A stretch of DNA of 64,000 nt. Origin: Gammaproteobacteria bacterium. Its GTDB lineage: Bacteria; Pseudomonadota; Gammaproteobacteria; S144-34. Positions within the stretch are counted from its first letter, which is position 1, and each line of letters begins with the position of its first letter. Both the position numbers and the translations under genes were made by a program. The DNA lies in contig JALSJE010000048.1 in assembly GCA_026989495.1 (NCBI GenBank), positions 1,198 through 65,197 on the forward strand, read 5' to 3'. The notes under the pieces are model-generated. The model worked only from the letters and a program-made list of their open reading frames with translations, was not told the DNA's origin and ran no database searches. Shown one piece after another: positions 1-64,000 of this stretch.

Positions 1-29
1 GACCGTCGGCGGCGGGGCCGGCGCGGGCA

Positions 30-1412
30 TCAGGTCTCCTCGGAGGTGCGGGGCCGCTGCGGCCGGGAGAAATAGTCCTCCTTCATCCGGACCACCAGGC
101 CCGAGAGCAGCCACAGCGAGATCAGGTTGGGCGCGGCCATGAAGATGTTGGTGATGTCCGCGAGGTTCCACACGAGCCTGAGCGGCACGGAGGCGCCCAC
201 GATCACCACCAGGGTGTAGACCACGCGGTAGGGCATGACGGCGGCCGGCCCGAGAAGGAAGCGCGCCGCGCGGTCGCCGTAGTAGGACCAGGCGATGGTG
301 GTGGAGTAGGCGAACAGCACCAGCCCCAGGCCCACGATCCAGCCGCCGGCAGGCCCCAGCACCAGGGTGAAGGCGTGCGCGGTGAGCGCCGCGCCCTTGA
401 GGCTCTCGTCCGGCGTCTGCCAGGCCCCCGTCACCACGATGGCAAGCCCCGTCATGGTGCAGATGACGAGCGTGTCGATGAAAGGCTCCATCATCGCCAC
501 CAGCCCCTCGCGCACGGGCTCGTTGGTGCGCGCGGCCGCATGGGCCATGGGCGAGGAGCCGAGGCCCGCCTCGTTGGAGAACAGGCCGCGGGCCACGCCC
601 CAGCGGATGGCCTCGCCCACGGCGGCGCCGCCCACCGCCCAGGGATTGAGGGCATGCTGGACGATGGTGGCCAGCGCGGCGGGGATCTCGGCGGCGTGGT
701 TGGCGAGCACGATGATGGCGCCGGCGAGGTAGAGCACGGCCATGAAGGGCACCAGCATGCTCGCCACCCGCGCGATGCGCCGCACCCCGCCCAGGATCAC
801 GAGCCCCACGAGGGCGGCGAGCACGAGCCCCACGGCGCCGCCGTGGCCCTTCAGCGCCGGGGCCACGTAGGCCAGCCCGTCCACCACCGAGTTGGCCTGC
901 ACCATGTTTCCGATGCCGAGCGCCGTGATCATGGCGAAGAGCGCGAAGGCCTTGGCCAGCCGGGGCATGCCGGCTCCCCGGGCGAGCGTGTACATGGGAC
1001 CGCCGGCGATCTCGCCATCGGGCGCGACCTCGCGGAAGCGCAGCGCCAGCGAGCACTCGGCGAACTTGGTGGCCATGCCGATGGCGGCGGTGACCCACAT
1101 CCAGAAGAGCGCCCCCGGGCCGCCGAAGGCGATGGCGGTGGCCACGCCCGCGATGTTGCCGGTGCCGACGGTGGCCGAGAGCGCCGTCGAGAGCGCCTGG
1201 AAATGCGAGACCTCGCCCACGTCCCGGTGGCTGCTGTAGCGGCCGGTGACGAGGGCGATGGCATGGCGGAAGCCGCGCACCTGCACCAGCCGCAGCCGCA
1301 GCGTCAGGTACAGCCCCGTGAGCAGGAGGGCGGCGAGCGTGAGCGGGCTCGACCAGAGCGCGTCGGCGACGCGGCCGGTCGCGTCCGTGAGCCAGGCGAT
1401 CGTCTCGTGCAT
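30..1412 (-). CDS. alanine/glycine:cation (Na+) symporter, AGCS family
   Basis: 460-aa ORF, polytopic membrane protein. Strong family-level resemblance to AGCS symporters (GTGNIAGVATAI, GGPGALFWMW motifs). Confidence 0.85.
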   Translation of the reverse strand: MHETIAWLTDATGRVADALWSSPLTLAALLLTGLYLTLRLRLVQVRGFRHAIALVTGRYSSHRDVGEVSHFQALSTALSATVGTGNIAGVATAIAFGGPGALFWMWVTAAIGMATKFAECSLALRFREVAPDGEIAGGPMYTLARGAGMPRLAKAFALFAMITALGIGNMVQANSVVDGLAYVAPALKGHGGAVGLVLAALVGLVILGGVRRIARVASMLVPFMAVLYLAGAIIVLANHAAEIPAALATIVQHALNPWAVGGAAVGEAIRWGVARGLFSNEAGLGSSPMAHAAARTNEPVREGLVAMMEPFIDTLVICTMTGLAIVVTGAWQTPDESLKGAALTAHAFTLVLGPAGGWIVGLGLVLFAYSTTIAWSYYGDRAARFLLGPAAVMPYRVVYTLVVIVGASVPLRLVWNLADITNIFMAAPNLISLWLLSGLVVRMKEDYFSRPQRPRTSEET

Positions 1413-1558
1413 GGCGGGCTAAGCTAGCGGAGCGTCGGGTGCGCGGCAAGCGGCCCCGGGCTGGCGGCGGAAAGGAAAAGGCCCGGCCGGAGCCGGGCCA
1501 AGCACACGGGGGAGAGGAGAGGGGCGGCCCCTTCTTGCGGGGGCCCGTCCGGCTGCGA

Positions 1559-3856
1559 TCAGGCCGTCAGGTGCCGCTTGAGCGCCTCCACGGCGGCGTT
1601 CATGGCGCGGTCGAAGAGAGGCACGTCCTCCAGGATGCGCGCATCCCCGCGGCGCAGCTCCGCGGCGAGGCCGTGAAGCGTCTTCTCGGCCACCTTGGCA
1701 CCCTTGCGGTTGACGAAGACCATGCGGTCGGTGACCGGGCTGCGCCAGGAGAGCTTGGCGCGCACCCGCTCGCCGGCCTCGTCGAGGAGCTCGAACCAGG
1801 TCCCCGTGGGCACCGACTCCAGGCGCTCGACGTGCTCGTCGCGCGCGCCCGGGTCGGGCAGGCCGCCGGCCGGCGGCTCGGCCTCGAGCACGATCTCCTC
1901 GACGATCCCGTCCTCGCCCTGGCGTTCCTCCGGCAGCGGCTCCGCCACGGGCGCCTCCGTGCCCGTCACCGCCTCGTCGGGGATCTCCGGCACCGAGAGC
2001 CGCTTCACGGAGGCCTCGGCAGGCTCGGGGTCCGCCCCGGGCGCGGCGGGCTCCATGCCGGGAAGCGGATGTCCGCGCAGCACGGCGATGTGGCAGGCCT
2101 CGAGCCCGTCGAACCAGGCCCGGGCCTCGTCCTCGTGCAGCGAGATGAGCGCGAAGCCGGCGCGCAGCTCGTCCACCAGGGGCTGGACGGCGCGGGCGTA
2201 GGCGGCGCGGTCGGAGGCGCTCCCGGGCTGCAGGCTCCAGACGAGGCGCTCGGCCACCTCCATCGCCTGCAGCCAGCGCTCGCTCCCCTCGCCCTCGCGC
2301 AGGGCGATCATGACCAGCACGTTGCGCCACGGTCCCTCCAGCAGGCGGCGCGCCACGGGCGGCAGCGGCTGCCCGGCGATGGCGGCCTCGATCGCCTCGG
2401 CGGCGCGGGCGCGGGCGATCTCGAGCCGCTCGCGGCCCTCGGAGGCCTGGCGCGTGCGCTCCTCGAGCAGCGCGAAGTGGCGCGCCTCCTCCTCCAGGTA
2501 GGCCTCGAAGTCGGCGAGCAGGGACTCGAAGAGGGCGATGTCCGTGCCGAACTCGGTGAGCACGCGCTCGACGATCTCCTCGATCTTGGCGTAGAGGCTG
2601 CCGGGGCCGCGGTCGGAGGCCTCGTCCCAGCCGAGCGCCGCCTGGGCGAGGGCGTTGAGCAGGCGCCGTGCGGGGTGGGCCTTGTGGCTGAAGAAGCCCT
2701 TGTCGAGGATGGCGACCTTGAGGATCGGGATCTGGAGCCGGCCGATGAGCGCCTTCATGGGCTCGGGGAGGTTGCGGTCGTCCAGGATGAAGTCGAACAG
2801 CATCCCGATCATGTCGATGACGTCGTCATCGACGCGGTTGATCGCGGCCGCGCCGCTGCGGGGCGCGATCTCGCGGATGCGCTCGATCAGGGCGGCCTTG
2901 ATGTCGCCGCCCGACGCGGCCAGGGCCTCGTCGGCCGCACGCTGGAGCGCGTCGAGGGCGCTCGCCACCTCGGTCGAGCCCCAGCAGGTCCCTGCGCCCC
3001 CGGACGTCGCCGGCGCCTTGTTCCGGCCGATGAGGGCGAGCAGGGTCTCGAAGAGCGCGGCGTCCGCGGTCGCGCCGTCGCTCACGCCGCCCGTGTCGAG
3101 CTCGACCGCGGGACCGGCGGCGGGCGGGGCGATGCGGCGCTGGGCCCCGCGCGCGGCGGGGTAGGTGCGCGCGCGGACCTTGAGATCGGGCAGCACGCCG
3201 GCGCTCGCGAGCGTGCGATTGGCCGCCGCGTACACGGGCCCCAGCTCCGAGATCACGAAGCGGTCGAACAGCTTGAGGACGATGAGGCGCACCCGCAGCT
3301 CCACGTCCATGGCCTCGGTGGCCTCGCCGAAGGCCTCGCACAGGCGGCGCGGGGCCAGCGGCATCTCGTCGCGCGCCAGGCGGCGGCGCCCGAGGAGGGC
3401 CTGGAAGCGCTCGTGGAGCGCGTGCAGCTCGCCACGGTGGCGGGCCTCGGCCTTGTCCACCATGCCGGCGATGGCCACCGACTCCTCCATCTCCTCCTCG
3501 TCCACCAGGCTGAGCCCCTCCGCGGCGGATGGGGCGGCCGCTGGCCGCGGAGCGGCCGTCAGCGCCAGGTCGAAGCCGGAGGCCACCGCCTGCAGGAAGC
3601 GCTGCTCCATCTCGGCGCGCGCCAGGCGCACCGCCCGCATGGCGTCGAAGTAGGCGCTCTGCTGGGCGTTGCTCTCGGCCTTCTCCGCGAGGTCGAAGAG
3701 GGCGTCGTCGACGTTGTCGAACATGTCGCGCAGGAGCTCGCGCAGCTGCTCGCGCGCCTGGTCGCGCAGCCGGGAGACGAGCGTGCCCGCGTGCGGGTGC
3801 CGTTCGGCACGGCGTGCCTCCGCGCTGTCCAGCGGTATGACCTTGCGCTCGTGCAT
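1559..3856 (-). CDS. DUF1631 family protein
   Basis: N-terminal region (LRELLRDMFDNVDDALFDLAEKAESNAQQSAYFDAMR) matches the characteristic DUF1631 start. ~765 aa if started at internal Met preceded by GAGGG. The upstream in-frame extension is probably not translated. Confidence 0.65.
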   Translation of the reverse strand: MHERKVIPLDSAEARRAERHPHAGTLVSRLRDQAREQLRELLRDMFDNVDDALFDLAEKAESNAQQSAYFDAMRAVRLARAEMEQRFLQAVASGFDLALTAAPRPAAAPSAAEGLSLVDEEEMEESVAIAGMVDKAEARHRGELHALHERFQALLGRRRLARDEMPLAPRRLCEAFGEATEAMDVELRVRLIVLKLFDRFVISELGPVYAAANRTLASAGVLPDLKVRARTYPAARGAQRRIAPPAAGPAVELDTGGVSDGATADAALFETLLALIGRNKAPATSGGAGTCWGSTEVASALDALQRAADEALAASGGDIKAALIERIREIAPRSGAAAINRVDDDVIDMIGMLFDFILDDRNLPEPMKALIGRLQIPILKVAILDKGFFSHKAHPARRLLNALAQAALGWDEASDRGPGSLYAKIEEIVERVLTEFGTDIALFESLLADFEAYLEEEARHFALLEERTRQASEGRERLEIARARAAEAIEAAIAGQPLPPVARRLLEGPWRNVLVMIALREGEGSERWLQAMEVAERLVWSLQPGSASDRAAYARAVQPLVDELRAGFALISLHEDEARAWFDGLEACHIAVLRGHPLPGMEPAAPGADPEPAEASVKRLSVPEIPDEAVTGTEAPVAEPLPEERQGEDGIVEEIVLEAEPPAGGLPDPGARDEHVERLESVPTGTWFELLDEAGERVRAKLSWRSPVTDRMVFVNRKGAKVAEKTLHGLAAELRRGDARILEDVPLFDRAMNAAVEALKRHLTA

Positions 3857-4028
3857 GGCTGTGCCCTCGCTGCTCGGCTCCGACGCCCGGCCGTGTCCGC
3901 GCGTGGGTGGCGCGCGGGATGGCCGGACCTGCTGTCGGATGGTGCGCACAGGATGCGGCAGCGGTTGCCACGGATTCCGTGACGGAGGTCGCAGGCGTCA
4001 GGGGCGGCGCCGCGAAGCGTGACGGGCT

Positions 4029-6785
4029 TCACGGCGCCGCCGACGGGCGGCCGTTCCGGCGGGACGCGCGGTAGCGCAGCCACGCCTTCTCGGCCTCCAC
4101 CGCGAGCAGCAGGAGCGCGGCGGCGAGACCCGCGCGCAGCCAGGCCCCGGGCGCCGGGGCCGCGGTGCCGAAGACGGCCTGCATGGCGGGCAGGTAGGTG
4201 AAGGGAAGCTGCAGGAGCACGACGGTGGCCACGGCCGCAGGCACCCAGGGATTGCGCGCGCGCGCGCGCGCCCAGAGGGCGGTGCGCAGGCGGCGGGCAT
4301 TCAGCAGGTAGGCCGCCTCGAGCAGCACCAGGGCGTTGACTGCGGCGGCGCGTGCGGCCTCCAGGGTGGAGCCGGCAGCGAGCTCCCAGGCGAACAGGCC
4401 GTAGATGGCGGCCACCATCAGCAGCCCCACGAAGGCCGTGCGCCACAGCACGAAGGGCGAGAGCAGGCGCTCGTCACGTGGCCGCGGCGGGCGCCGCATC
4501 ACGTCGGCCTCGGCCGGCTCGACCGCGATGGCGAGCGCGAGCGTCACGGCCGTGACCATGTTGACCCACAGGATCTGCACCGGCGTGATGGGCAGGAGCT
4601 GGCCCGCCGCCACCGCGGCCACGATGACCCCCGCCTCGGCGGCGTTCGTGGGCAGCACGAAGGCGATGGCCTTGCGGATGTTGTCGTAGACGGTGCGGCC
4701 TTCCTCGACCGCGGCGGCGATGGAGGCGAAATTGTCGTCGGCGAGCACCACCTCGGCGGCCTCGCGCGCCGCGGCCGTGCCCTTGCGCCCCATGGCCACG
4801 CCGACGTCCGCCTGGCGCAGGGCCGGGGCGTCGTTGACGCCGTCGCCGGTCATGGCCACCACCTCGCCGTGCCGCTGCAGCGCGCGCACGAGCGCCAGCT
4901 TGTGCTCGGGGGCCGTGCGCGCGAAGACGTCCACGCGCCCGGCCGCGCGCGCCAGCGCCGCCCCGTCCAGGGGGTCGAGCTCGGCCCCCGTCAGGACCGC
5001 CGGCTCGCCCTCCCCGAGCCCCAGGCGCACGGCGATGGCGCGGGCCGTGGCGGCGTGGTCGCCGGTGATCATCTTGACGCGGATGCCGGCCGCGCGGCAG
5101 CGGGCGACGGCCTCGACCGCCTCGGGGCGCGGCGGATCGGCCAGGCCCACCAGCCCCAGGAAGACGAGGTCCGTGCCCAGGTCCTCGTAGCGCAGGTTGC
5201 GCTGCTCGGCGGGGGCCGGGCGCATCGCCACCGCGAGCACGCGCAGCCCGTCGCCCGTGAGCCGCTCCAGCGCCAGGTGCCAGTAGCCGTGATCGATGGG
5301 CCGGTCCCCGCCATGGGCGTGCTCGCTCACGCACAGCTCGAGCAGGCGCTCGGGCGCGCCCTTGACGAATATGCAGCCGTGGCCCGCATGGTCGTGGTGC
5401 AGGCTTGCCATCAGGCGCTGGTTGGGGTCGAACGGGATGAGGTCGGTGCGCGGCCATTCGCCGTGCACGGCGGCGGGATCGAGGCCGGCCTTGCGCGCGA
5501 GCACCACCAGCGCGGCGTCCACCGGGTCGCCGGCGATCCGCGGCTTGCCGTCGGCGTCCAGCGCCACCTCGGCCTCGCTCGCCAGCAGCGCCGCGCGCGC
5601 GAGCGCCATGAGGTCGGGGCGGGCGGTGGGCTCCACGGGCTGCCCGTCCACCCGGAATTCGCCGTGGAAGCCGTAGCCCACGCCCGTGACCGTGTAACGC
5701 GCCTCGGCGGTGACGACGGCCTCCGTGGTGAGCTCGTTGCGGGTGAGCGTGCCGGTCTTGTCCGAGCAGATGACGGTGACCGCGCCCAGGGTGTCCACGG
5801 CCGGCAGGCGGCGGATGATGGCGTGGCGCCGGGCCATGCGCTGCACGCCCACGGCCAGCGCGATGGTGAGGATGGCCGGCAGCCCTTCCGGGATGGCCGC
5901 CACCGCCAGCCCCACCGCCGCCATGAACATGTCCGCTGCGGGCTGCCCGCGCACCGCGACCCCGAAGGCGAAGGTGGCGGCGGCCAGCGCCAGGATGGCG
6001 GCGGTCAGGGTGCGGCCGAAGGCCTTCATCTGGCGCAAAAGGGGTGTCTCCACGCGCTCGGCGGTGGCCACGAGCGCCCCGATGCGCCCGATCTCTGCCG
6101 CCGCGCCCGTGGCGGTGACGACCGCGAGCGCCCGTCCGCGCGTCACCAGCGTGCCGGAGTGGACCATGTCGCGCCGGTCGGCGAGCGGGGTGGCCACGGG
6201 CACCGGCGCCGGATGCTTCTCCGTCGGCATGGATTCGCCCGTGAGCGCCGATTCGTCCACGGCCAGATCGCGGGCCTCGAGCAGGCGCGCGTCCGCCGGC
6301 ACGCGGTCGCCTGCCTGGAGAACGATCACGTCCCCGGGCACCAGGGACTCCGCCGGCACCTCCACCTGGTGCCCCTCGCGCAGCGCCACCGCCTGGGGGG
6401 CGAGCAGGAGGCGGATCGAGTCGAGGGCCCGCTCGGCCCGGCCCTCCTGGACGAAGCCCACGATGGCGTTGATGAGGACCACGCCCAGGATGACACCCGT
6501 GTCCACCCAGTGCTGCAGGAAGGCGGTGACGAGGGCCGAGGCCAGCAGCACGTAGATGAGCACATCGTGGAGATGGCGCAGCAGGCGCCTGAGGGGGCCC
6601 GGACGCGGCGGCTCCGGCAGGCGGTTGGGGCCGAAGCGCGCCAGGCGCGCGGCGGCCTCGGCGGCCGTGAGCCCCGACCGCCGGCTGCCGAGCCGCTCGA
6701 GCGCCTCCTCGGCCTCGAGGGCATGCCAGGCGGGCGCCGGGCCGGGCTCCGGTGTCTCGTGGCTCGCCGCGGGGGTATGGGGCAT
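4029..6785 (-). CDS. cation-transporting P-type ATPase (P2-type, Ca2+/Mg2+-like)
   Basis: DKTGTLT phosphorylation motif, TGDGVNDAPAL hinge motif, N-terminal cation-ATPase-N region. Start chosen at MPHTP Met with GAGGG RBS, 10 nt after the upstream gene stop. The ORF track extends to 6845. Confidence 0.85.
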   Translation of the reverse strand: MPHTPAASHETPEPGPAPAWHALEAEEALERLGSRRSGLTAAEAAARLARFGPNRLPEPPRPGPLRRLLRHLHDVLIYVLLASALVTAFLQHWVDTGVILGVVLINAIVGFVQEGRAERALDSIRLLLAPQAVALREGHQVEVPAESLVPGDVIVLQAGDRVPADARLLEARDLAVDESALTGESMPTEKHPAPVPVATPLADRRDMVHSGTLVTRGRALAVVTATGAAAEIGRIGALVATAERVETPLLRQMKAFGRTLTAAILALAAATFAFGVAVRGQPAADMFMAAVGLAVAAIPEGLPAILTIALAVGVQRMARRHAIIRRLPAVDTLGAVTVICSDKTGTLTRNELTTEAVVTAEARYTVTGVGYGFHGEFRVDGQPVEPTARPDLMALARAALLASEAEVALDADGKPRIAGDPVDAALVVLARKAGLDPAAVHGEWPRTDLIPFDPNQRLMASLHHDHAGHGCIFVKGAPERLLELCVSEHAHGGDRPIDHGYWHLALERLTGDGLRVLAVAMRPAPAEQRNLRYEDLGTDLVFLGLVGLADPPRPEAVEAVARCRAAGIRVKMITGDHAATARAIAVRLGLGEGEPAVLTGAELDPLDGAALARAAGRVDVFARTAPEHKLALVRALQRHGEVVAMTGDGVNDAPALRQADVGVAMGRKGTAAAREAAEVVLADDNFASIAAAVEEGRTVYDNIRKAIAFVLPTNAAEAGVIVAAVAAGQLLPITPVQILWVNMVTAVTLALAIAVEPAEADVMRRPPRPRDERLLSPFVLWRTAFVGLLMVAAIYGLFAWELAAGSTLEAARAAAVNALVLLEAAYLLNARRLRTALWARARARNPWVPAAVATVVLLQLPFTYLPAMQAVFGTAAPAPGAWLRAGLAAALLLLAVEAEKAWLRYRASRRNGRPSAAP

Positions 6786-6795
6786 GGAGGGGCCC

Positions 6796-8778
6796 TCAGC
6801 CCTTGAGGAGCAGCGCCTCGGCGCGCTCCAGGTCCTCGGGGGCACCGTAGAGGACCAGGACGTCGCCCGCCCGCAGGCGGGTGTCGCCCCGGGGCGGGGG
6901 GCCGCGGCGCTCGCCGCGGCGGATGGCGGCCACCTCCACCCCGGCCTCGTCCAGGGCGAGGTCGCGCAGGCGCCTCCCGACCGCGTGCGCCCCCTCCGGC
7001 AGGGGCACGGCGTGCAGCCGCTCGCGGAAGGCGCCGGTGCCGAGGGGCTCGGGCTCCTGGCCGTGGAAGAAGCTGCGCAGCAGGCGGTAGCGGTCCTCGC
7101 GCACGCCGCGCACCCGCCGCACCACCCGCGAGACCGGCACGCCGAGCAGCAGCAGCAGGTGCGAGACCAGCATCAGGCTCGCCTCCAGGGTCTCGGGCAC
7201 CACCTCCGTCGCGCCGGCCGCCTGGAGCCGTTCCAGGTCTGCGTCGTCGCGGGTGCGCACGAGCACGGGGAGGTCCTCGCGCAGCCGGCGCACCGCGCGC
7301 ACCACCGTGAGCGCCGCTGGCGGGTCGTCGTAGGTCACCACCACGGCGCGTGCCCGGCCCAGGCCGGCCGCCTCGAGTATCTCCAGGTGCGTGGAGTCGC
7401 CGTAGTGGACGGGCTCGCCGGCCTCGCGCGCCTCGCGCACGCGGTCCGGATCGAGGTCGAGGGCGAAATAGGGGAAGCCTTCCCGGTCGAGGAAGCGCGC
7501 CACGTTCTGGCCCACCCGGCCGAAGCCGCAGATGATGACGTGGCCGCTCAGCCCCTTGGCCGCCTCGGCGATCGCGCGCCGGCTGGCCTCGCGCCGGCCC
7601 ACGTAGCCCCCCCGAAAGAGCCGCTTGGCGATGCGGCCGTTGTAGCGGATGAGGATGGGCGCGAGCGCCATGCTGAGCACGATGGCCGTGAGCACCACCT
7701 GCGCCGCGGTCTCGCCGACCACGTCCCGGTGGAGGGCGAGCGCCAGCAGCGCGAAGCCGAACTCGCCCCCCTGGCCCAGCACCAGCGCGGTGCGCAGGGC
7801 CACGCCCGGCTCGGCCCGGCCGAGCCGGGCGAGCGCGTAGACCAGCGCACCCTTGCCGGCCACCAGCCCCGTCGCGGCGGCCGTCACCGCCAGCCAGTGC
7901 TGCGGCAGCACGCGCGGGTCGAGCAGCATGCCCACGGTGACGAAGAACAGCCCCAGCAGCACGTCGCGGAAGGGGCGGATGTCGGCCTCGATCTGGTGCC
8001 GGTACTCGGTCTCGGAAAGCATCATCCCGGCCAGGAAGGCACCGAGGGCGGGCGAAAGCCCCATGCGGTGGGTGAGCCAGGCCGCGCTCAGGGTGACCAG
8101 CAGCACCGTGAGGGTGAACAGCTCCGGCGAGCGCGCCGAGGCCACCTCGTGGAACAGCGGGCGCAGCAGCCAGTGGCCGGCGGCGAGCAGCCCCACCACC
8201 ACGAGCAGGCCCTTGGCGAGCGCCCAGGCGAGGGGGACGAGCATCCCGTCCGTGCCCTGGCCGGCGAGCGCCGGCACCAGGATCAGGAAGGGGATCACGG
8301 CGAGATCCTGGAACAGCAGCACGCCCACCGCGAGACGGCCGTGGCGGGAGTTGAGCTCGAGCTGCTCGGCGAGCTGCTTCATCACGATGGCCGTGGAGGA
8401 GAGGGCGAGCGCGCCGCCCACCACCACGGCCTCGGGCCAGGGGGCGCCCCAGGCGCGCAGCGCCCAGGCCGAGGCGGCGGTGGTGATGGCCACCTGCGCG
8501 CCGCCCAGGCCCAGCACCGCCGCCCGCATGGCCACGAGCCGGGGCAGGGAGAACTCCAGCCCGATGGTGAAGAGGAGGAAGACCACGCCGAACTCGGCGA
8601 GCACCCGCGTCTCGGGGGCGTCCGGCACCCAGCCGAGCCCGTGCGGCCCCACCACCACGCCCACCGCCAGGTAGCCGAGGACGGCGGGCAGGTGGAAGCG
8701 CCGCAGGGCTGCGACCGCCGCCACCGCGCTCACCAGCAGGATCAGGATCGCGGCCAGCGTGTCGTGGGTCTGTTCCAT
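6796..8778 (-). CDS. CPA2 family K+/H+ antiporter (KefB/KefC-like) with RCK/TrkA-N and TrkA-C domains
   Basis: 660 aa. N-terminal Na+/H+ exchanger-type membrane domain. Rossmann GFGRVG (TrkA-N) followed by a C-terminal TrkA-C-like region. Confidence 0.85.
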   Translation of the reverse strand: MEQTHDTLAAILILLVSAVAAVAALRRFHLPAVLGYLAVGVVVGPHGLGWVPDAPETRVLAEFGVVFLLFTIGLEFSLPRLVAMRAAVLGLGGAQVAITTAASAWALRAWGAPWPEAVVVGGALALSSTAIVMKQLAEQLELNSRHGRLAVGVLLFQDLAVIPFLILVPALAGQGTDGMLVPLAWALAKGLLVVVGLLAAGHWLLRPLFHEVASARSPELFTLTVLLVTLSAAWLTHRMGLSPALGAFLAGMMLSETEYRHQIEADIRPFRDVLLGLFFVTVGMLLDPRVLPQHWLAVTAAATGLVAGKGALVYALARLGRAEPGVALRTALVLGQGGEFGFALLALALHRDVVGETAAQVVLTAIVLSMALAPILIRYNGRIAKRLFRGGYVGRREASRRAIAEAAKGLSGHVIICGFGRVGQNVARFLDREGFPYFALDLDPDRVREAREAGEPVHYGDSTHLEILEAAGLGRARAVVVTYDDPPAALTVVRAVRRLREDLPVLVRTRDDADLERLQAAGATEVVPETLEASLMLVSHLLLLLGVPVSRVVRRVRGVREDRYRLLRSFFHGQEPEPLGTGAFRERLHAVPLPEGAHAVGRRLRDLALDEAGVEVAAIRRGERRGPPPRGDTRLRAGDVLVLYGAPEDLERAEALLLKG

Positions 8779-8830
8779 CCGGCAGGGTTCCGGGAGAGGC
8801 GACGGGGGGCGGGGCGATGAGGAGGCGCCC

Positions 8831-9589
8831 TCACAGCGGAATCAGCTCCGGCGGCTCCTCCGGGTCCAGCACCAGCAGGTGGCGCTCCGGCACCGGCTGC
8901 CAGTAGCCGGTGCCGGTGAGCGGCTCGGAGGCAACGAGCTGCCCCTCCGGGAAGGCCTCGTCGTCGGCGGTGTAGTAGAGGCTGGGGCAGGGCCCGCCGA
9001 CGGCGTGGCGCACCGCGTAGACGTACTCGCCGTCGGCCACCACCACGTTGAGCAGGGCCGATGCGCCGGCGCACCAGGCCTCCACCCGGCGCAGGGTTTC
9101 GCGCAGGGCCTCCTCCAGCGCCATGTCCGTGTCCTCGTGCAGCACCTGCCGCAGCAGGGCGAACAGGTGCTCGGAATCCGTCGTGCCCTGGATGTGGGCC
9201 TCGATCTCCGGAGCGAGGCCGCGTCGCAGGGCCGGCCGCACGCGGGTGGCGAACTCGTGCACGGGGCCCGCGTGCAGGAACAGGAGGGCGTCGTCGTGGA
9301 AGGGCTGGAGGCCGGCGAGGCAGCCTGCCTGGCTCGCGGGCGCCGTCCGCACCGCGGCCATCCACAGGTCCGCCTCGAGGCTGCGCGCCAGGTGCGCCAG
9401 GTTGGGATCGCATCCCGGCGGCAGCGGGCTCACGTAGACCGCAGGCGCGTCGTCCGGGGCGTACCAGCCCACACCGTAGCCGCAGCCGCCGGCGCCGGGG
9501 TGGTTCTCGCGAGCCAGAGCATGGGGCGGGTCGAGGAGGAAGCGCCCGAGGGCGATCTCCGGTCCCAGGTAGGCGGCGAGGCGGGCCAT
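8831..9589 (-). CDS. class II (Ntn) glutamine amidotransferase homologue (EgtC/YafJ-like) lacking the nucleophile Cys
   Basis: MARLAAYLGPEIAL...LLDPPHAL...GVGWY resembles the MCR/MCE-LGYLG N-terminus of EgtC/YafJ-type GATases. Position 2 is Ala (gcc), not Cys. Start taken at the internal Met; the ORF track extends to 9685. Confidence 0.55.
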   Translation of the reverse strand: MARLAAYLGPEIALGRFLLDPPHALARENHPGAGGCGYGVGWYAPDDAPAVYVSPLPPGCDPNLAHLARSLEADLWMAAVRTAPASQAGCLAGLQPFHDDALLFLHAGPVHEFATRVRPALRRGLAPEIEAHIQGTTDSEHLFALLRQVLHEDTDMALEEALRETLRRVEAWCAGASALLNVVVADGEYVYAVRHAVGGPCPSLYYTADDEAFPEGQLVASEPLTGTGYWQPVPERHLLVLDPEEPPELIPL

Positions 9590-9710
9590 GGAGGCATGGT
9601 ACGGGAGGCGGGAGCCGGGAGGAAAGGGACGAGCGCAGGGGAGGTCCGTGCTTCCCGAGCGACCGGCTCCAAGAGGCCTCGCCATCGCCCCCGGGCGCGC
9701 GAGGGCGCGC

Positions 9711-10787
9711 TCAGGGCGGGATCACCGCCACGGCCTTGACCTGCGCATGCACGGCCAGCCCCGGCCGCAGGCCGAGACGGCGCACCGAGCGTCGCGTCAC
9801 ACGGGCGAGGAGGCGCTGGCCGGCGCAGTCGAGGCCCACGAGCGCGCGCCCCTGCGCGGGCTCGGCGGTCACGTCCGTGACGGTGGCGGGGATGACGTTG
9901 AGGATGCTGGTGCGCCCCGGCGGATCGAGGGCGAGGCTTACGTCGCGCGCCAGCACCCGCAGGCGCAGCCGCGCGCCCGGCTCACCGTGCCGGCCGGCCA
10001 CCACCAGCCGCAGCGCTCCGGCCGCCACCGTTGTGACGGCGTCCTCGGCGTCCCAGCCTTCGACCACGGCCTCCAGCACGGCGCTCGCGTCCTCGCGCCG
10101 GGCGAGCGGCAGGTCGGCCTGCGCCAGCAGCAGCGTCAACGGGCCCGCGGCGAGCACGCGCCCGGCCTCCACGTACACCAGGTGGGAGGCGAGCCGCACG
10201 GCCTCGTCCAGCTGGTGGGTGACGAGCAGCATGGGCACGGCGAGCCGCCCGCGCAGCGCCGCGAGGTCCTCCAGCAGGGCGGCGCGGGCGGGGGCGTCGA
10301 GCCCCGTGAAGGGCTCGTCCAGCACGAGCAGGCTGCGGGCGGCGACGAGGGCGCGGGCGAGCGCCGCGCGCCGGCGCTCGCCCCCGGAGAGCGCCCGTGG
10401 CGGACGCGCGCCGAGGTGCGCCACCCCCGCGAGGCGGGCGGCCTCCTCCGGGGGCATGGCGCCGGGGCCGGCGCGGCGCGCCGCGTAGCGGAGGTTCCCT
10501 GACACGGTGAGGTGGTCGAGCAGGGCGTCGTCCTGGAAGACGAAGCCGATGCCGCGCCGGTGCACGGGCATGAAGCGTCCGGCCGCGTCGTCCTGCCACA
10601 CCGATTCGCCGATGCGAACACGGCCCCGCGCGCGCTCGAGGCCCGCGATGGCCCGCAGGAGCGTGGTCTTGCCGGCGGCCGAGGGCCCGAAGACCGCAGT
10701 CACGCCGTCCAGGGGGGCCTCGAAGGTGGCGGCCAGCGTGAAGGCGCCGCGCTCCAGGCGCACGTCCACGGCGAGCGTGCCGCTCAC
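9711..10787 (-). CDS. modC: molybdate ABC transporter ATP-binding protein ModC (with C-terminal TOBE/MOP-like domain)
   Basis: Walker [10 protein letters not shown], signature LSGGERRR, Walker B LLVLDEPF. Inferred GTG start overlapping the modB stop (GTGA). The long upstream in-frame extension (to 12014) is a stop-free GC artefact. Confidence 0.8.
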
Positions 10788-11443
10788 CGGCGCCTCCCCA
10801 GGCCGTAGACCACCGCCAGCACCGCGAAGGAGAGCCCGAGCAGCAGCCCCGAGAGCCGGTGGGCGCCGGCATAGTCGAGGGCCTCCACGTGCTCGTAGAT
10901 GGCGATGGAGAGCACCCGCGTCTCGCCGGGGATGCTGCCGCCCACCATCAGCACCACGCCGAACTCGCCCACCGTGTGGGCGAAGCCGAGGGTGGCGGCG
11001 GTCAGCAGGCCCCGGCGGGCGAGCGGCAGGGCCACCGTGAGGAAGCGGTCCAGCGGCCCTGCGCCCATCGTGGCCGCGGCCTCCAGGGGACGTGGCCCGA
11101 TGGCCTCGAAGGCCCCCTGCAGGGGCTGCACCACGAAGGGCAGGGAGTAGAGCACCGAGGCCACCACCAGCCCCTCGAAGGTGAACGCGAGGCCGCCCCC
11201 CAGCCGGGACCACAGGGGCCCGAGCGGCCCGCCTTCGCCCAGCAGGAGCAGCAGGTAGAAGCCCAGCACCGTGGGCGGGAGCACCAGGGGCAGGGCCACC
11301 AGGGCCTCCACCGCGGGGCGCAGCCGCCGGCGCGTGCGGGCGAGCCACCAGGCGAGCGGGGTCCCCAGCACGAGCAGGATGGCCGTGCTGAGGGCGGCGA
11401 CCCGCAGGGTGGTGGCGAGCGCCTGGAGGTCCGCCGGGCTCAT
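10784..11443 (-). CDS. modB: molybdate ABC transporter permease ModB
   Basis: 219 aa, five to six TM segments, ABC permease EAA-like loop ([14 protein letters not shown]). ATG start overlaps the modA stop (ATGA). Confidence 0.85.
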
Positions 11444-12306
11444 GGCCTGGGCTCCGGCGTGGGCGGCAGCCCGTAGCCCGCCGCGCGGATGCGGCGGCGG
11501 GCCGTCGCGGAGGCACGCAGCCAGGCGAGGAAGGCGCGGGCGTCGGCCCGGGCGGCGCCGCGCCGCAGGAGCACGGCCTGCTGGTGCAGCGGCGGGTGAT
11601 GGCCGGCCGGCACCTCCCAGCGCGGGCCGGGCAGCCGGCGCGCCTGCGCGGCGGCCACGAAGCCTGCCTCGGCGCCGCCCTGGCGCACCAGCGCCGGCAC
11701 CTGCCCCACGTGGGCCGCCACCACGAGCCGGCCCGGCCAGGGCCACAGCCCCATCCCTGCCAGCACGGCGCGCGCGGCCGCCCCGTAAGGCGCCGTGCGG
11801 GGGCTCGCGAGCGCCAGGCGGCGGATGGCGCCCGTGCGCAGCGCCGCCTCGGGCGCGGCGCCGCGCAGCCGCGGCGCCCACAGCACGAGCCGCCCGAGGG
11901 CGTAGGTGAAGCGCGTGCCGGGCACGGCGAGCCCCTCGGCCTCCAGGCGCGCCGGGCGCGCGGCGTCGGCCGCCAGGAAGACGTGGTAGGGCGCGCCGTG
12001 GCGGATCTGGGCATAGAGCGCGCCGGTGCTGCCCGCGCTCAGGCGTGGTGTCGGCGCCCCGGCCGAGCGGGCCCAGGCCGTCGCGATGGCGCGGGCGGTG
12101 GGCAGGAAGTTGGCTGCGACGGCGACATGGAGCGGGGAGCCGGTCGCGGAGAGGCGGGCGGGGACGAGGGCCGCGAGGACCGCCGCGGCGAGCGCGACCG
12201 GCACGCGCCACCGCCCGCGGCGGAACCCCGTCTCCCTGCTCAGCCGGCCATCAGGCGCTCGAGCAGCGCCTTCTGGGCGTGGAGCCGGTTCTCCGCCTCG
12301 TCCCAT
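11440..12306 (-). CDS. modA: molybdate ABC transporter substrate-binding protein ModA
   Basis: Periplasmic binding-protein-like sequence with hydrophobic signal segment ([20 protein letters not shown]). Immediately upstream of modB. Start uncertain: the ATG chosen gives an unusually long n-region. Confidence 0.65.
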
Positions 12307-13145
12307 ACCACGCTCCGGGGCCCGTCGATGACCTCGGCGGCCACCTCCTCGCCGCGGTGCGCCGGCAGGCAGTGCATGAACAGCGCGTCCGGGCGGGCCC
12401 GCGCCATGACCTCGGGCGTGACCTGGTAGACGGCGAAATCGCGGCGGCGGCGTTCCTGCTCGTCCTCCTGGCCCATGCTGGCCCACACGTCCGTCACCAC
12501 CAGGTCGGCGCCCTCGGCGGCCTCGGCCGGGTCGCGCACCAGGTGCACGCGGTCGGCGTTGGCCTCCAGCAGCGCCGCCTCGGGCTCGTAGCCCTCGGGG
12601 CAGGCAATGCGCAGCGTGAAGCCGAACTGGCGCGCGGCCTCGATGTAGCTGTTGCACATGTTGTTGCCGTCGCCGATCCAGGCCACCGTGCGCCCGGCGA
12701 TGCTGCCGCGGTGCTCGACGTAGGTCTGCACGTCGGCGAGCAGCTGGCAGGGATGGAAGCGGTCGGAGAGGCCGTTGATGACCGGCACGCCCGCATGCGC
12801 CGCCAGCGTCTCGAGCGTGGCGTGGGCGTGGGTGCGCGCCATGATGGCGTCGGCCATGCGGCCGAGCACGCGCGCGGTGTCGGCCACCGGCTCGCCGCGG
12901 CCGAGCTGGGTGTCGCGCGGCGAGAGGAAGATGGCGTGGCCCCCGAGCTGGGCCATGCCGGCCTCGAAGGAGACGCGCGTGCGCGTGGAGGACTTCTCGA
13001 ACAGCATGGCCAGCACCCTTCCGGCCAGGGGGCGGGGCGCCTTGCCCTCGCGGTGCAGGCGCTTGAGCTCGATGGCGCGCGCGATGAGCGCCTCGAGCTC
13101 CTCCGGCGCGAAGTCCTCCAGGCGCAGGAAGTGGCGCACGCCCAT
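12240..13145 (-). CDS. argF: ornithine carbamoyltransferase
   Basis: 301 aa. STRTR carbamoyl-phosphate motif, [15 protein letters not shown] ornithine-binding motif. Confidence 0.9.
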
Positions 13146-13156
13146 CGCCGGCTGCC

Positions 13157-14353
13157 TCAGGCCGCGGCGGCCAGGAACTCGCGGATCAGGGTGGCCACGC
13201 CGTCGGCGAGCGTGGCCGCCTCGCTCTCGGCGATGACGAGCGGAGGCAGGAGGCGCACCACGCGCTCGGCGGTGACGTTGACGAGCAGACCGCGGTCGAG
13301 CGCCTCGCCCACGAGCGCCCCGCAGGGCCGGTCGAGCTCGATGCCGATCATGAGGCCGAGCCCGCGCACCTCGCGTACCCCGGGCACCTCGGCCAGGGCC
13401 TCGCGCAGCCGCGCGCGCACCCATTCCCCCAGGTGCGCCGCGCGCGCGGGCAGGCCCTCGGCCTCCAGCACGTCCAGCACCGCGAGCGCGGCGCGGCAGG
13501 CGAGCGGGTTGCCGCCGAAGGTGGACGCGTGCGTGCCCGGCGCAAATAGCGCCGCGGCCTCGCCGCGGGCGAGGCAGGCGCCGATGGGCACGCCGTTGGC
13601 GAGACCCTTGGCGAGCGTGACCACGTCCGGCGTCACGCCCGCGGCCTGGCAGGCGAGGAAGGCGCCGCAGCGGCCGGTGCCGGTCTGCACCTCGTCCAGC
13701 ATCAGCAGCCAGCCGTGCTCGTCGCACAGGGTGCGCAGGCCGGCGAGGTAGTCCGGTGGCGGCACCACCACCCCGCCCTCGCCCTGCACGGGCTCGACCA
13801 GCACCGCCACCACGTCCGGGCTGTTGCGCGCCACCGTGCGCACGGCCTCGAGGTCGCCGTAGGGCACGCGCACGAAGCCGTGCACCAGGGGCTCGAACCC
13901 CGCCTGCACGCGGCGGTTGCCCGTGGCCGAAAGGGTGGCGAGGGTGCGGCCGTGGAAGCTGCCTTCGGTGACGACGACCGTGGGCACGGCCACGCCGCGG
14001 CGGCGGCCGTGCAGGCGCGCGAGCTTGATGGCGGCTTCGTTGGCTTCGGCGCCGGAGTTGCAGAAGAAGGCCGCGTCCATGCCCGTGAGCGCCGTGAGCC
14101 GCTCGGCGAGCCGCGCCTGCAGGGGGATGCGGTAGAGGTTCGAGGTGTGCAGCAGGGTGCGGGCCTGCTCGCACAGGGCCTCGGCCACCGCCGGGTGGGC
14201 GTGCCCGAGGCCGCACACTCCGATGCCGCCGATGCCGTCCAGGTAGCGGCGGCCCTCGGCGTCGTACAGCCATACGCCCTCCCCTCGCTCGAAGGCCACG
14301 GGGAGGCGGGCGTAGGTGCGCATCAGGGCGCTGTCTTCGTTCCGGTCCGTCAT
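13157..14353 (-). CDS. argD: acetylornithine aminotransferase (class III PLP aminotransferase)
   Basis: 398 aa. Class-III aminotransferase hallmarks ([10 protein letters not shown]..., FGGNPLAC). GGAGG RBS 9 nt upstream of ATG. Adjacent to argF. Confidence 0.9.
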
Positions 14354-14959
14354 GGGCCGGTTTCCTCCGGAAAAGCGAACGGCAGCCTGTCTGGCGCATC
14401 CCGGTTGCGGGACGCGGCGGGCAGACCGCCAAAAGGAAAAAAGGAATACTAGCGGTGGCGTTTGCAGGTGACAAGGTTCCAGTGCGGCACGAGCGCCCCG
14501 CCGCTTCACCCTCCCGCTTCCGGTCCCGTGCGGGGCAAAAAGGGCTCTCGTGTTGTTCTCGTGGGTGCCTCCCTGTTTGTCGAGGCGCGTTGCGGCCGGT
14601 GGGCACGGGTAACGCTCATCGACCGAGCAGGCACGCCTGTGCCGATTTCGGGGCGGTGTGGCGGCGGGGCCCGCGTGGAGCCGGCGCTCGGGCGATCCTT
14701 GCAGCCGCACCGGCCCCTCCGGCACCGTCCCGACGCCTTCGAGGCGGCTTCACCTCCGTCCGTGAACCGGGCTTCCAGACCCGATCCCCTGCCTCCGTAG
14801 GCGCGGCTTCCAGCCGCGCCGGGCCGGCTGGAAGCCGGCCCCCACAGGGCGGGAGCGCCGGGGGGCTGGTACCCGCTCCGCAGGGAGGGGCCGGAATGCC
14901 CTTTCGCGAGGGGCTTGTGTCCGACGGGGTCCCGGTCCTGTGCGCTGCGCGCTTCCATG

Positions 14960-15128
14960 GGAAAACTCTGATCAATCCGCTCCGCAGATTGATCAGCGCT
15001 AGAGTGCTTCGCGATCCATTTTCGATTTTTTTCGTATCGTCATGCACTTCCCTGTGCATGGGCCGTCCCGCGGCCATCCATGGCCGCGGGGAAGGTCTGA
15101 AAAATCGCAATTTTTCAGACCTTCCATG
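14960..15128 (+). repeat. ~168-bp intergenic repeat element, copy 1 (three hairpins); second copy at 19928-20094
   Basis: Direct sequence comparison: the two copies share about 80% identity over ~165 bp. Hairpins: CTGATCAAT...ATTGATCAG, CATGCAC-ttccc-GTGCATG, GGTCTGAAAAAT-cgca-ATTTTTCAGACC. GC content is below the genome background. Confidence 0.8.
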
Positions 15129-15196
15129 GGTCTTGCCGCGCATGCCGGACGCGATGCGCATCGACGAAGGGATTGCCCACGAAAACGACAGAAGAT

Positions 15197-15232
15197 CCAA
15201 AAAAACGGGAGACGGGCGTGCCCGTCTCCCGT
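15197..15232 (-). terminator. rho-independent terminator of the 15258-15770 minus-strand gene
   Basis: On the minus strand: CGGGAGACGGGC-acg-CCCGTCTCCCG stem followed by TTTTTTT, 25 nt after the stop codon. Confidence 0.7.
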
Positions 15233-15257
15233 ATGCGTATTTGCGGATCCCGCAGCC

Positions 15258-15770
15258 TCAGAAGGGCAGACCGTGGCCCTGCGCCGTCATGCACATGAGC
15301 ATCGGGATGGAGAGCATCGTGTTTGTGCGCGAGGCGAGGAAGGCGATCTTCTTGGCCTTTGCCTTCTCCTCGTCGCTCGCCTGCACCAGCCCGAGCACCT
15401 TCTTCTGGTTGGGCCAGATCAGGACCCAGACGTTGAAGAGCATGATGGTGCCGAGCCAGGCGCCCACGCCGATGATCCGCATTCCCGGATCGGAGAGCGT
15501 GAAGGCGGCGACGAAGCCCGAGCCCTCGCCCTGGTACATGGTCTCCAGGGCCGCGGCGCCCGACAGCCAGGTCACCACCGCCGCCCAGCGGAACCAGAGC
15601 AGCGCCCGCGGGGCCACGTACTTGCTGATCGCGGCCGGGCCGGGGCCGTCCTTGTCGGCGGCCGCCTCGGCGAGCGCGGGCACCTGCACGAAGTTGAAGT
15701 AGTACAGGAGGCCGATCCAGGTGATGCCGGCCAGCACGTGCAGCCAGACTTCGATTTCCCAGAGGTTCAT
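15258..15770 (-). CDS. hypothetical inner-membrane protein (~4 TM helices)
   Basis: 170 aa, hydrophobic. N-terminal W-x-H-x-x-AGI-x-WIG-x-x-YF pattern is reminiscent of the membrane domain fused to PuuD-like urate hydroxylases (weak recollection, not verified). Confidence 0.5.
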   Translation of the reverse strand: MNLWEIEVWLHVLAGITWIGLLYYFNFVQVPALAEAAADKDGPGPAAISKYVAPRALLWFRWAAVVTWLSGAAALETMYQGEGSGFVAAFTLSDPGMRIIGVGAWLGTIMLFNVWVLIWPNQKKVLGLVQASDEEKAKAKKIAFLASRTNTMLSIPMLMCMTAQGHGLPF

Positions 15771-15852
15771 GGCTCTTCCCCCACCTTTCGCTCGGTTCTT
15801 CGGATTCGGGTTCGGATTCGGTCTGCGGCGTCTCCGGGGTCGGGCGTGCCGG

Positions 15853-15930
15853 TCACAGGATCGCCGCGATGATGAGCGCGAGAACCACCCCGGAGATGAT
15901 GGTTCCCCAGATGCTGTTGAGCGGGTTCAT
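15853..15930 (-). CDS. 25-aa hydrophobic small protein (MNPLNSIWGTIISGVVLALIIAAIL), not in the ORF track
   Basis: ATG preceded by GGGAGG (10-nt spacer). Single predicted TM helix. Lies 85 bp upstream of the 15258-15770 membrane-protein gene on the same strand. Confidence 0.3.
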   Translation of the reverse strand: MNPLNSIWGTIISGVVLALIIAAIL

Positions 15931-16179
15931 GACGGATATGCCTCCCATATCAGATTCCGGGTCCAGCGGGACAAAAAACCGAGCGCAACGCTCGGGATAG
16001 GGTGCCGCAAGCATAGGGCACCCCGGCTGTGGATTTCAACCGGCACTCACTGGGCCGGCCGGCGCATTCCGCGCCACGGACGGGACGCCTCCGCTTTCCG
16101 CCGCAGCGTTGACGCATCCGTGGACGACCTGCTGAGGGACCACGGCCGGCGGCGCTATCATGCGCGCCGGAGCGCCGGC

Positions 16180-17730
16180 ATGGATCCCATCGAGTTCAGC
16201 CTCTTCGCCAGCCGCATCGCCGCCATCTGCGAGGAGATGGGGGCGGCGCTCGCGCGTGCGGCCTTCTCGCCCAACATCAAGGACCGCCTCGACTTCTCCT
16301 GCGCGGTGTTCGACGCCCGGGGCCGGCTCTGCGCCCAGGCCGCCCACATCCCGGTGCACCTCGGCAGCATGGCCTATGCCATGCGGGACCTCGTCCCTGG
16401 GCACGACTGGGGGCCGGGCGATGCCCTGGTGCTGAACGACCCCTTCCTCGGCGGCACGCACCTGCCGGACGTGACGGTGGTGATGCCGGTCTACGCCGAC
16501 GGGCGCCTGGTGGCTTTCGTGGCCGACCGCGCCCACCATGCCGACATCGGCGCCGCGAGCCCGGGCTCCATGCCGCTGTCGCGTACCCTCGAGGAGGAGG
16601 GGCTGGTGATCCCGCCCACCTGGATCGCCCGCGGCGGGGAGCTGCTCGAGGAGGTGCTGGCGCACATCGTCGAGCGCACCCGCAACCCGGACGAGAACCG
16701 CGGCGACTTCGCCGCCCAGCTCAGCGCCGCCCGCCTGGGCGCGGCGCGCGTGGCGGCGCTCGCCGAGGATATGGGCCACCGCGCCTTCACCGCGGCGCTC
16801 GCCGAGCTCGACGCCTACGCGGAGCGCCTGGCGCGCGCCACCCTCGCGGAGATACCGGATGGCGACTATGCGTTCATGGACCTGCTCGACGACGACGGCC
16901 TCGGCCACGAGGACATCCCCATCCGCCTCACCGTGCGCGTGCGCGGGAGCGACGTGACCGTGGATTTCGCCGGCACCGCCGGTCAGGTGCCGGGCAACGT
17001 CAACTGCCCGCTCTCGGTCACCGCGGCGGCGGTCTACTACGTCTTCCGCTGTCTCATGCCCGAGGAGACCCCCGCCGCCTGGGGCAGCTTCCGCCCCATC
17101 CGCCTCTCGGCCCCGGAGGGCACCCTGGTCAACGCCCGCCGCCCGGCCGCGGTGGCGGCCGGCAACGTGGAGACCAGCACGCGCATCGTGGACGCCGTCT
17201 GCGGGGCGCTGGCCCAGGCGCTGCCGGAGGCGATACCGGCCGCGAGCCACGGCAGCATGAACAACGTCGCCATGGGCTGGGCCGGGCCCGGCCCCGTGTG
17301 GGACTACTACGAGACCATCGGCGGCGGCATGGGAGCCGGCCCGCGTGGCGGTGGGCTGAGCGGGGTGCACACGCACATGACCAACACGCGCAACACGCCG
17401 GTCGAGGCCCTGGAGATGCGCTTCCCGGTGCGGGTGCGCCGCTACGCGCTGCGGCGCGGCTCCGGCGGCGCCGGCCGCCGCCGCGGTGGCGACGGGCTCG
17501 TGCGCGAATTCGAGTTCCTGGCGCCGGCGCGGGTGACGCTGCTCACCGAGCGCCGCCGCCACGCCCCCTGGGGGCTCGGCGGCGGCCGGCCGGGTGCGCC
17601 TGGCGAGAACCGGCTCAACGGCACGCCGCTCCCCGGCAAGGCGAGCCTGGAGGTAGGCCCGGGCGACCGGCTTACCATCGCCACCCCGGGCGGCGGCGGC
17701 TGGGGAAGGGGGGTGGGCGGTGAACGGTAG
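16180..17730 (+). CDS. hydantoinase B / oxoprolinase family protein (HyuB-like)
   Basis: 516 aa. Full-length similarity to N-methylhydantoinase B/acetone carboxylase alpha-type proteins ([22 protein letters not shown]). GGAG RBS. No hyuA partner visible in this window. Confidence 0.8.
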
Positions 17731-17783
17731 GCACCGGCCCGTCGCTGTCGGCCGTCCGCCATCTGCCGTAGACTGACGATCGG

Positions 17784-18140
17784 ATGGCCCGACTCCCTCG
17801 TCCCGTCTCCCACCTCACCGCCGCCCTGGCGGCGGTATCTCTCCTGGCGCTCGCCGGCTGCGCCACGGCGGTGCTCACGGGCGCGGTGGAGACCCCGCCG
17901 GATGGGCGCAGCGCGGCCGAGATCGCCCGCGACGCCGACCTCGAGGCCGCCGTCAACGCCCGCCTCGCCCGCGACCCCGAGCTTGCCTCGAGCGCGGTGA
18001 CGGTGGTCGTGCGCGACCGGGTGGTGCGGCTGCGCGGGCGGCTGCCCTCGACGCGGCTGCGCGCGCGCGCCGTGTCGCTCGCGCGGGGGGTGCCGGGGGT
18101 CCGCCGGGTGGTGGCGGACATCATCGTGACGGGGCGCTGA
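17784..18140 (+). CDS. BON domain lipoprotein (OsmY-like)
   Basis: 118 aa. Signal peptide with lipobox LLALAGC. Single BON domain ([37 protein letters not shown]). Confidence 0.75.
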
Positions 18141-18143
18141 GCC

Positions 18144-19970
18144 GTGTGCGGCATCTGCGGCGAGCTGCGCCTGGACGGCGCCGCGGCGGACCCGGGCGCC
18201 CTCGCTCCCATGCTCGCGCGGCTCGTGCGCCGCGGCCCCGACGCCGAGGGCCGCTGGCACGACGGCCCCGTGGCCCTCGGCCACCGGCGGCTTGCCATCA
18301 TCGACCTTTCGGAGCGCGCCAACCAGCCCATGCGCGACCCGGACACGGGTTGCGTCATCGTCTTCAACGGCACCATCTACAACTGGCCCGAGCTGCGGCG
18401 CGAGCTCGAGGGCCGAGGCCACCGCTTCCGCACCGAGGGCGACACCGAGGTCATCCTCAAGGCCTGGGCCGAGTGGGGCGAACGCTGCGTGGAGCGCCTG
18501 CATGGCATGTTCGCCTTCGGCCTGTGGGACCCGCGCGCGCGGCGGCTCTTCCTCGCCCGCGACCGTCTCGGGATCAAGCCCCTCTACTACACCCTCGACC
18601 GGCGGAGGCTCCGCTTCGCCTCCACCGCCCAGGCCCTGCTCGCCGCCGGCGGCGTGGACACCGCCATCGACCCCGTGGCCCTGCACCACCTGTTCACCCT
18701 GCACGCGGTGGTGCCGGCCCCGCGCACCATCCTCGCCGGGGTGCGCAAGCTCGCCCCCGCCCACACGCTCACGGTGCCCGCCCCCGAGGGCGGGCGGCGC
18801 TTCGCGCTGCGGCGTTATTGGCGGCTCGTGGCCCGGCGTCCCGACTTCCTGCGCAGCGAGGACGAATGGGCGGAGGCGGTGCGGGCGGCGCTGGTGCGCG
18901 CCGTGGAGCGGCGGCTGCGCATCGCCGACGTGCCGGTGGGCGTGCTGCTGTCGGGGGGGCTCGACTCGAGCCTGCTGGTGGGGCTGCTCGCCGCGCAGGG
19001 GGTCGAGGACCTGCGCACCTTCTCCGTCGGCTTCGAGGACGTGGGCGCCGAGAGGGGGTCGGAATTCGAGTACTCGGACCTGGTGGCCGAGCGCTTCCGC
19101 ACGCGCCACCACCGCTGGCGCATCCCCAACGACGAGGTGCTCGCGCGGCTGCCCGAGGCGGTCGAGCACATGGCCGAGCCCATGTTCGGGCAGGACGCGG
19201 TGGCCTTCTATCTGCTCGCCGAGCGCGTCGCGCGCGAGGTCAAGGTGGTGCAGAGCGGCCAGGGCGCCGACGAGGTCTTCGGCGGCTACTTCTGGTATCC
19301 GCGCATGATGGCCGAGCCGGAGGGCCTGCCCGAGGTGGAGCGCTTCCGACGCCACTACTTCGACCGCGACCACCCCGAGTACCTGCGCATGGTGCGCCCG
19401 CGCTGGCGCGGACCCGACCACACGCGCGCGCGTGTGGCGGCGCTGCTGGCCGCGCAGGAGGCCGACACCTTCATGGACCGGGTGCTCGCCCTCGACGTCA
19501 CCACCCTCATCGTGGACGACCCGGTCAAGCGCGTGGACAACATGACCATGGCCTGGGGGCTGGAGGCGCGCGTGCCCTTCCTCGACCAGGAGGTGGTGGA
19601 GCTGGCCGCGCAGGTCCCGCCCGAGCTCAAGCTGCGCACCGGCGGCAAGCACCTGCTCAAGCGCATCGCCCGCGGGCTCCTGCCGGACGCCGTCATCGAC
19701 CGCCCCAAGGGCTACTTCCCGGTGCCCGCCCTCAAGTACGTGCGTGGGTCTGCGCTCGCCTTCATGCGCGAGGTGCTCGCCTCGCGCGCCTGCCGCGAGC
19801 GCGGCCTCTACGACCACGCCTACGTGGAGACGCTGCTGGCCGACCCCGAGCGCCACCTCACGCGCATCCAGGGCAGCAAGCTGTTCCACCTGGCGCTGCT
19901 GGAGCTGTGGCTGCAGCGCAACGTGGATGGAAACTCTGATCAATCCGCTGCGCGGATCGATCAGCACTGA
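18144..19970 (+). CDS. asnB: asparagine synthase (glutamine-hydrolysing)
   Basis: GTG start then CGICG (Cys2 nucleophile of class II GATase). SGGLDSS PP-loop. 608 aa. The last 13 codons and the stop lie inside repeat copy 2. Confidence 0.9.
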
Positions 19971-20094
19971 GGCGCTTCGCGGCCGTTCTGATTTTCCTTG
20001 AGTCGTCATGCGCTTCCCAGTGCATGGGCCGTCCCGCGGCCGTCCCTGGCCGCGGGGAAGGTCCGAAAAACCGAGATTTTTCAGACCTTCCGGA
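19928..20094 (+). repeat. ~165-bp intergenic repeat element, copy 2 (overlaps asnB 3' end)
   Basis: Aligns with 14960-15128 (same orientation). Hairpins retained with a few substitutions, including G-U-compatible changes. Confidence 0.8.
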
Positions 20095-20217
20095 TGAGGC
20101 CGCGCAGGCGTGATAACGCCACTGGCCCTGCCTTTATTCCCCCGGGAGGGGGGCGTAGACTAGGCGGCCCTCCCGGCGCGGCCGGGGCAGCGAACGGCGA
20201 GTTCACACGGGGGAGCC

Positions 20218-20592
20218 ATGACCGACGACGTCCTCGAGCGCATCCGCAAGCAGGTGGAGAGCAACCCGGTGATCCTCTACATGAAGGGGACGCCGGAGTT
20301 CCCGATGTGCGGCTACTCGGCCCGCGCGGCCCAGGCGCTGCAGCAATGCGGGGTGGAGTTCGCCTATGTGAACGTCCTGATGGACCCCGAGATCTTCGAG
20401 AACCTGCCCCGCTTCGCCAACTGGCCGACCTTTCCCCAGCTCTACATCAATGGCGAGCTGGTGGGCGGCTGCGACATCACCCTGGAGCTGTTCGAGAAGG
20501 GCGAGCTGCAGAAGATGGTCCGCGAGGCCGTCGAGCGCCATCGGGCGAAGACCGGCGAGGCCGAGACGGACGGGGAGCGGCAGGGCGGCTGA
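20218..20592 (+). CDS. grxD: monothiol glutaredoxin, Grx4 family
   Basis: Near-collinear with E. coli GrxD (ILLYMKG..P.CG.S..A.QAL...G..FAYV..L..P.....L....NWPTFPQL...GELVGGCDI). Active-site motif is CGYS rather than canonical CGFS. Confidence 0.9.
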   Translation: MTDDVLERIRKQVESNPVILYMKGTPEFPMCGYSARAAQALQQCGVEFAYVNVLMDPEIFENLPRFANWPTFPQLYINGELVGGCDITLELFEKGELQKMVREAVERHRAKTGEAETDGERQGG

Positions 20593-20598
20593 GCCGCC

Positions 20599-21354
20599 TC
20601 AGCCCCCTTCCTCCTCCGGCGCGGGCGCCGACGGAACCGCACCCTCGACCCCCTTCGAGGCCTCGGCTTCTGCGGCCGCCCCGGCGCCGGGGGCCTGCTG
20701 GAGCCGGTCCCAGGCGAGCGCCTTCTCCTCCAGCTCGCGCCAGCGGTTGACGATGGCGCAGAACAGATCCGCCGTGCGCTCGGCGTCGTAGATCGCCGAG
20801 TGCGCCTCCTTCTCGTCCCATCCGATGCCGGCTGCCTCGGCCGCCCGCCGCAGCACCGTCTGCCCGTAGGCGAGGCCCGCGAGCGAGACCGTGTCGAAGG
20901 TGCTGAAGGGGTGGAAGGGGTTGCGCTTGACCCCGGCGCGGGCGGCGGCGGCGTTGACGAAGGCGAGGTCGAAGGCGGCGTTGTGGCCCACCAGGATGGC
21001 CCGCTTGCAGCCGGTCTCCTTCATGAGCTTGCGGATGGGCTTGAAGATCCGCTCCAGCGCCTCCTTCTCGCTCACGGCGAAGCGGAAGGGGTGCCAGGGA
21101 TCGATGCCCGTGAACTCGAGCGCCTTGCGGTCGATGTGAGCGCCCTCGAAGGGGATCACGTGCGCCGAGTAGGTGGCGTCACGGCGCAGCCGCCCGGCCC
21201 CGTCCATGCGCAGCAGCACGGCCGCGATCTCCAGCAGCGCGTCCTTCCTGGGGTCGAAGCCGCCCGTCTCCACGTCCACCACCACCGGCAGATAGCCGCG
21301 GAAACGGGCCGCCATGGTGGATGCGGGCGCTGGGGGCTGGGGCTGGCCGGTCAT
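20599..21354 (-). CDS. rnt: ribonuclease T (DEDDh 3'-5' exoribonuclease)
   Basis: Collinear with E. coli RNase T ([52 protein letters not shown]). Adjacent and convergent to grxD as in E. coli. C-terminal Ala/Glu-rich extension. Confidence 0.9.
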
Positions 21355-21431
21355 GGCCGGCAAGGATAGCCTACCGGGCCGGTGCGCGGCAGGTCGGGCC
21401 GCCGTGCGGCCGCCGCCCGCACGGCGGCCCG

Positions 21432-22571
21432 TCAGTGCGCCCAGTGCCCACGGGGGGAGGGTATGCCCAATTCGCCGGGCCGCGGGTAGCTGTATCGCAC
21501 CGTCATGCTGCCCATCCCGATCGGCATGGCGATCGCGCCGCTGCCGAGGAGGCCGCGCCCCGCCACCACCACCGCCAGCCGGTCGTCCTTTTCGTGGAGC
21601 GGCTGGAAGGAGGCCTTGCCGCGGAAGGCCTCGAGCACGATCCGCCCCTCGGGGACGCGTGCGTCCGGCAGGCCCGGCAGGTTGCCCGCGAGGTGGATCT
21701 TCGTGGCGTCCGTGGCACCGGCCCACGCCACGGCGCGCTCGAGCGCCCACTGCAGCGGGTAGCGGCGCCGGGCGGCCTCGGCGAGGAGCCCGCAGAATCC
21801 CGCGGAGTCCACGACCGCGAGGAGGTAGGCGTCGGCGGGCACCGGAGAGTGCCATCCCAGGTTCAGGTGCCCGAGGGTGACCTCCTCGTTGGAGTCCATC
21901 CGGCCGATCGTGAGGCCCGGCGTGGTGGTCCGGTCCGGCGCCAGCAGGCGCCAGTCGCCCTCGGATGCGATGTGGTAGAAGCACGCGTCCGCGCCCCCGT
22001 AGGGTGCGGCGGGCGGGCCGCCGGCGGCTGGGCCGCCGGGGGGAGTGCCGACCCAGCGTCCGCCGCCGTCGAGACGCCACCGGCCCTGCATGCCCGCCCT
22101 CCCGCCGTGGTGTCCCATGCGGAACGGAGCGTGGAACACCCCCGGCAGCCAGCGGCCCTCGAAGGTCCCCTGCAGCGCCATGCCGTCCACCGTGCCCCGC
22201 CAGCGGCCGGTGACGTCGTGGCCGCCCGACTCCGCCGGCCCGATCCGGCCCTGGATGTACCCCACGTCCACGCCGGGCCGGCAGCCTGTGAAGGAGAAGA
22301 CCATGAGCGCGTGGAAATGGCCTTCGCCCTCGGGCATGCAGGCGAGGAGCAGGCCGGTGGTGGGATCGGGATCGGCCCCGGGCGACTCGTGGTAGAAGCC
22401 CACCCAGAGCCGTGTCGCGGGCTCGCCGCGCCCGGACGCCACGGCGGCGGGCACCGCCGCCATCATCAGAAGTGTCAGCGCCACGCCCGGCAGCCGGTGG
22501 AGCCGCCTTCCGCGGTTGGGGCGCCGCACGGGGATGAAGGATGTGGACGGGGTGCGCGACCTCGCTGTCAT
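21432..22571 (-). CDS. hypothetical exported protein
   Basis: 379 aa. N-terminal signal-like segment ([21 protein letters not shown]). GGAGG RBS 6 nt before ATG. This is the C-terminal part of a 775-aa track ORF whose upstream portion overlaps pyrC in another frame. Confidence 0.5.
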
Positions 22572-22651
22572 GCCGGGCCTCCTGCCTGCCGCACCGGACG
22601 ATGTGCCGCCAATGCTAGCAGAAGGCCCGCGCCCGGCGAAGGGGCCGCGGC

Positions 22652-23695
22652 TCAAGGGGCGGGGGCGAGCCGCCAGGCGACGGTGGCGCCGGCGCGCAGC
22701 GGGACGATGCGCCCGGGGCCCTCGCCGTAGGCCCCGGGGACGGTCCAGGGCTCGCGCACGAGGGTGACGGTCCCTTCGTTGCGCGGCAGGCCGTGGAAAT
22801 CGGGCCCGTGGAAGGCGGCGAAGGCCTCGAGCCGGTCGAGGGCGCCGGCCTCCTCGAAGGCCTCGGCGTAGAGCTCCAGCGCCGCGTGGGCGGTGTAGAT
22901 GCCGGCGCAGCCGCACGCGCTCTCCTTGGCGCGGGCCGGGTGCGGGGCGCTGTCGGTGCCGAGGAAGAAGCGCGGATGACCCTCGGCCACCGCCTCCAGC
23001 AGGGCGCGGCGGTGGCGCTCGCGCTTGAGCACGGGCAGGCAGTAGTGGTGCGGGCGCAGCCCGCCCTCGAACAGGGCGTTGCGGTTCATGAGGAGGTGGT
23101 GGGCGGTGACCGTGGCGGCCACGCGCGGCGGCGCCGCCCGCACGAAGGCCACGCCTTCGGCCGTGGTCACGTGCTCCAGCACCACGCGCAGGCGCGGGTG
23201 GCGCTCGACCAGCGGCGCGAGCTCGCGCTCGATGAAGACGGCCTCGCGGTCGAAGACGTCCACCGCCGGGTCGGTGACCTCGCCGTGCACGAGCAGCGCG
23301 AGCCCGTGCTCGGCCAGCGCCTCGAGCACCGGGTCGAGGCGGCGGATATCGGTCACGCCCGCCTCGGCGTGCGTGGTGGCACCCGCCGGGTAGAGCTTGG
23401 CGGCGAAGGCCCCGGCCGCGGCCGCCGCCGCGACGTCGGCGGGCGTGGTGCGGTCGGTGAGGTAGAGGGCCATGAGGGGCTCGAAGTCCGTGCCGGGCGG
23501 GAGCGCCGCCTCGATGCGCGCGCGGTAGGCGCGCAGGGCCTCGGCAGTGGCCACCGGGGGCTTCAGGTTGGGCATCACCACCGCGCGCCGGAAGCGCGCC
23601 ACCGTGTGCGGCAGCACGTGCGCGAGCAGCGCGCCGTCGCGCAGGTGCAGGTGCCAGTCGTCGGGTCGCGTCAGCGTGAGCTCGGTCGTCGTCAT
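22652..23695 (-). CDS. pyrC: dihydroorotase, class II (homodimeric type)
   Basis: 347 aa. DWHLHLRDG metal-binding start, carboxylated-Lys region AAKLYPAGATT, HGE, FLGTDSAPH. Confidence 0.9.
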   Translation of the reverse strand: MTTTELTLTRPDDWHLHLRDGALLAHVLPHTVARFRRAVVMPNLKPPVATAEALRAYRARIEAALPPGTDFEPLMALYLTDRTTPADVAAAAAAGAFAAKLYPAGATTHAEAGVTDIRRLDPVLEALAEHGLALLVHGEVTDPAVDVFDREAVFIERELAPLVERHPRLRVVLEHVTTAEGVAFVRAAPPRVAATVTAHHLLMNRNALFEGGLRPHHYCLPVLKRERHRRALLEAVAEGHPRFFLGTDSAPHPARAKESACGCAGIYTAHAALELYAEAFEEAGALDRLEAFAAFHGPDFHGLPRNEGTVTLVREPWTVPGAYGEGPGRIVPLRAGATVAWRLAPAP

Positions 23696-23776
23696 GCGGA
23701 TGGCCGCGGTTTACGGGGGCGACGTCAGGGCTTACCGTTTCCAGGCGAACGGAACGCAAGGGGAGGAGCCACGCGC

Positions 23777-24121
23777 ATGAACGCCAGCAACGATGCCATC
23801 GCCCTGCTCCGCCCGCTCCTGGACGCGCGCATGTGGATGAAGCTGCTCGCCGTGCTCGCCGTCATCGACGGCGTGCTGATGGCTTTCACGCCCTGGGGGA
23901 TCCTGGTCGCCTGGCTGCCGATCTGGCTCGGGGTGGTGCTGTTCCAGGCGGCCTCGGCGCTGGACCGGGCCGAGGCGGGCGACGGGGCGGCCGCCGCCCA
24001 GGCCCTGGGCAGGCTCAGGACCTTCTTCACCATCGCCGGCGTCACGGCCATCGTGCTCCTGGTCGTGGGCGCGCTGGGCATGCTCGGCATGGGGCTCATG
24101 TTCCGCGGCATGGCTCACTGA
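23777..24121 (+). CDS. small integral membrane protein (3 predicted TM; possibly DUF5362-like)
   Basis: 114 aa. [11 protein letters not shown] 8 nt upstream. Hydrophobic segments WMKLLAVLAVIDGVLMAF, ILVAWLPIWLGVVLF, IAGVTAIVLLVVGALGMLGMGLMF. Confidence 0.5.
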   Translation: MNASNDAIALLRPLLDARMWMKLLAVLAVIDGVLMAFTPWGILVAWLPIWLGVVLFQAASALDRAEAGDGAAAAQALGRLRTFFTIAGVTAIVLLVVGALGMLGMGLMFRGMAH

Positions 24122-24158
24122 GCGGCCAGGACCGCGCAGGCATGCCTGCGCGCCCCGC

Positions 24159-25688
24159 TCATGCGGCCTCCCCCAGCAGGCGCGCGCGCCGGCGCACGTC
24201 GCCGAGCAGCGCCAGCGTCCAGCGCACGCCGAAGCCCGTGAAGCGGGTGGGCACGTGCGCGAGCCCGCCCTCGTGCTCGGCGGCGGCGAGGTCCACGTGC
24301 ACCCAGGGCGTCCCCACGGGCACGAAGCGTGCCAGGAAGCGCGCGGCGAGGATGTGATCGGCCTCGCCTTCGAGGGTGCATTGCTTGACGTCGGCGATGT
24401 CGCTGCGCAGGGCCTCGTCGTAGTCGGGCTCGGTGGGGAAGGGCCAGACGCGCTCGCCGCTCGCACGCCCCGCCTCGGCGAGCGTCTCGAGCAGCGCGCG
24501 CCGGTTGCTGAAGACGCCGCTCATGCGCGACCCGAGGGCGTAGATGCATGCGCCCGTGAGCGTCGCGTAGTCGATGATGGCGGCGGGCCGCGCGCGTGAG
24601 GCGAGCGCGAGCGTGTCCGCGAGCAGCATCCGGCCTTCCGCGTCCGTGTGCACCACCTCGATGGTGGTGCCGTCGGCGGCGCGCACGACCTCGTGGGGGC
24701 GGTAGGCCTCGGGGCCGACCAGGTTCTCGGCGATGGCGAGCCAGGCGTCCACGGGGCCGGGCCAGCCGAGCTCGGTGAGCGCGGCGAGCGTGCCGAGGGC
24801 GACGGCGCTTCCCTGCATGTCGCCGTGCATGCCCTGCATGTGGCGCGCGGGCTTGAGGTTGACGCCGCCGGTGTCGAAGCACACGCCCTTGCCGACCAGC
24901 GCCAGCAGCGGGTGCGCGCGGCGCCGCGGGCGGTAGGCCAGATGCAGGATGCCGGCGCCGCGGCTGCCCGCGCGCGCCACTGCGAGGAAGGCGCCCGCGC
25001 CGGCGCGCGCGAGCGCACGCCGGTCCAGGAAGCGCACGCGCCAGCCGTGACGGCGCGCGAGCCGGCGTGCGGCGCGCACGTAGGCCTCGGGCGTGAGCAC
25101 GTTGGGCGGCAGCGCCGCGAGCCAGCGCGCGAGGTGGTTGCCGTGTGCGCCTGCGAGCGTGGCGGCCAGCTCCAGACGCCGGGCGTGGCCCGCCAGCCGC
25201 ACCCGCCGCAGGGATGGCGCCGGCGGCGGCTCGCCCGCAAGGCTCGGCATGGGCTGCGCTGCGGCGAGGAGCGCCGCCGCGCCCGCCTCCAGGAGCGCGC
25301 CCGTGCGCCGTCCCGCGCCCGGCGCCCACACGCACACCTCGCGCGCGCGCACGGCGAGCGCACGGGCGGCGAGCCTGCGCGCGAGCTCGAGACGGGCGAA
25401 GGGCTCGGCGTCGTCGGCGATGCAGGCGGCGACGACGCGCACGAGGCGCGTGCCCTCGGCCACGTCGGTATCGAGCAGCACCTCGCCGCAGCGCGGCCTG
25501 GTGGCCCGCGCGGCCGCCGCGCGCAGCGCCGCCAGCCAGGGCAGGCCGCGCGGCCAGCTTCCTGCGGCCACGGCGGGCGGCAGCCACAGGATCACGCTGT
25601 CGGCGCGGGCGGCGGCCGCACGTGCCGCCTCGGCGCCTAATGTCTGAACGAGCTGGATTTTCGGCTCGGGCGGGAGCAGCGCCACCAT
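24159..25688 (-). CDS. M17 family leucyl aminopeptidase
   Basis: VGKGVCFDTGG and HTDAEGRMLLAD (NTDAEGRL-type) motifs. ~510 aa. Start taken at second Met with AAGGAA RBS. Confidence 0.8.
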   Translation of the reverse strand: MVALLPPEPKIQLVQTLGAEAARAAAARADSVILWLPPAVAAGSWPRGLPWLAALRAAAARATRPRCGEVLLDTDVAEGTRLVRVVAACIADDAEPFARLELARRLAARALAVRAREVCVWAPGAGRRTGALLEAGAAALLAAAQPMPSLAGEPPPAPSLRRVRLAGHARRLELAATLAGAHGNHLARWLAALPPNVLTPEAYVRAARRLARRHGWRVRFLDRRALARAGAGAFLAVARAGSRGAGILHLAYRPRRRAHPLLALVGKGVCFDTGGVNLKPARHMQGMHGDMQGSAVALGTLAALTELGWPGPVDAWLAIAENLVGPEAYRPHEVVRAADGTTIEVVHTDAEGRMLLADTLALASRARPAAIIDYATLTGACIYALGSRMSGVFSNRRALLETLAEAGRASGERVWPFPTEPDYDEALRSDIADVKQCTLEGEADHILAARFLARFVPVGTPWVHVDLAAAEHEGGLAHVPTRFTGFGVRWTLALLGDVRRRARLLGEAA

Positions 25689-25806
25689 CCGCTTGTTCCT
25701 TGACCTCCATGGTGAGAACAAGGATCATACGCGCTCCCCGCGGGTGGGGTACAGCGGGTATCGTCTATCATTTTCCGGGCCTGCGGCCCGCAGCTTCAGA
25801 CGCCAC

Positions 25807-26802
25807 ATGCCGCTCGAGACCATCGAGGACAAGAAACGGGTGCTGCGCGAGATGCTGTTCGCGCGGCGCTTCGAGGAGCGCTGCTACGAAGCCTACGTGG
25901 AGCGCAAGATCGGCGGCTTCCTGCACCTGTACCCCGGGCAGGAGGCCTGCGTGCACGGCGTGCTGGAGGCCGCGCGCCCCGGCTTCGACTACGTCATCAC
26001 CGGCTACCGCGACCACATACACGCCATCAAGTGCGGCTGCGATCCCAAGGCCGTGATGGCCGAGCTCTACGGCAAGGCCACCGGCTGCTCGCGCGGCTAC
26101 GGCGGCTCCATGCACCTCTTCGACGTGGCGCACCGCTTCATGGGCGGCTACGCGCTCGTGGGCGGGCCCTTCCCGCTCGCGGCCGGCATCGCCAAGGCCA
26201 TTCTCATGAAGGGCGGCGAGGAGATCTCGATCTGCTTCCTGGGCGATGCCGCCAACAACCAGGGCACCTTCCACGAGACCATGAACATGGCGAGCCTGTG
26301 GAAGCTGCCCGTGCTGTACGTGTGCGAGAACAACCTCTACGGCATCGGCACGCGCATCGACCGCTCTACCGCCGTGGTGGACCAGTACAAGCGCGTGTGC
26401 GGCTACGACATCCCCGCGGTGCAGGTGGACGGCCAGGACGTGGAGGCGGTGTACGAGGCGGCCAAGGAGGCCGTGGCGCACGTGCGCGCGCGCAGGGGTC
26501 CGTACTTCATGGAGCTGCTCACCTACCGCTACCGCGGGCACTCCATGTCGGACTCCAACGCCTACCGCCCCAAGGAGGAGGAGCGCAAGTGGTCGCGCCG
26601 TGACCCCATCATCATCCTGCGCGACCGCCTCATCGGGGCCGGCGCCATGACGCTCGACGACTACAAGCGCATGGACGACGAGATCCTCGACGAGATCGAG
26701 CACGAGATCATCCCCTTCGCCGAGCGCTCGCCCGAGCCGCGGGTGGAGGATCTCGAGAAGTACGTCCACGCCGACAACGACTCCTGCCGCAGGAGGGCCT
26801 GA
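25807..26802 (+). CDS. 2-oxoacid (pyruvate/acetoin) dehydrogenase E1 component alpha subunit, ThDP-dependent
   Basis: 331 aa. ThDP-binding GDAANNQGTFHETMNMAS...NN motif. Heterotetrameric E1 type. Confidence 0.9.
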   Translation: MPLETIEDKKRVLREMLFARRFEERCYEAYVERKIGGFLHLYPGQEACVHGVLEAARPGFDYVITGYRDHIHAIKCGCDPKAVMAELYGKATGCSRGYGGSMHLFDVAHRFMGGYALVGGPFPLAAGIAKAILMKGGEEISICFLGDAANNQGTFHETMNMASLWKLPVLYVCENNLYGIGTRIDRSTAVVDQYKRVCGYDIPAVQVDGQDVEAVYEAAKEAVAHVRARRGPYFMELLTYRYRGHSMSDSNAYRPKEEERKWSRRDPIIILRDRLIGAGAMTLDDYKRMDDEILDEIEHEIIPFAERSPEPRVEDLEKYVHADNDSCRRRA

Positions 26803-27782
26803 TGGCGGAGATGGCGCTGTGGGAAGCCGTGCGCCGCGCGCACGACGAGGAGCTGGCCAACGACCCCATGGTCATCGTCATGGGCGAGGACGTGGGCCTG
26901 GCCGGCGGCACCTACAAGGCGACCCTGGGCCTGTACGAGAAGTATGGGCCCGAGCGGGTCATCGATACCCCCATCTCCGAGAACAGCTTCACGGGTCTCG
27001 GCATCGGCGCCTCCTTCCTCGGCGTGCGGCCCATCATCGAGATCATGTCGGTGAACTTCGCCTGGCTGGCGCTCGATCAGATCGCCAACACCGCGGCCAA
27101 GGTGCGCTACATGTCGGGCGGCCAGCTTCAGGCGCCGGTGGTGATCCGCTCGCCGGGAGGCGTCGCCCACCAGCTCGGGGCCCAGCACTCGGCGCGCATG
27201 GAGAAGGTCTTCATGGGGATCGCCGGCCTGCGCGTGGTCACCCCCTCGAACCCGCGCCAGGCCTATGGGCTGCTCAAGTCGGCCGTGCGCTGCGACGATC
27301 CCGTGTTCATCAACGAGCACGAGTACATGTACAACCTGCGCGGCGAGGTGCCGGACGAGGAGTACTTCCATCCGCTGGAGGGCTCGGAGGTGGCCCGCCC
27401 CGGCCGCGACGTCACCCTCTTCGGCTACAACATCTCGGTGCACTGGTGCCTCCAGGCCGCCGAGCGGCTCGCGGCCGAGCACGGCATCGACTGCGAGGTG
27501 GTGGACCTCTACGCGCTCAGCCCCCTCGACCGTGAGGGCATCGCGCGCTCGGTGACCAGGACGCACCGTGCCGTGATCGTGGAGGAGGCCGAGGCCCCGT
27601 GCGGGGTGGGTGCGGAGGTCATGGCCATCATCGACGAGGAGTGCTTCTACGAGCTGGACGCCCCGCCGCTGCGGGTCTCGGCGCGCAACGTGCCCATCCC
27701 GTACAACCGCACCCTGGAGAGGGCCGCCATCCCGAACGCGGACGAGGTGGTGGCGGCGGTGCTGCACCTGCTCGGCAAGTGA
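26802..27782 (+). CDS. 2-oxoacid (pyruvate/acetoin) dehydrogenase E1 component beta subunit
   Basis: 326 aa transketolase-like beta subunit. ATG overlaps the E1alpha stop (ATGA). Confidence 0.9.
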   Translation: MAEMALWEAVRRAHDEELANDPMVIVMGEDVGLAGGTYKATLGLYEKYGPERVIDTPISENSFTGLGIGASFLGVRPIIEIMSVNFAWLALDQIANTAAKVRYMSGGQLQAPVVIRSPGGVAHQLGAQHSARMEKVFMGIAGLRVVTPSNPRQAYGLLKSAVRCDDPVFINEHEYMYNLRGEVPDEEYFHPLEGSEVARPGRDVTLFGYNISVHWCLQAAERLAAEHGIDCEVVDLYALSPLDREGIARSVTRTHRAVIVEEAEAPCGVGAEVMAIIDEECFYELDAPPLRVSARNVPIPYNRTLERAAIPNADEVVAAVLHLLGK

Positions 27783-27838
27783 GGCCCGCGCCGCGGCGCC
27801 CGCGCGGCGCCGCGGCGCGCATCTTCCGGTACCCGGAC

Positions 27839-30800
27839 ATGGCAGAGCGCTACGTCATCAGGATGCCCCAGCTCTCGGACACCATGACCGAGGGCGTGGT
27901 GGTGGGCTGGCAGAAGGCCATCGGCGAGAAGGTCTCGCGCGGCGACGTGGTCGCCCAGGTCGAGACCGACAAGGCCATCATGGACGTGGAGGTCTTCCGC
28001 GAGGGGTATCTCTCGGGGCCGCGCGCGCCGGAGGGCGCCACCGTGCCGGTGGGCGAGCCCATCGCCTATCTGGTGCCGACGCCGGAGGAGGTGGTGGGCG
28101 AGGAGGGGACGGCACCGCCGTCGCCGGAGGCGCCCGCGCCCGCCCCCGAAGCCACCCCGGCGGCCGAGCCTCCCGCGCCGCCGCAGTCCGCCGCGGGAGA
28201 GGGTGCGAGGGGTGATGGCGCGGTCCGGCCGCCCGAGGGGGTGGTGCACGTCATCAGGATGCCCCAGCTCTCGGACACCATGACCGAGGGCGTCGTCGTG
28301 GCCTGGGTCAAGCAGCCCGGCGACAAGGTCGCACGCGGCGACGTGGTCGCCCAGGTGGAGACCGACAAGGCCGTCATGGACGTGGAGGTCTTCCGCGAGG
28401 GCTACCTTTCGGGACCGCTCGCGCCCGTGGACGGCACCGTGCCGGTGGGCGAGCCCATCGGCTACCTGGTCGAGCGCCCCGAGCAGGTGGTGCAGGGTGA
28501 GGCCGCCCCTGCGGCCGCGCCCGCGCCGGCCGCCGCCCCGGCGGCGCCTCCGGCGCCCGCGCGGCCGGAGACCCCGGTGCCTGCGGCGCCGGCCCCGCCC
28601 GCTGCGCGCCGCCCCGGCGCGCCGCCCGCGCCACGGCCCACCAACCGCTACGCCACCCCCTACGCGCGCAAGCTCGCCGGCGAGCTGCAGGTGAACCTGG
28701 AGCACGTGCAGGGGACGGGCCCAGGCGGCGTGATCACCGGCGATGACGTGCTGCGCGCCCAGCCTGTGGCGCGCCCGCGTGAGGCGGCCCCGCTCCCCGC
28801 CCCCGAGCTCATGCCGGAGGCGCAGGTGCCGGGCGAGGGCCGGCCCATGACGGCGATGGAACGCGCGGTGGCGCGCTCCATGACGGCCGCGCTCACCATG
28901 CCCACCTTCCACGCCACCGTGCACGCGCGCCCCGACGCCCTCGTGCGCGGCGCCAAGCGGCGCGGTGTCTCGGTGACGGTGGCGCTCGCCAAGGCCTGCG
29001 CCGAGGCGCTGCGGCGCCACCCGCGCATGAACTGGGCCTACCAGCCGGTGGACCGCATCGTCGAGCGCGCGCAGGTGGACATCGGCATGGCGGTGGCGGC
29101 CGAGGACGGCGGGCTCGTGGTGCCGGTGCTGCGCCGCTGCGAGGCGCGCCCCCTGGAGGAGCTGCACGCCGAGTGGAAGGGGCTGGTCGAGCGCGCGCGC
29201 AAGCGCCGCCTCAAGCCCCAGGAGTACGCCAACCCCACGTTCATGATCTCCAACATGGGGATGCTGAACGTGGACTGGTTCGACGCCATCCCCACGCCGG
29301 GCACGGCGGCCATCCTCGCCGTGGCCACCGCGGGCGAGCGGGGCATGCCCCTCACCATCACCGCCGATCACCGGGTGGTGAACGGCGCCGAGGTCGCGGC
29401 CTTCCTCAACACCCTGCGCGAGCTGGTGGAGCGGCCCGACGACTGGCTCGCCCCCCCCGGGCCACGCATCCCCGAGGGCGAGTGGGACTGGCCGGTGGTG
29501 GTCATCGGTGGCGGGCCCGGCGGCGAGGACTGTGCGCGCGAGCTCGCCGAGCACGGCATCAAGGTGGCGCTGGTCAACGACGCCCCGCTCCCCGGTGGCG
29601 AGTGCCTGTGGCGCGGCTGCATCCCGTCCAAGACCTGGCGCGCCGCCGCCGACCGCATCCGCGACCGCGCCCACGACGCCCGCCTCGGGGTGCTGGGCAC
29701 CGCCAGGCCGCGTCTCGACTGGAAGCGCCTCGAGGCCACCCGCCGGGAGGTGCTCGAGACCCGCGGCGCGATGGCCCTCAAGACCGACAAGGGCATGAAG
29801 GTGGAGGTGATCCAGGGGCGCGCGCGCTTCGAGGACGCCCACACCCTGTTCATCGACACCTCCCACCTGCCGGAGGACCCCCACGCCCGCCCCGGCCCCG
29901 GCGACGGCAGCGAGGGCTACCGCATCACCTTCGGCTGCGCCGTGATCGCCACCGGCGCGCCGCCCTTCGTGCCGCCCATCCCCGGCGCCCGCGAGGGCCT
30001 GGAGACCGGCGGCGTCCTCACCTCCGACACCGTGTGGTCCCTCGAGGGCCCGCCGAAGCGCATGGTGGTGGTGGGCGGCGGGGCCATCGGCGCCGAGATG
30101 GCGCAGATGTTCCAGGACTTCGGCACGCGCGTGCTGCTGCTCGAGGCGCGCAGCCGCATCCTGGCCGAGGTCGAGCCCGAGATCGCCGAGCGGCTCGGGG
30201 CCGTGCTCGCCGCCGATCCGCGCCTGGAGGTCCATGTCTCGGTGCGCATCGAGAGCCTCTCGGGCGAGCCCGGCGCCATGAAGGTGCGCTGGCGCGACGC
30301 CGAAGGGAAGCGGCGCACGACGACCTGCGATCGCGTGCTCATGGCCACGGGCAAGCGCCCCGTGCTCGAGCCCCTGCAGCTCGACCGGGCGGGCGTGGCG
30401 GTGCGCGACGGCGTCATCGCCGTGGACGACGGCTGCCGCACCTCGGTCCCGCACATCTATGCCGTCGGGGATGCGAACGGCGGCTACATGCTCGCCCACA
30501 CGGCGGCGACCCAGGGGCGCGTGGCCGCGGCCCGGATCCTGGGCGAGCCGCGCCGCTACGATCCGGACCTCGACTGCGGCGTCATCTTCACCCGCCCCCA
30601 GGCCGCCTTCGTGGGCCTCGACGTCGAGCGGGCCAGGGCCAAGGGGCTCGACCCGGCCGAGGTCAAGGTGCCGCTCGGCATCGACGCCAAGGCCATGATC
30701 ACGGGCGAGACCGAGGGCCTCATCAAGCTCGTGGCCGACAAGGCGAGCCACCGCATCGTGGGGGTGCACCTGCTCGCCGACCACGCCGACACCCTGATCG

Positions 30801-30955
30801 GCGAGGCCGTGATGATGGTCGCCGGGCGCATGACGCTGGAGCAGGTTGCCGAGGCCATCCACCCGCACCCCACCCAGACCGAGCTCTTCGGCGACCTCGC
30901 CCGGCGGCTGCTCTCGCGCCTGCGCCGCACCGCCCGCGCCCGCGCGCGGAGCTAG
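27839..30955 (+). CDS. fused dihydrolipoamide acyltransferase (E2: two lipoyl domains + catalytic domain) and dihydrolipoyl dehydrogenase (E3)
   Basis: Two lipoyl-lysine sites (ETDKAIMDV, ETDKAVMDV), Ala/Pro linkers, E2 catalytic DHRVVNGAEVAAFL. Continues in frame (no stop, no Met) into E3: VVVIGGGPGG, redox disulfide GGECLWRGCIPSK, C-terminal HPHPTQTE. 1038 aa. Confidence 0.8.
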   Translation: MAERYVIRMPQLSDTMTEGVVVGWQKAIGEKVSRGDVVAQVETDKAIMDVEVFREGYLSGPRAPEGATVPVGEPIAYLVPTPEEVVGEEGTAPPSPEAPAPAPEATPAAEPPAPPQSAAGEGARGDGAVRPPEGVVHVIRMPQLSDTMTEGVVVAWVKQPGDKVARGDVVAQVETDKAVMDVEVFREGYLSGPLAPVDGTVPVGEPIGYLVERPEQVVQGEAAPAAAPAPAAAPAAPPAPARPETPVPAAPAPPAARRPGAPPAPRPTNRYATPYARKLAGELQVNLEHVQGTGPGGVITGDDVLRAQPVARPREAAPLPAPELMPEAQVPGEGRPMTAMERAVARSMTAALTMPTFHATVHARPDALVRGAKRRGVSVTVALAKACAEALRRHPRMNWAYQPVDRIVERAQVDIGMAVAAEDGGLVVPVLRRCEARPLEELHAEWKGLVERARKRRLKPQEYANPTFMISNMGMLNVDWFDAIPTPGTAAILAVATAGERGMPLTITADHRVVNGAEVAAFLNTLRELVERPDDWLAPPGPRIPEGEWDWPVVVIGGGPGGEDCARELAEHGIKVALVNDAPLPGGECLWRGCIPSKTWRAAADRIRDRAHDARLGVLGTARPRLDWKRLEATRREVLETRGAMALKTDKGMKVEVIQGRARFEDAHTLFIDTSHLPEDPHARPGPGDGSEGYRITFGCAVIATGAPPFVPPIPGAREGLETGGVLTSDTVWSLEGPPKRMVVVGGGAIGAEMAQMFQDFGTRVLLLEARSRILAEVEPEIAERLGAVLAADPRLEVHVSVRIESLSGEPGAMKVRWRDAEGKRRTTTCDRVLMATGKRPVLEPLQLDRAGVAVRDGVIAVDDGCRTSVPHIYAVGDANGGYMLAHTAATQGRVAAARILGEPRRYDPDLDCGVIFTRPQAAFVGLDVERARAKGLDPAEVKVPLGIDAKAMITGETEGLIKLVADKASHRIVGVHLLADHADTLIGEAVMMVAGRMTLEQVAEAIHPHPTQTELFGDLARRLLSRLRRTARARARS

Positions 30956-31043
30956 GCTGCCGGAGACGCGAAGCCAGCCTTGGGGCCGTTTTCCTTCCCG
31001 CCTTTGCATGCGCGACGACGCCCGGCCTGGTCGTAATACAGGA

Positions 31044-31316
31044 ATGGCGTCGAATACAAGGATGTCTTACAATTTCGGTGGTGACGATACCGTGACGCGC
31101 GTGATGGAAGCCATACTGTCCAGCAAGTTCCAGCTCGTGATCCCCAAGGCCGTCCGGGATCGATTGGGGCTGAAGCCCGGGCAGCGCATCATCGTCCTCG
31201 AGAAGGGCGGCGTGATCCATCTGGTCCCCGAGCGCTCGCTCGCGGCGCTGCGCGGGATGGCTCGGGGAACGGTGGCGGCGGATGGCGAGCTGCGCGAGAA
31301 GAGGGACCGCTATTGA
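31044..31316 (+). CDS. vapB: type II antitoxin, AbrB/SpoVT (MazE/VapB-like) family
   Basis: C-terminal 70 aa MEAILSSKFQLVIPKAVRDRLGLKPGQRIIV... is a swapped-hairpin AbrB-type domain. Start uncertain (several in-frame ATGs, weak RBS). Stop overlaps the vapC TTG start. Confidence 0.55.
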   Translation: MASNTRMSYNFGGDDTVTRVMEAILSSKFQLVIPKAVRDRLGLKPGQRIIVLEKGGVIHLVPERSLAALRGMARGTVAADGELREKRDRY

Positions 31317-31702
31317 CCGTCGTGGTGGACTCGTGCGGATGGATCGAGTATCTCACGGACGGCCCTCTGGCCCAGTACTATGCCGGGGTGCTGGAGGGCG
31401 ACGAGCCGGTGGCCGTGCCGACGCTCGTCCTCTATGAGGTGTACAAGTTCGTCAAGCGGGTCTCGGGAGAGGAGCGTGCAATGGTAGCCGCCGCCCATCT
31501 GTGCACGTGCACGCTGGTCCCGCTGGACGAGGCGCTGGCGCTGGAGGCGGCCGACGCGGCGCTCGCGCACGGGCTGGCCATGGCGGACGCCACCGTCTAC
31601 GCGACGGCGTGCCGTCTCGGGGCCGAGCTGATCACCTCGGACAAGGACCTGAAGGGGCTGCCGGGCGTGCGTTTCATCGAGGCCGCCCGGAACCCGGGTT
31701 GA
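31313..31702 (+). CDS. vapC: PIN-domain ribonuclease toxin VapC
   Basis: 129 aa. Conserved acidic residues D6 (VVVDS), E40 (LYEVYK), D (TSDKD). TTG start in a TTGA overlap with the antitoxin stop. Local GC is below background. Confidence 0.8.
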
Positions 31703-31869
31703 GATGCGTCCCGGTCGCGGGCCGTTCGCTGAGCCGGGCCGTCTTCGCTTGCCTGCCCCCTGGAAGCCGTTGCGCACCGGGCGGCATGGGGGATGACGAA
31801 GCGGGCATCGTCGGCCGTGCTCCGGTGCGGGCTGCATGCCGACGGCGCCCCGGGAGGAGCCGACCGACG

Positions 31870-33081
<1,212 letters not shown>

Positions 33082-33169
33082 GCCCGCTCCTCCCGGCCGC
33101 GCGCGGCGCGTCCGGGGCCTCCCATGGGCATGCCGCGACGCTGAGCGCCGCGGGATGGCCGGGCCGTCC

Positions 33170-33631
33170 TCAGCGCGCCCACAGGCGCGAGACGAGATGG
33201 TCCAGGCTCGCGCGGCCCGCGCCCTGGAACAGGAGGGGCAGCAGCATCACGAGGTAGATGAGCGGCAGCTTCCAGCCGTTGCTGCACACGTTGTAGCCGT
33301 TGTCCGCGTGCACGCTCGTCCACGCCACCACGTCCAGCACGATCAGGGCGAGCGCCCAGAAGCGCGTGCCGAGCCCGAGCACGAGCCCCACCGCGCCGAG
33401 CAGCTCGGTCCACAGGGCGAGCTGCCAGCTCAGCTCCACCGGGACCAGGTTGAAGGGGAAGGGGAAGCTCGCGCGGATCTCCCCGAACCAGTTCTGGCCG
33501 TAGAACTTCTCGACGCCCGACTCCCAGAACTCGTAGGCGAGCAGGAGCCGCAGCCCGAGCTGGGGCAGGAAGGTGCCGATGCGGTCGAGCCAGCCGACCA
33601 CGGTGCAGCCCAGTGAGACGATTCCGCTCAT
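33170..33631 (-). CDS. DoxX family membrane protein (BufD/HvfD-like)
   Basis: 153 aa, 4 TM. DoxX-type LRLLLAYEFWESGVEKF. Start overlaps the DUF2063 stop (ATGA). Confidence 0.8.
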   Translation of the reverse strand: MSGIVSLGCTVVGWLDRIGTFLPQLGLRLLLAYEFWESGVEKFYGQNWFGEIRASFPFPFNLVPVELSWQLALWTELLGAVGLVLGLGTRFWALALIVLDVVAWTSVHADNGYNVCSNGWKLPLIYLVMLLPLLFQGAGRASLDHLVSRLWAR

Positions 33632-34428
33632 CGGTCCTCATCCTCCCGCGACCTCGCCGGTCCTGTGCCGTTCGCGGCGGTGCCGAGCAGCACCTCGGCG
33701 CGGCGCAGCGCCGCCAGCGTGGCGGCCCCTGCCGCCACCGCCCCTTCCGGGTCGGGCAGCCCGAGCGCCTCGGCGGCGCGCCACAGGGCCTCGGCCCCGG
33801 TCAGCCCGGGCTCCGCCTCCAGCAGGGCCAGCAGGCGCTCGGCGGCGGGCGCGGCCTCCATGAAGCGTACCGCCTCCGCGCTGTCGCGCCACACGAGCAG
33901 GTGCACGGGCTGTGGCGCCGGTGCCTCCGGCACCACGTCCGGCCCGATGCGGTGCACGGGCCAGCGGTAGCGCAGGCGCCGCAGCAGCGGGTTGGGCACG
34001 GGGTGGCCGGCGAGCAGGTCGCCCGTCGGATCGAGCCCAGCCGCCGGGAGCTCGCGGGGGTCGTAGGCGACCTCGAGCTCGACCCATTCATAGTGCAGGA
34101 GCTCGCCGAGCCACGGCGGCACCGGCGCGCCGCCTGCGCCCGCGGCCACGAAGCCCACCAGCTCGCGCGGCAGCTTCGGGAAGAGGGGGGTGCGGGCGCG
34201 GTGGCGGGCGAGGAAGGCGCGCACGAGGGCATGCCAGGCCGCATCCCCCAGCGTGGCGCGCGCCACGGGGAAGGCGCCCGCGAGCTGGTCCTCGACGTTG
34301 TTGTAGACCAGCTCGCGGTAGACGGCGATGCGGTCGGCCGGCACTTCCGCGGGCGGGGGGACCCGCTCCGGGTCGCGCAGATGCGCGGCGAAGCGCCGCT
34401 GCAGCTCGGCCAGCCGCCTTTCAGCCAT
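33628..34428 (-). CDS. DUF2063 domain protein (putative DNA-binding-domain fold; MNIO partner BufC/HvfC/TglI-like)
   Basis: N-terminal RRLAELQRRFAAHLRDP...VYRELVYNN is typical of DUF2063. GGGAGG RBS. Starts 2 nt after the DUF692 stop. Confidence 0.8.
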   Translation of the reverse strand: MAERRLAELQRRFAAHLRDPERVPPPAEVPADRIAVYRELVYNNVEDQLAGAFPVARATLGDAAWHALVRAFLARHRARTPLFPKLPRELVGFVAAGAGGAPVPPWLGELLHYEWVELEVAYDPRELPAAGLDPTGDLLAGHPVPNPLLRRLRYRWPVHRIGPDVVPEAPAPQPVHLLVWRDSAEAVRFMEAAPAAERLLALLEAEPGLTGAEALWRAAEALGLPDPEGAVAAGAATLAALRRAEVLLGTAANGTGPARSREDEDR

Positions 34429-35305
34429 GGACGGCCTCCCGGGCGCGGCCACGCTGGCAGGCGCGCACGCGGGCGAGCTCCGCGAGCAGCGTCTCCAGGG
34501 GCGGAATGTCGAAGTCGCGCTCGAGCAGGGTCGGCATCGGGCCGAGGCGCCGGTAGGCGTGCTCGAGCAGGCGCCAGACCGGATCGGGCACCGCCGTGCC
34601 GTGGGTGTCGATGAGGAGATCCGGGCGTTCCACGTAATGGCCGGCCACGTGCAGGTAGGCCACGCGCGCCGGCGGGATGCGGTCGATGTAGGCGTAGGGG
34701 TCGAAGCCGAAGTTGACGCTGTTGACGTGGACGTTGTTCACGTCCAGCAGCAGGTCGCAGTCCGCCTCTTCGAGCACCGCGCAGACGAAATCGACCTCGT
34801 CCATCTCCTGCGCCGGCACGGCGTAGCAGGAGACGTTCTCCACCGCGATGCGCCGGTCCAGGAGGTCCTGCACCCGGCGGATGCGCGCAGCCACGTGATG
34901 CACGGCCTCAGCGGTCCAGGGCAGCGGCAGGAGGTCGTAGAGCTGGCCGCCGTCGGCGCACCAGGCGAGGTGCTCGCTGTAGATCAGGGCCCCGTGGGTG
35001 TCCATGAAGCGGCCCACGGCGCGCACGAAATCCTCCTCCAGCGGGGCGGTGCCCCCCAGGTTGAGGGAGAGCCCATGACAGACGAGGGGCAGGCGCTCGG
35101 TCAGGCTGCGCAGCAGGCGTCCCTGCCTGCCGCCCACGCCGATCCAGTTGTCGGGCGCGAGCTCGAGGAAGTCCGCCTCCAGCCCCGGCCCACGTGCGCG
35201 TTCAGCCGCCTCCTCCAGGAAGGCGCGGCGCAGGCCGAGCCCCGCCCCGCGCAGCCCGGGCGGGACGGCGCTCACATCCCGCCGCCGCACTTGCCTTCGC
35301 CGCAT
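34421..35305 (-). CDS. DUF692 / MNIO family (multinuclear non-heme iron oxidative enzyme; MbnB/TglH/BufB-like), TIM-barrel
   Basis: GLGLRRAFLEE...LELAPDNWIG...VCHGLSLNLGG...IYSEHLAWC...IAVENVSCY...AYLHVAGHY are the conserved DUF692 blocks. Start is either ATG 35305 (AGGAAGG RBS, 33-nt overlap with precursor) or GTG in an ATGTGA overlap with the precursor stop. Confidence 0.85.
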   Translation of the reverse strand: MRRRQVRRRDVSAVPPGLRGAGLGLRRAFLEEAAERARGPGLEADFLELAPDNWIGVGGRQGRLLRSLTERLPLVCHGLSLNLGGTAPLEEDFVRAVGRFMDTHGALIYSEHLAWCADGGQLYDLLPLPWTAEAVHHVAARIRRVQDLLDRRIAVENVSCYAVPAQEMDEVDFVCAVLEEADCDLLLDVNNVHVNSVNFGFDPYAYIDRIPPARVAYLHVAGHYVERPDLLIDTHGTAVPDPVWRLLEHAYRRLGPMPTLLERDFDIPPLETLLAELARVRACQRGRAREAVHG

Positions 35306-35640
35306 CGGCCTTCCTTCTTGGCCTTCTGCGGCGCGGCGCCGCCCTTCATGCCGGCGCAGGTGCCTTCCTTGCCGCCCTTGGACGTGCCGTCATTGCCCTT
35401 CATGCCGGCGCAGGTGCCTTCCTTGCCGCCCTTGGCCGAGTCGTCCTTGCTCTTCATGCCGGCGCACTGCCCCTCCTTGGCGCCCTTCCGCATGCCGGCG
35501 CAGCTACCTTCGGATCCCTTGCCGGCCACCATGTAGCCGCCTGGCAGCTCCTGGACCGCGAAGGGGTTGCCGGCCGCCTGGGCCCCGGTGCCCGCCGCCA
35601 GCGCCGCGCCCACGGCTGCCGCCAGCGCCCCCCGGCGCAT
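35272..35640 (-). CDS. secreted Cys-repeat RiPP precursor peptide (EGxCAGMK x4 + EGRCGEGKCGGGM); bufferin/HvfA-like
   Basis: 122 aa. Sec signal MRRGALAAAVGAALAAGTGAQAAG. Core has four EG(S/Q/T)CAGM(K/R) repeats and a terminal EGRCGEGKCG (6 Cys). 54-nt DNA tandem repeats. GGAGG RBS 6 nt before ATG. Sits directly upstream of MNIO/DUF2063/DoxX. Confidence 0.75.
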   Translation of the reverse strand: MRRGALAAAVGAALAAGTGAQAAGNPFAVQELPGGYMVAGKGSEGSCAGMRKGAKEGQCAGMKSKDDSAKGGKEGTCAGMKGNDGTSKGGKEGTCAGMKGGAAPQKAKKEGRCGEGKCGGGM

Positions 35641-35780
35641 CGTCGCCTCCACCCGGCCGTTCCTGCTCGTGTGGGTCTTCTCTCTGGCCATGCGTGCCAC
35701 TCCTTCTTTGCCTCGCCGCCTTGTCTTCGTTTGCGCAGGGCCGGAAGGGACGGCGGCTTCAGCCCCGCTCCGGCTCTTGC

Positions 35781-36251
35781 TCAGACATCGCTCGCCCGGG
35801 ATGGTTCGTCCGCCGCCCGTCCGCGCGCGAGCGCCTGCACGCAGCGCAGGTAGGCGGTCTCGTCGGGCGCGCGTCCCGCGCGCTGGGCGCGCCACAGGGC
35901 CTCGACCAGGCAGTCCATGATGCGGTGCTCGGCCTCGTGCGCGCTGCCGGCCCGCCGCACCAGGGCGGCGTAGGCGGCACGGAAGCCCCCCGGGCGGTCG
36001 GTTGCGGCCTGCTCGCGAATGGCGAGGTGCAGGCCCATGTGCAGGAAGGGGTTGGTCTCGCCGAGCTCCGGGAGGTACTCGCGCCCGAGGGCCGCCTCCT
36101 CCTGCTCGAGCAGGGCGTGGTACTCCGGATGCTCGGCGATCACGGCCGCCACCTCGCGCGCCAGGGGCTCGAGCGGCTCGCCCGCGCGGTGGCGGCGCCA
36201 GGCCTCGCAGTAGTAGCGTCGCAGGGCGTCGCGGTCCCGGGTGAAGAGCAT
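35781..36251 (-). CDS. DUF1841 family protein
   Basis: MLFTRDRDALRRYYCEAWRRHRAGEPLEPLE... matches the DUF1841 N-terminus. Internal Met start chosen. Confidence 0.6.
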   Translation of the reverse strand: MLFTRDRDALRRYYCEAWRRHRAGEPLEPLAREVAAVIAEHPEYHALLEQEEAALGREYLPELGETNPFLHMGLHLAIREQAATDRPGGFRAAYAALVRRAGSAHEAEHRIMDCLVEALWRAQRAGRAPDETAYLRCVQALARGRAADEPSRASDV

Positions 36252-36326
36252 GGGCGACCCTCGACCTTGCGCCGTGCCCAGTGTAGCGTGGCCGGGCGCC
36301 GGATGGACCCCCTTCACCCTGCGGGT

Positions 36327-37022
36327 TCAGCCCCCGGCGGCCCGGCGCCGGGCCGTAGGCTTGCCGGCCTGCGCGCCTTCCTTGCCTTCCCACTCGCACA
36401 GCTCCCGGATCACGCAGGCCTGGCAGCGGGGCTTGCGTGCCGTGCACACGTAGCGCCCGTGCAGGATGAGCCAGTGATGGGCGTTGCGGCGGAAGGCCTC
36501 GGGCACGATGCGCTCGAGGCCCTTCTCGACCTCCAGCGGCGTGCGCCCGGGTGCGAGCCCGGTGCGGTTGGCGACGCGGAAGATGTGGGTGTCCACGGCG
36601 ATGGTGGGCTCGCCGAAGGCGGTGTTGAGGACCACGTTGGCGGTCTTGCGGCCCACGCCCGGCAGGGCCTCGAGGGCGGCGCGGTCGCGCGGGACGCGCC
36701 CGCCGTGGCGCTCGACCAGGATGCGTGAGGCCGCGACGATGTTGCGCGCCTTGGTGTTGTAGAGGCCGATCGAGCGGATGTGGCGCCTTAGCCCCGCCTC
36801 GCCCAGGCGCAGCATGTCCTGCGGTTTGCGCACCTTGCGGAACAGGGCGCGGGTAGCCTCGTTCACGGCCCGGTCGGTGGACTGGGCCGAGAGGATCACG
36901 GCCACCAGGAGCTGGTAGGCGTTGCCGTAGCTGAGCTCCGTGCGCGGCTCCGGATTGGCCGCGCGCAGCCGCTCGAAGATGCGCCGCGCCTTCCTGCGGT
37001 CCACCGGCGCGGCCCGCCTCAC
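36327..37022 (-). CDS. nth: endonuclease III (DNA glycosylase/AP lyase)
   Basis: HhH-GPD (LPGVGRKTANVVL), catalytic K/D, [4Fe-4S] C-x6-C-x2-C-x5-C (CTARKPRCQACVIRELC). GTG start in a GTGA overlap with the upstream ORF stop. Downstream of the rnf operon as in E. coli. Confidence 0.9.
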   Translation of the reverse strand: MRRAAPVDRRKARRIFERLRAANPEPRTELSYGNAYQLLVAVILSAQSTDRAVNEATRALFRKVRKPQDMLRLGEAGLRRHIRSIGLYNTKARNIVAASRILVERHGGRVPRDRAALEALPGVGRKTANVVLNTAFGEPTIAVDTHIFRVANRTGLAPGRTPLEVEKGLERIVPEAFRRNAHHWLILHGRYVCTARKPRCQACVIRELCEWEGKEGAQAGKPTARRRAAGG

Positions 37023-37456
37023 ATGTGGCGGAAGCGACCCACCTCCGGCGCCGGCGGGGGAGGGTTCGACCGCGCCTCCTCGTCGAGCTCGCGCACCAGC
37101 CGCTCGTGCGCCTCCTCCAGGGCCTTGCGCTGTGCCTCGTCGAGCCTGGGCAGGATGAGGTCGCGGATGAGGTCGCCGAGGTCGGCCATGGCCTCGGCCC
37201 AGTGCTTGCCCTGCAGGTGGAAGCTGTGGCGGGCATGCTGGCCGTAGGGATAGGACGCGAAATCGACGCCCTTGGCCGCACGCAGGTCGGGATCTTCCAT
37301 GACCCGCTCCTTTGCCCAGTCGTACCACCACCGGTAGTAGCGCTCCTGGAGCGCCTCGCTCCAGCGGTGGCGCTCGAAGAAGGCGCCGATGGTCATGCGC
37401 GGCGCGAGACCGTAGCGCACGCCGCGCCGGGCCACGAAGGGTAGGTGTCCAGCCAT
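37019..37456 (-). CDS. hypothetical protein
   Basis: 145-aa ORF with strong GGAGGA RBS. Stop overlaps the nth start. No family recognised. Confidence 0.45.
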   Translation of the reverse strand: MAGHLPFVARRGVRYGLAPRMTIGAFFERHRWSEALQERYYRWWYDWAKERVMEDPDLRAAKGVDFASYPYGQHARHSFHLQGKHWAEAMADLGDLIRDLILPRLDEAQRKALEEAHERLVRELDEEARSNPPPPAPEVGRFRHM

Positions 37457-37531
37457 GGTGTCCTCCGCTAACCGTGGATTGTCGGCAGGTCGGGCTCCAC
37501 CGCTCCTCGAGGCGGGGAGGGAGCCCGAGGC

Positions 37532-38215
37532 TCAGGCGCTCCCATGGCCATGGGCGTGCACGGGCACGGCCACGGAGCGCCGCCCGCGCCGGGTGTCGAT
37601 GACGTTCTTGAGCGCGATCAGCAGGCCAAGGCCGATGAAGGCGCCCGGCGGCAGCACCGCCACCAGGAAGCCGCGGTAGCCCTGGATGATCTCGAGCCGC
37701 AGCCCCTCTCCCAGGGGGCCGAGCAGGAGCTCGGCGTGGTCGAGCAGGGTGCCGTGGCCGGCGAGCTCACGCAGCGCCCCCAGGGCGACGAGCACGCCGG
37801 TGAAGCCCAGCCCCATCATGAGGCCGTCGAGCACGGCGGCCGGCACGGGGTTGCGCGAGGCGAAGGCCTCGGCCCGGCCCATGATGGCGCAGTTGGTGAC
37901 GATGAGGGGGATGAAGATGCCGAGCACCTTGTAGAGGTCGTGGAGCCAGGCGCTCATCAGGAGCTCGATGATGGTCACCGTGCAGGCGATGACCAGCACG
38001 AAGACCGGGATGCGGATCTCGGGGCGCACGAGGCCGCGCACGGCCGAGACGGTCAGGCCCGAGACGACGAGCGTGGCCGTGGTGGCGAGCCCCAGCCCGA
38101 GCCCGTTCACCACGCTCGAGGTGACGGCGAGCAGCGGGCACAGCCCGAGGAGCTGCACCAGTCCCGGGTTGTTGCGCCACAGCCCTTCGGCCGCGATGTC
38201 CCGCCAGCGGCTCAC
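37532..38215 (-). CDS. rnfE: electron transport complex subunit RnfE/RsxE
   Basis: 227 aa polytopic membrane protein. High similarity to RnfE ([21 protein letters not shown]). Confidence 0.9.
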
Positions 38216-38216
38216 G

Positions 38217-38870
38217 TCAGGATGCCTCCTCTTCGCCCTCGCCCGACGCCGGCGCCGCGAACAGCGCCTCGCGGTGGTGCCGGAAGTATATCAGGGCGTT
38301 GCGCACCGCTTTCACCACGGCCCGTGGGGTGATGGTGGCACCCGTGAACTGGTCGAAGTCGCCCCCGTCGCGACGCACGCGCCAGCGCTCGAGCGGCGGC
38401 TTGCCGAGCGACTTGCCGGTGAAGCCCAGGATCCAGTCCGACTTCTCCGCCTCGATGGCATCGCCCAGACCCGGCGTCTCCTGATGCGCGAGCACCCGCA
38501 CTCCGGCGAGGGTGCCGTCGGCATAGATGCCGACGATGAGGCGGATGCGTCCGTTGTAGCCGTCGGGGGCCTCGGGGGTGAGGACCACCCCCACGGGGCG
38601 GCCGCCGCGGCGGGCGCGGTAGACGGTGACCGGACGGCGGGTGCCCAGCAGCTCGGGGTCGGTGACCGCGATGCGGTCGGCGAGGAGGTCGTTGTCGTGG
38701 CGCCAGGGCGGCATGACCGCATGCAGCGCGCGTTCCAGCACCGCACGCTCGCTGGCGGCGATGCGCTCGCGCGTGAGGGCGTGCGTGAGCGCGACCAGTC
38801 CGGTGCCCACCATGGCGAAAAGGCCGAGGAGCAGGGCCGAGAGGGCGGCGTTGCGGGCACCCGCATCCAC
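38217..38870 (-). CDS. rnfG: electron transport complex subunit RnfG/RsxG (FMN-binding)
   Basis: 217 aa. N-terminal TM anchor. FMN-binding domain with [10 protein letters not shown] (covalent FMN Thr). Confidence 0.9.
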
Positions 38871-38871
38871 C

Positions 38872-39891
38872 TCAGCGGCCCTCCCCGAAGGCGCGCGGGC
38901 GGGTGAGCTGGTCCAGGGTCGGCGCGGCCATGTTCATGAGCAGCACCGCGAAGGCTACGCCGTCCGGGTAGCCCCCGAAGGTCCGGATGAGAAAGGTGAG
39001 GAGCCCGGCGCCCGCGCCGTAGAGGAGCCGTCCCCGGGGGGTGGTGGCGGCGGTCACCGGATCGGTGGCGATGAAGAATGCGCCCAGCATGGCCCCGCCG
39101 CTCAGGAGGTGGAACAGGGGGGAGGGGTGGCCGTCCGGATCGAGGCCCCAGGCGACCATCGCCGGCAGGGCGAGCCCGGCGGCGAAGGCGGAGGGGATGC
39201 GCCAGTCGATGGCGCGCCGCCAGGCGAGCCACAGGCCACCGGCGAGATAGCCCCCGGCCACCCATTCCCAGCCCTTCCCGCCGAAGCGGCCCATCACCGG
39301 CTCGGCCCCGAGCTCGGTGAGGGTGCGGTTCATGGCGAGGCCCGTGCGCACGTGGTCGAGCGGCGTGGCCGCGGTGAGGGCATCGGGCAGTTGGGCGCCG
39401 CCGAAGATCAGGCCCAGGGCCATGTCCAGGCCGGGCGGGGCGGCCAGCGCGTGCGGCGCGGGCCACTGGGTGAGCTCGCGCGGGAAGGCGATGAGCGCCA
39501 CCACGTAGCCCACCATGGCCGGATTGAAAGGGTTGTAGCCCAGGCCCCCGTAGAGGTGCTTGGCCAGCACCACGGCGCTCAGCACCGCGACGGTGGTCAG
39601 CCACCAGGGCGCATAGGGCGGCAGCGCCAGCGCCAGCAGCGCGGCCGTCACCAGCACGCTGCCGTCGGCGAGGGCCCGTCTTGCGGGGCGGCGCCGCAGG
39701 ACGAGCACGGCGGCCTCGGCCGCGAGCGCGAGCGCCGCCGCGAGCAGGAGCTGCACCACCACGCCCCAGCCGAAGTGCCAGGCCTGGAGCGCCGCCCCCG
39801 GGGCGAGCGCGTAGAGCACGCGCCGCATGAGGGCAGGGACGCTGTCGCGCGGCGGCAGGTGCGGGGAGGTGGCGGTCTCGAAGCGCCTCAT
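38872..39891 (-). CDS. rnfD: electron transport complex subunit RnfD/RsxD
   Basis: 339 aa, NqrB-like membrane protein (GYNPFNPAMVGYVV, TGATPL-like). ATG overlaps the rnfC stop. Confidence 0.9.
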   Translation of the reverse strand: MRRFETATSPHLPPRDSVPALMRRVLYALAPGAALQAWHFGWGVVVQLLLAAALALAAEAAVLVLRRRPARRALADGSVLVTAALLALALPPYAPWWLTTVAVLSAVVLAKHLYGGLGYNPFNPAMVGYVVALIAFPRELTQWPAPHALAAPPGLDMALGLIFGGAQLPDALTAATPLDHVRTGLAMNRTLTELGAEPVMGRFGGKGWEWVAGGYLAGGLWLAWRRAIDWRIPSAFAAGLALPAMVAWGLDPDGHPSPLFHLLSGGAMLGAFFIATDPVTAATTPRGRLLYGAGAGLLTFLIRTFGGYPDGVAFAVLLMNMAAPTLDQLTRPRAFGEGR

Positions 39892-41447
39892 CCGCCCTCG
39901 CTTCCCTCGTGGCGGCGCGCCTCGGCGGACCCGCTCCGGCGTGCGCCCGCGCGCGCCAGGGCCTCGGCCACCGCCGCCTTGCGGGCGGCGGCGTCGGTGG
40001 CGCGCTCGCGGCGCGCACGCTGGCGCGCCTCGCGCTCGGCCCGCTCGCGCTCGAGCCGTGCCAGCCTGGCCTCGTGGCGGCGCCTGGCCCGGGCGGCCTT
40101 CTCGCGCTCGCGCTCCAGGGCCCAGATCTCGGACTTGGCGTAGCGGTAGTAGTCCACCAGCGGGATCCGGCTGGGACAGACGGCGGCGCAGCAGCCGCAC
40201 TCGATGCAGTCGAAGAGCCTGTAGTCCTGGACGCGGTCGAAGTCCTTGGCGCGCGCGTACCAGTAGAGCTGCTGCGGCAGGAGGCGGGCGGGACAGGCCT
40301 CGACGCAGGCGCCGCAGCGGATGCACGGAAGCGGGTCGCGTGCGGGCTCCACCTCGCCGCGGCCGGCCACCAGCAGGCAGTTGACGGTCTTGGTCACCGG
40401 CACTTCGTCGTGGGCGACGGCGAAGCCCATCATGGGGCCGCCCACGATCAGGCGCACGGCCTCGTCGGTGTAGCCGCCGGCCTGGTCGATCACATCGGCG
40501 AAGGGGGTGCCTACCAGCACCTCCAGGTTGCGTGGCTCGGCCACGCCGGCGCCGGTGACGGTGACGATGCGCGAGATGAGGGGCTCCAGCTCGGTGACGG
40601 CGCGCAGCACCGCGGCCGCGGTGGCGGCGTTCTGGCACACCACGCCGATGTCGGCGGGTAGCCCCTCGCTGGGGACCTCCAGCCCCGTGAGGAGGTGGAT
40701 GAGCTGGCGCTCGCCCCCGCTCGGGTAGCGTGCGGGCACGCTCACCACCCGGATGTCATCGGCGCCCGCGGCGCGTACGGCCTCGGACAGGGCCTCGCGC
40801 GCCTCGGGCTTGTCGGATTCGATGCCGATCAGGATGCGCCGCGCCCCCAGGATGCGCTGCATCACCTGCGCGCCCGCGACCACGGCCGGAGCGTGCTCGC
40901 GCATGAGCATGTCGTCGCAGGTGATGTAGGGCTCGCACTCGGCCCCGTTGATCACGAGGGTGTGGATGGCGCGGCCGGCGCCCGGATTGAGCTTGACGTG
41001 GGTGGGAAAGCCCGCCCCGCCCATGCCCACGATGCCGGCCTCGCGCACCCGCTCGCGCAGCGCCTCGGGGCCGAGCGTGCGCCAGTCCGGGCGTTGGTCC
41101 TCGCGCCAGCGCCAGCGCTCCTCGCCGTCGGTCTCGATCACGATGCAGGGCGCCGCCAGGCCCGAGGGATGGGGCACGGGCCGCGCCTCGATGGCGGCCA
41201 CGGTGCCGGAGCTCGGCGCGTGCACGGCGGCGCTCACGTAGCCGCGCGGACGCGCGATGGGCTGGCCCTTGAGCACGCGTTCGCCCACCTGGACCACGGG
41301 CTCGGCCGGCGCGCCGATGTGCTGCTGCAGGGGCACCACCAGGCGCTCGGGCAGGCGCGCCGGCACCACGGGATGGCGGGTGGAGATGCGCTTGTGGCCC
41401 TCCAGCACGAGCCCGCCATGGAAAGGGTGGACGGCGGGCACGCTCAC
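39888..41447 (-). CDS. rnfC: electron transport complex subunit RnfC/RsxC
   Basis: Collinear with E. coli RsxC ([18 protein letters not shown], two 4Fe-4S ferredoxin motifs [24 protein letters not shown]). GTG start with GGAGAA RBS in a GTGA overlap with the rnfB stop. Arg/Ala-rich C-terminal tail. Confidence 0.85.
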
Positions 41448-41995
41448 GCCAGGTTCTCCGTACGCGCCTCGGGGTAGGGCCAGCGCCAGTTGTCCAGGTC
41501 CACCGGCACCGGCTCCATGTGGATGCAGTCCACGGGGCAGGGCGGGATGCACAGCTCGCAGCCCGTGCACTCGGCGGCGATGATGGTGTGCATCTGCTTG
41601 GCCGCGCCCACGATGGCGTCCACCGGACAGGCCTGGATGCACTTGGTGCAGCCGATGCAGAGCCGCTCGTCGATCACCGCCACGCTCGGGGGCTTCTCGG
41701 CCCCGCGCTCCGGGTCCAGCGGCTTGGGATCGCGCCCGAGGAGGTCGGCCAGCGCCCGGATGGTGTGCTCTCCTCCGGGCGGGCAGCGGTTGATGTCGGC
41801 CTCGCCGCGCGCGATGGCCTCGGCGTAGGGGCGGCAGCCGGCGAAGCCGCACTGGCCGCACTGGGTCTGCGGCAGCAGCGACTCGATCTGGTCCACGATG
41901 GGGTCGCTCTCGACCCGGAAGCGCACCGCGGCGTAGCCGAGCAGCGCCCCCGAGACGGCGGCGACGGCCCCCAGCGCCACCACGGCCGCGATCAT
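41444..41995 (-). CDS. rnfB: electron transport complex subunit RnfB/RsxB
   Basis: 183 aa. N-terminal [11 protein letters not shown] cluster motif and two ferredoxin-type CxxCxxCxxxCP motifs. Confidence 0.9.
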
Positions 41996-42573
41996 CCCCG
42001 CACCATCCCGGCGAAGCCCATGAAGGCGAGCGACATGAGGCCGGCGGTCACGAGCGCGATGGCCGCCCCCTGGAAGGGCACGGGCACGTCGGCCGCCGCG
42101 AGCCGCTCGCGCACGGCGGCGAACAGCGCCAGCACCAGCGAGAAGCCCACCGCCGCCCCGAAGCCGTAGAGGGCGGACTCGACCAGCCCGTGCTCGGTCT
42201 GGGCGTTGAGCAGGGCCACGCCCAGGACCGCGCAGTTGGTGGTGATGAGCGGCAGGAAGATGCCGAGCACGTTGTAGAGCAGGGGGCTGGTCTTGTGCAC
42301 GATCACCTCGGTGAGCTGCACCACCACCGCGATGACCAGGATGAAGGCGATGGTGCGCAGATATTCCAGCCCCAGGGGCTCGAGGAGGTATTCGCTCACC
42401 AGGTAGCTGCACACCGAGGACAGCGTCAGCACGAAGGTGGTGGCGAGCCCCATGCCGGTGGCGGTCTCGACCTTGCGGCTCACCCCCATGAAGGGGCACA
42501 GGCCGAGGAACTTCACCAGCACGAAGTTGTTGACGAGGACCGTGCTGACCAGGATGAGAAGGTATTCGCTCAT
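41992..42573 (-). CDS. rnfA: electron transport complex subunit RnfA/RsxA
   Basis: 193 aa, six-TM NqrE/RnfA family. Confidence 0.9.
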
Positions 42574-42669
42574 ACGCCGGCCACGGCGGGATGGGCTCCG
42601 AATGTTAGGTGCCGGCCGCCGGCCCCCGCAACATGCCCGCGGGTGGGGGATTGCGGCGCCCGGGGCGGC

Positions 42670-44700
42670 TCACTTCACCCGCATGCCCGGCTGGGCGCCC
42701 TCGTCGGGCGCGAGCAGCCACAGCTCGCGCCCGCCGGGGCCGGCGGCGAGCACCATGCCCTCCGAGACCCCGAAGCGCATCCGGCGCGGCTTGAGGTTGG
42801 CCACCATCACGGTCAGCCTTCCGGCGAGCGCCTCGGGATCGTAGGCCCGGCGGATGCCGGCGAGCACCGTGCGGCGCTCGCCGCCCAGGTCCAGCACCAG
42901 GCGCAGGAGCTTGTCCGCACCCTCGACCGCCTCTGCCGCGACGATGCGGGCCACCCGAAGGTCCACCTTCATGAAGTCCTCGTAGGTGATCTCCGGGGCG
43001 ACGGGCTCGTCGCCCGGTGCGGGGGCAGGGGCGGCGGCCTCGCCGGCCTCGGCCAGGTCGGCGCGCGCGTCGGCGAGCATGGCCTCCACCGCCTTGGGGT
43101 CCACCCGCGTCAGCAGGGGCTGGTACGCCGCCACAGTATGATCGAGCAGCGGCTCACCGATATTGACCCACGTCAAGGGGGGGCATCGCAGGAAGGCCTC
43201 CGTCTCGGCGGCCACACGCGGCAGCACCGGCTTGAGGTAGCCCATGATGACACGGAACAGGTTGAGCCCCTGGGTGCACACGGCCTGCACCTCGGCCTCA
43301 CGGCCGGCCTCCTTGGCCAGGAACCAGGGCTTGCGCTCGTCGATGTAGCGGTTGGCCTCGTCGGCGAGCGCCATGATCTCGCGCACGGCGCGCGCGTACT
43401 CGCGCCCTTCGTAGGCCTCGGCGATGGTCTCGCCCGCGGCGACGAAGCGCTCATGCAGCGCGGGGCGCTCCAGGCTCGTCGCCAGCCGGCCCTCGAAGCG
43501 CCTGGTGATGAAGCCTGCGCAGCGGGCGGCGATGTTGACCACCTTGCCCACCAGGTCGCTGTTGACGCGCTGGACGAAGTCCTCGAGGTTGAGGTCGAGG
43601 TCGTCCACGCTCGGGCCGAGCTTTGCCGCGAAGTAGTAGCGCAGCCACTCGGGGTCGAGGTGGTCCAGGTAGGTGCGCGCGCGGATGAAGGTGCCGCGCG
43701 ACTTGGACATCTTCTGGCCGTTGACGGTGAGGAAGCCGTGCGCCCACACCGCGCTCGGGGTGCGGAAGCCCGCCCCGTGCAGCATGGCCGGCCAGAAGAG
43801 GGCGTGGAAGTAGATGATGTCCTTGCCGATGAAGTGGTAGAGCTCGGCCGCGCTGTCCGGGCCCCACCAGTCGTCGAAGTCGAGCCCCGTGCGCGCGCAC
43901 AGGTTCTTGAAGCTCGCCATGTAGCCCACGGGCGCGTCCATCCACACGTAGAAGTACTTGCCCGGGGCGTTGGGGATCTCGAAGCCGAAATAGGGCGCAT
44001 CGCGCGAGATGTCCCACTCCTTGAGCCCGGCGGCGAACCACTCGTCGAGCTTGTTGGCGACCTCGGGCTGCAGGTGCCCGGCGCGCGTCCACGCGCGCAG
44101 CATGGGCTCGAAGTCGCCGAGCTTGAAGAAATAGTGCAGCGACTCCTTCTCCACCGGGCGCGCGCCCGAGACCACCGAGCGCGGGTTGCGCAGCTCCGCC
44201 GGCGAGTAGGTGGCCCCGCACGCCTCGCAGGCGTCGCCGTACTGGTCGGGGGCGCCGCAGCGCGGGCATTCGCCGCGGATGTAGCGGTCCGGCAGGAACA
44301 TGCCCTTCTCGGGGTCCCAGGCCTGGCGGATGACGCGCGTGGTGATGTGGCCGGCGGCCTTGAGGCGCTCGTAGATGAGGGTGGCGAGCTCGCGGTTCTC
44401 GGGCGAGTGGGTGGAGTGGTAGTTGTCGAAGCCGATGCGGAAGCCGGCGAAATCGCGCCGGTGCTCCTCGCCCACCCGCTCGATCAGCGCCTCGGGGCTG
44501 ATCCCCTCCTGCTCGGCGCGCAGCATGATGGGGGTGCCGTGGGCGTCGTCGGCGCACACGTAGTAGCACTCGTGGCCGCGCAGGCGCTGGAAGCGCGCCC
44601 AGATGTCGGTCTGGATGTACTCCACCAGATGCCCCAGATGGATGGGCCCGTTGGCGTAGGGCAGGGCGCTGGTGACGAGGATCCTGCGCGTCGTGCTCAT
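42670..44700 (-). CDS. metG: methionine--tRNA ligase
   Basis: HLGH (class I HIGH), KMSKS, zinc knuckle CPRCG...CEACG, C-terminal EMAP/tRNA-binding domain. 676 aa. Confidence 0.95.
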
Positions 44701-44947
44701 GGGTCTCCGGTCCGCGGCGCGCGGCCGCCGCTGCCCCCGTCATGCCCATCACGGGGGCATGGAAATGGTCGCGGGAAGGGGCGGCCGCCTCAACGGGGCC
44801 AACAGGTTAGCAGGTGGCGCGTGGTGCCGCCAGCACGCCGCGCGCGGCCGCGGGGATGGTGTAGAATGGGCGCCCATCCCGAACGGATCATCCCTGGCAG
44901 GCAGACAGCGATTTCGGCCCCCGGCGCGGGGGCGGGAGAGGAACGAC

Positions 44948-46039
44948 ATGGCCGAGGTTTCCCAGCTGCAGGTGGAGACGGCGATCAAGGAATACGTGGA
45001 TCCCTACCTGGAGAAGGATCTGGTCTCCACGAAGGCGGTGCGCGACATCCGCATCGAGGACGGGCGCGTGATGGTGGACGTGGTCCTGGGCTATCCCGCC
45101 AAGGGCCACGCCGAGACGCTGGCGCAGGCCCTGCGCGAGCGCATCCGGCGCATCGAGGGGGTCGAGGACGTGGAGGTGAACGTCTCCTGGAAGATCGCCT
45201 CCCACGCGGTCCAGCGCAACCTCAAGCCCCTCAAGAACGTCAGGAACATCATCGCCGTGGCCTCCGGCAAGGGCGGCGTCGGCAAGTCCACGGTGGCCGT
45301 CAACCTGGCGCTCGCGCTCTCGGCCGAGGGGGCCAACGTGGGCATCCTCGACGCCGACATCTACGGACCGAGCCAGCCGCGCATGCTCGGCATCCAGGGC
45401 AAGCCCGAGTCCAAGGACGGGCGCTCGCTCGAGCCCATGGTGAGCTACCACCTGCAGGCCATGTCCATCGGCTTCCTCATCGACGAGGAGACGCCCATGA
45501 TCTGGCGCGGGCCGATGGTGACCCAGGCGCTGCAGCAGCTCCTCAACGAGACCAACTGGAAGGACCTGGACTACCTCGTCATCGACCTGCCGCCGGGCAC
45601 GGGCGACACGCAGCTCACGCTCGCCCAGCAGGTGCCGGTGAGCGGTGCCATCATCGTCACCACGCCCCAGGACATCGCGCTGCTGGACGCGCGCAAGGGC
45701 CTCAAGATGTTCCAGAAGGTCGAGGTCCCGGTGCTGGGCGTGGTCGAGAACATGAGCATCCACATCTGCTCCAAGTGCGGGCACGAGGAGCACATCTTCG
45801 GTGAGGGTGGAGGCCGGCGGCTGGCCGAGCAGTACGGGGTGGAGCTGCTCGGGGCGCTGCCGCTCGATGCCTCCATCCGCGAGAGCACCGACGGCGGCAA
45901 GCCCACCGTGGTGGCCGACCCCGAGGGCCGCATCGCGCAGATGTACCGCGAGATCGCGCGCCGGGCCGCGGCCAAGCTCTCACTGCAGGCCAAGGACTAC
46001 AGCGCCCGCTTCCCGCAGATCATGATCCAGAACACCTGA
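44948..46039 (+). CDS. apbC: iron-sulfur cluster carrier protein ApbC/Mrp (P-loop NTPase)
   Basis: N-terminal DUF59/MIP18-like domain, Walker A SGKGGVGKST, CxxC (CSKCGHEE). Divergent from metG as in E. coli. Confidence 0.9.
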   Translation: MAEVSQLQVETAIKEYVDPYLEKDLVSTKAVRDIRIEDGRVMVDVVLGYPAKGHAETLAQALRERIRRIEGVEDVEVNVSWKIASHAVQRNLKPLKNVRNIIAVASGKGGVGKSTVAVNLALALSAEGANVGILDADIYGPSQPRMLGIQGKPESKDGRSLEPMVSYHLQAMSIGFLIDEETPMIWRGPMVTQALQQLLNETNWKDLDYLVIDLPPGTGDTQLTLAQQVPVSGAIIVTTPQDIALLDARKGLKMFQKVEVPVLGVVENMSIHICSKCGHEEHIFGEGGGRRLAEQYGVELLGALPLDASIRESTDGGKPTVVADPEGRIAQMYREIARRAAAKLSLQAKDYSARFPQIMIQNT

Positions 46040-46261
46040 GCCCCGGCCCGGGGGCTCGCGCCGGCGGGCGGCGCAGTGGGCACGGGCGCGGAGCGCAGAC
46101 GCGGCCCATCGGCGCGCGCCCGCAGGCGGGGACGGGGAACCCCGCCCACGCGCTCGAACCCGCGGCACCGGGGCCGGGGCTGAGCCGGCGGACGGCGCCG
46201 GGCGCGCGCCTGCGCCCGGCCTTGTGCGGTCCCGGCCGCGCGCCTTAGACTCCCGCGCGTC

Positions 46262-46831
46262 ATGCCCATCAAGTCCGACCGCTGGATCCGCCGCATGGCG
46301 GAGGAGCATGGGATGATCGAGCCCTTCGAGCCCCGCCAGATCCGGCGGACCGATGAGGGCACGCGGGTCATTTCCTACGGCACCTCGAGCTACGGCTACG
46401 ACATCCGCTGCGCCGACGAGTTCAAGATCTTCACCAACGTCCACTCGGCCATCGTCGACCCCAAGAGCTTCGACGAGGCGAGCTTCGTGGACGTCAAGTC
46501 CGACGTCTGCATCATCCCGCCCAACTCCTTCGCGCTGGCGCGCACGGTGGAGTACTTCCGTATCCCGCGCAACGTGCTCGTGATCTGCCTCGGCAAGAGC
46601 ACCTATGCGCGCTGCGGCATCATCGTCAACGTCACGCCGCTGGAGCCGGAGTGGGAGGGGCACGTGACGCTGGAGTTCTCCAACACCACCCCGCTGCCGG
46701 CCAAGATCTACGCCAACGAGGGCGTGGCGCAGGTGGTGTTCCTGGAGGCGGACGAGCCCTGCGAGGTCTCCTACAAGGACCGCGGGGGCAAGTACCAGGG
46801 CCAGCGCGGCGTCACGCTGCCCAAGGCCTAG
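46262..46831 (+). CDS. dcd: dCTP deaminase
   Basis: 189 aa. dUTPase-fold dCTP deaminase. Confidence 0.9.
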
Positions 46832-46837
46832 CCCGCG

Positions 46838-47617
46838 TCACCGCCCGCCGTCCCGGGTGAGCCGCATGCCGGCCTCGTCGGGAGGGCTGCGGCGGAAGTC
46901 CACCAGGCGCATGCGCACGGTGCCGCCCTCGCCGCCCGGGCGGGTGCCGGCCACGGCGAGGTAGCCCAGGGCCGGGGCGAGCCAGAAGTCGAGCGGGGGC
47001 TTGCCCTTGCGGCGCAGGCGCCGGACCTTGACGGTCTCGAAGCGCCCTGCGGGCGTCTCCACCGTCTCGCTTCCGAGCACCTCGAAGCGGTAGCGCTTGA
47101 GCTTGCCCCCGTCGGCCACCGGGTAGGCCAGGGTGCCGGCGCGGCCGGCGGCGAGGTCCAGCCTCAGGGCGAGCTGCACCAGCAGGCGGTCGAGCGTGCC
47201 CGCGGGCACGTCCATCTCCCAGGGGCGGCCGGCGACCTCGTTGCGCACGAGCCCGCTCCCGTCGGGCCGCCACGAGAAGGCGAGCCGCACATGGCGCCGG
47301 CGCGAGCCGGTCTGGACGCGCTCGTAGCGCAGGGGCCGGATCCCGCCGCCCGGGAGGGCCTCGAGCAGGCTGCGCTCGGTGAGGGTGTCCTTGCGGAACA
47401 GGGCGAGCAGCCCCCGCGGGCGCGAGGCCATCCGGTAGAGGAGGCGTCCGCCGCCGGCGGGCTCCAGCGCGAGCCGCATCTCGCCCACCGGCAGGCCCGC
47501 GAGGCTGAGCTCGTAGCGCGCCTCGAAGGGCGGGGGGAGGGCGGCCGGCGCCGCGGCCGCCGCGCACAGCAGCGCGGCGGCGAGCAGGGGACGGAGGCAG
47601 CGTCCGCGTCCCCGCAC
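46838..47617 (-). CDS. DUF3108 domain exported protein
   Basis: Signal peptide (LRPLLAAALLCAAAAAPA). Inferred GTG start 2 nt after the purN stop with GGCGGAGG RBS. Conserved position downstream of purMN. Confidence 0.55.
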   Translation of the reverse strand: MRGRGRCLRPLLAAALLCAAAAAPAALPPPFEARYELSLAGLPVGEMRLALEPAGGGRLLYRMASRPRGLLALFRKDTLTERSLLEALPGGGIRPLRYERVQTGSRRRHVRLAFSWRPDGSGLVRNEVAGRPWEMDVPAGTLDRLLVQLALRLDLAAGRAGTLAYPVADGGKLKRYRFEVLGSETVETPAGRFETVKVRRLRRKGKPPLDFWLAPALGYLAVAGTRPGGEGGTVRMRLVDFRRSPPDEAGMRLTRDGGR

Positions 47618-47619
47618 CC

Positions 47620-48309
47620 TCAGGCCTCCGCCGCCTGCCCGGGCGCGTCCTCCTCGGGGCCCAGGCGCACGGGCGCCGCGAGCGGTCGCCCGTCCAGCCA
47701 CACCCGCCCGTCGCGCAGCGCGAGCCGGCCTTCCGCGAACCAGCGGATCGCCAGCGGGTAGATCACGTGCTCGCGCGCGAGCACGCGCGCGGCGAGCCGC
47801 TCCGGGGTGTCGCCGGGCAGCACCGGCACCATGGCCTGGACGATGACCGGCCCCCCATCGAGCTCGTCGGTGACGAAGTGCACGCTCGCGCCGTGCTCGT
47901 GCACGCCCGCCTCGAGGGCGCGCTCGTGGGTGCGCAGGCCCCGGAAGGCCGGCAGCAGGGAGGGATGGATGTTGAGCAGCCGGCCGCGGTAGTGGGCCAC
48001 GAAGGCCGGCGTGAGGATGCGCATGAAGCCGGCCAGCACCACCAGCTCCGGCGCGTAGCGGTCGATGCGTGCCATGAGGGCGCGGTCGAAGGCCTCCCGG
48101 TCCGGGTAGTCCCGGTGGTCCACCACCTCGGTGGGGATGCCCGCGCGCCGGGCGCGCTCGAGGCCTGCAGCCTCGGGGTTGTTGCTGACCACGGCCCGCA
48201 GCTCGATGGGGAGCGCACCGCTGCGGGCCTGGTCGATGATGGCCTGCAGGTTGGTGCCCCGCCCGGAGATGAGGGCGACCACGGGCAGGCGGCGCGGTGG
48301 GGCGCTCAT
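47620..48309 (-). CDS. purN: phosphoribosylglycinamide formyltransferase
   Basis: 229 aa. Formyltransferase motifs ([14 protein letters not shown], HxxD-type active site). Confidence 0.9.
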
Positions 48310-49376
48310 GCCGGTCCGCCCCGGATCTCGATGCGCGGCGTCCCGGGCACGGCGGGCTCGAGCCGGCCGATCGCCCAGGCGGTCTCGCCCGCCTCGCGCG
48401 CGAGCGCCAGCGCGCGCTCGGCCTCCGCGGCAGGCACGACCACCACCATGCCCACGCCGCAGTTGAAGGTGCGATACATCTCCGCGCGCGCCACGGGCCC
48501 GTGCGCGCGCAGCCAGGCGAAGACCGGCGGCTCGGGCCAGGCGTCGGCGTCCACCACCGCGCGCACGCCCTCCGGCAGCACGCGCGGGAGGTTTTCCGGC
48601 AGGCCTCCGCCCGTGATGTGGGCGGCGGCCTTGAGCAGGCCTGCCCCGTGCAGGGCGAGCAGCGCCCGGACGTAGATGCGCGTGGGCGCGAGCAGGGCCT
48701 CGCCCAGCGGGGTGCCGTCGTCCAGGGCCTGCGCCAGGTCCGCGCCCGTATGCTCCAGGATGCGGCGGATGAGGGAATAGCCGTTCGAGTGGGGCCCGCT
48801 GGAGGCCAGCCCGACCAGCACGTCGCCCGGGGCGCAGCCGCGCCCGTCCACGAGGCGCTCACGCTCGACCACGCCCACGCAGAAGCCGGCGAGGTCGTAG
48901 TCGCCGGGCGCGTACATGCCCGGCATCTCGGCGGTCTCGCCTCCCAGCAGCGCGCAGCCCGCCTGCACGCATCCCTCGGCCACGCCCTCGACCACCTCCG
49001 CCGCCACGTCCACGTCCAGCCGCCCGGTGGCGTAGTAGTCGAGGAAAAAGAGCGGCTCGGCCCCCTGCACGGCCACGTCGTTGGCGCACATGGCCACGAG
49101 GTCGACGCCCACGCCGCGGTGGCGGCCGGCGGCGATGGCCAGCCTCAGCTTGGTGCCCACGCCGTCGGTGCCGGCCACCAGCACCGGCTCGCGCCAGCGC
49201 CCGGGCTCGAGGGCGAACAGGCCGCCGAAGCCGCCGATGCCGCCCACCACGCCCGGGCGCGCCGTGCGCGCGACGGCGGGGCGGATGCGCTCGACCAGGG
49301 CGTTGCCGGCCTCGATGTCGACGCCGGCTTCGCGATAGGTCAGGGGGGCGGGCCGCTCGCCCCGTCGCTGGCTCAC
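48306..49376 (-). CDS. purM: phosphoribosylformylglycinamidine cyclo-ligase (AIR synthetase)
   Basis: Collinear with E. coli PurM ([36 protein letters not shown]). purMN order conserved. Confidence 0.9.
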
Positions 49377-49506
49377 GGGCGATCCTCCGGTCGCTCTTGG
49401 AAGCTACATGGTAACGGCCGCGGGCGGGGCGCCGCCAACCGTGCCCCGGCGCCCGCGAACCGCGCCCCGTCGCCCGCGTTGCTGCCCGTGGTAAGGTAGG
49501 CGCCCC

Positions 49507-50622
49507 GTGAGAGCCCCGCGTGCATCGGCCCTGCTCCTGCTGCTCGCCGTGGCCGCGGCCGGCCTGGCGCCGGCCCATGCCGGCGACGGGGCCGTGGTGC
49601 GCGTCCCGGTGCCGGATGCCGGCGCCGATGCCCGTGACGCCGCCCTGCGCGCGGCGCTCGCGGCCCTGCTCGTGCGCCGCACCGGCGACCGCGCCGTAGC
49701 CGAGCGCCCGGAGGTGAGGGCCGTGCTGGAGCGGGCCGCAGGCCTGGTGCAGGCCTACCGCTACCTGCGCGTGCCCGCGCCCGAGGCCCCGCAAGGGGCC
49801 GCGGCGGAGGCGGAACCGCCGGCGGAGGCGGCGCTCGCGCTGGAAGTGCGCTTCGACGCCGAGGCGGTGGAGCGGCTGCTGGCCGAGCTGGGGCTCGCCG
49901 TGTGGCCGCAGCCGCCGCCGACCCTGCTCGCCTGGATCGTGATCGACGACGGCCGTGAGCGCAGCCTTCTCACCGACGAAGGGCCCGGGGCGCTGCGCGC
50001 GCTGGCCGCGGAGACGGCCGCCGCGCGCGGGGTGTCCCTGCTCCTGCCCCTGTGGGACGTGGAGGACCTGTCCCGGGTGGAGATCGCCGACCTGTGGGGC
50101 GGCTTCTGGGACCGCATCCTCGCGGCCTCGGCCCGCTACGCCACGGCGGCGGCGCTCCTCGGGCGCGTGCGGCCCGACCGACGCGGGCGCTGGCACGGGC
50201 GCTGGTCAGTGCGGCTCGCCGGGGCCGCGGCCCCCATGGGCTGGACGGTGGAGACCGCGACGCTGGCGGGGCAGATCGAGGCGGGCCTCGACGGTGCCCT
50301 CGACCTGATGGCGGCGCGGCTGGCGCGGCCGGCCGCCGCCCTGCCGGAGGACGTGGTGGCCGTGCGCGTCGAGGGCGTCGCGGACCTGGACGGCTACGCC
50401 CGCGCGCTCGCACGGCTCGAATCGCTGCCGGGGGTGACGGCCGTGCAGGTCACGGCTGTCGAGGGCGCGGCGCTCGCGCTCGCGGTGCGGGCGCGCGGCG
50501 GGCGCGCGCGCCTGCTCGAGGCCCTGCGCTCGGCACCGGGGCTCGAGCTCGCGGCCACCGGAAGGGGCGCGACCGGCCCGGACACGGCCGCCGGAGGGCT
50601 GCGCATCCGCCTGCGGCCATGA
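49507..50622 (+). CDS. DUF2066 domain periplasmic protein
   Basis: GTG start. Signal peptide (ALLLLLAVAAAGLAPAHAG). Located between purM and hda, the usual genomic context of DUF2066. Confidence 0.6.
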   Translation: MRAPRASALLLLLAVAAAGLAPAHAGDGAVVRVPVPDAGADARDAALRAALAALLVRRTGDRAVAERPEVRAVLERAAGLVQAYRYLRVPAPEAPQGAAAEAEPPAEAALALEVRFDAEAVERLLAELGLAVWPQPPPTLLAWIVIDDGRERSLLTDEGPGALRALAAETAAARGVSLLLPLWDVEDLSRVEIADLWGGFWDRILAASARYATAAALLGRVRPDRRGRWHGRWSVRLAGAAAPMGWTVETATLAGQIEAGLDGALDLMAARLARPAAALPEDVVAVRVEGVADLDGYARALARLESLPGVTAVQVTAVEGAALALAVRARGGRARLLEALRSAPGLELAATGRGATGPDTAAGGLRIRLRP

Positions 50623-51173
50623 GCCCCCAGGACATCCCCAACCTGCTCACGGCGCTGCGGGTGCTGCTGGTGCTGCCCGCCACCTGGCTGATGCTGGAGC
50701 ACCGCTACGGCGCCGCGCTGGTGGTGTTCGGCGTCGCCGGCCTCACCGACGCCCTGGACGGCTTCATCGCGCGCCGCTTCCGCTGGCAGAGCCGGCTGGG
50801 GGCGGTGCTCGACCCGCTCGCGGACAAGCTGCTCGCCGTGAGCGCCTACCTCGTGCTCGGCGCCCAGGGAGTGCTGCCCGCCTGGCTCGTGGCCCTGGTG
50901 CTCGCGCGCGATCTTGTCATCGTGGCCGGCAGCGTGGCCTACCACCTGCGGGTAGAGCGCTTCGACGCGAGCCCCAGCCTGCTCAGCAAGCTCAACACCT
51001 TCCTCCAGATCGTGCTGGTGCTCACGGCCATGGCCGCGCAGGTGCTCCCGGTGCCGTCGCCCGCGATGACGGCGCTGGTCTGGGTCGTGGCCGCGACCAC
51101 CCTCGGCAGCGGCCTCGACTACGTGTGGCGCTGGGGTCGGCGCGCGCGCCGGGTGCTGGGCGGGCGGGGGTGA
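50619..51173 (+). CDS. CDP-alcohol phosphatidyltransferase family protein
   Basis: DG-x2-AR-x8-G-x3-D-x3-D motif (DALDGFIARRF...LDPLADKL). ~184 aa, 4-5 TM. ATGA overlap with the upstream gene. Confidence 0.7.
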   Translation: MSPQDIPNLLTALRVLLVLPATWLMLEHRYGAALVVFGVAGLTDALDGFIARRFRWQSRLGAVLDPLADKLLAVSAYLVLGAQGVLPAWLVALVLARDLVIVAGSVAYHLRVERFDASPSLLSKLNTFLQIVLVLTAMAAQVLPVPSPAMTALVWVVAATTLGSGLDYVWRWGRRARRVLGGRG

Positions 51174-51178
51174 GCGCC

Positions 51179-51883
51179 ATGCTGCCCCCCCAGCTCCCCC
51201 TCGCCCTGCGGCTCGCGCCGGAAGCGGACTTCGCCACCTACTGGGAAGGCCCCAACGCGCAGCCGGTGGCGGCCCTGCGGCGCGCCGCCCGGGGGGAGGG
51301 CGAGCGGCTCGTCTACCTCCACGGGCCCCCGGGCAGCGGCAAGTCGCATCTGCTGCAGGCGGCCTGCCGCGCCGCAACGGAAGCGGGGCGCGGGGCGCTG
51401 TGGCTCCCGCTGGCGGAGCTGGCGGACGGGGGGCCGGCGGTCCTCGCCGGGCTGGAGACCGTCCCCCTGGTGTGCCTGGACGGGATGGAGGCGGTGGCCG
51501 GGCAGGCGGCCTGGGAACGCGCGCTGGTGGCGCTGGCCGCGGCCGCGGCAGCGCAGGGGGCGGGCGCCACGCTCGTGCTCGCCGCGCGCGCCGCGCCGGG
51601 CGCCCTGCCCGTGGCGCTGCCGGACCTGCGCTCGCGCCTGGGCTGGGGGCTGGTCCTGCGGCTGCGCCCGCTCGACGACGCCGGCCGCGCCGCGGCCCTG
51701 CGTCTGCGCGCCGCAGCGCGCGGCTTCGAGCTCCCGGAAGAGACCGCGGCCTACCTGCTGCGCCGCTGTCCCCGTGACCCGGCGAGCCTGTTCGCGCTCC
51801 TCGACCGCCTCGACCGCGCGAGCCTCGCCGCCCGGAGGCGCCTGACGATCCCCTTCGTGCGCGGCCTGCTGGAGCGGGCCTGA
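51179..51883 (+). CDS. hda: DnaA regulatory inactivator Hda
   Basis: AAA+ Walker A (HGPPGSGKSHLL), DnaA-domain-III-like. ~234 aa. Confidence 0.8.
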   Translation: MLPPQLPLALRLAPEADFATYWEGPNAQPVAALRRAARGEGERLVYLHGPPGSGKSHLLQAACRAATEAGRGALWLPLAELADGGPAVLAGLETVPLVCLDGMEAVAGQAAWERALVALAAAAAAQGAGATLVLAARAAPGALPVALPDLRSRLGWGLVLRLRPLDDAGRAAALRLRAAARGFELPEETAAYLLRRCPRDPASLFALLDRLDRASLAARRRLTIPFVRGLLERA

Positions 51884-51946
51884 GCGGCGCGGCGGGCCCG
51901 TCCGGCCCTGCGGGAGGATGGAGCCGGTTCCGGGGGCGCCCCGCCT

Positions 51947-51975
51947 TTGCGCCGGACCGCCCGGGCGGCTATAGT
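51947..51975 (+). promoter_or_regulatory. candidate sigma70 promoter for the leuA leader (TTGCGC-17nt-TATAGT)
   Basis: Read from the sequence. -35-like TTGCGC, 17-nt spacer, -10 TATAGT, 6 nt before the leader ATG. Confidence 0.35.
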
Positions 51976-51981
51976 TGGGCC

Positions 51982-52080
51982 ATGCGCCATACGGGCCGCC
52001 ATCTCCCGCCCGCCCCGGTCGGCCGCGCCGCAGCGCGGGCTGCGCGCCTGCGCCTCCTTCCGCTGCTCCTGCTGCCCTGA
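51982..52080 (+). CDS. putative leucine-rich leader peptide ([32 protein letters not shown]) upstream of leuA
   Basis: 32 codons ending with 7 Leu in the last 10 codons. Its stop codon sits in the loop of a perfect 9-bp hairpin (CTGCTGCCC-tga-GGGCAGCAG). 120 nt upstream of leuA. Confidence 0.35.
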
Positions 52081-52199
52081 GGGCAGCAGCGTCACGTCAC
52101 CCACAGCGCAGCAACCATCGCCCGGACCCCCTCGGGGGGCGGAGACGCCGCCGGCCGCACGGGCGGCGCGCGTCAGGACAGGATCCGCGGAGACCGACC

Positions 52200-53750
52200 A
52201 TGGCCGAGAAAGAGCGACTGATCATCTTCGACACCACCCTGCGCGACGGCGAGCAGAGCCCGGGTGCGTCCATGACCCGGGACGAGAAGCTGCGCATCGC
52301 CAGGGCGCTCGAGCGCATGCGCGTGGACGTGATCGAGGCGGGCTTCCCCATCGCCAGCCCCGGCGACTTCGAGGCGGTGCAGGCGGTGGCCCGCGCGGTC
52401 AAGGACAGCGTGGTGTGCGGTCTCGCCCGCGCCCTCGACAAGGACATCGACCGCGCCGCCGAGGCGCTGCGCGAGGCGCGGGCCTTCCGCATCCACACCT
52501 TCATCGCCACCTCGCCCATCCACATGGAGCGCAAGCTGCGCATGAGCCCGGACGAGGTGCTGGCCCAGGCGGTGCGCGCGGTCAGGCGCGCGCGCCAGCA
52601 CACCGACGATGTGGAGTTCTCGCCCGAGGACGCGGGCCGCTCCGAGATCGACTTCCTGTGCCGGGTGATCGAGGCCGTGATCGAGGCCGGCGCGCGCACG
52701 GTCAACATCCCCGACACCGTGGGCTACAACCTCCCGCACCAGTTCGGCGAGCTCATCCGCACCCTCATCGAGCGTGTGCCCAACTCGGACAAGGCCGTCT
52801 TCTCGGTGCACTGCCACAACGACCTGGGGCTCGCCGTGGCCAACTCGCTGTCGGCGGTGCTCGCCGGGGCGCGCCAGGTCGAATGCACCGTCAACGGCCT
52901 CGGCGAGCGCGCCGGCAACGCGGCGCTGGAGGAGATCGTGATGGCGGTGCGCACGCGCCAGGACGTCTTCCCCTGCGACACGGGGCTGGACACCACGCAG
53001 ATCGTGCCCACCTCGCGCCTGGTCTCGGGGATCACGGGCTTCCCCGTGCAGCCCAACAAGGCCATCGTGGGCGCCAACGCCTTCGCCCACGAGTCCGGCA
53101 TCCACCAGGACGGGGTGCTCAAGAGCCGCGAGACCTACGAGATCATGCGCGCCGAGGACGTGGGCTGGACCGCCAACCGCATCGTGCTCGGCAAGCACTC
53201 CGGGCGCAATGCCTTCCGCACGCGCCTGCGCGAGCTCGGCATCGAGCTCGAGTCGGAGGAGGCGCTCAACGAGGCCTTCGCGCGCTTCAAGGAGCTGGCC
53301 GACAAGAAGCACGAGATCTACGACGAGGACCTGCAGGCGCTGGTCACCGAGGCGAGCCTGGAGGCGGGCAACGAGCGCGTCCGGCTGGTGGCGCTTCGGG
53401 TCTGCTCCGAGACCGGCGAGACGCCGCACGCGGTGGTGACGCTGGCCGTCGACGGCGCCGAGCGCCGCGGCGAGGCCGACGGCTCGGGCCCGGTGGACGC
53501 CTCGTTCAAGGCCATCGAGTCGGTGGTGGAGAGCGGCACCGAGCTGCTGCTCTACTCGGTGAGCAACATCACCACCGGCACCGACGCCCAGGGCGAGGTC
53601 ACGGTGCGCCTGGAGAAGGGCGGGCGCATCGTCAACGGCCAGGGCGCCGACACCGACATCGTCATCGCCTCGGCCAAGGCCTACGTCAACGCCCTCAACA
53701 AGATCCTGCGCGCGCCGCGCCGGGCCCATCCGCAGCTCGGGGACGTCTGA
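52200..53750 (+). CDS. leuA: 2-isopropylmalate synthase
   Basis: 516 aa. LRDGEQ, HxH (HCHNDLGLA) and C-terminal LeuA dimerisation/regulatory domain. Confidence 0.95.
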
Positions 53751-53826
53751 GGATGGCGCGCCCGGGCGGCTCCGGCGAGGACTCGCCGCGCGCGAGCCGG
53801 GACGGTGGGCCGGGGAGGGGGCCGCG

Positions 53827-55089
53827 ATGACGCCCTGGGCCGAGGACGTGCTGCTGGAGCTCGTGCGCGCGCTCGCGCTGGGCGTGATCGTGGCCCGGCT
53901 CGTGCGCGGCGGGCGGCGCTCCCCGCTGCTCGCCGAGGGCGGAGGCCGCCTCGTGGTGGGCGGCTTCGTGCTGGTGCTCGTCGGCACCCTCGTGGACATC
54001 ACCGACAACTTCCCGGCCCTCGACCGCTTCGTCATCCTCGGCGACACGCCCGCGCAGGCCTTTGTGGAGAAGGTGGTGGGCTACCTGGGCGGCTTCGTCC
54101 TCATCGCCATCGGTGTGATCCGTTGGGTGCCGGCGCTGGCCTCCGGGCTCGCCCAGCGTGCGCAGATCGCGGCCCAGGAGACGGAAGAGGCGCCGCCCCT
54201 GGGCCTGGCCGAGGCCATGGACCGGCTCACCCGCAGCCAGGCCTTCCTGCATGCGGTGCTGGAGACCATGGCCGAGGGCGTGCTGGTGGTGGGCTCCGAC
54301 GGGGTGATCCGCTACGCCAACCCCCGCGCCGAGGGCCTGCTGGGCTGGCCGGACCAGGCGCTGGAGGGGCGCACGGTCTCCGAGGCGCTGGGCGAAGGCG
54401 GCCGTCCCGTCATGGCCCTGCGGCGGGCGCTGGCGGAAGGGGTGGAAGCCGCAGGCGAGGGTGAGGTGCGCACACGCGCCGGTGGGCGCGTCGCCGTGGC
54501 GCTCGCGGCCACACCCCTGCCGGAAGGGGGTGTGGTCGCCACCTTCCAGGACATGACCGAGCGCCTGCGGCTCGAGGACGAGCTGCGCCGGCTCGCGGCC
54601 CAGGACCCGCTCACGGGGCTCGCCAACCGCCGCGAGCTGGAGCGCCTGACGCGGCTGGAGCTCCAGCGTGCCGCACGCCACGGGCACGAGGTGGCGGTGC
54701 TCGTGCTCGACGTGGACCGCTTCAAGGCGATCAACGACGCGCGCGGGCACCAGGTCGGCGACGTCGTGCTGCTGGAGCTTGCCCGCCGCGTTCGCGCCGT
54801 CGCCCGGGGGATCGACCTCGTGGCACGCCTCGGCGGCGACGAGTTCGTGCTGGTGCTGCCGGAGACGGGGCTCGAGGGCGGCCGCGCCTTCGCCGAGCGC
54901 CTGGTGGCGGCCGTGCGCGCCGAGCCCGTGGCCGTCGGCAGCGAGCGCCTGACGGTCACAATCAGCATCGGCGTGGCGGCCTTCCCCCACCACGGCCGCA
55001 GCTACGACGCGCTGCTCACGGCCGCCGACCGCGCCCTCTACGCCGCCAAGGCCGGCGGGCGCGACCAGGTCTGCCTCGCGCCGGGCTGA
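53827..55089 (+). CDS. membrane-anchored PAS-GGDEF diguanylate cyclase
   Basis: N-terminal TM segments, PAS-like region, GGDEF domain with intact RLGGDEF active site and RxxD-like I-site context. Confidence 0.85.
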   Translation: MTPWAEDVLLELVRALALGVIVARLVRGGRRSPLLAEGGGRLVVGGFVLVLVGTLVDITDNFPALDRFVILGDTPAQAFVEKVVGYLGGFVLIAIGVIRWVPALASGLAQRAQIAAQETEEAPPLGLAEAMDRLTRSQAFLHAVLETMAEGVLVVGSDGVIRYANPRAEGLLGWPDQALEGRTVSEALGEGGRPVMALRRALAEGVEAAGEGEVRTRAGGRVAVALAATPLPEGGVVATFQDMTERLRLEDELRRLAAQDPLTGLANRRELERLTRLELQRAARHGHEVAVLVLDVDRFKAINDARGHQVGDVVLLELARRVRAVARGIDLVARLGGDEFVLVLPETGLEGGRAFAERLVAAVRAEPVAVGSERLTVTISIGVAAFPHHGRSYDALLTAADRALYAAKAGGRDQVCLAPG

Positions 55090-55184
55090 GCGCCCCGTCC
55101 TGCGGATGGCTGCGCGTGACGGGCGGTGTTCCGCTCGGTCGCGCGCCGCGCTAGGCTGGGCGGGTCCAGCCGGGAGAGGTCAGC

Positions 55185-55943
55185 ATGGCGAGTTCGTCCG
55201 GGCAGGATGCAGGCCTGCGTCACCTGGCGCTGATGGGCATCCCCGTGTGGGCGCGCCGGCGCCCGACGGCGGGCCGCGGTACCGCCCTCCCGCCGGGAGA
55301 GGAGGGTCCGGACCGGGCCGCGGCGCCGGTGCCCGCCGCGACCGCCGCCGTGCCCGCGGCCCACCGCGACGGCGGTGTGGCCACCCTCGGCTGGGAGGCG
55401 CTCGCCGAGCGTGTGGCCGTCTGCACCGCCTGCGAGCTCCACCGCACCCGTACCCAGACCGTCTTCGGCACGGGCGACCGCGATGCCGACTGGATGTTCG
55501 TGGGCGAGGCCCCGGGCGCGGACGAGGACCGCCAGGGCGAGCCCTTCGTGGGGCGCGCGGGGCAGCTGCTGACCGCCATGATCGAGGCTCTGGGCCTGCG
55601 CCGCGAGCAGGTCTACATCGGCAACACGCTCAAGTGCAGGCCTCCCCGGAACCGTGACCCGCTGCCGGAGGAGGTGGTGCGCTGCCGGCCCTTCCTGGAG
55701 CGCCAGATCGCTCTGGTGCAGCCGCGCGTCATCGTCGCGCTCGGGCGTATCGCCGCCCACAACCTGCTCGGGGTGGAGACGCCGCTCGCGCGCCTGCGTG
55801 GGCGCGTGCACCGCCTCGCCGCGGGCACACCCGTGATCGTGACCTACCATCCGGCCTTCCTGCTGCGCTCGCCGCGCGAGAAGCGCCGCGCCTGGGAGGA
55901 CCTCTGCCTGGCACGCCGTGTGGCACGGGGAGAGCCGACGTGA
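55185..55943 (+). CDS. uracil-DNA glycosylase, family 4
   Basis: GEAPG(ADE) motif, CTACELH...C Fe-S ligands, HPAFLLR. ~70-aa low-complexity N-terminal extension. Confidence 0.8.
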
Positions 55944-56443
55944 GCGCGGTGCTCGAGACGCCTTCGGTGCGGGTGCGGCCCATGACCGAGGCCGACCTGG
56001 CCGGGGTCATGGAGATCGAGCGCGCCGCCTACGAGTTCCCCTGGACCGAGGGCATCTTCCGCGACTGCCTGCGGGTGGGCTACTGCTGCTGGGTGATGGA
56101 GGAGGGGGGGGAGCTCCGCGGCTACGGCGTGATGTCCGTGGGGGCCGGCGAGGCCCACATTCTCAACCTCTGCATCGCGCCCGAGGCCCAACGCCGGGGC
56201 CTCGGGCGGCGCCTGCTGCGCCACCTCATCGGGCTGGCGCGCTACCACGGGGCCCGCACGGTGATGCTGGAGGTGCGCATGTCCAACAGCAGGGCGCTGC
56301 GCCTCTACCGGGGCATGGGCTTCCGCGAGATCGGCCTGCGCCGCGACTACTATCCGGCGGCGCAAGGCCGGGAGGACGCGCTGGTGCTGGCGCGGCCGCT
56401 CGGCCGCGCCGGGCCGGGAGCCGCGGGCCCACGCGACGTGTGA
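55940..56443 (+). CDS. rimI: ribosomal-protein-alanine N-acetyltransferase RimI (GNAT)
   Basis: GNAT acetyl-CoA motif (QRRGLGRRLL). 167 aa. GTG start in a GTGA overlap with the UDG stop. Confidence 0.75.
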   Translation: MSAVLETPSVRVRPMTEADLAGVMEIERAAYEFPWTEGIFRDCLRVGYCCWVMEEGGELRGYGVMSVGAGEAHILNLCIAPEAQRRGLGRRLLRHLIGLARYHGARTVMLEVRMSNSRALRLYRGMGFREIGLRRDYYPAAQGREDALVLARPLGRAGPGAAGPRDV

Positions 56444-56628
56444 CCGGGGTCATACCCTGCCGCGCGGCCCCGGCGGGAACATGACGGCGGCTGCGCGTGG
56501 CGCGGCCGCCCGGGCCGGCCCGCCCTGTCACGAGCAGGGGGCACGGCCTATCCTTGGACGAGGCGGAAGCCCTGGCGCATCCGCCGCAGGCCCCACCACC
56601 ATCAGAAGCCCAGCCGGAGGACGTAGCC

Positions 56629-57546
56629 ATGCCAGCATCCAACCCAGCATCCGAGCCAGCCTCGAGACTGCCGCTCGATCGCCCCTGGCGCACCTATGGG
56701 GCCAGTCATGCCTTCCTCGACCCCGAGCTGGAGGCGGTGTGGTTCCGGGCCCGCCGGGGGGCGCCCCCGCGCATGACGCCCCAGCTCCTGGAGGACGTGG
56801 GCCGCTTCGCCCGAGACCTCGAGGAGCTGATGGGGACGCAGCGGCAGGCGGTGCGGTTCGTGGTCACGGCATCCGACGTGCCGGGGATCTACAGCCTGGG
56901 CGGCGACCTCGCCCTGTTCGTGGAGCTGATCCGGGCCAGGGACCGAGACGGGCTCGCCCGTTACGCCGCGCGCTGCGTGGAGGCCGTGCACGGCCTGGCG
57001 ACCGGTTTCGGCCTCGGCGTCACCACCGTAGCCCTGGTGCAGGGGGCCGCGCTGGGCGGCGGCTTCGAGGCCGCGCTCGCCTGCCGGCTCATCGTGGCGG
57101 AGCGCCAGTCCAGCTTCGGCTTCCCGGAACCGCTGTTCGGGCTCTTCCCGGGCATGGGCGCCTACACCTTCCTCGGGCCGCGGGTGGGACCCGCCATGGC
57201 GCGGCGCATGATGCTCGACGGCGTGCAGCGCGACGCCGAGCGGCTCCATCGCATGGGGATCGTCGACCTGGTCGCCGCCGAGGGCGAGGGCGAGGCGGTG
57301 CTCGCCCGCCATCTCAAGGAGCGGCTGCGGCGGCCCGGGCCCTTCGAGGCCCTCGAGCGGATCGCGGCGCGCCACGAGCCCGTGGACCTCGCGCAGCTGC
57401 GGGAGATCGCCGCGCTCTGGGTGGAGACGGCGCTACGGCTCGGCGAGCGCGAGGTCCGCACCATGGAGCGGCTGCTGCGGGCCCAGGCGCGCCGGGAAGG
57501 CGGCGGCGCGGCGGGCGCCCCGTCCGGCGTCTCGCACGCGGCCTGA
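56629..57546 (+). CDS. enoyl-CoA hydratase/isomerase (crotonase) superfamily protein
   Basis: Crotonase oxyanion-hole context (GAALGGGFEAALACRLIVA). Start taken at internal Met with strong GGAGGA RBS; the track ORF extends to 56497. Confidence 0.6.
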   Translation: MPASNPASEPASRLPLDRPWRTYGASHAFLDPELEAVWFRARRGAPPRMTPQLLEDVGRFARDLEELMGTQRQAVRFVVTASDVPGIYSLGGDLALFVELIRARDRDGLARYAARCVEAVHGLATGFGLGVTTVALVQGAALGGGFEAALACRLIVAERQSSFGFPEPLFGLFPGMGAYTFLGPRVGPAMARRMMLDGVQRDAERLHRMGIVDLVAAEGEGEAVLARHLKERLRRPGPFEALERIAARHEPVDLAQLREIAALWVETALRLGEREVRTMERLLRAQARREGGGAAGAPSGVSHAA

Positions 57547-57552
57547 GCGGCC

Positions 57553-60162
57553 TCAACCGCGCTGCTCGGCGCGCCGGCTGCGCTCGATCAGCAGGGGGCG
57601 GGTGCGCTCGTAGAGCACGAGCAGGCGCCGGAGCTCGCGCTCGGCGCCGCCGCCGGAGAGCTCGCTCACCGGGATGCGGTGCACCTCGGCGCAGGCGCGA
57701 TGCAGCGCGGCGGCGCCCACGTTGCCGGCGCTGCCCTTGAGGGCGTGCACCCAGTCCTTGAACTCGTGGAGGCGGCCTGCGGTCACGGCCGCCTGCATGC
57801 GGGCGATGAGCGTCTGGGCGTCCTTCATGAAGCCGCGCAGCAGGTCCGGGACGAAATCCGGGTCGTCGGTGAGGGTCTCGAGCTCGCGCAGCTTCTCGTC
57901 GTCGAGGAGGTGCTCGCCTTCCGGCTGGGGCGGCTGGAGCACGGCCACGGCGCCGGCGGGGGAGGGCCCGGCCGGTGCGCTGGCGGGCGCCGCCCCGGCG
58001 GCGCCGCCCGCCGCGGCGGCGCCGGCGAGGCGGTCGATGCAGGCGATCAGGGTGCGCGCCTCCACCGGCTTCGTGAGGTAGGCGTCGGCGCCCGCCTCCT
58101 CGCAGGCGGCCACGGCCTCGGTGGTGGCGTTGGCGGTGAGCATCACGAAGGACGGGCGCGGTCCGTCGGGCTCCATGAAGCGGTAGAGCCTGAGCACCTC
58201 CAGGCCGCCCATGATGGGCATCTGCATATCCAGGATCACCACGTCCCAGCCGCCCTGCTCCAGCGCGTCCAGCGCCTGCTCGCCATGCTCGACGATGTGC
58301 ACGCGGTGGCCGGCGCGCTCGAGGATGGCGCGGATGACCTTCTGGTTGACGGTGTTGTCCTCGGCCACGAGCACACGCAGGCTGCGGCGCGGGCCCTGCC
58401 CCGTGGCGCGGCGGTCGGCCAGGCGCACCACGCCCTGCTCCTCCACCGGCTCCTGCTGCAGGGCGTGCAGGGCGTTGTAGAGGAGGGGCTTGTCCGGGGG
58501 CAGGGGCAGCACGGAGGCGTAGCCGGCGTAGAGATAGCTGCTGGCGGCCTCGCTGCCGCCGCGCCCGAGCAGCACGAGCCCGGTGCCCGCCACGGAGGGC
58601 TCGCGCTGCACCGCCTCCGGCAGCGCGAGCGGGCGCTCCACGGCGGCCTCGTCGACGAGGAGGGCGGAGACCGGCCGGGCGGCCAGGGCGCGCACGAGCG
58701 CATCGGGTGCACCGGGTTCGACCGCATGCCAGCCTACGCCCCAGCCCTCGAGCCAGGCGGCGAGCTGGCCGCCCAGCGCCTGATCGCGGGTGCAGATGCC
58801 CACCGTCAGGTCGGCCAGCGCCGGCGCGCGCCGCTCCGGGGCCTGGACCTGCTGCTTCTCGAAGGGGAGCACCACGCGGAAGGTGGTACCGCGGCCCGGC
58901 GCGCTTTCGAGCCCGATCTCGCCGCCCATCAGCTCGACGAGCTGCTTGGCGATGGTGGTGCCGAGACCGGTGCCGCCGTAGCGGCGCGTGGTGGACTCGT
59001 CGGCCTGCGCGAAGCGCTCGAAGATGCGAGCCTGCGCCTCCTTGGGGATGCCGATGCCCGTGTCGGCGATCTCGAAGCAGACCCGCGCGCTCTCCGGGGT
59101 CTCCTCCAGCGGCCGCACGCGCACCTCCACCCGCCCTTTCTCGGTGAACTTGACGGCGTTGCCGATGAGGTTGATGAGCACCTGGCGCAGGTGCAGGGTG
59201 TCGCCGCGCAGGAGGAAGGGGGTGCTGGGGTCGATCTGCACGCGGAAGAGGAGCCCCTTCTCGCGCGCCTGCGGGGCCAGCATGGCGGCGGTGCTGTTCA
59301 CCAGCAGGTAGAGGTCGAAGTCGGTGACCTCGATCGTGATCTTGCCCGCCTCGATCTTCGAGATGTCGAGGACCTTCTCGATCAGCCCGAGCAGGGTCTT
59401 GGCCGAGGCGTGGATGGTGCGCGCGAAGTCGCGCTGCTCGGGGCTGAGGGGCGTGGCCAGCATGAGGTCGACCATGCCGATGATGCCGTTGAGCGGCGTG
59501 CGCATCTCGTGGCTCATGTTGGCCAGGAACTGGCTCTTGGCGCGGTTGGCGGCCTCCGCCTGGGCCTTGGCGCGCGTGAGCTTGCCGACCAGCGAGGAGA
59601 AATAGAGCGCGAGGGCGACCAGCCCGGCCAGCAGCCCCGCACCCATGGTGAGGTGAGCCTGCCAGAACGGGCTGGTCCCGAGGACGGTCAGGAAACCCGT
59701 GCTGGCGATGAAGGTCGCGGCCAGCAGGTAGCGCTGCCCGTATCGCAGCCCGTAGCCGACGCTGATCCAGATGTAGAGCACATAGAGCCAGGCCGTGGTC
59801 TCACCGTAGGCGTAGAGGCCGTATGAGGTGATCGAGAGGTCGCCGACCATGGTCAGAACCCGGCGGGCCACGCTCTGTCCCGGGCGCAGGGCGATGGCGG
59901 CGAGGATGGCCGCTGAAAACGCGAGGTAACCCCCCAGGACGAGGACGCCGTGGCGGGCGTAGGCGAGATCCCCCTCCACGAGCAGGGCGTGGATGGTCAG
60001 ATAGGCGAGCACGGCGGCGGCGACGCCGAGGCGCACGAAGGCCTGCTCGTGCTCGGTGTCGGGGCGGTTGCGGAAGCGCTGCCGAAGGCGAGCGAGGGGA
60101 CTGGACGTGCCGGCCCGCTCGTGCCGGGACGGCGTCCGGGACGGTTCCTGCTCGCTGCTCAT
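57553..60162 (-). CDS. hybrid sensor histidine kinase / response regulator with C-terminal Hpt domain
   Basis: Membrane N-terminus, HisKA ([10 protein letters not shown]), HATPase_c ([18 protein letters not shown]), REC ([10 protein letters not shown]...DMQMP), Hpt ([12 protein letters not shown]). AGGAAG RBS. Confidence 0.85.
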
Positions 60163-60426
60163 CGCGTTCGCTTCCTGTGCTCCACGAGGACGGGGCGCGG
60201 TCTCCCCGCGGGTGTCCGGTGGGCCGCGGCCCCGGCTCAAGGGTTGTCGGCGGGCCGGCCGCCTCCCTTGAGGACCGGATCGGGCGCAAGTCCATGAAAA
60301 AGAAAGTCTAGCGCGAGGCCGCCACGGCGGCCAGCGGCAAGGGGCAAAAGGCCGCCCGCCGGGAGGACCCCGGCGGGCAGGGCACACCTTGTGCTGAGCT
60401 GGAGGCTGGCTCAGCCGAAGGCGGAA

Positions 60427-61464
60427 TCAGTCGAAGGCGACACTCCGGCCCACGGGTACGGGCAGGCGCGGAGCCTCGATGGACGGGAAGGGCCCGGTGA
60501 GGGCCTGCAGGAAGGCGACGATGTCGGCCACGTCGCGCTCGGAAAGGGTGCGCCCGAGCTGGGTCGAAGCCATCACGCGCACGGCCTCGTCGAGGGTGGC
60601 GACCGCGCCGTTGTGGAAGTAGGGTGCGGTCACGGCCACGTTGCGCAGCGTGGGCACCCGGAACAGGTGCCTGTCTTCGGGACGCTTCGTGACCTCGTGC
60701 CGGCCGGTGTCCTTCGCGAGACCATAGCGCTCGACGTAGGGGCTGTCGGCGAAGACCGGGAATTTCTGGAACGGGGCCTCGGGCCGTGCGCCGAAGAGCG
60801 GCCCTGTGTGGCACCCGGCGCAGCCCAGCGCGCGGAACCGCTCGTAACCACGCACTTGCTGTTCAGTCATCGCGCCGCGCTCGCCCATCACCCACCGGTC
60901 GAAGGGGCTACCGGGCGTGACGAGGGTCCGCTCGAAGCTCGCCACCGCCTTGGCGAAGTTGTCCGCCGTGACGGGCGAGTCGCCACCGAAGGCCTCCCGG
61001 AACATGGGCTCGTAGCCTAGGGCCTTCAGGCGCTCGACGAGCACGTCGAGGCTGGGCAGCCCCATCTCGATCGGATTGGTCACAGGGCCGAGGGCCTGCT
61101 CCTCGAGAGAGGCGGCACGGCCGTCCCAGAACTGGACCGGATGGAAGGCGGCGTTCCACACGGTGGGGGCATTGCGGCCACCGATCTGTCCGCCCACCCC
61201 GACCGAGGTGGGCCGGCCGTCCTCTCCGCCCGCCATGACGTTATGGCAGGAGTTGCATGAGACGGTGCCGGTCGAGGAGAGGCGGGGGTCGAAGTAGAGG
61301 GCCTTGCCGAGCCGGACCTTGGCCTCGGTCACGGGGTTGTCGGCCGGCGCGGGCGCCTGCTCGGGTAGGGCCAGCCAGCCGGCGGCGGCCGCCAGCGCGG
61401 GCGCCGCCAGGGTCAGTCCGCTGGCCACCATCCCGAGGAGAGAGCGCAGTAGAGGTCTCGACAT
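60427..61464 (-). CDS. ccpA: di-haem cytochrome c peroxidase
   Basis: Two CxxCH (CNSCH, CAGCH), conserved Trp/His of bacterial CCP, signal peptide. Start at second Met with AAGGAGGAAG RBS. Confidence 0.9.
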   Translation of the reverse strand: MSRPLLRSLLGMVASGLTLAAPALAAAAGWLALPEQAPAPADNPVTEAKVRLGKALYFDPRLSSTGTVSCNSCHNVMAGGEDGRPTSVGVGGQIGGRNAPTVWNAAFHPVQFWDGRAASLEEQALGPVTNPIEMGLPSLDVLVERLKALGYEPMFREAFGGDSPVTADNFAKAVASFERTLVTPGSPFDRWVMGERGAMTEQQVRGYERFRALGCAGCHTGPLFGARPEAPFQKFPVFADSPYVERYGLAKDTGRHEVTKRPEDRHLFRVPTLRNVAVTAPYFHNGAVATLDEAVRVMASTQLGRTLSERDVADIVAFLQALTGPFPSIEAPRLPVPVGRSVAFD

Positions 61465-61565
61465 GTTACTTCCTCCTTCTGTCACCATGTTATGAATGGA
61501 ATTAGACCAATTCTATATCATAATAACATGGTTTCCTAAAAAAGTATAGCCTATGGGACATTTCC

Positions 61566-61579
61566 TTGACCGGGATCAA
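61566..61579 (-). promoter_or_regulatory. candidate FNR/CRP-family binding site (TTGAC-N4-ATCAA) upstream of the cytochrome c peroxidase gene
   Basis: TTGACcgggATCAA palindrome in the AT-rich 142-bp region between valS 3' end and the peroxidase gene. Nearby TATACT on the minus strand. Confidence 0.35.
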
Positions 61580-61606
61580 GCCGGAAGGGTGCCCGGGGCG
61601 GGGGGC

Positions 61607-64000
61607 TTAGAGGGCGCGGATGCGCTCGGCCTGGGCCTCGAGGCCGGCGATGGCGCGCTCGAGCTCGGCGGCCCGCTGCCGCTCCTTCTCCACCACCGCC
61701 GCCGGGGCCTTCTCGACGAAGCTGGGGTTGGCGAGCTTGGACCGGGCCCGCTCGAGGCCGGCGCGCAGCTTCTCGAGCTCCTTGGCCAGGCGGCGCAGCT
61801 CGGCCTCCTTGTCGATCAGGCCCGCCATGGGGATGAGGACCTCCACCGCGCCCGCCACGGCGGTGGCCGACTCGGGCGGCTCCTCGCCCGCCTCCAGCCA
61901 GCGCAGCGACTCGATGCGCCCGAGCGCCCGCACCGCGCGCTCGTGGCGGGCGAGCCGCTCGCGCGCGGCGGCGTCGCCGCCGCGCAGCAGCACCGGCAGC
62001 GGCCGCGAGGGGGCGATGTCCATCTCGCCGCGGATGCGCCGCACCGCGAGCACCAGGTCCATCACCCAGCGCAGCTCGGCCTCGGCCGCAGGGTCGCGCG
62101 CGGCCTCGTCCGGCTCGGGATAGGGCCGCTCCATGATGGTTTCGCCGCGCACGCCCGCCACCGGGGCGATGCGCTGCCAGATCTCCTCCGTGATGAAGGG
62201 CATGATGGGGTGGGCAAGGCGCGCGAGCGCCTCCAGCACCTCCGCCAGCGTGCGGCGCACGGCGCGCTGGCGCGCGGGGTCGGCTTCAGGGTCGTTGAGC
62301 ACCGGCTTGGCGAGCTCCACGTACCAGTCGCAGTACTCGTCCCACACGAAGGCGTAGATCGCCTGGGCGGCGAGGTCGAAGCGGTAGCCGGCGAAGGCCT
62401 CGTGCACGGCGCGCACGGCCGCCTCCAGCCGCGAGCGGATCCAGCGCTCGGCCGGCCCGGGCTCGAGGTGCGCGACCGTCTGCCCTAGGTCCCGGCCCTC
62501 GGTGTTCATGAGCACGAAGCGCGCCGCGTTCCAGAGCTTGTTGCAGAAGTTGCGGTAGCCCTCGATGCGCCCGAGGTCGAAATTGATGTTGCGCCCGGGG
62601 GTGGCGAGCGAGGCGAAGGTGAAGCGCAGGGCGTCGGTCCCGTAGGCGGGAATGCCGTTGGGGAACTGGCGGCGGGTGGCGGCCTCGATGCGCCTGGCCA
62701 TCTGCGGCTGCATGAGGCCGCTGATGCGCTTGGCCACCAGCGACTCGAGGTCGATGCCGTCGATGAGGTCGATGGGATCGAGGACGTTGCCCTTCGACTT
62801 CGACATCTTCTGCCCCTCGGCGTCGCGCACCAGCCCGTGCACGTACACCTCGCGGAAGGGCACGTCGCCCGCGAAGCGCAGGCCCATCATGATCATGCGC
62901 GCGACCCAGAAGAAGATGATGTCGAAGCCCGTGACCAGCACGCTGGTGGGATAGAAGGTCCGCAGCTCGGGCGTCTCCTCGGGCCAGCCCAGGGTGGAGA
63001 AGGGCCACAGCGCCGAGGAGAACCAGGTGTCGAGCACGTCCGGGTCCTGCTCCAGGGGGACGTCCGCGGGCAGGCCCGCGCGCCGGCGCGCGTCCCGCTC
63101 GTCGTGGCCCACGTAGACGTTGCCATGGGGGTCGTACCAGGCCGGGATGCGGTGGCCCCACCAGATCTGGCGGCTGATGCACCAGTCCTGGATGTTGCGC
63201 ATCCACTCGAAGTAGGTCTTCGCCCAGCTCTCTGGGATGAAACGGATGCGGCCCTCCTCCACGGCGCGGATGGCGGGCTCGGCGAGCGGCTGCGTGCGCA
63301 CGAACCATTGGTCCGTGAGGAAGGGCTCGAGCACGGCACCGGTGCGGTCGCCGCGGGGAACGGCGTGGCGGTGGCGCTCGAGCTTCTCCAGCAGTCCCTG
63401 GGCCTCGAGGTCGGCGACCACGCGCTGGCGCGCCTCGAAGCGGTCGAGGCCGCGGTAGGGCTCGGGCACCTGGTCGTTGAGGTGCCCGTCGGCGGTGAGG
63501 ATGTTGACCATGGGCAGCCCGTGGCGGCGGCCCACCTCGTAGTCGTTGAAGTCGTGGGCGGGGGTGATCTTGACGCAGCCCGTGCCGAAGGCGGGGTCCA
63601 CGTAGTCGTCGGCGATGACCGGGATGCGGCGGCCGGCGAGCGGCAGCAGCACGTCCTTGCCTATGAGGTGGCGGTAGCGCTCGTCCTCGGGGTGCACGGC
63701 CACGGCCGTGTCGCCCAGGAGGGTCTCGGGGCGGGTGGTGGCGACCACCAGGTGGCCCGAGCCGTCGGCGAGCGGATAGCGGATGTGCCAGAGGTAGCCG
63801 TCCTCCTCCTCGGCCACCACCTCCAGGTCGGAGACGGCCGTGCGCAGCACCGGGTCCCAGTTGACCAGGCGCTTGCCCCGGTAGATGAGACCCTCCTCGT
63901 AGAGGCGGATGAAGACCTCGCGCACCGCGCGTGACATGCCCTCGTCCAGCGTGAAGCGCGCGCGGCTCCAGTCGATGGCGCAGCCGAGGCGGCGCATCTG
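61607..64000 (-). CDS. valS: valine--tRNA ligase (3' portion; N-terminus beyond window edge)
   Basis: KMSKS, class I editing/anticodon-binding regions and C-terminal coiled-coil. The ORF runs off the window end. Confidence 0.95.

Follow-up and report, generated by a model that had tools for sequence, protein, structure and literature searches.

A short, hairpin-rich repeat of a high-GC gammaproteobacterium, probably a mobile element of the MITE type

The Correia elements of Neisseria and the ERIC/IRU repeats of enterobacteria are hairpin-forming intergenic MITEs of 100 to 170 bp that are co-transcribed with neighboring genes and have orientation-dependent effects on mRNA. REP and IS200/IS605 systems produce no target-site duplication and insert beside a fixed tetra- or pentanucleotide, and single-strand transposons targeting the lagging strand are known for a biased insertion orientation. 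IS5 generates a 4-bp target duplication and has the target preference YTAR. MITEs are defined as short elements (50 to 1,000 bp) without a transposase gene, and the bacterial members derived from the IS5 family include BrickBuilt, MITE293, and MITE700 of Porphyromonas gingivalis as well as the ATR repeat of Neisseria, which is linked to ISNme1 (PMC4596501). The repeat described here has in common with the IS5-family-derived MITEs that it is short, noncoding, and multicopy, has a GC content below that of its host, and possesses terminal inverted repeats and target duplications. It differs from them in that both ends form hairpins, each terminus pairing with an inverted copy of itself inside the element, and in that its targets are not YTAR. 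No sequence similarity to Correia or ERIC/IRU elements is present; in those, TA is duplicated and the structure is one long imperfect palindrome, whereas the present element duplicates 4 bp of any sequence and is composed of four separate hairpins. In our assessment, it is highly probable that the repeats are copies of a MITE, i.e., a non-autonomous DNA transposon, which would be served in trans by a DDE-type transposase of a presumably IS5-family-like partner. The family appears to be undescribed so far, the kind of element itself being ordinary.

The window, i.e., the whole 64-kb stretch of DNA that was analyzed, contains two copies of the element and no third one. In a blastn comparison, positions 14963 to 15125 and 19931 to 20091 were 84.8% identical over 164 nt (E = 2e-42) in the same orientation. 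This bears out the two look-alike copies in equal orientation noticed in the first-pass annotation, the identity being slightly above the approximately 80% given there, and the GC content is indeed lower than that of the surroundings (52% for copy 1 and 60% for copy 2 versus 73.6% for the window). The ends of the copies were refined by family alignment and flank comparison to the positions given in Table 1. The element is 162 to 165 bp long (165 bp for copy 1, 163 bp for copy 2), carries no transposase gene, and is too short for one. Its ends are sharp, reading GGAAACTCTGATCAATCC ... ATTTTTCAGACCTT(C/T)C. They form imperfect 18-bp terminal inverted repeats, in which the left sequence GGAAACTCTGATCAATCC and the right sequence GGAAGGTCTGAAAAATCG, read inward, match at 13 of 18 positions; in variant subfamilies the match is weaker still.

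Gene calls for the window were taken from a near-identical ENA contig, and a codon-model caller trained on those calls arrived at the same genes independently. Copy 1 lies within a 904-bp gap, with argD (13157 to 14353, minus strand) on one side and a gene encoding a Urate_ox_N domain (15258 to 15770, minus strand) on the other. The latter gene has a strong terminator at 15232 to 15205 on the minus strand, and a promoter-like site of argD is located at 14474 to 14446. Copy 2 overlaps the final 42 nt of an asnB-like open reading frame (ORF), and translation shows that its first 42 nt provide this gene with its 13 terminal codons and its stop codon. Both contexts are those described in the first-pass annotation, copy 1 between a terminator and the argD upstream region and copy 2 at the asnB 3' end. 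The product name of the ORF, N-acetylglutaminylglutamine amidotransferase, comes from named homologues and denotes an osmolyte-synthesis enzyme; judged by this ORF, Inmirania and Thioalkalivibrio come closest among named organisms, with 70 to 76% identity. A monothiol glutaredoxin gene follows downstream of copy 2, at 20218. The element accounts for two odd low-GC structured stretches, for part of the unusually long argD upstream region, and for the changed C terminus of the osmolyte-synthesis gene. Both window copies have a stop in frame at the same position, which prompted the idea that the left end is a conserved coding tail (NSDQSA..); this reading was rejected because copy 1 has no in-frame upstream ORF and nearly all other copies are intergenic. 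The argD upstream gap, which comprises 14354 to 15257 in the window, measures only 437 bp in a relative (L015, 6423 to 6859), where it contains GGTTAC tandem repeats and no element; beyond the first approximately 50 bp beside argD, the two gaps are largely unalignable.

Table 1. Positions of the repeat copies, their flanking duplications, and their hairpins in the window
Feature	Position	Strand	Remarks
Element copy 1 (probable MITE), GAAAACTCTGATCAATCC...ATTTTTCAGACCTTCC	14961..15125	+	nhmmer 175 bits; ends from family alignment
Copy 1 left target-site duplication ATGG	14957..14960		Same ATGG at 15126-15129
Copy 1 right target-site duplication ATGG	15126..15129		Same ATGG at 14957-14960
Copy 1 left-end hairpin	14968..14996		Covers left terminal repeat positions 8-20; fold and family alignment
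Copy 1 7-bp hairpin	15041..15060		Minus-strand loop AGGGAA; family alignment
Copy 1 9-bp hairpin	15067..15090		Minus-strand loop AUGGAU; family alignment
Copy 1 right-terminal 16-bp hairpin	15090..15125		Right terminal inverted repeat forms its outer arm; fold and family alignment
N-acetylglutaminylglutamine amidotransferase (asnB-like) gene	18144..19970	+	3' end ..NVDEAAQA* exchanged for element-encoded tail
Element copy 2 (probable MITE)	19929..20091	+	nhmmer 164 bits; site is empty in L015 and L019 (relatives)
Copy 2 left target-site duplication GGAT	19925..19928		Same GGAT at 20092-20095; only one GGAC and no element in relatives
Copy 2 right target-site duplication GGAT	20092..20095		Same GGAT at 19925-19928
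Copy 2 left-end hairpin	19936..19964		Fold
Copy 2 7-bp hairpin	20007..20026		Minus-strand loop UGGGAA; fold
Copy 2 9-bp hairpin	20033..20056		Minus-strand loop AGGGAC; fold
Copy 2 right-terminal hairpin	20056..20091		Fold

The site of copy 2 is empty in two relatives, L015 and L019, in which the amidotransferase is 91 to 92% identical and the gene order is the same. Where the relatives have GTGGACGG joined directly to GGCC (or GTGGACGG to GGCCACGAAGGCGTGA), the window reads GTGGAT, then the 163-bp element, then GGATGAGGCC (longer version, GGATGAGGCCGCGCAGGCGTGA). Because the element-free flanks of the relatives align base for base with those of the window, GGAT was duplicated by the insertion of copy 2. 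The insertion, which took place five codons ahead of the amidotransferase stop, swapped the original tail of the protein (..NVDEAAQA*) for one encoded by the element. The converse polymorphism was found as well: in L015, a 279-bp variant flanked by the duplication TGAA/TGAG is inserted between the stop of a BON gene and the asnB start, a site at which neither the window nor L019 carries an insertion. Presence/absence polymorphism with intact empty sites was thus seen twice in the comparison of the window with its relatives, once in each direction.

Target-site duplications were scored for the 22 elements with both ends readable, which include the window and sister-species copies. Perfect 4-bp duplications, for which the chance expectation is 1/256 per element, flank 11 of the 22; four more show a match at three of four positions, and the remaining seven have no clear duplication. 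The perfect duplications (GCAG, TACC, AACC, ACCT, GCGC, ATCA, TCTC, AGAT, TGAC, ATGG, and GGAT) are mutually unrelated. Nesting was also observed, one copy being located inside a 43-bp mini-element built from two left ends, and in other copies a 12-nt left end occurs twice or the right end is doubled.

The extent of the family was determined by scanning metagenome contigs with a palindromic pattern derived from the terminal hairpin. This pattern matched 31 loci, 15 of which are contigs of a single JGI metagenome with 70 to 75% GC; all 15 contain the element. The other 16 loci (36 to 57% GC) match the pattern alone. With an nhmmer profile, about 22 copies were located on the 15 high-GC contigs, with up to four per 14-kb locus, and the relatives were found to hold copies at other loci also. 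All 26 copies that were mapped lie between called genes or extend no more than 42 nt into a gene end. A scan of genome contigs with GCGGGGAAGGTCYGAAAAA gave 13 matches in unrelated taxa, all to the pattern only, and missed the sister-species copies, which differ at this sequence. A blastn search of 72,556 plasmids with the consensus returned only chance matches of 30 nt, and viral contigs scanned with the central hairpins gave zero matches. The nhmmer profile can be used to mask or count the repeat in metagenome-assembled genomes of this lineage, where such repeats break assemblies. In L015, copies of a variant subfamily, whose left hairpins are truncated at the 5' side and whose terminal hairpin is GC rich, are arranged in tandem downstream of leuA (20206 to 20650, with a run of N inside). 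The long variant of the sister species is distinguished by a 125-bp insert, and a GC-rich module in an intergenic region of the window (46072 to 46129, within 46040 to 46261) is 90% identical to this insert over 60 nt; the corresponding L015 positions are 9778 to 9902 and 20646 to 20701.

The features expected of a MITE are present: the element is short and without a transposase gene, its copies are dispersed, and target-site duplications, terminal inverted repeats, and empty-site polymorphism were all found. Of the "REP/MITE-like" classification proposed in the first-pass annotation, the MITE part is well supported by the 4-bp duplications, empty sites, approximately 22 further copies, nesting, and terminal repeats, and the REP part is not supported. 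As for the possible origin, the right end agrees with the inverted repeat of E. coli IS5 (GGAAGGTGCGAATAAG, K-12 record) at 12 of 16 positions, and the first 7 bases of the right terminus GGAAGGTCTGAAAAAT are identical; the match of the left end to IS5A of E. coli K-12 is much weaker (11 to 12 of 20 positions). In a direct comparison with the quoted sequence, GGAAGGTCTGAAAAAT and the ISNme1 repeat GAGACCTTTGCAAAA show a similar spacing of G, T, and the A run. The duplicated targets of the element do not fit the YTAR preference of IS5. Neither a full-length element nor a solitary terminal repeat was detected in about 300 kb (the window plus about 240 kb of related loci), and tblastn with the E. 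coli IS5 transposase InsH gave no match in all fetched DNA, again about 300 kb. Since no partner was found there, we infer the IS5-family link solely from the terminus and the duplication length. In the proposed mechanism, a DDE-type transposase from a full-length insertion sequence at another genomic location would cut and paste the element in trans, making a 4-bp staggered cut in the target whose repair would leave the 4-bp duplication at each copy; the right terminus and this duplication would point to an IS5-family-like partner. The element is dispersed through the genome of an uncultured high-GC gammaproteobacterium and that of its sister species, where it occupies almost only intergenic positions or gene ends.

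Both copies fold considerably better than shuffled sequences on either strand, with z-scores of -3.7 to -8.2, and contain four hairpins; RNAalifold predicts the same four helices unaided. The left-end hairpin (CTGATCAATCCGC/GCGGATTGATCAG) has 13 bp in the family consensus and is followed by a 7-bp hairpin (CATGCAC/GTGCATG), a 9-bp hairpin (CCCGCGGCC/GGCCGCGGG), and a terminal hairpin of 16 bp (GGAAGGTCTGAAAAAT/ATTTTTCAGACCTTCC) that reaches the very last base of the element. The inverted repeats reported in the first-pass annotation are therefore real, but there are four rather than three; the stems given there as 9 bp and 12 bp extend to 13 bp (in the consensus) and 16 bp, respectively, and the 7-bp stem, correctly recognized, does not flank a CCGCGG-centered palindrome, the 9-bp hairpin being a separate structure that adjoins it. 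In an alignment of 21 copies, the proportion of paired helix cells is 97.2% for the plus strand and 98.7% for the minus strand, compared with 26 to 44% in slid controls. Changes of both arms occur at four pairs, namely, G-C to A-U (eight copies), G-C to C-G (four copies), U-A to G-C or C-G (four copies), and A-U to G-C (three copies). Moreover, in variant subfamilies of a relative, the GC-rich terminal hairpin is rebuilt as GGAGGCCCCGAAGG/CCTTCGGGGCCTCC and the left stem as CTGCGCGATCCGC/GCGGATCGCGCAG. Because both arms change together and variant hairpins are rebuilt with different bases, hairpin pairing is maintained across the family. Template switching in quasi-palindromes, an established mutational mechanism, can copy one arm onto the other, and the maintained pairing may reflect such switching or inheritance from subfamily founders and is not proof of selection. 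The hairpins may serve in transposition, may act as RNA when co-transcribed, or may owe their perfection to template-switch repair. When subfamilies are compared, conservation is higher in the central hairpins than at the termini. An element constrained by its transposase alone would show the opposite, and this pattern counts as evidence against the MITE reading.

This conservation pattern bears on an alternative that we regard as unlikely, according to which the element is, or was recruited as, a functional RNA module, a possible secondary role in line with the structured RNA offered in the first-pass annotation. Its minus strand would carry putative CsrA/RsmA sites in the form of A-N-GGA hairpins and a linker AUGGAC, by which the copies would bring adjacent genes under the control of Csr/Rsm or would sequester the protein; this reading concerns function and would leave the transposition of the element unaffected. 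Part of the argument comes from the loops: on the minus strand, one central loop reads A-N-GGA-Y in 19 of the 21 copies and the other A-(G/C)-GGA-A in all 21, so that GGA is kept while the adjacent base N is freely A, C, G, or U, and the linker AUGGAC is common among the copies. Paired GGA hairpins are the described CsrA/RsmA-binding motif (PMC4333381, PMC4383904), and the TwoAYGGAY RNA is predicted to bind CsrA in a paper that also describes such GGA hairpins as coming in pairs (PMC4333381). When eight copies were compared with Rfam by cmscan, four aligned via their two central hairpins, always on the minus strand, to TwoAYGGAY (RF01731; 25.7 and 25.6 bits) and RsmW (RF02809; 24.5 and 22.2 bits), both members of clan CL00106. 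The RNAs of this Csr/Rsm clan and the minus strand of the element share two adjacent hairpins with GGA-centered hexaloops, and GCCAGGGACGGC of the element equals the RsmW consensus of the last RsmW hairpin. Set against this, the scores of 22 to 26 bits are far under the gathering scores of 43 to 52, copy 2 has no Rfam match at all, and the Rfam check suggested in the first-pass annotation returned no family at gathering thresholds across the whole window, leaving only these subthreshold alignments. Unlike TwoAYGGAY and RsmW, the element lacks its own promoter and terminator, occurs in tens of copies, and is a transposon with target duplications. Specifically, a scan for sigma-70-like promoters and intrinsic-terminator-like sites detected none inside either copy, a result that counts against an RNA module. 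Neither a sigma-54 nor a sigma-70 promoter within the element is supported.

Besides the loops, two further observations point to the minus strand of the element. Where only one side of a stem has changed, the minus strand keeps a wobble-compatible pair in 21 cells versus 12, the plus strand in 7 versus 26, which favors the minus strand; these cell counts are not independent, as subfamilies inherit changes. According to the codon-model gene calls, the minus strand of the element is the sense strand of its neighbors in 18 insertions and the plus strand in four, with four ambiguous cases. This bias of 18 to 4 also fits an RNA module (binomial P = 0.004; P = 0.012 if three copies of one locus are counted once), but insertion linked to replication, or selection against the opposite orientation, could also produce it. 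Many copies lie 7 to 50 nt from the flanking genes in same-direction pairs and are therefore probably co-transcribed with them, as judged from the gene arrangement. The window copies themselves are poor candidates, copy 1 being located behind a strong terminator and copy 2 belonging to the minority orientation, in which the minus-strand reading is antisense. In the literature searched, no paper linking MITEs with CsrA/RsmA was found, and we know of no described Csr/Rsm small RNAs for the host lineage. A tblastn search with CsrA gave no match in the fetched DNA and is uninformative on the presence of csrA. Taken together, the hairpin termini, the better-conserved central GGA-loop hairpins, and the 18:4 bias give a hint that the cell encounters the element in the form of RNA. 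A further proposal, which we consider quite unlikely, combines both views: the MITE would be a mobile carrier of a CsrA/RsmA-type module with two to three GGA sites in its minus-strand hairpins, of which selection would have kept mainly the mRNA-sense insertions. If true, the element would, in this lineage of gammaproteobacteria, spread posttranscriptional control sites or serve as a distributed protein sponge.

Very improbable, in our view, is a REP/REPIN-type or IS200/IS605-derived palindrome moved as single-stranded DNA by a hairpin-recognizing Y1/HUH transposase. Such an origin would suit the hairpins at or near both ends, the stems upheld by both-arm changes even where the terminal sequence of variants has been replaced, and the insertion orientation, which is biased as for single-strand transposons that target the lagging strand. 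With the RAYT-mobilized REP/BIME/REPIN repeats, the element also has in common that it is intergenic, palindromic, high-copy, and orientation biased, and a genuine REP-like doublet family occurs nearby in the same genome. REPs, however, are units of 20 to 40 nt without target-site duplication, unlike the 165-bp element with its four hairpins and 4-bp duplication. In place of the absent duplication and the fixed insertion motif characteristic of REP/IS200/IS605 elements, perfect 4-bp duplications of variable, unrelated sequence were found at 11 of 22 elements, and the empty site reveals a true duplication. Because REP and IS200/IS605 systems leave no target-site duplication, neither reading is supported, and the same applies to the IS200/IS605-type TnpA partner suggested in the first-pass annotation. 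A chance local duplication or segmental copy without mobility, for which the presence of only two copies in the 64-kb window could be cited, is extremely improbable in view of approximately 22 copies on unrelated contigs, the sister-species loci, the target-site duplications, and the empty sites; the first-pass annotation would have abandoned its claim had there been only two copies and none in relatives, and about 22 further copies as well as those of the sister species were found.

Further repeats were noted in the window and its relatives apart from the MITE family. The REP-like family, which is unrelated to it, consists of a double palindrome in which GGCGCGGCTTCCAGCCGCGCC precedes GGGCCGGCTGGAAGCCGGCC; some sites have one unit only. 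Copies of this family are located in the window (14800 to 14840) and in related loci (L032, 6088 to 6149; L049, 11468 to 11499; L036, 8460 to 8500 and 7868 to 7937); in the window, L032, and L049, a copy lies about 25 to 120 nt from a MITE copy. A direct repeat of 286 nt (27852 to 28137 and 28248 to 28533; 81% identity, spacing of 396) has a core that translates to ETDKA(I/V)MDVEV, a lipoyl-attachment motif, which indicates duplicated lipoyl domains of an E2 acyltransferase downstream of E1 genes. Finally, the stretch of lowest GC content in the window (61376 to 61651; 43%) is intergenic and contains a long inverted repeat (CCATGTTAT...ATAACATGG); it is probably an operator/promoter region.

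Follow-up and report, generated by a model that had tools for sequence, protein, structure and literature searches.

A probable captophorin operon of the oxazolin/fontiphorin type whose precursor carries Cys-Ala-Gly-Met repeats

Clusters that pair an MNIO enzyme with a partner protein occur in about half of the Pseudomonadota reference genomes, and the role ascribed to their products is that of copper buffers in the periplasm. The 5-thiooxazole modification is established for fontiphorin, oxazolin, and gonophorin, and Cu binding has been shown for fontiphorin and gonophorin. For oxazolin, 5-thiooxazoles are assigned by the Mitchell laboratory (PMC13097082), and the original HvfA authors now also assign them (bioRxiv 10.64898/2026.06.05.730506; 10.64898/2026.07.17.739211). 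In the reactions of FonBC, 8 Da are lost for two Cys, and products with 5-thiooxazoles show an absorbance near 305 nm. The FonA segment SVFQASDLGAGYMVAS forms part of the minimal substrate of FonBC in vitro. In vitro, FonBC processes EAKCAEGKCA, with Ala after Cys, and tolerates Thr, Ala, or Arg before Cys, but its strong general preference is for Cys-Gly, and a one-repeat substrate is left unprocessed. The natural units of NgoA include EGSCG.

The window, that is, the whole stretch of 64,000 nucleotides that was analysed, carries on its minus strand (33170-35691) four translationally coupled genes encoding a secreted Cys-repeat precursor, an MNIO enzyme, a DUF2063 partner, and a DoxX protein. 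This locus most probably serves the biosynthesis of a captophorin of the oxazolin/fontiphorin type, a copper-binding 5-thiooxazole peptide. The four ORFs lie where the sequence-only reading had placed them, and their positions give an overlap at every junction. The ATGA overlap between the partner and DoxX genes is as first described, whereas the 2-nt gap claimed between the MNIO and partner genes is really an 8-nt overlap (ATGGCTGA). The GTG at 35275, one of two in-frame starts of the MNIO gene, overlaps the precursor stop as GTGA; the ATG of the 'ATGTGA' first given as one form of this junction is the last codon of the precursor and is out of frame for MNIO. No copper genes or regulators are found within ~15 kb on either side of the operon, in line with the earlier remark that copper-efflux genes and regulators are missing from its surroundings, and the link of the locus to copper is thus drawn wholly from homology.

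The MNIO enzyme (HvfB/FonB-type; 34421..35275, minus strand) has 284 aa when read from GTG 35275, which gives an N-terminal length matching that of FonB, or 294 aa from the alternative in-frame start ATG 35305. It matches PF05114 (E 7e-101), the NF003818 HvfB equivalog (393.5 bits, cut-off 360), and structure 3BWW (E 2e-69), and its sequence identity is 58% with FonB, 49% with NgoB, and 42% with HvfB, using the Fon, Ngo, and Hvf reference sequences in Table S6 of PMC13097082. Residues R16, R17, D254, and F255 are the equivalents of Arg15, Arg16, the catalytic base Asp249, and Phe250 in FonB. The motifs HGLSL, SEHL, VEN, LDVNN, HVAGH, and IDTHG are conserved, LDVNN and IDTHG being those that hold the site-3 residues of HvfB (N175, D242, H244). 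The partner (HvfC/FonC, PME1; 33628..34428, minus strand; 266 aa) combines a DUF2063 N-domain with an NGO1945-type C-domain, matching both PF09836 and PF22106, passes the NF050145 HvfC equivalog (259.6 bits, cut-off 142), is 49% identical to FonC, and matches structure 3DEE at E 1.5e-6. The DoxX-family membrane protein (HvfX family; 33170..33631, minus strand; 153 aa) matches PF07681 and NF050144 HvfX (143.6 bits, cut-off 80); its gene is not universal in relatives, being absent from L005 and L007. The family assignments of the three proteins, first proposed as DUF692, DUF2063, and DoxX, are borne out by Pfam matches and by the NCBIfam cut-offs for HvfB, HvfC, and HvfX, and the view of the locus as a bufferin- or Hvf-like copper RiPP system agrees with these curated models and with the identities to the characterised FonB and FonC.

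The precursor gene (FonA/HvfA-like; 35272..35691, minus strand, stop TGA 35274-35272) probably starts at ATG 35691, giving 139 aa, 17 codons upstream of the ATG 35640 from which 122 aa had been called. The upstream ATG is preferred because a Shine-Dalgarno-like AAGGAG, read from the sequence (35700..35705, minus strand), lies 8 nt upstream of it and because the same start is called on the identical contig L001. Residues 1-39 (35575..35691, minus strand) form a predicted signal peptide, judged from sequence features by the AxA rule and by alignment with relatives, with a long basic n-region containing RR, an Ala/Gly-rich h-region, and AQA before the predicted cleavage site; in the alignment, the precursors of all relatives begin with a signal-like stretch that stops directly ahead of NPF. 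A conserved leader or recognition segment, AGNPFAVQELPGGYMVAG, follows at residues 40-57 (35521..35574, minus strand), and P43, F44, L49, G52, Y53, M54, V55, and A56 are invariant among the aligned relatives. The leader motif NPFAVQELPGGYMVAG, found in 107 of 150 family representatives, aligns with SVFQASDLGAGYMVAS of FonA, and it is probably on this segment that the RRE domain of the HvfC-type partner docks. Homology to FonA extends outside the Cys repeats (BLASTP E 2e-19, 42% identity over 120 residues).

The core region (residues 58-139; 35275..35520, minus strand) contains six Cys, which are predicted 5-thiooxazole sites by extension from the experiments on FonBC, HvfBC, and NgoBC. Its units are, in order, EGSCAGMR, EGQCAGMK, EGTCAGMK, and EGTCAGMK, followed by the terminal EGRCGEGKCG, exactly as first described. 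The EGxCAGMK units are encoded by a 54-bp tandem repeat array (35308..35499, minus strand; Tandem Repeats Finder, 3.6 copies, 78% match). The window and the metagenome contig L001 have 100% DNA identity except for one in-frame 54-bp indel; the repeat unit absent from L001, of 18 codons encoding one EGTCAGMK and a spacer, can be set at 35382..35435 (minus strand), with its placement within the array being ambiguous. Against the curated HvfA models, the precursor reaches 14.5 bits as a whole protein and 15.8 bits as core alone with NF050137 (cut-off 19.5), and 7-8 bits with NF050188 (cut-off 95). The weak NF050137 match is to the C-terminal Cys pair. Repeated EGKCG motifs are lacking: only the terminal EGRCGEGKCG is canonical, and the other four units read EGxCAGM. 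NF050137 does accept relatives in which the same leader is joined to a Cys-Gly core, with scores of 34-77 bits. Because the HvfA models fail on this precursor and these relatives pass, it is classed, through its leader and C-terminus, as a divergent homologue of the HvfA-family members.

The order rnfE-nth-DUF1841-precursor-MNIO-partner is syntenic in L006, L007, L012, L013, and L024, and at this one syntenic site the cores are Cys-Gly in L012 and L013 and Cys-Ala in L006, L007, and the window. In the top 150 family representatives, 54 of 875 sites have Ala after Cys, spread over several lineages, and such cores recur in independent lineages, always within the EG-x-C frame. The residues flanking each CAG Cys, namely E(-3), G(-2), and K(+4), match the family consensus. 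The four EGxCAGMK units would be a natural Cys-Ala variant of the usual EGKCGGxK/EGKCGEGKCG units, having originated in situ at a chromosomal position that is conserved. The sequence-only reading had held the core not to be a described variant. This stands insofar as CAGM was not found mentioned in the literature and supplements searched and the HvfA models fail, but it gives way in that Cys-Ala cores recur in several lineages, 508 'other repeat' BGCs are published among repeat-containing ORFs, and FonBC accepts Ala after Cys. The EGxCAGMK core is an uncommon natural variant and not a unique one.

In the mechanism proposed for this locus, the 139-aa precursor would be made in the cytoplasm and would dock through NPFAVQELPGGYMVAG on the RRE-containing DUF2063 partner. 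The partner would form a heterodimer with the multi-iron MNIO, as has been shown for FonBC and HvfBC. The MNIO would then use O2 to remove four electrons from each core Cys, giving a 5-thiooxazole whose ring would combine the carbonyl of the preceding residue with the N, C-alpha, and C-beta of Cys, while the sulfur would remain as an exocyclic thiol(ate); this reaction has been shown for FonA, HvfA, and NgoA and could involve up to six Cys here. The signal peptide would take the modified peptide to the periplasm. A less likely possibility is that the RR-containing signal peptide sends it, already modified, through Tat and not Sec; no Tat-signal model matches the precursor among the NCBIfam matches at E<=10. 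In the periplasm, the thiooxazole thiolates would bind Cu(I) and buffer excess copper, and the Met after each CAG unit may help in Cu(I) binding.

Since FonBC prefers Cys-Gly and leaves a one-repeat substrate unprocessed, full six-fold modification of the window precursor is not assured. Modification could be partial, with only the Cys of the C-terminal EGRCGEGKCG becoming thiooxazoles and the four CAG Cys remaining as free thiols that bind Cu(I) together with Met, although we regard this as unlikely. It would agree with the invariance of EGRCGEGKCG in the alignment of the clade, where the CAG units differ both in sequence and in how many there are, with the fact that most substitutions other than Ala of the Gly after Cys block processing by FonBC, and with the recognition of only the C-terminal pair of the core by the curated HvfA models. 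Nevertheless, FonBC accepts a single substitution at position 5, which is Ala, the agreement of E(-3), G(-2), and K(+4) with the consensus argues that the CAG units are still shaped for the enzyme, and the independent recurrence of Cys-Ala cores within a constant EG-x-C frame points in the same direction.

The Cys-Ala-Gly-Met clade might instead be a functionally distinct captophorin sub-type, in which core and MNIO pocket have evolved together and the product holds mixed thiolate/thioether Cu(I) sites; this, too, seems improbable. A co-evolved pocket would lead to thiooxazoles with C2 substituents derived from Ser, Gln, or Thr and a following Ala, and the invariant Met at +3 would supply a thioether and, thus, a mixed thiolate/thioether Cu(I) site in each unit. 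The MNIOs of the Cys-Ala clade carry S104A, Y105W, H111Q, Y183H, and H189F beside conserved iron-ligand motifs, and these substitutions are cited by this reading; they are also a point against the preferred one. It also takes the number of repeats to be tuned by slippage of the 54-bp unit.

The preferred assignment of 5-thiooxazoles departs from the chemistry that had first been proposed for this locus, in which the MNIO would install oxazolone/thioamide pairs as in methanobactin. That product is very improbable here. It was the original 2024 assignment for HvfA (PMC11252979), and the names of the NCBIfam models still carry the term, but two laboratories, the original authors included, independently reassigned HvfA to 5-thiooxazole in 2026, the window MNIO scores 43.8 bits on the MbnB model (cut-off 325), and it is 58% identical to FonB, for whose product alkylation-assisted HMBC provided the assignment. 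The read-outs proposed earlier, a loss of 4 Da per Cys and absorption at ~305 nm, stay valid for 5-thiooxazoles.

The precursor ORF has a GC3 of 0.91, like the neighbouring genes, in DNA of 73.6% GC, and an ORF with the same signal peptide, leader, and core lies directly upstream of MNIO in 17 of 19 related genome loci, so that conservation of the small ORF, the lack of which had been named beforehand as a possible refutation, is found. Relative to L006 and L007, about 18 codons of the signal and leader change synonymously only, with RRGA...NPFAVQELPGGYMVA kept. Taken together, the GC3, the synteny in related MAGs, and a leader conserved through synonymous changes indicate that the precursor ORF is a real gene and not a chance ORF in high-GC DNA. 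The likelihood that it is not a gene or not the substrate, with the MNIO pair acting on a precursor from another locus or the operon being a decaying remnant, is negligible: orphan precursors do exist in relatives (P0005), and a collection of 15 billion proteins that contains the other three products of the contig lacks exact copies of the 139-aa and 122-aa products, an absence which suggests that the gene is probably uncalled, or has other boundaries, in the source record, but this is countered by the evidence above together with the Shine-Dalgarno sequence, the overlap with the MNIO start, a gene call on the identical contig L001, a leader homologous to that of FonA, and enzymes with all active-site residues intact.

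The locus adds nothing new in kind; what is new is a member of the characterised captophorin class with Cys-Ala-Gly-Met repeats. The curated precursor models miss natural Cys-Ala cores, which are left 'hypothetical' or uncalled, and genome mining by HMM therefore undercounts such precursors. Moreover, a Cys-Gly core can drift to Cys-Ala while its chromosomal site stays fixed and is inherited vertically, and this offers a natural test of the substrate tolerance that in vitro work has mapped for FonBC. The number of repeats differs between strains that are identical in other respects. Should the Met-containing units prove to form a copper site of another kind, the coordination chemistry known for the class would become broader.

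Fontiphorin FonABC from Fontimonas thermophila, a captophorin system (PMC13097082), is the closest characterised relative. The R-R and D-F specificity and catalytic residues are the same in the window MNIO, and both precursors run from a signal peptide through an FxxxxLxxGYMVA leader and Cys repeats to an end of the EGKCGEGKCG type. However, the seven Cys of FonA are all in [E][G/A]KCG, whereas four of the six Cys in the window precursor are in EG[S/Q/T]CAGM[K/R], where Cys is followed by Ala and not preceded by Lys, and where position +3 is Met. The window operon also has a DoxX gene, which is missing from the protein listing of the fon cluster, and its signal peptide differs from that of FonA in the long RR-containing n-region.

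Oxazolin HvfXABC from nontypeable Haemophilus influenzae (PMC11252979; bioRxiv 10.64898/2026.06.05.730506) is built from the same four families of proteins; its Cys-repeat precursor is secreted, its product binds Cu(I), and its modification is the 5-thiooxazole. Nevertheless, the window MNIO is only 42% identical to HvfB and lacks the insertion that HvfB has after its HIAGH motif, the partner is weakly similar to HvfC, and HvfA has three AEGKCGEGKCG motifs and lacks the GYMVA leader. HvfX comes first among the listed hvf proteins, whereas DoxX is encoded by the last gene of the window operon.

The bufferins BufABCD of Caulobacter vibrioides, with DUF2282/Buf1 and Buf2 precursors (PMC11626156), share the precursor, MNIO, DUF2063, and DoxX families, a signal-peptide precursor, and a thiooxazole-based role in copper buffering. 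The window precursor has neither DUF2282, as it has no Pfam match, nor a Cys-Lys-type core, and no sigma/anti-sigma genes are adjacent in the window, unlike in the bufferin locus. Membership in the bufferins was rejected, with 270.6 bits on the NF050167 BufB equivalog (cut-off 310) and a precursor that is not of the DUF2282 or Buf2 type. Finally, in methanobactin MbnABC, an enzyme of the MNIO superfamily likewise oxidises Cys of a ribosomal peptide to a copper ligand, but the score on the MbnB model (TIGR04159) already given led to rejection of membership; there, MbnC takes the place of a DUF2063 partner, an oxazolone/thioamide is produced, the precursor carries a leader peptide and not a signal peptide, and the role is copper acquisition and not sequestration.

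Judged by its sequence, the operon on the minus strand of the window (33170-35691) is a further member of the captophorin (oxazolin/fontiphorin) class of 5-thiooxazole peptides, with a minority variant of the core. Gene order and overlaps, three protein families, kept catalytic residues and a leader and C-terminus homologous to a characterised substrate are all directly visible at the locus. The sequence-only reading, which took it for a copper-binding peptide system of the bufferin or oxazolone/thioamide type, was right in kind, outdated in its chemistry, and overstated as to novelty.

As that reading claimed, the operon consists of four ORFs in a row (ORF reading of the window), and the HMM searches that it proposed place the three enzyme and membrane proteins in the expected families. 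In Pfam, the second ORF, encoding the MNIO, matches PF05114 (MbnB_TglH_ChrH, MNIO/DUF692) with an E-value of 7e-101, the third, encoding the partner, matches PF09836 (DUF2063) and PF22106 (NGO1945 C-terminal domain), and the fourth, encoding a membrane protein, matches PF07681 (DoxX). Against the NCBI curated models, MNIO scores 393.5 bits with the HvfB-family maturase equivalog (trusted cut-off 360), the partner 259.6 bits with the HvfC-family equivalog (142), and the DoxX protein 143.6 bits with the HvfX-family DoxX model (80); MNIO lies below the cut-offs of the bufferin BufB model (270.6 vs 310 bits) and the methanobactin MbnB model (43.8 vs 325 bits). These equivalog matches, together with direct comparison with the characterised proteins, settle the family assignment.

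The gene junctions are only partly as first described. The DoxX ATG and the partner stop do overlap as ATGA. However, the ATG within the ATGTGA proposed for the MNIO start is the last Met codon of the precursor and is out of frame for MNIO, and the junction between MNIO and the partner, read as a 2-nt gap, is an 8-nt overlap of the partner ATG at 34428 with the MNIO stop (ATGGCTGA). In-frame MNIO starts are GTG 35275, which overlaps the precursor stop as GTGA and yields an N-terminus equal in length to that of FonB, the fontiphorin MNIO, or ATG 35305, which is preceded by AAGGAAGG and makes the protein 10 residues longer. From the overlapping junctions, we infer that the four genes form one transcription unit; scans of 32900-36500, uninformative at 74% GC, gave no promoter-like site (sigma-70) and one terminator-like site (intrinsic terminators), on the wrong strand and at chance level.

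Chance ORFs are ubiquitous in a window of 73.6% G+C, and the precursor ORF is distinguished from them by codon composition, start site, homologue family and synteny, and the pattern of change in its leader. Its third-position G+C is 0.91, compared with 0.92-0.97 in the three enzyme genes, and AAGGAG lies 8 nt upstream of ATG 35691, the start taken by the gene caller on a metagenome contig that is sequence-identical here (L001). An exhaustive search with a profile of the precursor's closest relatives returned 865 cluster representatives at E<=0.001, and of 19 related genome loci, 17 have an ORF of like build directly upstream of an MNIO-partner pair. Moreover, about 18 codons of the signal/leader part differ from the two nearest MAG loci, L006 and L007, by synonymous changes only, and RRGA...NPFAVQELPGGYMVA is kept. 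Conservation of the small ORF in homologous loci, on which the earlier proposal had made itself depend, is therefore found, and by these measures the ORF is a real gene, selected as a protein. Given AAGGAG and the L001 gene call, the start is most likely 35691, giving 139 aa, rather than 35640, from which a 122-aa precursor had been proposed. The exact precursor (35272-35691, minus strand), in its 139-aa or 122-aa form, is absent from a collection of 15 billion proteins, which does contain the MNIO, partner and DoxX proteins from the same 74-kb NCBI contig; in the source record it was probably uncalled, or called with other boundaries. A scan of genome contigs returned only uncultured Gammaproteobacteria MAGs, with a precursor identity of <=69%, and one Thiohalobacter MAG.

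The predicted signal peptide (35575-35691, minus strand) ends in AQA (residues 37-39), directly ahead of a conserved NPF, and would be cleaved after AQA according to the AxA rule and the alignment of relatives. The segment that follows, NPFAVQELPGGYMVAG, aligns with SVFQASDLGAGYMVAS of FonA, which belongs to the minimal peptide modified by FonBC in vitro (PMC13097082), and the leader motif is found in 107 of the best 150 family representatives. The signal peptide itself is Tat-signal-like, with a long basic twin-arginine n-region (TMRRGALAAAVGAALAAGTGAQA) and an Ala/Gly-rich h-region, also in L006, L007 and the precursor homologues P0002 and P0003. Tat export is suggested by this n-region, but the precursor has no match to the Tat-signal model among NCBIfam hits at E<=10 and more distant relatives bear Lys-rich, Sec-type n-regions, and the point is left as a side note.

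Exactly as first read, the core is built of four EG[S/Q/T/T]CAGM[R/K] units followed by a C-terminal EGRCGEGKCG; the DNA that encodes the units is a tandem array with a 54-bp period and 3.6 copies (35308-35499). L001 (ERZ27262642 k141_170035; 5972-6380) is 100% identical across the precursor except for a 54-bp in-frame indel at 35382-35435 of the window, which removes exactly one EGTCAGMK unit and leaves three CAG units against four. Either near-identical strains differ in their number of repeats, or the array has collapsed in assembly.

Together, the best 150 family representatives have 875 Cys, which lie in the consensus frame E(-3) G(-2) K(-1) C G(+1) x x K(+4), with the residue after Cys being Gly in 785 cases, Ala in 54 and Ser in 19. 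In the CAG units, E, G and K(+4) are retained, K(-1) gives way to Ser, Gln or Thr and G(+1) to Ala, and Met stands at +3. A word-indexed search returned no more than 18 close relatives, of which six (P0001-P0006) have CAG units. Several separate lineages have Cys-Ala-rich cores (DGKCAANK, EGECAGEDK, EGNCAADK, GKCAGYK; closest, EGKCAGMKD in the homologue P0051). By these counts, the Cys-Ala core is an uncommon yet recurrent natural variant. In vitro, FonBC accepts only Ala among the tested substitutions after Cys, the others blocking modification, and tolerates Thr, Ala or Arg before it (PMC13097082), and NgoA has natural EGSCG units (PMC13097082, Table S6). The Cys-Ala core thus falls within the known in vitro tolerance of FonB, an enzyme 58% identical to MNIO. 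The core had been called undescribed: the two landscape papers on these clusters, whose motif tables give categories only, make no mention of a CAGM-type motif, and the curated HvfA models (cut-off 19.5 bits) miss the precursor (14.5 bits), L006 (7.8) and P0005 (15.0), relatives that share the leader but have Cys-Gly cores scoring 34-77 bits; nevertheless, the recurrence of Cys-Ala cores and the acceptance of Ala after Cys by FonBC reduce the novelty. In 19 of the best 150 representatives, at least half of the Cys have a Met no more than four residues away. Three Methylomonas loci (L014, L016, L019) encode precursors with NPF...GYMVA leaders and strongly Met-rich cores (EGSCGDMMKGGMGGMGGMKHGD...), which resemble methionine-rich Cu(I) motifs and suggest that Met is repeatedly enriched near the modified Cys in this family.

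The order rnfE-nth-DUF1841-precursor-MNIO-partner is common to the window, L006, L007, L012, L013 and the Thiohalobacter MAG (L024), and argG lies downstream in the window, L010 and L023. This conserved site holds Cys-Gly cores in L012 and L013 and Cys-Ala cores in L006, L007 and the window, from which it follows that the core changed in place, with no arrival by transfer. DoxX is dispensable on the evolutionary time-scale of these loci, L007 and L005 lacking it 3' of the partner. CAG-type precursors also occur without an adjacent MNIO (P0005, P0006, L009). In hydrothermal-vent Chromatiales/Gammaproteobacteria MAGs (L002, L003, L004 and L009; P0005 and relatives), a lone CAGM-type precursor with three EGTCAGMKK units and EGKCGEGKCG lies between hemB and a DUF523/2-thiouracil-desulfurase gene, with no MNIO or partner within 6 kb. 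Within the Cys-Ala clade, the MNIOs (window gene 34421-35275, minus strand; L006; L007) share substitutions beside iron-ligand motifs, at residues 104, 105, 111, 183 and 189 (SEHLSY to SEHLAW, GHLYDL to GQLYDL, NNIYVN to NNVHVN, NH to NF), none of them present in Cys-Gly-paired relatives or FonB. The 34 clade-specific MNIO positions are confounded by shared ancestry, the three loci being one close lineage, and no claim of enzyme/core co-variation is made.

About 15 kb on each side of the operon contain only housekeeping genes, among them an E1-alpha/E1-beta/E2-E3 dehydrogenase cluster, a VapBC pair, argG, DUF1841, nth, rnf genes, metG, apbC/mrp, dcd and purM. Copper-efflux, sensor and sigma/anti-sigma genes are absent from these flanks, in agreement with the earlier observation that no such gene or other regulator adjoins the operon, and a search of the entire window against Rfam gave no match, and hence no riboswitch or sRNA at the operon. 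Downstream of the E1-alpha and E1-beta genes, a single stop-free frame of 1139 codons (27536-30955, plus strand) encodes two lipoyl domains, an E3-binding domain and a 2-oxoacid dehydrogenase acyltransferase (aa 436-638), and continues with a complete dihydrolipoamide dehydrogenase (Pyr_redox_2 and dimerisation domain, aa 654-1119), an apparent E2-E3 fusion. Between this cluster and argG (~31070-31702, plus strand), a VapB-like (MazE/AbrB-type) antitoxin and a PIN-domain VapC toxin overlap stop to start. Between rnfE and nth, a 145-aa ORF (37019-37456, minus strand) without a Pfam family overlaps the nth start; it is among the genes called on the identical L001 contig, and tblastn (E<=1e-3) gave no hit to it in the other syntenic loci.

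The Lille group reported ~2,000 Buf_EGKCG/oxazolin precursors, in clusters that combine precursor, MNIO, DUF2063 and DoxX variously (PMC12452194). Characterisation by the Mitchell group showed 5-thiooxazoles in fontiphorin (FonABC, Fontimonas thermophila), oxazolin (Hvf) and gonophorin (Ngo) alike, and captophorins was put forward as a name for the class (PMC13097082). Moreover, the Rosenzweig group changed its own earlier oxazolone/thioamide assignment of HvfA to 5-thiooxazoles (bioRxiv 10.64898/2026.06.05.730506, 10.64898/2026.07.17.739211), and identified the active species as a mixed-valent diiron cofactor that forms only when HvfC is present. The oxazolone/thioamide chemistry first put forward for the locus has thus been abandoned for HvfA, also by those who first described it there. 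In relatives, MNIO and partner form a heterodimer that converts Cys to 5-thiooxazole in an O2- and iron-dependent reaction, and the product binds Cu(I). The window pair would act likewise, with the GYMVA leader presumably docking on the RRE of the partner and up to six Cys being modified. Modification confined to the C-terminal pair, whose Cys-Gly units are of the usual type, is less likely than modification of all six Cys, since Ala is the substitution that is tolerated and the units retain the E-G-x-C...K frame. The signal peptide would then export the peptide, the product may sequester periplasmic copper, and Met or DoxX could have some role. The locus offers a predicted natural Cys-Ala substrate and an example of precursors that current HMMs miss.

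Direct comparison of the window proteins with the Fon, Hvf and Ngo reference sequences (Table S6 of PMC13097082) gives MNIO identities of 58% to FonB, 49% to NgoB and 42% to HvfB, and a partner identity of 49% to FonC. In FonB, Arg15 and Arg16 gate the substrate register, Asp249 is the catalytic base and Phe250 contacts the Cys-flanking residues (PMC13097082); these correspond to R16, R17, D254 and F255 of MNIO, in which every motif that holds iron ligands or HvfB site-3 residues is preserved (HGLSL, SEHL, VEN, LDVNN, HVAGH, IDTHG). On the strength of these identities, the kept residues and motifs, and the alignment of the leader with FonA, the window system is, by homology, closely related to the fontiphorin system; its operon includes a DoxX gene, as do the hvf and ngo clusters.

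Follow-up and report, generated by a model that had tools for sequence, protein, structure and literature searches.

The open reading frame (ORF) that lies immediately upstream of an MNIO gene in the 64,000-nucleotide stretch of DNA analysed here (the window) is a genuine small gene that encodes a secreted peptide rich in cysteine, and it is very probably the precursor gene of a captophorin/oxazolin-type (Buf_EGKCG) RiPP operon with the order precursor, hvfB, hvfC and doxX. By analogy with HvfA, FonA, NgoA and MmrA, for which the chemistry has been assigned as 5-thiooxazole and the function as copper binding, the enzymes encoded next to this gene most likely convert the peptide to a copper-binding natural product. 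An earlier note on this DNA had proposed an HvfA/BufA-type precursor for the adjacent MNIO, and this proposal is borne out by the HvfB, HvfC and DoxX matches, by the intactness of the ORF and by purifying selection on its NPF...GYM segment. The ORF is neither lost nor frameshifted in relatives: it is intact in every relative fetched, with orthologues in L001, L002, L008, L009, L010 and L089. The features of the locus are collected in the table below.

Table. Features of the precursor operon (positions are those of the window; the extent of the precursor gene is the most likely one).
Feature	Position	Strand	Remark
Precursor gene (hvfA-like, captophorin precursor)	35272..35691	(-)	139 aa counting from the upstream ATG
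Shine-Dalgarno AAGGAG	35700..35705	(-)	8 nt 5' of ATG 35691
Signal peptide, residues 1-39	35575..35691	(-)	Putative; hand assessment
Internal ATG, possible alternative start	35638..35640	(-)	GGAGG 6 nt upstream
Conserved post-signal segment NPFAVQELPGGYMVA	35524..35568	(-)	Putative docking region for the HvfC recognition domain
Four EGxCAGM units	35314..35511	(-)	E-G-x-C-A invariant within the clade
EGxCAGM unit EGSCAGMRKGAK	35476-35511	(-)	
EGxCAGM unit EGQCAGMK...	35422-35475	(-)	
EGxCAGM unit EGTCAGMKGNDGTSKGGK	35368-35421	(-)	
EGxCAGM unit EGTCAGMKGGAAPQKAKK	35314-35367	(-)	
C-terminal canonical double motif EGRCGEGKCGGGM	35275..35313	(-)	KEGRCGEGKCG conserved across the clade
54-nt unit in the window, missing from L001	35382..35435	(-)	Placement ambiguous by <=41 nt
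GTGA junction	35272..35275	(-)	hvfB GTG start overlaps the precursor TGA stop
hvfB, MNIO (multinuclear non-haem iron oxidative enzyme) maturase	34421..35275	(-)	284 aa from the junction GTG
hvfC, partner protein: DUF2063 N-domain and RRE-type C-domain	33628..34428	(-)	Same gene call in L001
doxX (hvfX-like membrane protein)	33170..33631	(-)	PF07681 67.9 bits, above the Pfam cut-off; present in L001

Translation of positions 35272-35640 (minus strand) gives exactly the 122 residues with six cysteines that had been read earlier, this being the form that starts at the internal ATG. The ATG at 35691 opens a longer product, also with six cysteines. This upstream ATG is the more probable start, rather than the one at 35640 first given, because its Shine-Dalgarno and ATG context is kept in six of six orthologues from other lineages; within the clade, the block GGAG-TG[GT]CACGC-ATG is the sole conserved portion of the upstream intergenic region. 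Judged in this way from sequence context, the gene most likely spans 35272-35691. The codon aligned to the internal ATG is TTG in L002, L009 and L089, and CTG in L010; TTG is otherwise unused, with 0 of the 150 leucine codons in the neighbouring genes. The in-frame GC3 of the precursor gene (0.91) is like that of its neighbours, for a genome GC content of 73.6%. No second precursor-like ORF was found in the window.

The precursor gene is the first of an overlapping operon. Its maturase HvfB scores 393.5 bits against NF003818 (cut-off 360) and 337.3 bits against PF05114, can be aligned with PDB 3BWW from end to end (E = 1.9e-69), and carries the RR (GLGLRRAF) and DF (LLERDFD) determinants described for the Lys-Cys-type enzyme FonB (PMC13097082). 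HvfC reaches 259.5 bits against NF050145 (cut-off 142) and also matches PF09836 and PF22106; the cut-offs exceeded by the two proteins are the curated equivalog ones of NCBIfam. The precursor gene ends in GGG-ATG-TGA, where the GTG (35275-35273) is in frame with the MNIO ORF. The resulting GTGA overlap is kept in six of six orthologues fetched from other lineages (among them L002, L008, L009, L010 and L089), L001 being identical to the window here, and the last sense codon at the junction differs among orthologues (ATG, AAG, AGG or CAG). Further downstream, the hvfC ATG and the hvfB stop overlap by 8 nt (ATGGCTGA), and doxX meets the hvfC stop in an ATGA overlap. The conserved GTGA lends support to the suggestion of translational coupling through ATGTGA, and the four genes, linked by these overlapping stop and start signals (GTGA, ATGGCTGA, ATGA), would be carried on one mRNA. 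The hvfB start is not uniquely fixed, because a second conserved in-frame GTG lies 15 nt (5 codons) upstream of the junction GTG. A 294-aa form of HvfB from ATG 35305 is unlikely, this ATG being absent in other lineages. The 212-aa ORF at 33003-33641 on the minus strand is an out-of-frame artefact, Arg-rich and with no family match, the real gene being doxX. The operon is flanked by genes for DUF1841, endonuclease III, Rnf and ArgG, with no copper-regulatory or copper-efflux gene next to it. Between positions 32800 and 36400, a sigma-70 scan returned no promoter and a terminator scan returned one plus-strand terminator-like hairpin only, at chance level.

The precursor itself is missed by family models. 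Pfam and NCBIfam scans returned nothing at default thresholds, and at E <= 10 they gave sub-threshold HvfA matches only: 8.0 bits (E = 4.4) against the HvfA equivalog NF050188, below its cut-off of 95, and 14.5 bits over the C-terminal 29 residues against NF050137 (KCGExKCG_twice), below its cut-off of 19.5. The latter model has two KCGExKCG double motifs, while the precursor has one RCGEGKCG double motif only. There was no Pfam match even at E <= 10, and therefore none to DUF2282. The maturase, for its part, scores 270.6 bits against the BufB model, below the cut-off of 310, while it is above the HvfB cut-off. The precursor units, each 12 or 18 residues long and carrying a single EGxCAG motif, fall outside Buf_EGKCG/oxazolin type 1 as delimited in PMC12452194. 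The locus has the make-up of a captophorin (MNIO-PME1) gene cluster, with an MNIO gene, an adjacent PME1 partner and a Cys-rich precursor directly upstream.

The precursor has the architecture seen in 535 profile matches, in which a signal peptide is followed by the NPF..GYM segment, by Cys units and by a terminal EGKCGEGKCG. Of 164 family members, 160 contain an [NS]PF motif, and P43, F44, G52, Y53 and M54 are invariant in 17 homologues. Between lineages, NPFAVQELPGGYMVA shows many synonymous changes but none in its amino acids, and the codons from 20 to 58 show 53 synonymous versus 13 nonsynonymous codon differences, i.e. purifying selection on the NPF...GYM segment. Such conservation suggests that this segment is the docking region for the recognition domain of HvfC. 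In the cytoplasm, HvfC would dock on NPF...GYM, and the iron-dependent HvfB would oxidise by four electrons the Cys residues in E-G-x-C-(A/G), giving 5-thiooxazoles. Both steps are expected here on the basis of family membership and of the published work on HvfBC, FonBC, NgoBC and MmrBC. The precursor itself is predicted to be disordered, with no secondary structure and a pLDDT of 43.8 (AlphaFold2, 17-sequence alignment).

After modification, the N-terminal signal peptide would direct export, most likely by the Sec pathway. By hand assessment, it comprises a polar, fast-evolving n-region (MAREKTHTSRNGRVEAT), a twin arginine, an Ala/Gly-rich h-region and an AQA cleavage motif followed by AG. 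Its n, h and c regions and the AQA motif agree with those of homologues, and its maximal 12-residue Kyte-Doolittle mean, 2.15, is similar to theirs. The n-region has accumulated 8 synonymous versus 39 nonsynonymous differences, yet it keeps a GC periodicity of coding type. From the -3/-1 rule and the comparison with homologues, both applied by hand, cleavage between AQA and AG is more likely than cleavage after AAG, the site given in the earlier note. Twin-arginine features are also present, and it could be that the precursor of this clade acquired a twin-arginine signal, so that the modified and possibly metal-loaded peptide would cross via TatABC. The 39-residue signal obtained from the upstream start, with its long polar n-region, RR-G-A-L and Ala/Gly-rich h-region, would suit such a route. 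In the window, L002, L010, L089 and L008, RR then x-A-L/V fits RR.[FGAVML][LITMVF], the simple pattern of the TatP method, and more distant homologues have short Lys-type n-regions. We nevertheless regard Tat export as very unlikely. RR is preceded by Met or Leu and not by Ser/Thr, the c-region has no basic residue, the hydrophobicity of the h-region is the same as in Sec-type homologues, and Arg generically replaces Lys at 74% GC. Scans of the precursor against NCBIfam and Pfam at E <= 10, libraries which presumably include the Tat-signal models TIGR01409 and PF10518, returned no Tat-signal family; the simple RR-x-A-L pattern is all that is present. If the internal ATG/TTG were the true start, the signal would be of the classical 22-residue Sec type, and the literature describes the family as Sec-dependent.

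The core downstream of the leader is built from the 54-nt tandem DNA repeats that had been reported for it. TRF found a 54-nt period both in the window (3.6 copies, 78% match, 35308-35499) and in the CDS alone (2.7 copies, 89% match, score 222), and a repeat search gave five in-register copies over 35281-35511 with spacings of 54, 54, 54 and 36 nt. The cysteines follow one another at 12, 18, 18, 18 and 5 residues. The uniform spacing of 18 residues described before thus holds among the later units, but the first EGxCAGM is 12 residues from the second and the last step is 5. Contrary to the same description, Met does not directly follow Cys and is found at +3 (C-A-G-M). That CAGM is unusual is true in part: Ala at +1 is a minority choice (8% of 905 Cys contexts in sampled relatives), but Met at +3 is common, in 11% of the contexts and, as CxGM, in 23% of the sampled proteins. 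In some units of close relatives this Met is replaced by Thr or Asn, and it is not conserved within the clade. The EG(S/T/Q)C-A unit of the precursor is rare.

Throughout the clade, every internal unit has E-G at -3/-2 and Ala at +1, although the spacers drift freely; such constancy is what recognition of these positions by the enzyme would predict. For a related enzyme, FonBC, published work shows that Thr, Ala or Arg is tolerated at motif position 3, and Ala at position 5 (PMC13097082), a range within which the EG(S/T/Q)C-A substitutions lie by analogy. Modification of the internal cysteines is not assured, because each of these units has a single Cys and lacks the Lys at -1 (present in 72% of family Cys contexts, with another residue in 28%), and because in vitro a FonA fragment carrying only one EGKCG repeat was left unmodified (PMC13097082). 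This could mean that HvfBC converts only the C-terminal pair (EGRCGEGKCG), which alone resembles the HvfA domain model, and that the internal CAGM cysteines stay free thiols, forming Cys/Met Cu(I) sites with the +3 Met, or disulfides. We consider such partial modification unlikely, since invariant E-G and Ala amid drifting spacers fit enzyme recognition better than simple thiol ligands; the tolerance of FonBC also argues against it, as do the orphan relatives P0005 and P0006, which are mostly EGTCAGMKK units. Under the preferred reading, in which the internal units are converted as well, the disordered Gly/Lys-rich product of about 100 residues would bind periplasmic Cu(I) via thiooxazole N/S donors, with the +3 Met thioethers as possible auxiliary ligands. 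A bolder idea, which we hold to be distinctly improbable, is that EG(S/T/Q)C-A-G-M defines a captophorin subclass of its own, where each isolated Cys would become a thiooxazole with a 2-substituent derived from Ser/Thr/Gln and not Lys. This thiooxazole and the +3 Met thioether would together make up a Cu(I) site of mixed N/S/S(Met) type; site number would be tuned in populations as 54-nt units are gained and lost, and export might be by Tat. The strings CAGM, EGTCA and GTCAG do not occur in the supplementary file of PMC13097082 or in the text of PMC12452194.

It had been suggested that the core length may vary through repeat slippage, and the metagenome contig L001 provides such a case. A global alignment shows only 4 SNPs between it and the window over 13.8 kb, together with a clean deletion in L001 of exactly one 54-nt unit, whose placement is ambiguous because of a flanking exact repeat. 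The 9 mismatches and 2 gaps reported by BLAST 3' of the repeat come from mis-registration within it. As L001 is a k141 (MEGAHIT-style) contig, and as units 3 and 4 have in common an exact repeat of about 41 nt that is ambiguous at small k, the difference could be due to collapse or expansion of the tandem repeat during assembly. Two assemblies are the basis of the polymorphism. When JGI metagenomes were scanned with exact anchors, no third copy of this species' gene was found; a degenerate scan yielded one further clade member, L089, from a different species. An assembly artefact seems unlikely to us, since the final k of 141 and typical reads are both longer than the repeat, which is exact over 41 nt and takes 95 nt to span, and the indel is exactly one in-frame unit. 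Moreover, unit number varies within a genus in the family, and the length of the tandem period depends on the lineage (54, 48, 45, 30 or 24 nt). Units 3 and 4 show correlated changes of their -1 residue within lineages. We propose that the core is a tandem array subject to unit gain and loss and to intragenic homogenisation, by which the number of metal-binding sites would differ even between near-identical genomes. If the difference is biological, as we think likely, two genomes 4 SNPs apart over 13.8 kb and yet one unit apart give strain-level evidence that site number changes faster than the surrounding sequence.

Among known systems, the hvfABC-hvfX operon of nontypeable Haemophilus influenzae, which produces HvfA/oxazolin (PMC11252979; chemistry revised in bioRxiv 10.64898/2026.06.05.730506), likewise has an MNIO of the HvfB equivalog, an HvfC partner, a DoxX protein and the terminal E-G-(K/R)-C-G-E-G-K-C-G. 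Locus numbering in H. influenzae puts the DoxX gene (NTHI1440) ahead of the precursor gene; in the window, doxX comes last. HvfA has three AEGKCGEGKCG double motifs and an N-terminal disulfide pair, in contrast to one double motif and four single EG(S/Q/T)CAGM units here, where an additional Cys pair is lacking. With the Lys-Cys captophorins FonA/fontiphorin and NgoA/gonophorin (PMC13097082), the locus shares the MNIO-PME1 cluster, the Arg-Arg and Asp-Phe enzyme determinants, a core of repeated 5-mers around Cys and a predicted 5-thiooxazole copper-binding product. Its internal units depart from theirs at -1, where Ser/Gln/Thr replaces Lys, and at +1, where Ala replaces Gly; FonBC tolerated both changes in vitro. 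They also lie 12-18 residues apart and not contiguously. The Buf_EGKCG/oxazolin type 1 peptides (PMC12452194) resemble it in their variable tandem unit number, gene set and Pseudomonadota hosts, and in a signal that is of Sec type in them and probably so here; the units of the window precursor differ in being 18 residues long with a single Cys, and its AlphaFold2 model is one of disorder. MmrA/bulbicupramide of Microbulbifer also combines a conserved leader with a variable core, the Cys-bearing units varying from 5 to 8 among strains of one genus (PMC12538549), but its cassettes are of the canonical EGKCG type, each holding two Cys, and its host is of a different lineage. The bufferins BufA1 (DUF2282) and BufA2 (PMC11626156) have in common with the locus the enzyme superfamily, the partner, the signal-peptide logic and, here by analogy, a role in copper stress; they are set apart by the DUF2282 and BufB results given above.

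The class (described in 2024-2026) is already in the literature, as are its repeat architecture and the variation in its unit number (PMC12452194, PMC12538549, PMC13097082). The family of copper-binding peptides is now thought to be present in about half of Pseudomonadota reference genomes, and this locus adds a divergent precursor, missed by the current curated HvfA models, from a very GC-rich uncultured gammaproteobacterial lineage. Its internal units are a natural test of the tolerance of HvfB-type enzymes for a residue other than Lys at -1, for Ala at +1, and for isolated versus paired motifs. Neither the enzyme tolerance nor the unit number alters the current picture of the family. The host is an uncultured gammaproteobacterium of 74% GC, and its closest relatives are MAGs that, according to their contig names, apparently come from hydrothermal-vent metagenomes.

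The minus-strand precursor gene is followed on its 3' side by three same-strand genes: hvfB for the MNIO maturase, hvfC for its partner protein, and doxX. All junctions of this operon are overlapping (GTGA, ATGGCTGA and ATGA), a convergent argininosuccinate synthase gene ends it, and its upstream neighbours are the genes for DUF1841 and endonuclease III. The hvfB product stayed under the cut-off of the BufB model (270.6 bits for 310) and aligns with PDB 3BWW (E = 1.9e-69). It keeps the GLGLRR and ERDF motifs, counterparts of FonB Arg15/Arg16 and Asp249/Phe250, which have been described as catalytic base and specificity determinants (PMC13097082). The DUF1841 gene occupies the same place, about 90 nt off, in contigs L001, L002 and L008 of relatives; endonuclease III is the next gene upstream in the window, L001 and L002, with an Rnf operon farther out in L001.

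Coordinates of the features in the window and of related loci
Feature	Position	Strand	Evidence or remark
doxX	33170-33631	-	PF07681, 67.9 bits
hvfC	33628-34428	-	HvfC equivalog 259.5 bits (cut-off 142); DUF2063 and NGO1945_C domains
hvfB	34421-35275	-	NCBIfam HvfB equivalog 393.5 bits (cut-off 360); Pfam MbnB_TglH_ChrH 337 bits
54-nt period	35308-35499		3.6 copies, 78% match (Tandem Repeats Finder)
Signal peptide	35575-35691	-	clade-specific
DUF1841 gene	35781-36317	-	directly upstream of precursor, ~90 nt off
P0005/P0006 genes	L003/L004 6001-6315; L006 4938-5234		relatives of the precursor

The gene content of the locus corresponds to the captophorin (MNIO-PME1) cluster definition. The precursor itself scored below cut-off with the HvfA equivalog model (8 bits for 95) and the KCGExKCG_twice domain model (14.5 bits for 19.5), a Pfam scan found no DUF2282 domain in it, and unlike Buf_EGKCG type 1 it shows no match to the 17-residue double-motif repeat. 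It is best filed as a divergent, new member of the captophorin Lys-Cys/EGKCG group, and by analogy it probably works like HvfA. The earlier reading was largely right but overstated the novelty, as this is a class member and not a new kind.

On re-translation, 35272-35640 (-) gave MRRGALAAAVGAALAAGTGAQAAG NPFAVQELPGGYMVAGKGS EGSCAGMRKGAK EGQCAGMKSKDDSAKGGK EGTCAGMKGNDGTSKGGK EGTCAGMKGGAAPQKAKK EGRCGEGKCGGGM and the stop, in exact agreement with the earlier note. In-frame GC3 is 0.91, as in the neighbouring genes, in a window of 73.6% GC. Several long ORFs (212–669 aa) run across the operon out of frame or antisense to it, at 33003-33641 (-), 34328-35536 (+), 35148-36728 (+) and 35272-37281 (-), the last being the precursor frame extended to a GTG at 37281. 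They were put down to the 74% GC content and rejected as artefacts; the single ORF translated (33003-33641, 212 aa) is Arg-rich, without family match, and out of frame with doxX. The proposed 54-nt tandem repeats were recovered: the CDS alone holds 2.7 copies (89% match, score 222; Tandem Repeats Finder), and a repeat search of the region gave five in-register copies spaced by 54, 54, 54 and 36 nt, with about 41 nt of exact repeat common to units 3 and 4. Cys-Cys spacings are 12, 18, 18, 18 and 5 residues and not an even 18 as claimed, the first two EGxCAGM units standing 12 residues apart. AlphaFold2 predicted a disordered chain (pLDDT 43.8), which would fit the 'stochastic' Cu-binding network proposed in the literature for EGKCG peptides.

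Only 18 proteins out of 5.8 billion searched matched the precursor at E <= 1e-3. Searched with a profile, 1.84 billion representatives yielded 535 family members, only two clusters reaching E <= 1e-30. The top match, P0001, is the window protein less exactly one unit, GNDGTSKGGKEGTCAGMK. Its contig L001 (ENA ERZ27262642, 69 kb) is syntenic (Rnf, endonuclease III, DUF1841, precursor, MNIO, HvfC, DoxX) and, over 13.8 kb, four SNPs and a single 54-nt deletion (35382-35435) set it apart from the window. This bears out the suggestion that core length could vary between strains by repeat slippage, although the difference could also be a repeat mis-resolved in either assembly, as 41 nt are exactly identical. 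In six further clade members the four EGxCAG units and the terminal pair persist, with differing spacers, e.g. 16/16/19/18 residues, and the tandem period is 54, 48, 45, 30 or 24 nt according to lineage. The residue before Cys (-1) is identical in units 3 and 4 within a lineage and different between lineages (T/T, S/S, S/S, N/N, N/N among window 35314-35421 and the orthologous units of L002, L009, L010 and L089). This suggests concerted evolution, the units being homogenised within the gene through conversion or unequal exchange. Variable unit number within the family has already been reported (PMC12452194), and MmrA of Microbulbifer has 5–8 Cys (PMC12538549).

Cys contexts were tallied in a sample biased to the CAGM-clade profile (905 contexts, 164 family members): Gly follows Cys in 88% and Ala in 8%, Lys precedes it in 72%, and Met stands at +3 in 11%; 37 of the 164 proteins (23%) contain CxGM and nine CAGM. 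The claim that CAGM is unusual therefore holds only in part, for the Ala and the non-Lys -1 residue but not for the Met on which it was based, which is located at +3 and not immediately after Cys. Since CxGM is that frequent and the +3 Met is swapped for Thr or Asn in some clade units, E-G-x-C-A being invariant, what is truly rare is a core built mainly of single-Cys EG(S/T/Q/R/N)C-A units. CAG contexts also adjoin HvfB homologues in Methylococcus (EGKCAGMKK) and Methyloglobulus (EGACAG). In the FonA system, FonBC accepted Thr, Ala or Arg at position 3 and Ala at position 5 in vitro, but left a single-repeat fragment unprocessed (PMC13097082); modification of the internal Cys is thus likely, yet not assured.

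The earlier note placed the start at 35640. The ORF probably begins further upstream, at the ATG at 35691, which lies 8 nt past AAGGAG and adds 17 residues (MAREKTHTSRNGRVEAT). This ATG stands in a GGAG-TG[GT]CACGC-ATG context, conserved in all six orthologues of other lineages (L002, L008, L009, L010, L089, P0003) and the sole conserved block of the intergenic region in the clade comparison. Among four L002-group orthologues, the extension has coding-type periodicity (GC2 0.32–0.53, GC3 0.74–0.95) and 8 synonymous versus 39 nonsynonymous codon differences, and varies freely at the protein level; codons 20–58 show 53 versus 13. The codon aligned with the internal ATG (35638-35640) is TTG in L002, L009 and L089 and CTG in one further relative. 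Since TTG accounts for 0 of 150 Leu codons in neighbouring genes, translation may also begin at this position, yielding a short classical signal peptide beside the long form. The signal peptide has a polar n-region of 17–21 residues, a twin-arginine RRGAL/RRGAV and an Ala/Gly-rich h-region. These traits are a Tat-like curiosity; NCBIfam and Pfam scans matched no Tat-signal family, and the precursor family is described as Sec-dependent.

At the other end, GTG 35275-35273 overlaps the precursor TGA in frame with hvfB, the HvfB profile match beginning at residue 10 from it. The GTGA overlap is kept in L002, L008, L009, L010 and L089, the last sense codon being ATG, AAG, AGG or CAG, and the translational coupling proposed from the ATGTGA junction can reasonably be inferred. 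The hvfB start is not unique, because a second conserved GTG lies 15 nt upstream, inside conserved K-C-G codons; the ATG at 35305 is window-specific and unconserved.

With this enzyme pair, and if HvfABC, FonABC, NgoABC and MmrABC are a guide, an HvfBC heterodimer would modify the peptide in the cytoplasm, converting every substrate Cys to 5-thiooxazole (-4 Da); the signal peptide would direct export of the product, which would bind Cu(I) in the periplasm. For oxazolin, 5-thiooxazole is a revised assignment, now made by both groups (bioRxiv 10.64898/2026.06.05.730506). The NPF..GYM segment, present in 160 of 164 relatives and under strong purifying selection, suggests itself as the docking site for HvfC.

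The most CAGM-rich relatives, P0005 and P0006 (EGTCAGMKK x3 and EGKCGEGKCG), come from Chromatiales MAGs of hydrothermal-vent metagenomes. Their genes are orphans, with no MNIO or HvfC within 6 kb and a PF04463 (2-thiouracil desulfurase-like) neighbour; either the maturase is encoded elsewhere or the peptides are unmodified. Another precursor type, which shares the NPF..G[YF]M leader but has CxxxC-like KCGNICGG/KCGSTCGE motifs, occurs beside some HvfB homologues (L022, L031, L036, L037, L079). In L022, one EGKCG-type and one CxxxC-type precursor stand in tandem 5' of a single hvfB, their ends lying 674 and 74 nt short of the hvfB match. EF-hand calcium-binding fusions (P0015, P0016, L024, L028, L032, L034, L045) were found among homologues and beside Lysobacter and Thiothrix HvfB genes, in agreement with published Buf_EGKCG|EF-hand chimaeras.
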